Below are positions 1 through 20,000 of a stretch of 20,000 nucleotides of DNA, piece after piece; position 1 is the first letter of the stretch, and the number at the start of each line of letters is the position of its first letter. The notes under the pieces are model-generated. The model was not told the origin of the DNA and ran no database searches. It saw only the letters and a program-made list of their open reading frames with translations. The DNA comes from Chiloscyllium plagiosum (lineage: Eukaryota). The stretch lies in the NCBI RefSeq assembly GCF_004010195.1, contig NC_057719.1:9440708-9460707 (forward strand), read 5' to 3'. A program made the position numbers and the translations under genes.

Positions 1-1238
1 AGATAGAGGATTTATAATCATCTAGAGAGGAATAAGTTGATTCGGGATAGTCAACATGGTTTTGAAGGGTAGGTTGTGACTCACAAACCTTATTGATTTC
101 TTTGAGATGGTGACCAAACAGATGGATGAGAGTAAAGCGGTTGATGTGGTGTCTCTGGATTTTAGTAAGGCATTTGATAAGGTGCCCAACAGTAGGGTAT
201 TGCAGAAAATACAAAGGCATGGGACTGAAGGTGATTGGCTAGCTAAAAGAATACAGAGGATGGTGGTTGATGACGAATGTTCATCCTGAAGTGGAGTTAC
301 TAGTGGTGTACCACAAGGATCTGTTTTGGGTCCACTGCTGATTATCATTTTTATAAATGACCTAGATGAGGGTGTGGAGGACGGGTTAGTAAATTTGCGG
401 ATGACACTAAGGTTAGAGGAGTTGTGGATAGTGACGAAGGATGTAGTAGGTTGCAGAGAGACATAGATAAGCTGCAAAGCTGGGCTGAGTGGTGGCAAAT
501 GGAGTTTAATGCGGACAAATGTGAGGTGATTCACTTTGGAAGGAGCACCAGGAATGCAGAGTACTGGGTGAATGGTAAGATTCTCGGTAGTGTAGAAGAG
601 CAGAGAGATCTCGGTGTCAATGTAAATAGATCCCTGAAAGTTGCCACCCAGGTTGATAGGGTTATCAAGAAGGCATACGGTGTGTTAGCTTTTACTAGTA
701 GAGGGATTATGTTTAGGAGGTCACGCTGCAGCTATACAAAACTCTGATATAGCCACACTTGGATTCTGGTCACTGCATTATAGGAATGATATGGAAGCTT
801 TGGAAAGGGTGCAGAGGAGATTTACTAGGATGCTGCCTGGTATGGAGGGAAAGTCTTATGAAAAAGGCTGAGAAAACTTGAGGCTGTTTTTGTTAGAGAG
901 AAGGAGGTTGACAGATGACTTAATTGAGACATATAAGATAATCAGAGGGTTAGATAGGGTGGACAAGAAGAGCCTTTTTCCTCAAATGGTAAAGGCTAGC
1001 ATGAGGGGGCATAGCTTTAAATTGAGGGGTGATCGATATAGGACAGATGTCAGAGGTAGTTTCTTTACTCAGAGAGTAGACTCGCAAACTCTAAGAGCAT
1101 TTAAATGGTCATTGGATAAACATATGGATGAAAGTGGAATAGTGTGTATGGCATAGACAGGCTTCCGATTGGTCCCACAGGTTGGCACAACATTGAGGGC
1201 CGAAGGGCCTGTACTGTGCTAAAATGTTCTGTGTACTC
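1..1238 (+). mobile_element. CR1-clade LINE (shark HER1-like), decayed RT and 3' end, truncated by window start
   Basis: Translation across frameshifts and stops gives [79 protein letters not shown] and FFTQRV. It ends in a CR1-type tail (gggccgaagggcctgtactgtgct). Confidence 0.95.
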
Positions 1239-1254
1239 ACGATCACTTGCAATT

Positions 1255-1803
1255 CTGCTCCAGTGCAGCCCTGATCGGGCCACTTGTAGTATTCTGCGTA
1301 CAATTCTGGCCACCTTTCTACAGGAAGGATAATGTTGAACTTGAGCGGGTACAGAAAAGATTTACAAGGATGTTGCCAGGGTTGGAGGGTTTGAGCTCCA
1401 GGCAGAAACTAAATTCTCCCTGGAGCGTCGGAGGCTAAAGGGTGACCTTATAGAGGTTTATAAAATCATGCGGGGCATAATTAGGGTGAAAAGACAAGGT
1501 ATTTTCCCCAGGAGAAGGGGGTCCTAAATTAGAGAGCACTAAGTTTAAGGTGAGAGGGGAAAGATTTCAAAGGGACCGGAGAGGTAACTTCTTCACACAG
1601 AGAGTGGTGCATGTATGGAATGAGCTGCCAGAGGAAGTGGTGAAGGTGGGTACAATTACAACATTTAAAAGGCATTTGGAATGGTATACGAATAGGAATA
1701 TGGGCCAAGTGCTGGAAAACAGGACTAGATCACATTGGGATGCCTGGTCAGTGCGGACAAGATGGTCCAAAGGGTCTGTTTCCATGTTGTGTGACTCTAT
1801 GAG
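1255..1803 (+). mobile_element. CR1-clade LINE 3' fragment (second subfamily)
   Basis: Motifs CVQFWPPFYRKD..LERVQKRFTRMLPGL and FFTQRVVHVWNELPEEVV; tail aagggtctgtttccatgttgtgtgactctatga. Confidence 0.93.
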
Positions 1804-2049
1804 ATTGGTACAATGTTGATGGAACCCAAGCTGAGCTTTCTCCCTTCTTCACCCTCAGGCATTGAGGTTATCTAGACACAACGGAGATAAGCTGGTTCAC
1901 CTCAGTCTGAAAATTGAGTGTGGGGTCTCACCATTGCACTGGAGTGCTCAAATTGATCGGGGCTCATACTCTGCACTTTAAACCCACTACCCACCAGCTT
2001 TCATCTGTGACTCAGCACTGTTGTCCCTGAACAGCACTGTCTCTATAGC

Positions 2050-2170
2050 CCCAAGGACTGCAGCAGTTTAACGAGGTATCTCAACATCACATCCTCCAAG
2101 GCAATTGGGGATGGGCAATAAACTCTCACCTAGCCAGTGATGCCTACGTCCCATGAACAAATTTAAAAAA
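2050..2170 (+). mobile_element. Shark SINE/LINE shared 3' tail
   Basis: ggactgcagcagtt...caaggcaattggggatgggcaataaa...gccagtgatgcctacgtcccatgaacaaatttaaaaaa ends in an A-rich tail. A reverse-complement relative is at about 11946-12110. Confidence 0.7.
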
Positions 2171-2397
2171 GAATCAGCCATTTGTAGTTTCAGGCCCTTG
2201 TCATTTCGGAGCTTTAATCAACACAGACTGTTCAGCTGAGAGTGCTGTTGGAGGTATCACCCTACGAGTGAAGTTGGGACACTGCCTATTCTTCCAGCAA
2301 CTTGTCAAATATCCCGTGGCGCTGCCATGAAGAGGAGCAGCACTGGCCGTGATACCCTGACCATCCCTTGAATGAAATGCGTTACTCTGTCGTTCAC

Positions 2398-2604
2398 CTT
2401 GTTGCTCTCTGTGGAAGCCGGCAGTCTGGAAACTGACTGCTGCATTACAGCCATGCCAGTACTTGGAAGATTAGACCTTGTGGGCTGCAAGGGGATGTCA
2501 GAGGAGAAAAGGCAGTATGTAAATACATCTCCTGTCTGACTTCCCGAGCTGTCTTCACTGAATTCAGCTTCCAAGCTGTCCCTGCACTCAGTCGTGTGGA
2601 AGCA
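2398..2604 (-). CDS. Candidate internal exon of an unidentified protein-coding gene (CFHTTECRDSLEAEFSEDSSGSQTGD...LPASTESNK)
   Basis: Strong acceptor tgtctctgcctgatttcttccccAG|TGC, donor AAG|GTgaac, 207 nt open in phase 0-0, non-repetitive sequence. Confidence 0.5.
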
Positions 2605-3429
2605 CTGGGGAAGAAATCAGGCAGAGACACCGGAATATCGAAATTTGAGTAAACAGGGATGATGCTTAATGCGCAATGAGATATGATTTTTAAAACAGAC
2701 CAGGGTTGCTGGGTAATGTATGCTCTGAGTGCACATTCCCTTGAAGAGTTATATTCATAAGCAGTGACCTCTTGGTGTCTACAGTTTTCATTATCTACAA
2801 TGAAAGCTGATGCTTGGTAATGCAGAGCAAATTACATTCTCAATCCTGTCACATAGATGCAATCAAGTCTTTGCAAGATGCCAAGAGGCGGTCTCTTTGG
2901 GAGGGGGAGCTGGGAAGGGTGGGGTGTCAGTTGTCAATATCTGCCAGGCTCATTACTATAATTTTGGAGCTGAGTTCACCGTCACAAAAGAGGACGCATT
3001 AACAATACGATGGTGCAATGTTCAGAATTGCACCATTTGAGTGGCCCTCTTTATCTCTCACACAGACGCTCGCTCTCTTCAAAATCAAAATTCTATTCAT
3101 GTAAGTCACTCCCCGGATTGTGGCTGGTGAGAGGGAAGAGAAAAGACAAGAGATAATGATTCATAATTACAAGTAATAGCAGCCAAAGTGAGGAACAAGC
3201 GAATTAAATTGCAGCCTGCTCCCATCGGACCCACAGTGAGGGGTCACAGCAAGTCAGTTGGAGCTTCCCAAATGCCTTTGATCAAACTCCTTTGTGATAC
3301 AGCTTCAGATTCTAGTCATCCTGGCTGGAAACGAGGAAGGAAGGGGGGGAGGGAGACAACAAAATTAAACGTGCTGTTTGCTTCTTAACTGGCGCCGATT
3401 CAACAGAAGAAGATGAAAGCTTATCGAGG

Positions 3430-3531
3430 AACATTTAGGAATGTAGAGTTGAGGTTAAAATCAGATCAGCCGTGATCTGATTGAATGGTGAAGCTGGCTT
3501 TAAGGGCTGAGTGGCCTGCTCCTGTTCCTTG
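3430..3531 (+). mobile_element. CR1 3' tail remnant
   Basis: gttgaggttaaaatcagatcagccgtgatctgattgaatggtga...gggctgagtggcctgctcctgttcc, similar to 13325-13400. Confidence 0.75.
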
Positions 3532-3533
3532 CC

Positions 3534-4135
3534 AAAGACAAGAAATGCTGGAGGTGACAGCAAGTCAGACAGTATTCATGGAAAGAGAGCAAGCTAATGT
3601 TTCCGAATCTAGATGACACTTTGTCAGAGCTGATGTGAAGTGTGGAGGGGACAACGCTTATGCAATTGTGCGGGGGGGGGATGGGGGGAGTGGAGGGAAC
3701 CTGGTGGGGGTGGATGGAGTGCTAGCGGAAGAAAGGATGTTGATAATTTGGATTAAGTGATTGGAATGTGAGTCAAAGATCCAAAGATGTGCTGGTCATG
3801 GGTACGGAAATGGGTCTGCGTGTGTTACTCTTCAGAGGGTCAGTGTTAGATTTGTTTGGCCAAACGGCCTGTTTCCACACTGCAGGGAATCTAATCAATG
3901 GTGTGTCTAACTGTCAGACTGAAAAGGACAGTAACTGGGATGAGGTGAGAAGAGAGGGGAATGGTGACAGAGAGTGTAACAAAAGAAGTGAAAAGGGAGG
4001 GAAGGAACTTGAGTGGGTTCATAATTTGAAGGTCTTGAATTCAATACGAAGTCCAGAAAGTTGTAAGGTGCCTTGTCTGAAGGTGAGATGTTGTTCTTCT
4101 AGTTTGTGTGTTAAGTACCATCACAGGAAGATGAA
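3534..4135 (-). mobile_element. Penelope-like retroelement 3' relic (GIY-YIG C-terminus plus tail with degenerate hammerhead)
   Basis: Minus strand at about 4020-4110 reads KLEEQHLTFRQGTLQLSGLRIEF, paralleling 16286-16351 (+). Its tail matches 16720-16800 and 17140-17280 in reverse. A degenerate CTGACAA..GAAACAT motif lies at about 3595-3628. Confidence 0.8.
3780..3897 (+). mobile_element. HE1-type SINE 3' fragment nested in the Penelope relic
   Basis: ccaaagatgtgc...ctcttcagagggtcagtgt..ggccaaacggcctgtttccacactgcagggaatc matches the reverse complement of the HE1 3' end at 16818-16890. Confidence 0.7.
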
Positions 4136-5044
4136 TACCTTGGCATTTGCCAACAACAACTTGCGCCTCATTGTTTTCATCCCAACATTCAAACTGCTTT
4201 TCTGTCACATCAACATTTTTTGATCACCAATAAATCAAAGTATTCAAAGAAAAATGAAAATAAAATGCAAACACTTTGTGTATCCCTTCTTTTGGCCTCC
4301 CACCAGGGAACGAGAAGTGAGCTTAATGTTATTTCTGGGAATTCCTGAATAACCCTTGGCAAATTGAACTCTGAGGATTAACTGAACCTCTCTCTAAAAC
4401 CTTCCATTAAACCTTGCAAATAAACCAGGAGAGATAAGCGTTTTTCTTTTCCTCTCAGAAAATCCTTATTGCAGAAAATGTGAGTGGTTTCCAAAGAAAT
4501 TTTGCTCTTGGAGTAACAGGTCGTTCATTAAATTGTTAATAATGAGCGAGACAGACAGCTCCCTATAATCTGCTGTGAGATTTCAGTAGCAATTTCCGGA
4601 GTGCTTGCAAGAAATGTAAATGATAGTATGGTGTAAAATAAAAACAAGAGGATGAAACCTCCAGGATGCTGAAAAACCAGACAACCTTGAATTCAACAAG
4701 TGGCTATCAGTTCATTATTAGCAAATCTGTTGCATTGGACATAGCCCAGTTTGCTAGCGATCTCACATGGGAGCACTGAGAGGGTGGACAGTGGTGTCTG
4801 AGCTGAGGCTCTTGTACATGTTTTAGGTATTAGAGCCATGCAGAATTTCAAAGATTCTTGTTCTGTTATGTACCAGTTTCAAAATATCACTGCAATCAAA
4901 AAAATAATACTTGTACTCATGATGAGAGCTCAAGCTTCTAAAATCTCTGTAAGTGTCTGTTCCCCTTGCTCTGAGCCCTCACCCAGGCCTAAGCAGTCAC
5001 ACACAGCGAGTACAGATCAGTCACCAGCCACACATAATCAAACG

Positions 5045-5700
5045 CAGATCAGTGGAGTTGCTGAACGTTGTCTGCCTTCTCAGGTGGACAACGGAGAATC
5101 CCACAGCACTATTACAAAGAAGAGCTGCACTTGGTGTCTGGACTATTGATCTATCTTCAATCAACATGATTTTTGTTCAGTAAGCACAGAGTTAATGCAG
5201 TTTGTAAAAGAAGGAACTGCGATTTGAAAAAAAAAACTTTTCTCACACAGTGAGGAGTTAAGGCCTGGAATGTGCTGCTTGGAAGTGAGGTGGAGGCAGA
5301 TTCAAACAAGACACTCACGAGTGCATTAGGTGATCAGGGCTACAGGGAAAAGGCAGGGAATTGGTATCTAAATTAATATACTCAGGGAGCTGGTGCAGAC
5401 ACAATGGACTGAACAGTCTCCTTCTTCACTACAATAATTCACTGGTTACGGGGATGGCGAGCAGGGAAGTGCGGTTGGGACTGTGCTCTTATTGAATGAT
5501 CGAGGAGACCTGAAAGAGTAAATGGCCTATCCCTCCTCTTGTTTATTTGTAAGTTGTGTTCTTATGAAGCACATTATTTTTATGGCTTTGAGCAAATTGA
5601 CTCCCTCACTCGATACAGTAAAACAGCTACCACACTTCAGGAGTACTTCACTGGCTTTTTTTGTTGCAATTAAGGACATGGATGCATTTATATTAAAATG
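5045..5700 (+). mobile_element. Old Deu-domain SINE (SacSINE1/AmnSINE1-like) remnant split by a CR1 3' fragment at about 5225-5545
   Basis: The 5' part (tgtctgccttctcaggtggac..atcccacagcactatt..aagaagagc..tcaatcaacat) and the 3' part (gcaaattgact..ctaccacacttcaggagtacttcactggct) resemble the recalled Deu domain. The intervening sequence is CR1-like (tctcacacagtgag..tggaatgtgctg). Confidence 0.5.
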
Positions 5701-6049
5701 AGTCACTGCCTGAAATTTAATCAAGTGTTAGAATTATTATCATGTTCTCTTCCTTCATTCAATGGATGCTGGATCCTACAGGATTGCTGCTCTCTTGTCA
5801 AATGCTGTAAATAAATTCATGCACCACAATTAATTACTGCAGTTAATTGTGAGATGAGACTTGTGACTTCCAATTTCCTTGTATTAAATGTAGACACCGT
5901 CTCTCAGGCCTTTAAGGCCCACACCTGCCATATGAGTGTGTGAGGCTGAGGATAAAGGCATGAACCATCAATCATCAAGGTGAGTTGGCTTGTGTGTGTG
6001 TGTTTGTGTGTGGGGCAGAGGGGGAACTGGTGATGTTTTTAACAGGGAC

Positions 6050-6353
6050 AAGTCCAGACCGACTGTCCACAGAGTAACCCACTCAGACCCTTTCCCCTAC
6101 TCTATTACTCTACATTTAACCCTGACTAATGCACCTAACCTACACATCCCTGAATACTATGGGCAATTTAGCATGGCCAATGCACCTAATCTGGACATCT
6201 TTGGATTATGGGTGGAAACCGGAGACCCGGAGGAAACCCACACAGACATGGGGAAAATATGCAAACTCCACACAGACAGTCACCCGAGACTGGAATCAAA
6301 CCTTCGTTCCTGGCCCTGTGAGGCAGCAGTACTATCCACTGAGCCACTGTGTC
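6050..6353 (-). mobile_element. HE1-type V-SINE (tRNA-derived)
   Basis: Minus strand starts gacacagtggctcagtgg (A box), with a decayed B box ggtttgattcc and a V-domain gtgtggagtttgcatattttccccatgtctgtgtgggtttcctccggg. Paralog at 16818-17121. Confidence 0.93.
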
Positions 6354-6437
6354 TTCTACCAGGAATCTGGACATGAACGTGGGAAAGTGATTTAGCTGGT
6401 TATTTTCACTGAAAATCACGACATTCTCTTTTCCATT

Positions 6438-6594
6438 ACAGAGAGATGGCTGGTGGTGAGTTTAAGGTGAGGGTGGCCACCCCTTTGGGGAAGGGTAAGG
6501 TTGAGAGGGCATAGCCTTCATGATGACCTCAGATGGAGCAGGAATTGACTTTAGATCGCTCTACATCACAAATCAGCCATCCAGTTAATCTGAC
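6438..6594 (-). mobile_element. Degenerate tRNA-derived SINE remnant
   Basis: Minus strand ctggatggctgatttgtgatgtagag..gtcaattcctgctccatctgaggtcatcatgaaggctatgccctctcaacctt resembles a recalled shark SINE head and body. Confidence 0.45.
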
Positions 6595-6758
6595 CTCCTC
6601 GTCATATATGTTGTCACTTTCTTGTACAGAGGGCTGCTTCTCTCTCAGTGTCCTCCTCAGACTATGTTCCCAGTGCACCCTCTCCTTTATCATGATCACA
6701 CCATCAGCTCCATCAGTAACTGACTCCTGTCGGATTTTACTCTGGTAAAGCTCTGCAC
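6595..6758 (-). CDS. Candidate internal exon of the same unidentified gene ((G)AELYQSKIRQESVTDGADGVIMIKERVHWEHSLRRTLREKQPSVQESDNIYDEE)
   Basis: Acceptor tgttttcacctctctgttaaAG|GT and donor GAG|GTcaga; 164 nt, with only one of three frames open. It ends in phase 0, compatible with 2398-2604. Confidence 0.5.
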
Positions 6759-7404
6759 CTTTAACAGAGAGGTGAAAACAAGTAATGGGTTTGGATTTAT
6801 TGGGTGGGTGGGGACTGACCATAATAGCAGCTGGGCTCGAGATGCTGTGACCATGGGCAGGGTTCAAAAGGGATGGATGACCTTCAAGGGTGGGGTGCTC
6901 CCAATGCACCCACGGGACACTCAAAAGAAACTCCCTCCCCTGTAGCTGCCTGCCTGACACCAGCCGGTGCATTCAAAGCTTTCTACATGATGTCAGCATC
7001 CCCTTTGAGGGGGTGGTAAAATAGCATCGGTGTTGAAGACCTTCACTGGCCAATTGGCTACTTCAGTGTCTCAAAAGACCCACGTCCCCATTTTCCTTAA
7101 TGTTTGAGATAAATGGATTTCCCACGAGAAGGCCATATTTTGAATTATATGTGACTCCACCCTACTCACCTCCCTCAACCACCACCTGAAACCCACTGGC
7201 AGGAGAACATAAAGTTCAGTTTATGACCAATTTGCTTCAAGTTTTCTTTAATTTATGTTTTCATTTTCAAAACAAAATTGCTGCAGATCCCTGATCCTTC
7301 CATCATTTCTCTGGAAGAGAGTGAGCAGACTCACTCGACGGATGGGGGCAAATCACCCCTCCTCCAGAAGTTGTTTGTCATCTTTGGTGTCCCTCTGCCT
7401 TATG

Positions 7405-8032
7405 AATTCACTTGTGGAAGGATTAGGAGGACACAGATTTAAAACGGTGACATGAGGAAAACGTGACATGAGGAAAAGTCAATGTCTCACAGTGGGATAG
7501 TTAAAGCTTGAAATGTGCTGCCAGAGAGTGTGGTGGAGTCAAGGCCCATTGATGCATTCAATAGACAAAGTTAAAAATCACACAACACCAGGTGATAGTC
7601 CAACAGGTTTATTTGGAAGCACTAGCTGTCGGAGCGCTTCTCCTGCATCAGGTGGTTGTGGAGCAGGACCTTAAGACACAGAATTTATAGCAAAAGGTTA
7701 CAGCAAAATCTTTATAGCAAAACCTTTTACTATAAATTATGTGTCTTATGATCCTGCTCCACAACCCCCTGATGAAGAAACAGTGCTCCGAAGGCCAGTG
7801 CTTCCAAATAAACCTGTTGGATTATAACCTGGTGTTGTGTGATTTTTAACTTTGTACACCCCAGTCCAACACCGGCTTGTCCACATCATGACTACCTTCA
7901 ATACACAACTTAATGTTATCTCATTAGTTATTTGCATCAGAGAAGAGAGGAGAATGGCACAGGGTGAAGTTCTAAGTCGGAGGGCAGGCACAGATAATGG
8001 GCTGAATGGCCTGCGTTGGCAGCAGCTTGACA
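7405..8032 (+). mobile_element. Old CR1 3' fragment interrupted by the 7565-7890 hairpin element
   Basis: ggaggacacagatttaaa..gacatgaggaaaa..tgaaatgtgctgccagagagtgtggtggag..gcattcaa on the left; CR1-type tail atgggctgaatggcct near 8000 on the right. Confidence 0.65.
7565..7890. mobile_element. Penelope-derived inverted-repeat (hairpin) element, family B, with a hammerhead motif in each arm
   Basis: 7565-7699 is the approximate reverse complement of 7721-7855 (acaaagttaaaaatcacacaacaccagg / cctggtgttgtgtgatttttaactttgt). CTGATGA at 7769-7775 (+); mutated mirror copy at about 7622-7651 (-). Confidence 0.85.
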
Positions 8033-8379
8033 TTAACTAACATAAAGAGAAGCTTACACCAGTTGGGGGCTCATCACACTTCTCAGAGATCACCAAATGC
8101 CTCTGAAATCCAAACAAATTCAAACAGTTACTTTTGGCAAGGTATGAGGCCATCAGTCAGTTTATCTGTTTTTTGTCAGTATTAATTAAAGAGTGTCAGG
8201 GGATTCACTGGGTAAGCAGACAGGGCCTGGATTTAGAAATGACTCAGGAACAATGCTGTAGATCCACTGAGTACAGTGGCATAGGGGTGTACTGATACAG
8301 TTCTCTGGAGGGGAGGAGTCATCAGCAAAGTGCCAAAAGGCACATTGTCCCCAAAAATGTAAATCGGCAACAGCAGCGT

Positions 8380-8516
8380 GGCAACTGGCATTGTGTGAAA
8401 CTTTGGTCTCCTTATCTCAAGAAGGAGGTTCTGCTTATGGAAGGTGTGCAACAAAAGGTTTACCAGTCTTGGGATGACAGGACTGATGTATGAGCAGTGA
8501 CTGGATCAGTTAGGAC
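8380..8516 (+). mobile_element. CR1 fragment, probably the 5' part of the element that resumes at about 10385
   Basis: CVKLWSPYLKKEVLLMEGVQQKV-like translation; it breaks just before the DLIETYKI region. Confidence 0.7.
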
Positions 8517-9200
8517 ACAGGAAACAGAGAATCAGGAGTAGCCCATCCAACCCCTCAAGCCAGGTCCACCATTCAATGAGATCATGGCTAATCTGTGGCC
8601 CACCTGCCTTTGGCCCATATCCCTTAATACCTTTGCTTAACAGAAGCTTATCTATCTCAGATTTAAAACCAATGACTAATCCTGCATCGGTTGCCATTTG
8701 TGGAGAGAGAGTTCTGAACACCTACAACCCTTTGTGTGGAAAATTGCTTCCTAAAATCTCGCCTGAATGGTCTGACATAAAATGGCGTCGGTTCTAAAGT
8801 CTCTGACCAGTAGAAATAATTTATCTTTATCCACGCTCTATTTTTCTGTTAATATCTTGAAAACTTCGATCAGATCACCCTTTATTCTTCTAAATTCGAG
8901 ATACAACAGGTCTCATCTTTCCTCATAACTTAACCTCGTTCTTATAAACATACTTCGTAGTCCTTCCTAAGGTGTGGTGCCCACATCTGCTCACAGTACT
9001 CCAAGTGGGGTCTAACCAGGGTTTGGTATAACTGCAACATAACATCTGCATCCTTATACTCCAGACCTCTCGTTATAAAGACCAGCATTCCTTTAGCTTT
9101 CTTGAGTATGTTTCACGCCTGTTCATGATATTCCAAAGATCTATGCAGCTGAACCCCCAAGTCTTTTTGGATATCCACTGTATTTTAAATCTCTCTTCTC
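8517..9200 (-). mobile_element. CR1 3' fragment
   Basis: Minus-strand LVRPHLEYC, GDLIEVFKI and FKSEIDKLLLSKGIKGYG motifs, with the tail near 8520-8580. Confidence 0.88.
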
Positions 9201-9261
9201 AATTTAAAAATGAGCCCAGCGGTCGTGGAGGGAGCGGCCATGTGGCTGGTGGCATCTGAGC

Positions 9262-9360
9262 AGTTCTCCTGCTTCTCCGTTGCTTGCCTGACCTGCTGTG
9301 CTTTTCCAGCACCACACTTTCAACTCTGAACTCCAGCATCTGCAGTCCTCAACTTTTCTG
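9262..9360 (+). mobile_element. Penelope tail, family A, single arm lacking the hammerhead core
   Basis: ttctcctgct..gcctgacctgctgtgcttttccagcaccacactttcaactctgaactccagcatctgcagtcctc matches 14118-14180 and 18819-18900. Confidence 0.85.
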
Positions 9361-9361
9361 C

Positions 9362-10365
9362 TTAAAAATGTACCCCCTAGTCTTGGAAACCCCCCACCCT
9401 AGGGAAAAGACAACTACCATTAACCCTATCTATATTTTACATTATTTTAAAAACCTCTGAAAGGTCACCCCTCAACCTCCTACACTCCACTGAAAAAAGT
9501 CTCAAACTATCCAGCCTTTCTTTACAACCCAGCAACATCCTGTCACCAAATCTCTTTAGTTTAATAGTATCCTTCCTCTTACTGGGTGACCAAAACTGGA
9601 CACAGTACTCCAGAAGACATCTCACCAATGTCCTGTACAACAAACTCAATGTGACTTCCCAACAACTATACTCAAAGGACTGAGCAATGAAGGCAAATGT
9701 TCAAAATGCCTTTTTAGCCACCCTGTCTACCTGTGATGCTAAAATTATGTATCTGAACCCCTAGGTCGCTCAGTTCTACAACTTTACCCAAGGCGTTACC
9801 ATTAATTGTGTAAGTCCTACTACCCCATTTTGTACCAATATGCAATACCTCGCATTCATCCAGATTGAACTCCATCTGCCATTTTTCAGTCCATTGACCC
9901 ATTTGATCAAGATCCCTTTGAAATCTTTGAAAATCTTCTGCATTCTCTACTGTTTCCTCAATGTGGGTGTCACCTGCAAACTTACTAACCATGTCTTCTA
10001 CATTCTCTTCCAAATAATTTACATCAATGACAAAGAAAAGAGGACCCAGAAACGATCCGTGTGGCACACCACTGGTCACAGGCTTCCAGTCTGAAAAGCA
10101 ACCTTCCACCACCGCTCTCTGTCACCTGCCATTAAGCCAGTAACGTATCCAATCGGCAAGTTCACCCCGAATCTCTCTTCAAAAATATTCAATGAGGTTT
10201 TCCAGGCATGATTTGCTTGTCATGAATGCATGTCGGCTCTCCCTGATGAGCTGAAAACTTTCAAGATGTTAATTTTCCCATCCTTGAATATGGACAATAA
10301 CTTTCCCACCAGCTATACTGGAGTTATTGGTCTGAAGTTCCCCTGTTTTCTTCTTTGGCCCTTCC
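9362..10365 (-). mobile_element. CR1 LINE RT fragment (possibly two abutting pieces)
   Basis: Minus-strand GNFRPI..VGKLL, KSCLENLIEYF, SGVPHGSFLGPLFF, FAGDT, WQMEFNLDECEVLH, LEYCVQFWSP and LRGDLSEVFKIM motifs. Confidence 0.93.
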
Positions 10366-10384
10366 TGCATTAGAGAAGTGACAT

Positions 10385-10750
10385 GTGTAATGGATTTAGG
10401 GGACTCTCACTGAAACATATAAGATTCTAACAGGATAAATGTAGGAAGAATATTCCCAATGATCAGAACCAGGGGTGACAGTCTAAGGATATGGGGTAGG
10501 TCATTTAGGACTGAGATTAGGAGAGATTTCTGCACCCAGAGGGTGGGGAGCCTGTGGAATTCTCTGCCACGGAAAGCAGTTGAGGCCAAAATATTAAATG
10601 TTTTCAAAAAGGAGTTAGATAACGTTTGTAGGGCGAAAGGGTTCAAAGGGTTTTGGGAGAAAGCAGGAACAGGTTTAAATGATCAGCTGCGATCATGCTT
10701 GATGGGGTAGCAGGGTGATTCACCTGCTCCTGTTCCCTATTCCTATTTTC
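10385..10750 (+). mobile_element. CR1 3' end
   Basis: RTRGDSLRIWGRSFRTEIRRDFCTQRVGSLWNSLP motif and tail cctgctcctgttccctattcctat. Confidence 0.9.
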
Positions 10751-10917
10751 TAAGCTTTGGTGTTCCTATTGCATTCTGTGTTTTACTGTAACGAAGGAAT
10801 TGGAGGCAAATGCACACGCATGATGCATGAAGCTTGCACTGTTCAGTAAATAGGCATCACACAGCTGCAACATTTCTGAATAACGGAGCAAAGGCTGAAT
10901 TAAACTTGTTTTTTTAC

Positions 10918-10946
10918 CTTCCTTAATGAGGCCATATTTGTATGCA
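10918..10946 (-). CDS. Weak candidate 29-nt exon (xAYKYGLIKE-G)
   Basis: ttacAG|T GCA TAC AAA TAT GGC CTC ATT AAG GAA G|GTaaaa. The terminal G joins the GT of the 6758 exon to give Gly in frame. The pyrimidine tract is poor. Confidence 0.25.
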
Positions 10947-10994
10947 CTGTAATTTTAAATCTCATGCGCAATACTGTTATAATTATGTTCCTTT

Positions 10995-11185
10995 GTAACT
11001 CTTTCTTTCGCATAGAACAGGTTATTGAGGCATTCAAGAGGATATTGAATGATTTTTTTGGATAGAAATGGTGTGCAGGAATACGAAGAAAAGGGAGGAG
11101 ATAAACTCCAGGGGATAGAACCAGTACAGGCACGTTGGGCCAAATGGCCTCCTTCTGTGCTGTAACAATTTGCTGATTCTGTGAT
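10995..11185 (+). mobile_element. CR1 3' tail remnant
   Basis: gaggcattcaagagg..acaggcacgttgggccaaatggcctccttctgtgctgtaacaatttgctgattctgtgatt. Confidence 0.75.
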
Positions 11186-11949
11186 TATTTCTAAAAGTAA
11201 AGGTTCAGGGACAAAAGAAAAAAATACTTCGTGTTCACATTGTCCTGTTTCTCTCAACCACCTGCATCGCTGAGTCCTTAAATTAAAATCTTAGGTTAAC
11301 CTGTGCCATATTTTGAAAAACAAGCAGAAATGAGTCAAAGGATATAAAGAGCAGGGGTATGCAGTTAATATCTGCAGTTCTGCTTCATACCAATGAGGGT
11401 GAGAGATCACATGTTGGACGTCCTGGATGGAGGCAAGGTCCATCAGTGAGCAAGTCACTCAGGGATTATAGTCGTACACCTTTCTCTAGCTTGTTCACAC
11501 ACATACAATAATTTTAACAAGTGTTGTGCATTTGAATCCCTGGCCTGGATTGTCATGAAGGAAAGGCATTGACAAATACTGGGGTCAATGCACTGATATG
11601 TTCATGTGGATTTGTAATCACCAGACCTGCAGGAGAGACTGCCAATGTGTGCCGCACTACAAGCTATGAAATAAGTTTGCATTAATATTTATTTTTGTTT
11701 TTAATGAGACCTATTACAAGCACAACAGGCATTTTTAGTACACATTCCTCACTGTGCAACAGAGAGCAGCATAGGAATGTTAAACTGCCTGACTCTTTGT
11801 CATTTGTAAACTGCACTCCCGTTGACAAAAAAGTGAAGGATAAAGTATTACATATCCGTTTCACCACAGACTGAAGGAATTGCTTTGAATTTGTTACCAT
11901 CTGGAGAATGTTAACACCTTCCAATTAATCAATGCTTGAGCACATTCAT

Positions 11950-12090
11950 GGGATGTGGCTATTGGTGGCAGGGTCAGTATTTCCTGTTCCTGATTCTATT
12001 GTGGGATGTGGGTATTGCTGGCAGGGTCAGCATTTCCTGTTTTTGATTCTATCACGTGATGTGTGTATTGCTGGCAAAGCAAGCATTTGT
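11950..12090. repeat. 53-bp tandem repeat, about 2.6 copies, built from a SINE 3' tail
   Basis: Units start at 11950, 12003 and 12056: gggatgtgg(c/g)tattg(g/c)tggcagggtcag(t/c)atttcctgtt(cc/tt)tgattctat. Confidence 0.85.
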
Positions 12091-12291
12091 TACCCATCAT
12101 GAATTGGTCAGCATGACTTTCTGGGGCCATTTCAGAGGATGGTCGAGAGTTAACCACGTTGTATTAATATCTAACATTATTACAACCAAGCAAAACTGAT
12201 TAGAATATTTCGGTCTTGCTTTTGACCGATGCAGATTCAATGGGCCGAAGGGTCTTTTTCTGTGTTGTAGACCTCTATGGCCCGAGGACAG

Positions 12292-12946
12292 TGTAGTGAT
12301 TGGAACAAGGTTGACCAGACGGATCTCGTGGAGTATGGGTTCCCCGAGTGGCCTGGGTTAACAGTCTCCAATCAGGGAGCCCTGGCTGACAGGTATAAGC
12401 AGGAATCTCCAACAGGTCAAGGCAGCGGGCCGTGGAGGGGGTCGTTAGGGCCGACTGCCTGCCCCTCTTCTGTGGTTACGTTAGAGCCCGGGTGTCCTTG
12501 GAGAAGGAGCACGCGGTGTCCACCAACACCCTGGAGTTGTTCAGGGAGAGGTGGGCGCCGCGGGGAGTGGAGTGCATCATTTCTCCCTCCAACTCTATTT
12601 TGATTTAGTCCCTACCCTCCCCTTCACTGTTTTGATCACACAGCACTGCCCTTTGATGTGAAGGGCAGTGCTTGTCACTGGCCACTCGGGTGTTTTCCTA
12701 TCTTCCTGGTGGTGGAAATTGAATAAAGAGTTGTGCACTTTGTGTCTTTCACTGTGTCTCACACGTATATACACACACACCATCTGTGCTGGGGAAAAAA
12801 AAATAAAATAAAATAATCAGGAATCTCAGGGATTCTCCTCACTCTAGTAACTGGCTCTGAACTAGCTGGTCAGAGTCCATGTACTGTGTACGTGTAAATA
12901 AAGGGTGACTTGGTGACAGGATACCAGTCTCTGTACAGTGATTTCA
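12292..12946 (+). mobile_element. Solo LTR (about 237 bp once the nested insert is removed; Gypsy-like)
   Basis: TG...CA termini (tgtagtga..atttca), flanked by gacag/gacac (4/5-match TSD). Internal order is CCAAT (about 12368), TATAA (12394-12398), AATAAA (12897-12902). Confidence 0.75.
12410..12812 (+). mobile_element. 5'-truncated Tx1/L1-clade LINE 3' end inserted in the LTR
   Basis: Open frame 12411-12608: NRSRQRAVEGVVRADCLPLFCGYVRARVSLEKEHAVSTNTLELFRERWAPRGVECIISPSNSILI*, resembling a Tx1 ORF2 C-terminus. AATAAA at 12722, A-rich tail, TSD ataa(g/t)caggaatctc at 12395-12409 and 12813-12827. Confidence 0.85.
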
Positions 12947-12956
12947 GACACTAATA

Positions 12957-13415
12957 TCTGGAACGAGTTGATTGCTTTATAAGGAAAGGTCAGACAGGCT
13001 AGGCGTGTATCCTCTGGAGTTTAGAAAAGTCAGAGGTAACTTAATTGAAACATATAAGATCCTGAGAGGACTTAACCAATTGGATGTGGAAAAGATGTTT
13101 CCTCTTGTGTAAGAATCTAGAACAGGGAGTTAAAGTTTAAAAATAAGGGGTGCATAATTTGAACAGAGATGAGGAAACATTTTTTTCTTCTCTCAGAGGG
13201 TTATGAGTCTTTGGAATTCCTCAAAAAGTAGTAGATACAGAATCTTTAAATATTTTTAAGGCAGGGGTAGATAGATTCTAGATTACCAAGGGAATGAAAG
13301 ATATTGGGATATACAGCGATGCAGAATTGAGGTTAAAATAAGATCGACCATGATCTGATTGAATGGCAGAGCAGATTCAATGGGTCAAATGACTTTGTCT
13401 TGTACTTACATATGT
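12957..13415 (+). mobile_element. CR1 3' fragment
   Basis: RLGVYPLEFRKVRGNLIETYKILRGL and FSQRVMSLWNS motifs, plus a CR1 tail. Confidence 0.88.
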
Positions 13416-13465
13416 ATATTGCTGCTGTCTGGAGGCACATGTAGGCCAGACCAGGCAGGTCTTCT

Positions 13466-13899
13466 TCATAGAGTCATAAATATACAGCACAGAAACAGAC
13501 CATTTGGTCCAACCCAACCAGATATCCCAACCTCATCTAGTCCCATTTGCCAGCACTTGGCCCATATCCTTCTAAACCCTTCCTATTCATATACCCATCC
13601 AGATGTCTTTTAAATGTTGCAATTGTACCAGCCTCCACCACTTCCCCTGACAGCTCATTCCATACATGCACCACCCTCTGTGTGAAAAAGCTGCCTCTTA
13701 GGTCCCTTCTATATCTTTCCCCTCTCACCCTAAACCTATTCCCTCTAGTTCTGAAGTCTTCCACCCCAGGGGAAAGCCCTTGTCTATTTACCCTATCCAT
13801 GCCCTGCATGATTTTATCAACCTCTATAAGGTCATTCCTCAGCCTCCAACGCTCCAGGGAAAACAGTTTCAGCTTATTCAGCCTCTCCCTATAGCTCAA
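13466..13899 (-). mobile_element. CR1 3' fragment, same subfamily as 1255-1803
   Basis: ORF track: SYRERLNKLKLFSLERWRLRNDLIEVDKIM..FFTQRVVHVWNEL..FKRHLDGYMNRKGLEGYG. Confidence 0.95.
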
Positions 13900-13979
13900 T
13901 AAAAGGAATTAATTAACCTTTTTTTAATGACAATTGATCGTTCTCATGGTTACTGTTACCGAGACTATGTTTTAACTCA

Positions 13980-14180
13980 GTGAAAGTGAGGACTGCAGAT
14001 GCTGGAGATTAGAGTCAAGAGTGTGGTGCTGGAAAAGTACAGCAGAGCAGAAGAGAATTGACATTTTGGCCAAAGGCCCTTCATCATTCCTGATGAAGGG
14101 CTTTTGCCCGAAACATCGATTCTCCTGCTCCTTGGATGCTGCCTGACCTGCTGTGCTTTTCCAGCACCACACTCTTGATT
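13980..14180. mobile_element. Penelope tail family A, head-to-head hairpin with hammerhead motifs
   Basis: Arms are symmetric about cccttcatca-ttcc-tgatgaaggg (14077-14100). The + arm reads CTGATGA(14090)-A-GGGC-TTTT-GCCC-GAAAC-ATC. Confidence 0.88.
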
Positions 14181-15789
14181 TTAATTACTTGAAGTTAAAC
14201 CCTAACAGCTGACATTCCGAGATTTGAACCACATCCTCCCAGGCCTCTGAAGTACTAGTACCAATGACATTTGCCGCTACAGCACCATCTCATCTCGTTG
14301 TGTTTAAGTACTTATTGTCCACCTTTGATGACCCTGAGAAGCTGGGGACACAACTGTGTTGACACTTTGCTGAAAGCTAGAGAAACCTGCTCCGACCCAC
14401 CACCATTTACAACCCGCCAACGTCAATCAATCCAACATTCAGGCTTTTCTCTATTCATTGTTGGAGCCATGACATGCCAGTGGTACCCTTGAGTATCTCA
14501 GCAAATGCCTACCGTTCACACATAAACGAGCATCACAAGGACTCATTGTCCTGTCAATTGCAGAAGCATTGCAGTCAATTGCCACTCAACTTTCACCCTT
14601 TCGGGTATGGGTTCCTGGATAATGATCTGGAGCTGGAGCATGGCTTTATTCATTGTCCTAGGATCAAGAGATTAATTGCAGAGCTCTCTTAGAGCTGTCA
14701 GAAGCTGACTGAGTTTAAATTGCATAGGCTGGATTTTGGAGCATTTCCTTTCCTCTGAGAGAAAATAAGCAAACAACTCTGGCCTCAGCAAGGATTTGAC
14801 ACAATGCTTCTGAATCTGCAAACCCAGGAAAGGTAAGTGACCATTAATTCTAATCAAGTCGAGTGTAGCACAAAATTCACAGGCTTTAGAAATAGCTAGG
14901 CTGGTGAAGTACAACAGAATGCATCAAATAATGTCTCTCAGCTTTTATATAATGTTGGCTTTCTAAGACATGATCATGATATCACATCATAGCCTATGAC
15001 CTATTTGTGTAAAGATCCTGGTTTTCATTTTACTGAGGCCACTTACAAAATGATACACTTGAGGGAAATGTGCAACAGATTGGAACCAAATTACACCATG
15101 CTAGCCCAGACACAATGGTGACTGGGATTGTACATATGTAGGTACATGGAGCTGTAGTGAACATCTATATCAGTCCTTCAATATCACTGTTTAGTTCTTT
15201 TGTTACAGGAGCCAACGTAAGTATTATTTTATCAGCTACACTTTCCCTTCTGAAGGTAAAAACCCACTGCACCACAGCAGACCACAACAGCAGAACAGAT
15301 CAGAGTACAGGAGAAATTCAGAGTTGCAGTAATTTCTTTTTGCTCCAGAAATTTATTCTAAAGCATCAGCTATTAATGTAAAGTGTTACAAATTCAACTC
15401 AAGAGAACATAATTATGACAGCAGAAGAACGTCAGATTTTAAATTGCAGTGTCGACAAATATGGTTTCATTAGGCAAAAAGTTTGATTCAGCTGCAGCTC
15501 ACTTCCTTAGACATGATGCAGCTGTATTCTGTCCTATTGTTGAATGACGCCAGTCTCTTGCAGATTAAAACAGGATGTGCTTCTGCCTCCTAACTCCTAC
15601 AACCCTGAATGAAACAGTAAACGGTAGGGAAATCGTGCTGTGGCAATGTCACCAGACCACCAGTCCAAGACCAATGCACCGGGGGTATATGTTCAATTCA
15701 GGTGGAAACTGGTGGGTAGATTCAGTTAACAAATCTCATACATTATAAAGCTTGCTTCAGTAATTGTGCAGTGATTGGGTTTTTATCCA

Positions 15790-15860
15790 GGTGGTGGTGC
15801 AATGGCGGTAACTCTAATTCTGGGCTGAAGGATCTGGGTTCAAACCCTACCTGTTCTGGA
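15790..15860 (+). mobile_element. tRNA-derived SINE head (pol III A and B boxes)
   Basis: tggtgcaatgg (15795-15805) and ggttcaaaccc (15837-15847) at tRNA-like spacing; no convincing cloverleaf. Confidence 0.45.
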
Positions 15861-16417
15861 AAAATGTGTTTGAAAAGGTTGGTTTCAAAGAAAGACAGCA
15901 GAGTTCTGACTTCGCAGGGATCGTTCCCTTCGGGACACCACAGTCCATTCCACAACCATCAACACCAACCCCCCTTTCACACGGCACCTTCCTATGTAAG
16001 GTGCAAACCTTCACCTCCTCCATGCTCACCATCCAAGGGCCTGAACAGTCTTTCCAGGTGAAGCAGCATTTCACCTGTTCCTCCTCGAATCCTGCACCAG
16101 AGCGGCCGACTCTACATTGGAGAAACCAAACGCAGAATGGGTGGCCGCTTTGCAGAACACCTCAAGTCTGTGTGCAAGTAGGGCCAGACCTTCTCGTGTA
16201 TGGTTATTTCCACACAGTGTCCTGCTCACATACCCACGTGTCTGTCCTTGGCATGCTGCAATATTCCTGTGAAACACAGCGCTAACTGGAAGAACAACAT
16301 CTCATCTTCAGACTAGGCACTTTCCAACCTTCTGGGCTCAATATTGAGTTCAACATCTTCAAACTGTGAATCCATTCCTTCCCTTTCTTTCAGCTTTGCT
16401 TGTTACATTCACCAGGC

Positions 16418-16547
16418 AAAAGTGAGGATTGCAGATGCTGGAAACCAGAGTTTAGATCAGAGCGCTGCTGGAAAAGCACAACAGGTCAGGCAGCATCCGA
16501 GGAGCAGGAAAATCGACGTTTCGGGCAAAAACCCTTCATCAGGAATA
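16418..16547 (-). mobile_element. Penelope tail family A, single well-preserved arm
   Basis: aaagtgaggattgcagatgctgga..gctggaaaagcacaacaggtcaggcagcatccgaggagcaggaaaatcgacgtttcgggcaaaaacccttcatcaggaat; CpGs are retained. Confidence 0.9.
16510..16546 (-). ncRNA. Minimal type I hammerhead ribozyme motif with an intact core
   Basis: Minus-strand RNA AUUC-CUGAUGA-A-GGGU-UUUU-GCCC-GAAAC-GUC|GAUUU. Both conserved boxes, stem II, a palindromic ACGU in place of stem III and the GUC triplet are present. Confidence 0.8.
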
Positions 16548-16621
16548 GAGGTTACATTCACTGTCACCATGTCCTCTTTCGTCTTCCCCCACCCCACTGG
16601 GACTGTCTACTCTTCCCATTC

Positions 16622-16712
16622 TAGAGTAGACAGGCAGGAGGCTGGAAGAAAACAGCAAGCCAGGTAGCATCAGGGGGTGAAGTCAATGTTTTGGATGTAA
16701 CCCCTCTTCAGG
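16622..16712 (-). mobile_element. Penelope tail, family C, with a degenerate hammerhead
   Basis: Minus strand cCTGAAGA-ggggttacatcc-AAAAC-attgacttc..gatgctacctggcttgctgttttcttccagc. Confidence 0.7.
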
Positions 16713-16817
16713 CTAGTCTGGCAGTTAGACACACCATTCTTCTGCCATTCTCACATTCCCATCACCTAATCTGAACTATCAACATCCTTTCTCCCTTTTC
16801 AGAGGTGGTTCTGATTA

Positions 16818-17121
16818 GGTTCCCTACAGCGCGGAAACAGACCCTTCGGCCCAACTAGTCCACACCGACCCTCCGAAGTGTAAACCACCCAGACCCATTC
16901 ACCTACTCTCTACTAATGCACCTATCACTATGAGCAATTTAGCATGACCAATTCACCTGACCTGCACATCTTTGGACCGTGGGAGGAAACCGGAGCACCT
17001 GAAGGAAACCCACGCAGACACGGGAAGAATGTGCAAACTCCACGCACACAGTTGCCCAAGGCTGGAATTGACCCCGGGTCCCTGGCACTGCGAGGCAACA
17101 GTGCTAACCACTGTGCTGCCC
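16818..17121 (-). mobile_element. HE1-type V-SINE
   Basis: Head gggcagcacagtggttagcactgttgcctcgcagtgccagggacccggggtcaattcc, V-domain, and LINE-derived tail gggccgaagggtctgtttccgcgctgtaggga. Confidence 0.95.
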
Positions 17122-17514
17122 CACCCTCAGCACTTGACCCCCCCAACCCCAACCCCTCATTATTGCACAAATGCTGTCCCCTCCACACTTCATCAGTTCT
17201 GAACACATCATCTACAGCTAGCTCTCTCTCCACAGATGCTGCCTGACCCGCTGTGATCGTTAGCATTTTCCTTTTCATTAGTAAAGTTCTTTCCTAGCAG
17301 GATGTGAGCATCTGAGTGGGGTAAGGACACAGAAGGGAAAGGTTGAAGTTAAAGTTTGTTCTGAATTACAGATTTACAACAAAATAAATTTGTAAATCAC
17401 TGATAGCTTTTTCTCACCTGTTTCAATGTATGGAAATCAGTGTGTGAAACAGTAGGGTCAGTAATGCAGAGGATGTAAACTCAATAATCAAATAAAGAAA
17501 TGAAGAATACTGGA

Positions 17515-17922
17515 AACTCTTCCTTTTTCTTATGCAGCAAATTGTTGTGATCTGGAATACCCTGGCTGGAAGGATAGTGGAAACAAGTTCAATTGTAGTT
17601 TGCAGGAGAGAACTAAATATAAACATGAAGAGAGAAAAAAATACAGAGGAACCTCGATTATCCGGCAGTCGATTAACCGAATTTCGGATTATCCGAACAA
17701 GATCGCAAGGTCCTGATGCGTGGCTAACTATGTTGTCCAGCATTGATTATCCGGCATTCAATTAACCGAGCAAAATACTCCTGGACTGTCTCCTGTGGAG
17801 AATCGAGGTTCCTCTGTATAATCACTGGCTACGCAGGAGGGAGAGAGAAGTGGAACTAATTGCATGTGGATCCATGAGAGTCTGATTGTCCTCCGAAAGC
17901 TACACAATTCTATGATTCTGTA
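17515..17922 (+). mobile_element. Old CR1 3' fragment interrupted by the MITE
   Basis: MQQIVVIWNTLAGRIVETSSIVVCRRELNINMK, a decayed QRVVxxWNxLP motif; tail ends attctatgattctgt. Confidence 0.7.
17644..17816. mobile_element. 173-bp MITE, Tc1/mariner-pogo (Tigger-like) superfamily
   Basis: Perfect 16-bp TIRs CAGAGGAACCTCGATT (17644-17659 and 17801-17816), TA on both sides, and internal repeated gatta(t/a)ccg motifs. Confidence 0.93.
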
Positions 17923-18169
17923 AGAAAGACTTGTAAATGTCCTATTTTTGTGGTAAAACAGGGGAGATTTTTGTTGGATCAATTGAGGATTTTCAAGGAT
18001 ATGGAAGATTTTGAGAATTATGCAAAAAAATGAAAGCTTGCTGGCTAATACATAACATTCAGGATTAGCCCGGATTATCATTAGAAGCAGCAAAGAGATT
18101 TTTTTATTTTAAAAAATGGTCATTAATGCATGTAATACCTTCCCACAAGCAACTCTTAAGGGAAAGACT

Positions 18170-18330
18170 GTCAAAGATTATAACAAAATTTAAAATTGTA
18201 TTTGACATACACAAAAAGATACATTGCAAAGGGCAGCTAAATTGGATTAGAATAGATAGCACAGATAAAGAGTTAATGCTAGTGATGAGGCTGAATGGTC
18301 CCGTCGTGTGTTCTGATCTCTGTAATTCTA
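18170..18330 (+). mobile_element. Very old CR1 3' tail remnant
   Basis: atttaaaattgtatttgacatacac..tgatgaggctgaatggtcccgtc..tgtaattcta. Confidence 0.5.
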
Positions 18331-18604
18331 CCATTGTTTCTGGTGAACTAGGTAACAAACAGGTCTTCACATCTGGTTTGTTAAACCTACTGCTTCTACA
18401 AGCAGATCCAACACTCTCGGTGACAAAAGTAATTGACAATTCCTTTGCCAAATGCCAAAGGAAGAACGCTGCTGAGTGCAGAGATGTCCAACGCGCCACT
18501 TCCTCAATAAGACATGAAACAGAGGTTTTTTCACAAGCTAAAATTTCTGTCTGAGATCAGTTGCAGTGTCCCAGTGAAGTCTAATGCAAGCTGCAGCAAT
18601 AGTA

Positions 18605-19048
18605 CCTCATTTTCCAACACTGAGTTCAAGAACTTCAGATCAGAACCTATTTTGCATCAATATCTCTCCTTTACTTTCATTATAAATCCCTTTGTCTTTT
18701 GCTCTGGACACCCTTACCATCTAGATTACAGTGGTGCTGGAAAAGCACAGCAGGTCAGGCAGCATCCGAGGAGCAGGAAAATCCTGATTCCTGATGAAGG
18801 GCCTTTGCCCGAAGTGTTGATTTTCCTGCTCCTCGGACGCTGCCTGACCTGCTGCGTTTTTCCAGCACCACTCTAATCTTGACTCTGATCTCCAGCATCT
18901 ATTCCACTTGCTCCACCTTCCCCTCCCCATTATTTTCCAGGCCCCTTCACTTCTTAAGAAAATTTATTGGACTCAAAACATTAACTCTGCTTCTCTCCTC
19001 ACAGGTGCTGGCAGACCTGCTGAGTTTCTCCAGCACTTTCTGATTTTA
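18605..19048 (+). mobile_element. Penelope 3' relic hosting the 18721-18900 hairpin
   Basis: caacactgagttcaagaacttcaga parallels the NIEFNxF end of the other copies. The tail has a degenerate hammerhead (cttaagaa..ggactcaaaacattaact, about 18953-18986) and cagacctgctgagtttctccagcactttctg. Confidence 0.65.
18721..18900. mobile_element. Penelope tail family A hairpin
   Basis: The left arm (about 18724-18783) is the reverse complement of 18819-18878. The right arm has CTGATGA(18791)-A-GGGC-CTTT-GCCC-GAAG, a mutated GAAA box. Confidence 0.9.
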
Positions 19049-19049
19049 A

Positions 19050-19272
19050 ACAGAGGCTCCCGTTCTGAAGGACATGTGGGAAAAAAAAAGTCCTATGGCA
19101 CAAGTAAAGCCCTCCCTCAAGTTGTCCCCAGTGTCCTAGCCGGTATTTAAGCCTCATTACAAAATATAAAGAGGATCTAGACATGGCTGGTTGGTGGGGT
19201 TTGCTGTGTACAAATCGCTGTTTTATGACCTACATGGCAATTGTGACTACTCTTCCAAATGACTCTATTGAC
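19050..19272 (+). mobile_element. Old Deu-domain SINE remnant
   Basis: aaagtcctatggcac..ccccagtgtcctagcc..ggtggggtttgctgtgtacaaat..gtgactactcttccaaatgactctattg resembles the recalled Deu/AmnSINE1 body. Confidence 0.5.
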
Positions 19273-19273
19273 T

Positions 19274-19491
19274 AGGAGAAAGTGAGGACTGTAGATGGTG
19301 GAGATCAGAGTCAAAAGATGTGGCGCTGCAAAAGCACAGCAGGTCAGGCAGCAACCGAGTAGCAGGGGAGTCACTGTTTCGAAAATAAGCTCTTCATCAG
19401 AAGTGACGAGATTATGCTCGAAACATCGACTCTCCTGCTCCTGGGATGCTGCCTGACTGGCTGCACTTTTTCAGTGCCACACCTTTTGACT
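19274..19491. mobile_element. Penelope tail family A hairpin with degenerate hammerheads
   Basis: Left arm (minus) CTGATGA-AGAGC-TTAT-TTTC-GAAAC; right arm gctcGAAACATCgactctcctgctcc..gatgctgcctgactggctg. Confidence 0.85.
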
Positions 19492-19493
19492 GA

Positions 19494-20000
19494 AAATGGG
19501 GGGAAGGGAAAGTGAAAGCGACAGGGAGTATGGAGTTAAATGGAAAGATAAGCAGCAGGATAGCATGTGTGCAGGCGGATTTAACCTTGAGGCAGACTGG
19601 GAGTGCAGCAAAAAGGAAGGATAACTTAGGACATCTTATGACTTCCAATATCTCTAATGATAAGAAAGTTAGCATTAAGACACTTTACCTGAATGCTCGT
19701 AGCATTCGTAACAAAGCAGTTGAACTAACGGCACAGATCATTGTGAATGATTATGATGTGGTCGGCATCACAGAGACGTGGTTACAGGGGGGTCAGGACT
19801 GGCAATTAAACATTCAAGGATTTTCAACTTATCGAAAAGACAGGGAGGTGGGCAGAGGGGGCGGGGTTGCCTTGTTAGTTAAGAACAAAATTAAATCTAT
19901 GGCACTGAATGACATAATGTCAGATGATGTGGAGTCTATGTGGGTGGAATTGAGGAACCACAAAGGCAAAAAAACCATAATGGGAGTTATGTACAGACCT
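19494..20000 (+). mobile_element. CR1 LINE ORF2 N-terminus (APE endonuclease), open to window end
   Basis: Stop-free frame 19494-20000: ..LYLNARSIRNK..YDVVGITETWL..YRKDREVGRGGGVALLVK..VESMWVEL..GVMYRP. It is absent from the ORF track, presumably because it has no stop in the window. Confidence 0.95.

Follow-up and report, generated by a model that had tools for sequence, protein, structure and literature searches.

Minimal hammerhead ribozymes (min-HHRs) in Penelope-like elements (PLEs) form a class that has already been described (PMC4209133; PMC8557442; reviewed in PMC6155905 and PMC6765202). In the pseudo-LTRs of metazoan PLEs (Cervera and De la Pena 2014, PMC4209133), they have a CUGANGA box with an extra base, a G10.1-C11.1 stem II, a GAAAC-GUH segment, a palindromic 15.2-16.2 without loop III and a short stem I, and they occur mostly as single, truncated, dispersed copies and in head-to-head pairs. 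The family described here shares all of these features. In contrast, its stem II is 4 bp long, and it has roughly tenfold more copies than the 4,000-9,000 reported for coelacanth and Xenopus. Helix I of min-HHRs is typically 4-5 bp, and 2 bp in D. virilis. According to the 2014 paper, in vivo evidence for PLE hammerheads was absent. We found no literature on Penelope hammerhead ribozymes in sharks, and the main text of PMC4209133 names no cartilaginous fish; its supplements and a 2026 preprint (bioRxiv 10.64898/2026.07.22.740005) may list cartilaginous-fish motifs.

Three further systems are close to the present one. Poseidon_Ac (PAc) of Anolis carolinensis, as reported by Frangieh et al. (2024, PMC11167929), likewise has its hammerhead at the pseudo-LTR/ORF junction, a start of reverse transcription about 110 nt downstream, an optional 30-40 nt tail and uncleaved RNA as the dominant template. 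The U6/LINE-1 chimeric pseudogenes described by Moldovan et al. (2019, PMC6789731) are, like the chimeras reported below, U6 sequences with 5 T joined without microhomology to retroelement RNA and retro-copied. Their junctions are variable and the nuclease is unknown, whereas the family junctions found here, at loci other than the window copy, all fall on one base. No literature on U6-Penelope hammerhead chimeras was found, and a search for Penelope, RtcB and hammerhead gave nothing on U6-PLE fusions in titles or the openings of abstracts. Non-LTR retrozymes (Li, Clavereau and Pollet 2026, bioRxiv 10.64898/2026.07.22.740005) are non-coding, PLE-derived sequences with a type I hammerhead, as is the copy studied here, and are reported in one chondrichthyan genome. 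However, they are tandem units, each with a hammerhead, whereas our copy is a single stub with a target-site duplication (TSD).

The DNA analysed (the window) is a 20,000-nt stretch of the Chiloscyllium plagiosum genome, numbered from its first letter. Its minus strand carries a hammerhead core within a short PLE insertion (Table 1).

Table 1. Positions of the hammerhead copy, its parts and its immediate surroundings in the window.
Feature	Position	Strand	Basis
PLE stub, 138 bp, made up of the hammerhead and about 100 nt more, the optional tail among them	16413..16550	minus	alignment, TSD
TSD, copy at the 5' end of the stub, 11/11 identical	16551..16561	.	sequence
TSD, copy at the 3' end of the stub, in the 3' UTR of the older PLE	16402..16412	.	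alignment with the older PLE's relatives extends through 16410
Optional PLE tail of 30-40 nt, which only part of the family copies have	16413..16450	minus	alignment; PMC8557442, PMC11167929
YYANWYY resembling an initiator, with its A at 16546, the usual first position of family copies; candidate start of transcription	16542..16548	minus	
Stem I, 5' strand AUUC	16543..16546	minus	sequence, alignment, covariation
Core box CUGAUGA	16542-16536	minus	sequence
CUGAUGA plus extra unpaired A (16535), typical of PLE minimal hammerheads	16535..16542	minus	sequence; PMC4209133
Stem II, GGGU (16534-16531), UUUU, GCCC (16526-16523)	16523..16534	minus	sequence, fold
GAAAC box (16522-16518) and GUC triplet (16517-16515)	16515..16522	minus	includes stem III, the palindrome ACGU without a loop
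Stem I, 3' strand GAUU	16511..16514	minus	sequence, alignment, covariation
Older broken PLE remnant, recipient of the insertion	15940..16412	+	GIY-YIG piece 16062-16178, C-terminal piece 16286-16369, then 3' UTR
Hammerhead from a second PLE family, decayed by mutation of its GAAA box and lying at an inversion junction	16685..16711	minus	

The first-pass annotation, made from the letters alone, had read this core base by base, and both its letters and its coordinates were exact. The CUGANGA and GAAA boxes and the NUH triplet are all present, and the predicted cut falls where the annotation had placed it, between 16515 and 16514. Stem III is indeed the palindrome A-C-G-U without a loop; a monomer therefore cannot fold, as had been claimed, and only an intermolecular helix completes the fold. 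Stem I, described there as weak with 2-3 bp, consists of C-G, U-A, a U/U mismatch and A-U (2 bp, a mismatch and 1 bp), a short helix I of the min-HHR type that has 4 bp in the GAAU subfamily. The annotation also stated that PLE hammerheads cleave as dimers; published minimal ones showed no cleavage as monomers and low cleavage as dimers (PMC4209133). The copy had also been called the only unmutated core in the window. This is accurate for the catalytic core, since no other core in the window has all conserved positions and a self-complementary stem III (ACAU at 14090, GAAG at 18792, ACAGUG at 19400). It is not accurate for stem II, where GGGU stands in place of the family majority GGGC, a C-to-U change; GGGU/UUUU/GCCC was found in 1 of 85 aligned family rows, the window copy itself. 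This is one of 5 differences from the family majority letters over 76 positions.

The window copy by itself does not stand out statistically. A loose hammerhead pattern gave 7 overlapping matches at 3 sites in the window, a number reached by 31 of 200 shuffles, and is not significant there. Folded as a single strand, the motif had a z-score of -0.83, hence no significant structure, and the predicted fold paired CUGAU with GUCGA instead of forming the hammerhead stems. An Rfam covariance-model search of the window returned no hammerhead family at E<=1, as expected for a motif without helix III. The ACGU duplex was predicted at -1.7 kcal/mol, stem I contributed no stability, and free cofolding of two copies did not yield the hammerhead dimer.

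The motif begins 8 nt inside the 138-bp insertion (16550-16413, minus). The stub is the end of a pseudo-LTR and presumably also the leader of the element mRNA. The annotation had called it a Penelope-derived minimal type I hammerhead, and this origin was borne out by remains of reverse transcriptase (RT) and GIY-YIG endonuclease linked in cis to cores of the family. RT motifs were located upstream of the core on the same strand at two loci (L029, PF00078 E=0.00097, below the curated cut-off; L016, no Pfam match), and a GIY-YIG fragment was so placed at a third (L022, PF01541 E=0.0025, also below the curated cut-off). The scores stayed under the cut-offs because only fragments were visible. At L015, the endonuclease C-terminus runs directly into the UTR and then the hammerhead. 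The linkage of RT and C-terminal GIY-YIG was thus found for the family (L029, L016, L022, L015), not for the stub, and some 200-250 nt separate the GIY-YIG C-terminus from the hammerhead behind it. In partial tandems (L008, L027/L028), the tail is followed by an ORF start (L008 and L028), presumably that of the next unit, which places the motif within the pseudo-LTR with which the next unit opens, as in the anole element (PMC11167929). Such tandems can help to map the leader. Traits of EN+ PLEs were also found, namely 5' truncation, inverted 5' copies (79 of 158 copies were in head-to-head pairs) and the optional tail. The family differs from PAc in having a CX4CxxC linker before GIY-YIG; linkers of the CX2-5CxxC type are ascribed to Neptune/Nematis, not Poseidon (PMC8557442), and the likeness to the Neptune clade is one of a single motif, in L022.

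The genome-wide pattern search suggested in the first-pass annotation gave 89,847 exact intact cores in the 3.56-Gb genome (22,580 with CUGAUGA and 67,267 with CUGAAGA), and 0 matches for the reversed-pattern controls. Covariation was assessed with a descriptor that fixed only the two boxes and U16.1, applied to 1.02 Mb from nine regions. It matched 132 times, with a stem II of at least 3 bp in 92; five shuffles gave 7-16 matches, 0-3 of them with the stem. At least five PLE hammerhead families coexist in this sample, including one with a long stem II and a second family with an AGCU stem III that is predicted to cut after CUA. The annotation had made its reading depend on a conserved core and a covarying stem II, and all three stems covary across families: stem I occurs as UC/GA, AC/GU, UU/AA and CA/UG, stem II differs in length and sequence with pairing kept, and stem III switches from ACGU to AGCU with the palindrome kept. 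This covariation argues that selection kept the ribozyme fold in the master elements. The significance of the motif comes from the family, not from the window copy.

Individual copies, in contrast to the master elements, decay neutrally. In a copy survey, 158 of 208 anchor matches were kept and 50 were dropped (other families, very short or N-adjacent); two reference copies were set by hand to 'long'. Of these family copies, 103 reach C3, and the core is strictly intact in 24 of the 103, about one in four. CpG decay over 85 gap-free rows was equal inside and outside the core (64/340 vs 32/170, 18.8% in both), the catalytic G12 included, and the decay of the core is neutral. Non-CpG mutations were fewer in the core (20/850) than in non-core positions (98/2295), in rows that had been chosen by core similarity; the difference could reflect selection.

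To map the 5' ends of family copies, anchored extension was used with ten natural long copies as references. Among the 134 copies at risk, 107 stop within +9 to -9 of C3, with a peak at -5 to -3. The hazard was 0.081 per nt at the pile, compared with 0.005 just downstream and 0.017 upstream, and may be somewhat overstated, since some long copies could come out too short where their subfamily had no reference. The peak fits the initiator-like YYANWYY. Upstream, the pile ends sharply at about -5 to -8 in several subfamilies with differing upstream sequence. It fits, and is most simply read as, run-off of RT from the 5' end of uncleaved transcripts, because RT of the anole PLE starts inside the RNA at the tail (PMC11167929). 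Read in this way, the pile predicts where the element promoter fires.

The pile might instead have arisen without marking a transcription start, if the endonuclease cut its own DNA at ATT, if targets cut at ATT annealed to the cDNA, or if RT was released at the folded ribozyme. We consider this unlikely, though a serious competitor. In the anole PLE, 5'-ATT-3' is the site preferred by the endonuclease, which is also able to nick the element's own pseudo-LTR (PMC11167929). The pile is also broad (+9 to -9) instead of falling on a single base, and no cap-derived extra G was seen at 25 5' junctions (G 5, C 14, A 4, T 2). A sharp upstream end at -5 to -8 in subfamilies that differ upstream, and the match to the initiator consensus, are points against such an origin. 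RT stalling at a structure, moreover, should occur at its 3' foot, not on its 5' side. In two studied elements, PLE starts were located in the pseudo-LTR (PMC8557442). Run-off from the transcript 5' end is our preferred reading of the pile.

Indirect evidence that the family also cuts in vivo came from chimeras with U6. A census with two patterns for the U6 3' end (exact 16-mer) gave 55 matches, of which 54 were read. Since the pattern was not specific (86 matches in the reversed control), the matches were checked by alignment, and 38 were confirmed as U6. In the chimeras with the stub's family, seven out of seven join at the GUC cut base (the equivalent of 16514), after exactly 5 T. They represent seven different subfamily sequences on six contigs, one of them (L207) being the subfamily of the window copy, and the junctions are exact and without microhomology. 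None of the confirmed family chimeras is fused at the main 5'-end pile, which is 15-fold commoner than starts at the cut site; seven of seven at the cut would have a chance of about 3e-10 if drawn from ordinary 5' ends. In the AGCU family, two exact U6 junctions lie right after CUA (L243 and L238, the latter identified as U6 by the 16-nt pattern only), and at L193 U6 is probably joined to a third PLE family. Hammerhead cleavage leaves a 5'-OH end. The 3' end of mature U6 consists of 5 U with a cyclic phosphate, and RtcB ligates it to 5'-OH ends (PMC6789731). The exact junctions at the cut are thus likely to be indirect evidence, read from DNA, that the family cleaves in vivo.

A second class of U6 chimera was observed: behind about 13 U6 copies, with no gap or one of up to about 10 nt, comes the 5' portion of a tRNA-type SINE (L199, L200, L202, L206, L211, L213, L215, L221, L232, L237, L241, L244 and L247). 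The SINE is presumably HE1-like. U6 fusions therefore do not always need a ribozyme end. Starts at the cut base in ordinary copies were considered as a further footprint of cleavage and rejected. Such starts made up 7 of 154 ordinary copies (at +27/28), and 905 copies genome-wide start at the cut base after four non-family bases; 30 of these were read and comprised 22 inversion junctions, GA microhomology being present at many, as well as 4 small deletions and 4 solo copies. With a second start pattern (3,899 matches), starts also piled up at +24/25 and +32/33, as judged by eye among the 100 matches listed.

It is improbable that the hammerheads never cut in vivo and are carried along as vestigial passengers, the U6 fusions arising by template switching at a structure-dependent RT pause. 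Hammerhead mutants were without effect on insertion in vitro in the anole study, where cleavage was not needed for it, and no anole RNA-seq reads ended at the cut (PMC11167929). That study reported no sign of cleavage in vivo, whereas in the present genome the cut is marked by U6 chimeras. Hammerheads are absent from Naiad PLEs, which thrive nonetheless (PMC8557442), and the inversion junctions described above favour the cut base too. However, passengers of this kind would not account for three stems covarying across at least five families, for exact junctions without microhomology at the cut and none at the commoner 5'-end pile, or for the two junctions after CUA in the AGCU family.

Cleavage in a minority of element RNAs, with run-off on the remainder, would combine these observations as follows. 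The hammerhead stands behind the GIY-YIG C-terminus of one unit, in the pseudo-LTR that opens the next, and transcription would start 4-5 nt upstream of its core, at the initiator-like site. By analogy with the anole PLE in vitro (PMC11167929), the endonuclease would nick the target and RT would begin at the tail, at an internal point of the RNA about 110-140 nt away from the 5' end. On uncleaved RNA, RT would run off the 5' end and leave the TSD-flanked stubs or head-to-head pairs that were observed. A minority of element RNAs would dimerise through ACGU, probably aided by protein, and be cut after GUC; the resulting 5'-OH end would occasionally be ligated to U6 and retro-copied into the chimeras found. 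We regard it as reasonably probable that PLE RNA has in this way left a two-part record in DNA, with hundreds of thousands of run-off stubs mapping its start and the U6 fusions mapping a germ-line cut followed by RtcB-type ligation. If so, the stubs place the transcription start 4-5 nt before the ribozyme, and the weak minimal PLE hammerheads of animals cleave in the germ line. The single window copy matters little, and the interest lies with the family, which bears on the in vivo role of PLE hammerheads through the indirect evidence of its exact U6 junctions.

The window copy is an ordinary member of the known class and not a special one. Its being the only intact core in the window had been taken to mean that it may be active. 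This did not hold up, as about one in four family copies is intact, decay is neutral and no intact same-strand partner core exists in the window or within 12 kb. The nearest ones lie at window-relative +28,876 and -6,821 (12 kb and 23 kb off). Cutting at this locus would be negligible, given that it has no ORF, no nearby partner and weak stems. We hold with good confidence that the copy is a passive, neutrally decaying by-product, and that the same ribozyme would cut in the RNA of its parent element. A non-LTR retrozyme was rejected for a single stub with a TSD, no tandem and its nearest intact same-strand core 12 kb away, and a domesticated intronic hammerhead of the RECK type was rejected for want of a monomer stem III and a host gene.

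The candidate host gene that the first-pass annotation had placed on the minus strand was not established. A Pfam search gave no match above the cut-off among 91 ORFs of the window and 85 of the flanks, and exon-like splice-signal pairs in the window were commoner on the plus strand (9 candidates at 5 acceptors) than on the minus strand (2). A rough splice-signal scan over 220 kb gave 31 candidates on plus and 35 on minus. Two plus-strand pieces are possibly exons of a plus-strand gene: a short open frame at 14762-14832 with a very strong donor site at 14832, for which a PDB search gave no match, and an 8-nt acceptor-donor pair at 15209-15216. Solo family copies in the 220 kb around the window (C10:9340708-9560707) numbered 22 on minus and 9 on plus (p=0.03), an imbalance that was heterogeneous over 9 blocks (p=0.03), and 6 of 7 intact cores in this region were on minus. 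The imbalance could reflect selection tied to host transcription. Sense-oriented inserts are usually lost from host genes. If the imbalance is of this usual kind, the host gene would be on the plus strand, opposite to the annotation, which is unproven.

RNA reads were inspected over 14200-16850. In one single-cell poly(A) run (X5), of which about 2% was read, 1,380 reads fell on repeats only, and at least 99% was reached by 3 of them. As a weak test at this depth, the run gave no reads on the unique flank 14200-15979 and no position with many read starts or ends; a second run (X6) gave no reads on 14200-16850, again a weak test. Reads of other family copies leave the element at the position equivalent to 16546 (103 reads). 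It is very improbable that the window copy acts as a ribozyme within an intron, cutting the pre-mRNA of a minus-strand host gene through a second copy in the same transcript or in trans, for although its core is intact, three further intact same-strand family cores are given as within 24 kb (+28,876, -6,821 and -16,312) and the family cuts in vivo judging by the U6 chimeras, with L207 from its own subfamily, neither a host gene nor its strand is established, the ACGU duplex at -1.7 kcal/mol and a stem I without stability gave no hammerhead dimer on free cofolding, published dimers cut weakly (PMC4209133), the anole motif needs the element's protein to cut (PMC11167929), and RNA read starts and ends show no pile at the cut, though this test is weak.

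The surroundings of the stub contain further PLE remains. The GIY-YIG piece of the older remnant that received the insertion matched PF01541 with E=0.034, under the cut-off. The 3'-side duplication (16402-16412) resembles the element's own continuation behind the tail, and several family copies align through it. This likeness hints at annealing of target and RNA at priming, which the anole study did not see (PMC11167929). Seven further pieces of the stub's family lie in the window, six of which form three head-to-head pairs. In the pair at 18722-18900, the first base of the minus arm is exactly the predicted cut base (18783), while the plus arm begins at the ATTCC start; the GA microhomology at its junction means that fold-back explains it without cleavage. 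The pairs at 13972-14185 and 19267-19491 have their junctions at the hammerhead 5' end, and both cores are decayed. An inverted repeat at 7565-7855 (135 nt, 89% complementary, with a spacer of 21 nt), which is either MITE-like or a head-to-head PLE pair, gave rise to spurious Rfam miRNA matches in the window. At 17656-17769, two 25-nt direct copies (GATTATCCGG...) lie in a small element whose arms are inverted and which is probably the remnant of a DNA transposon.
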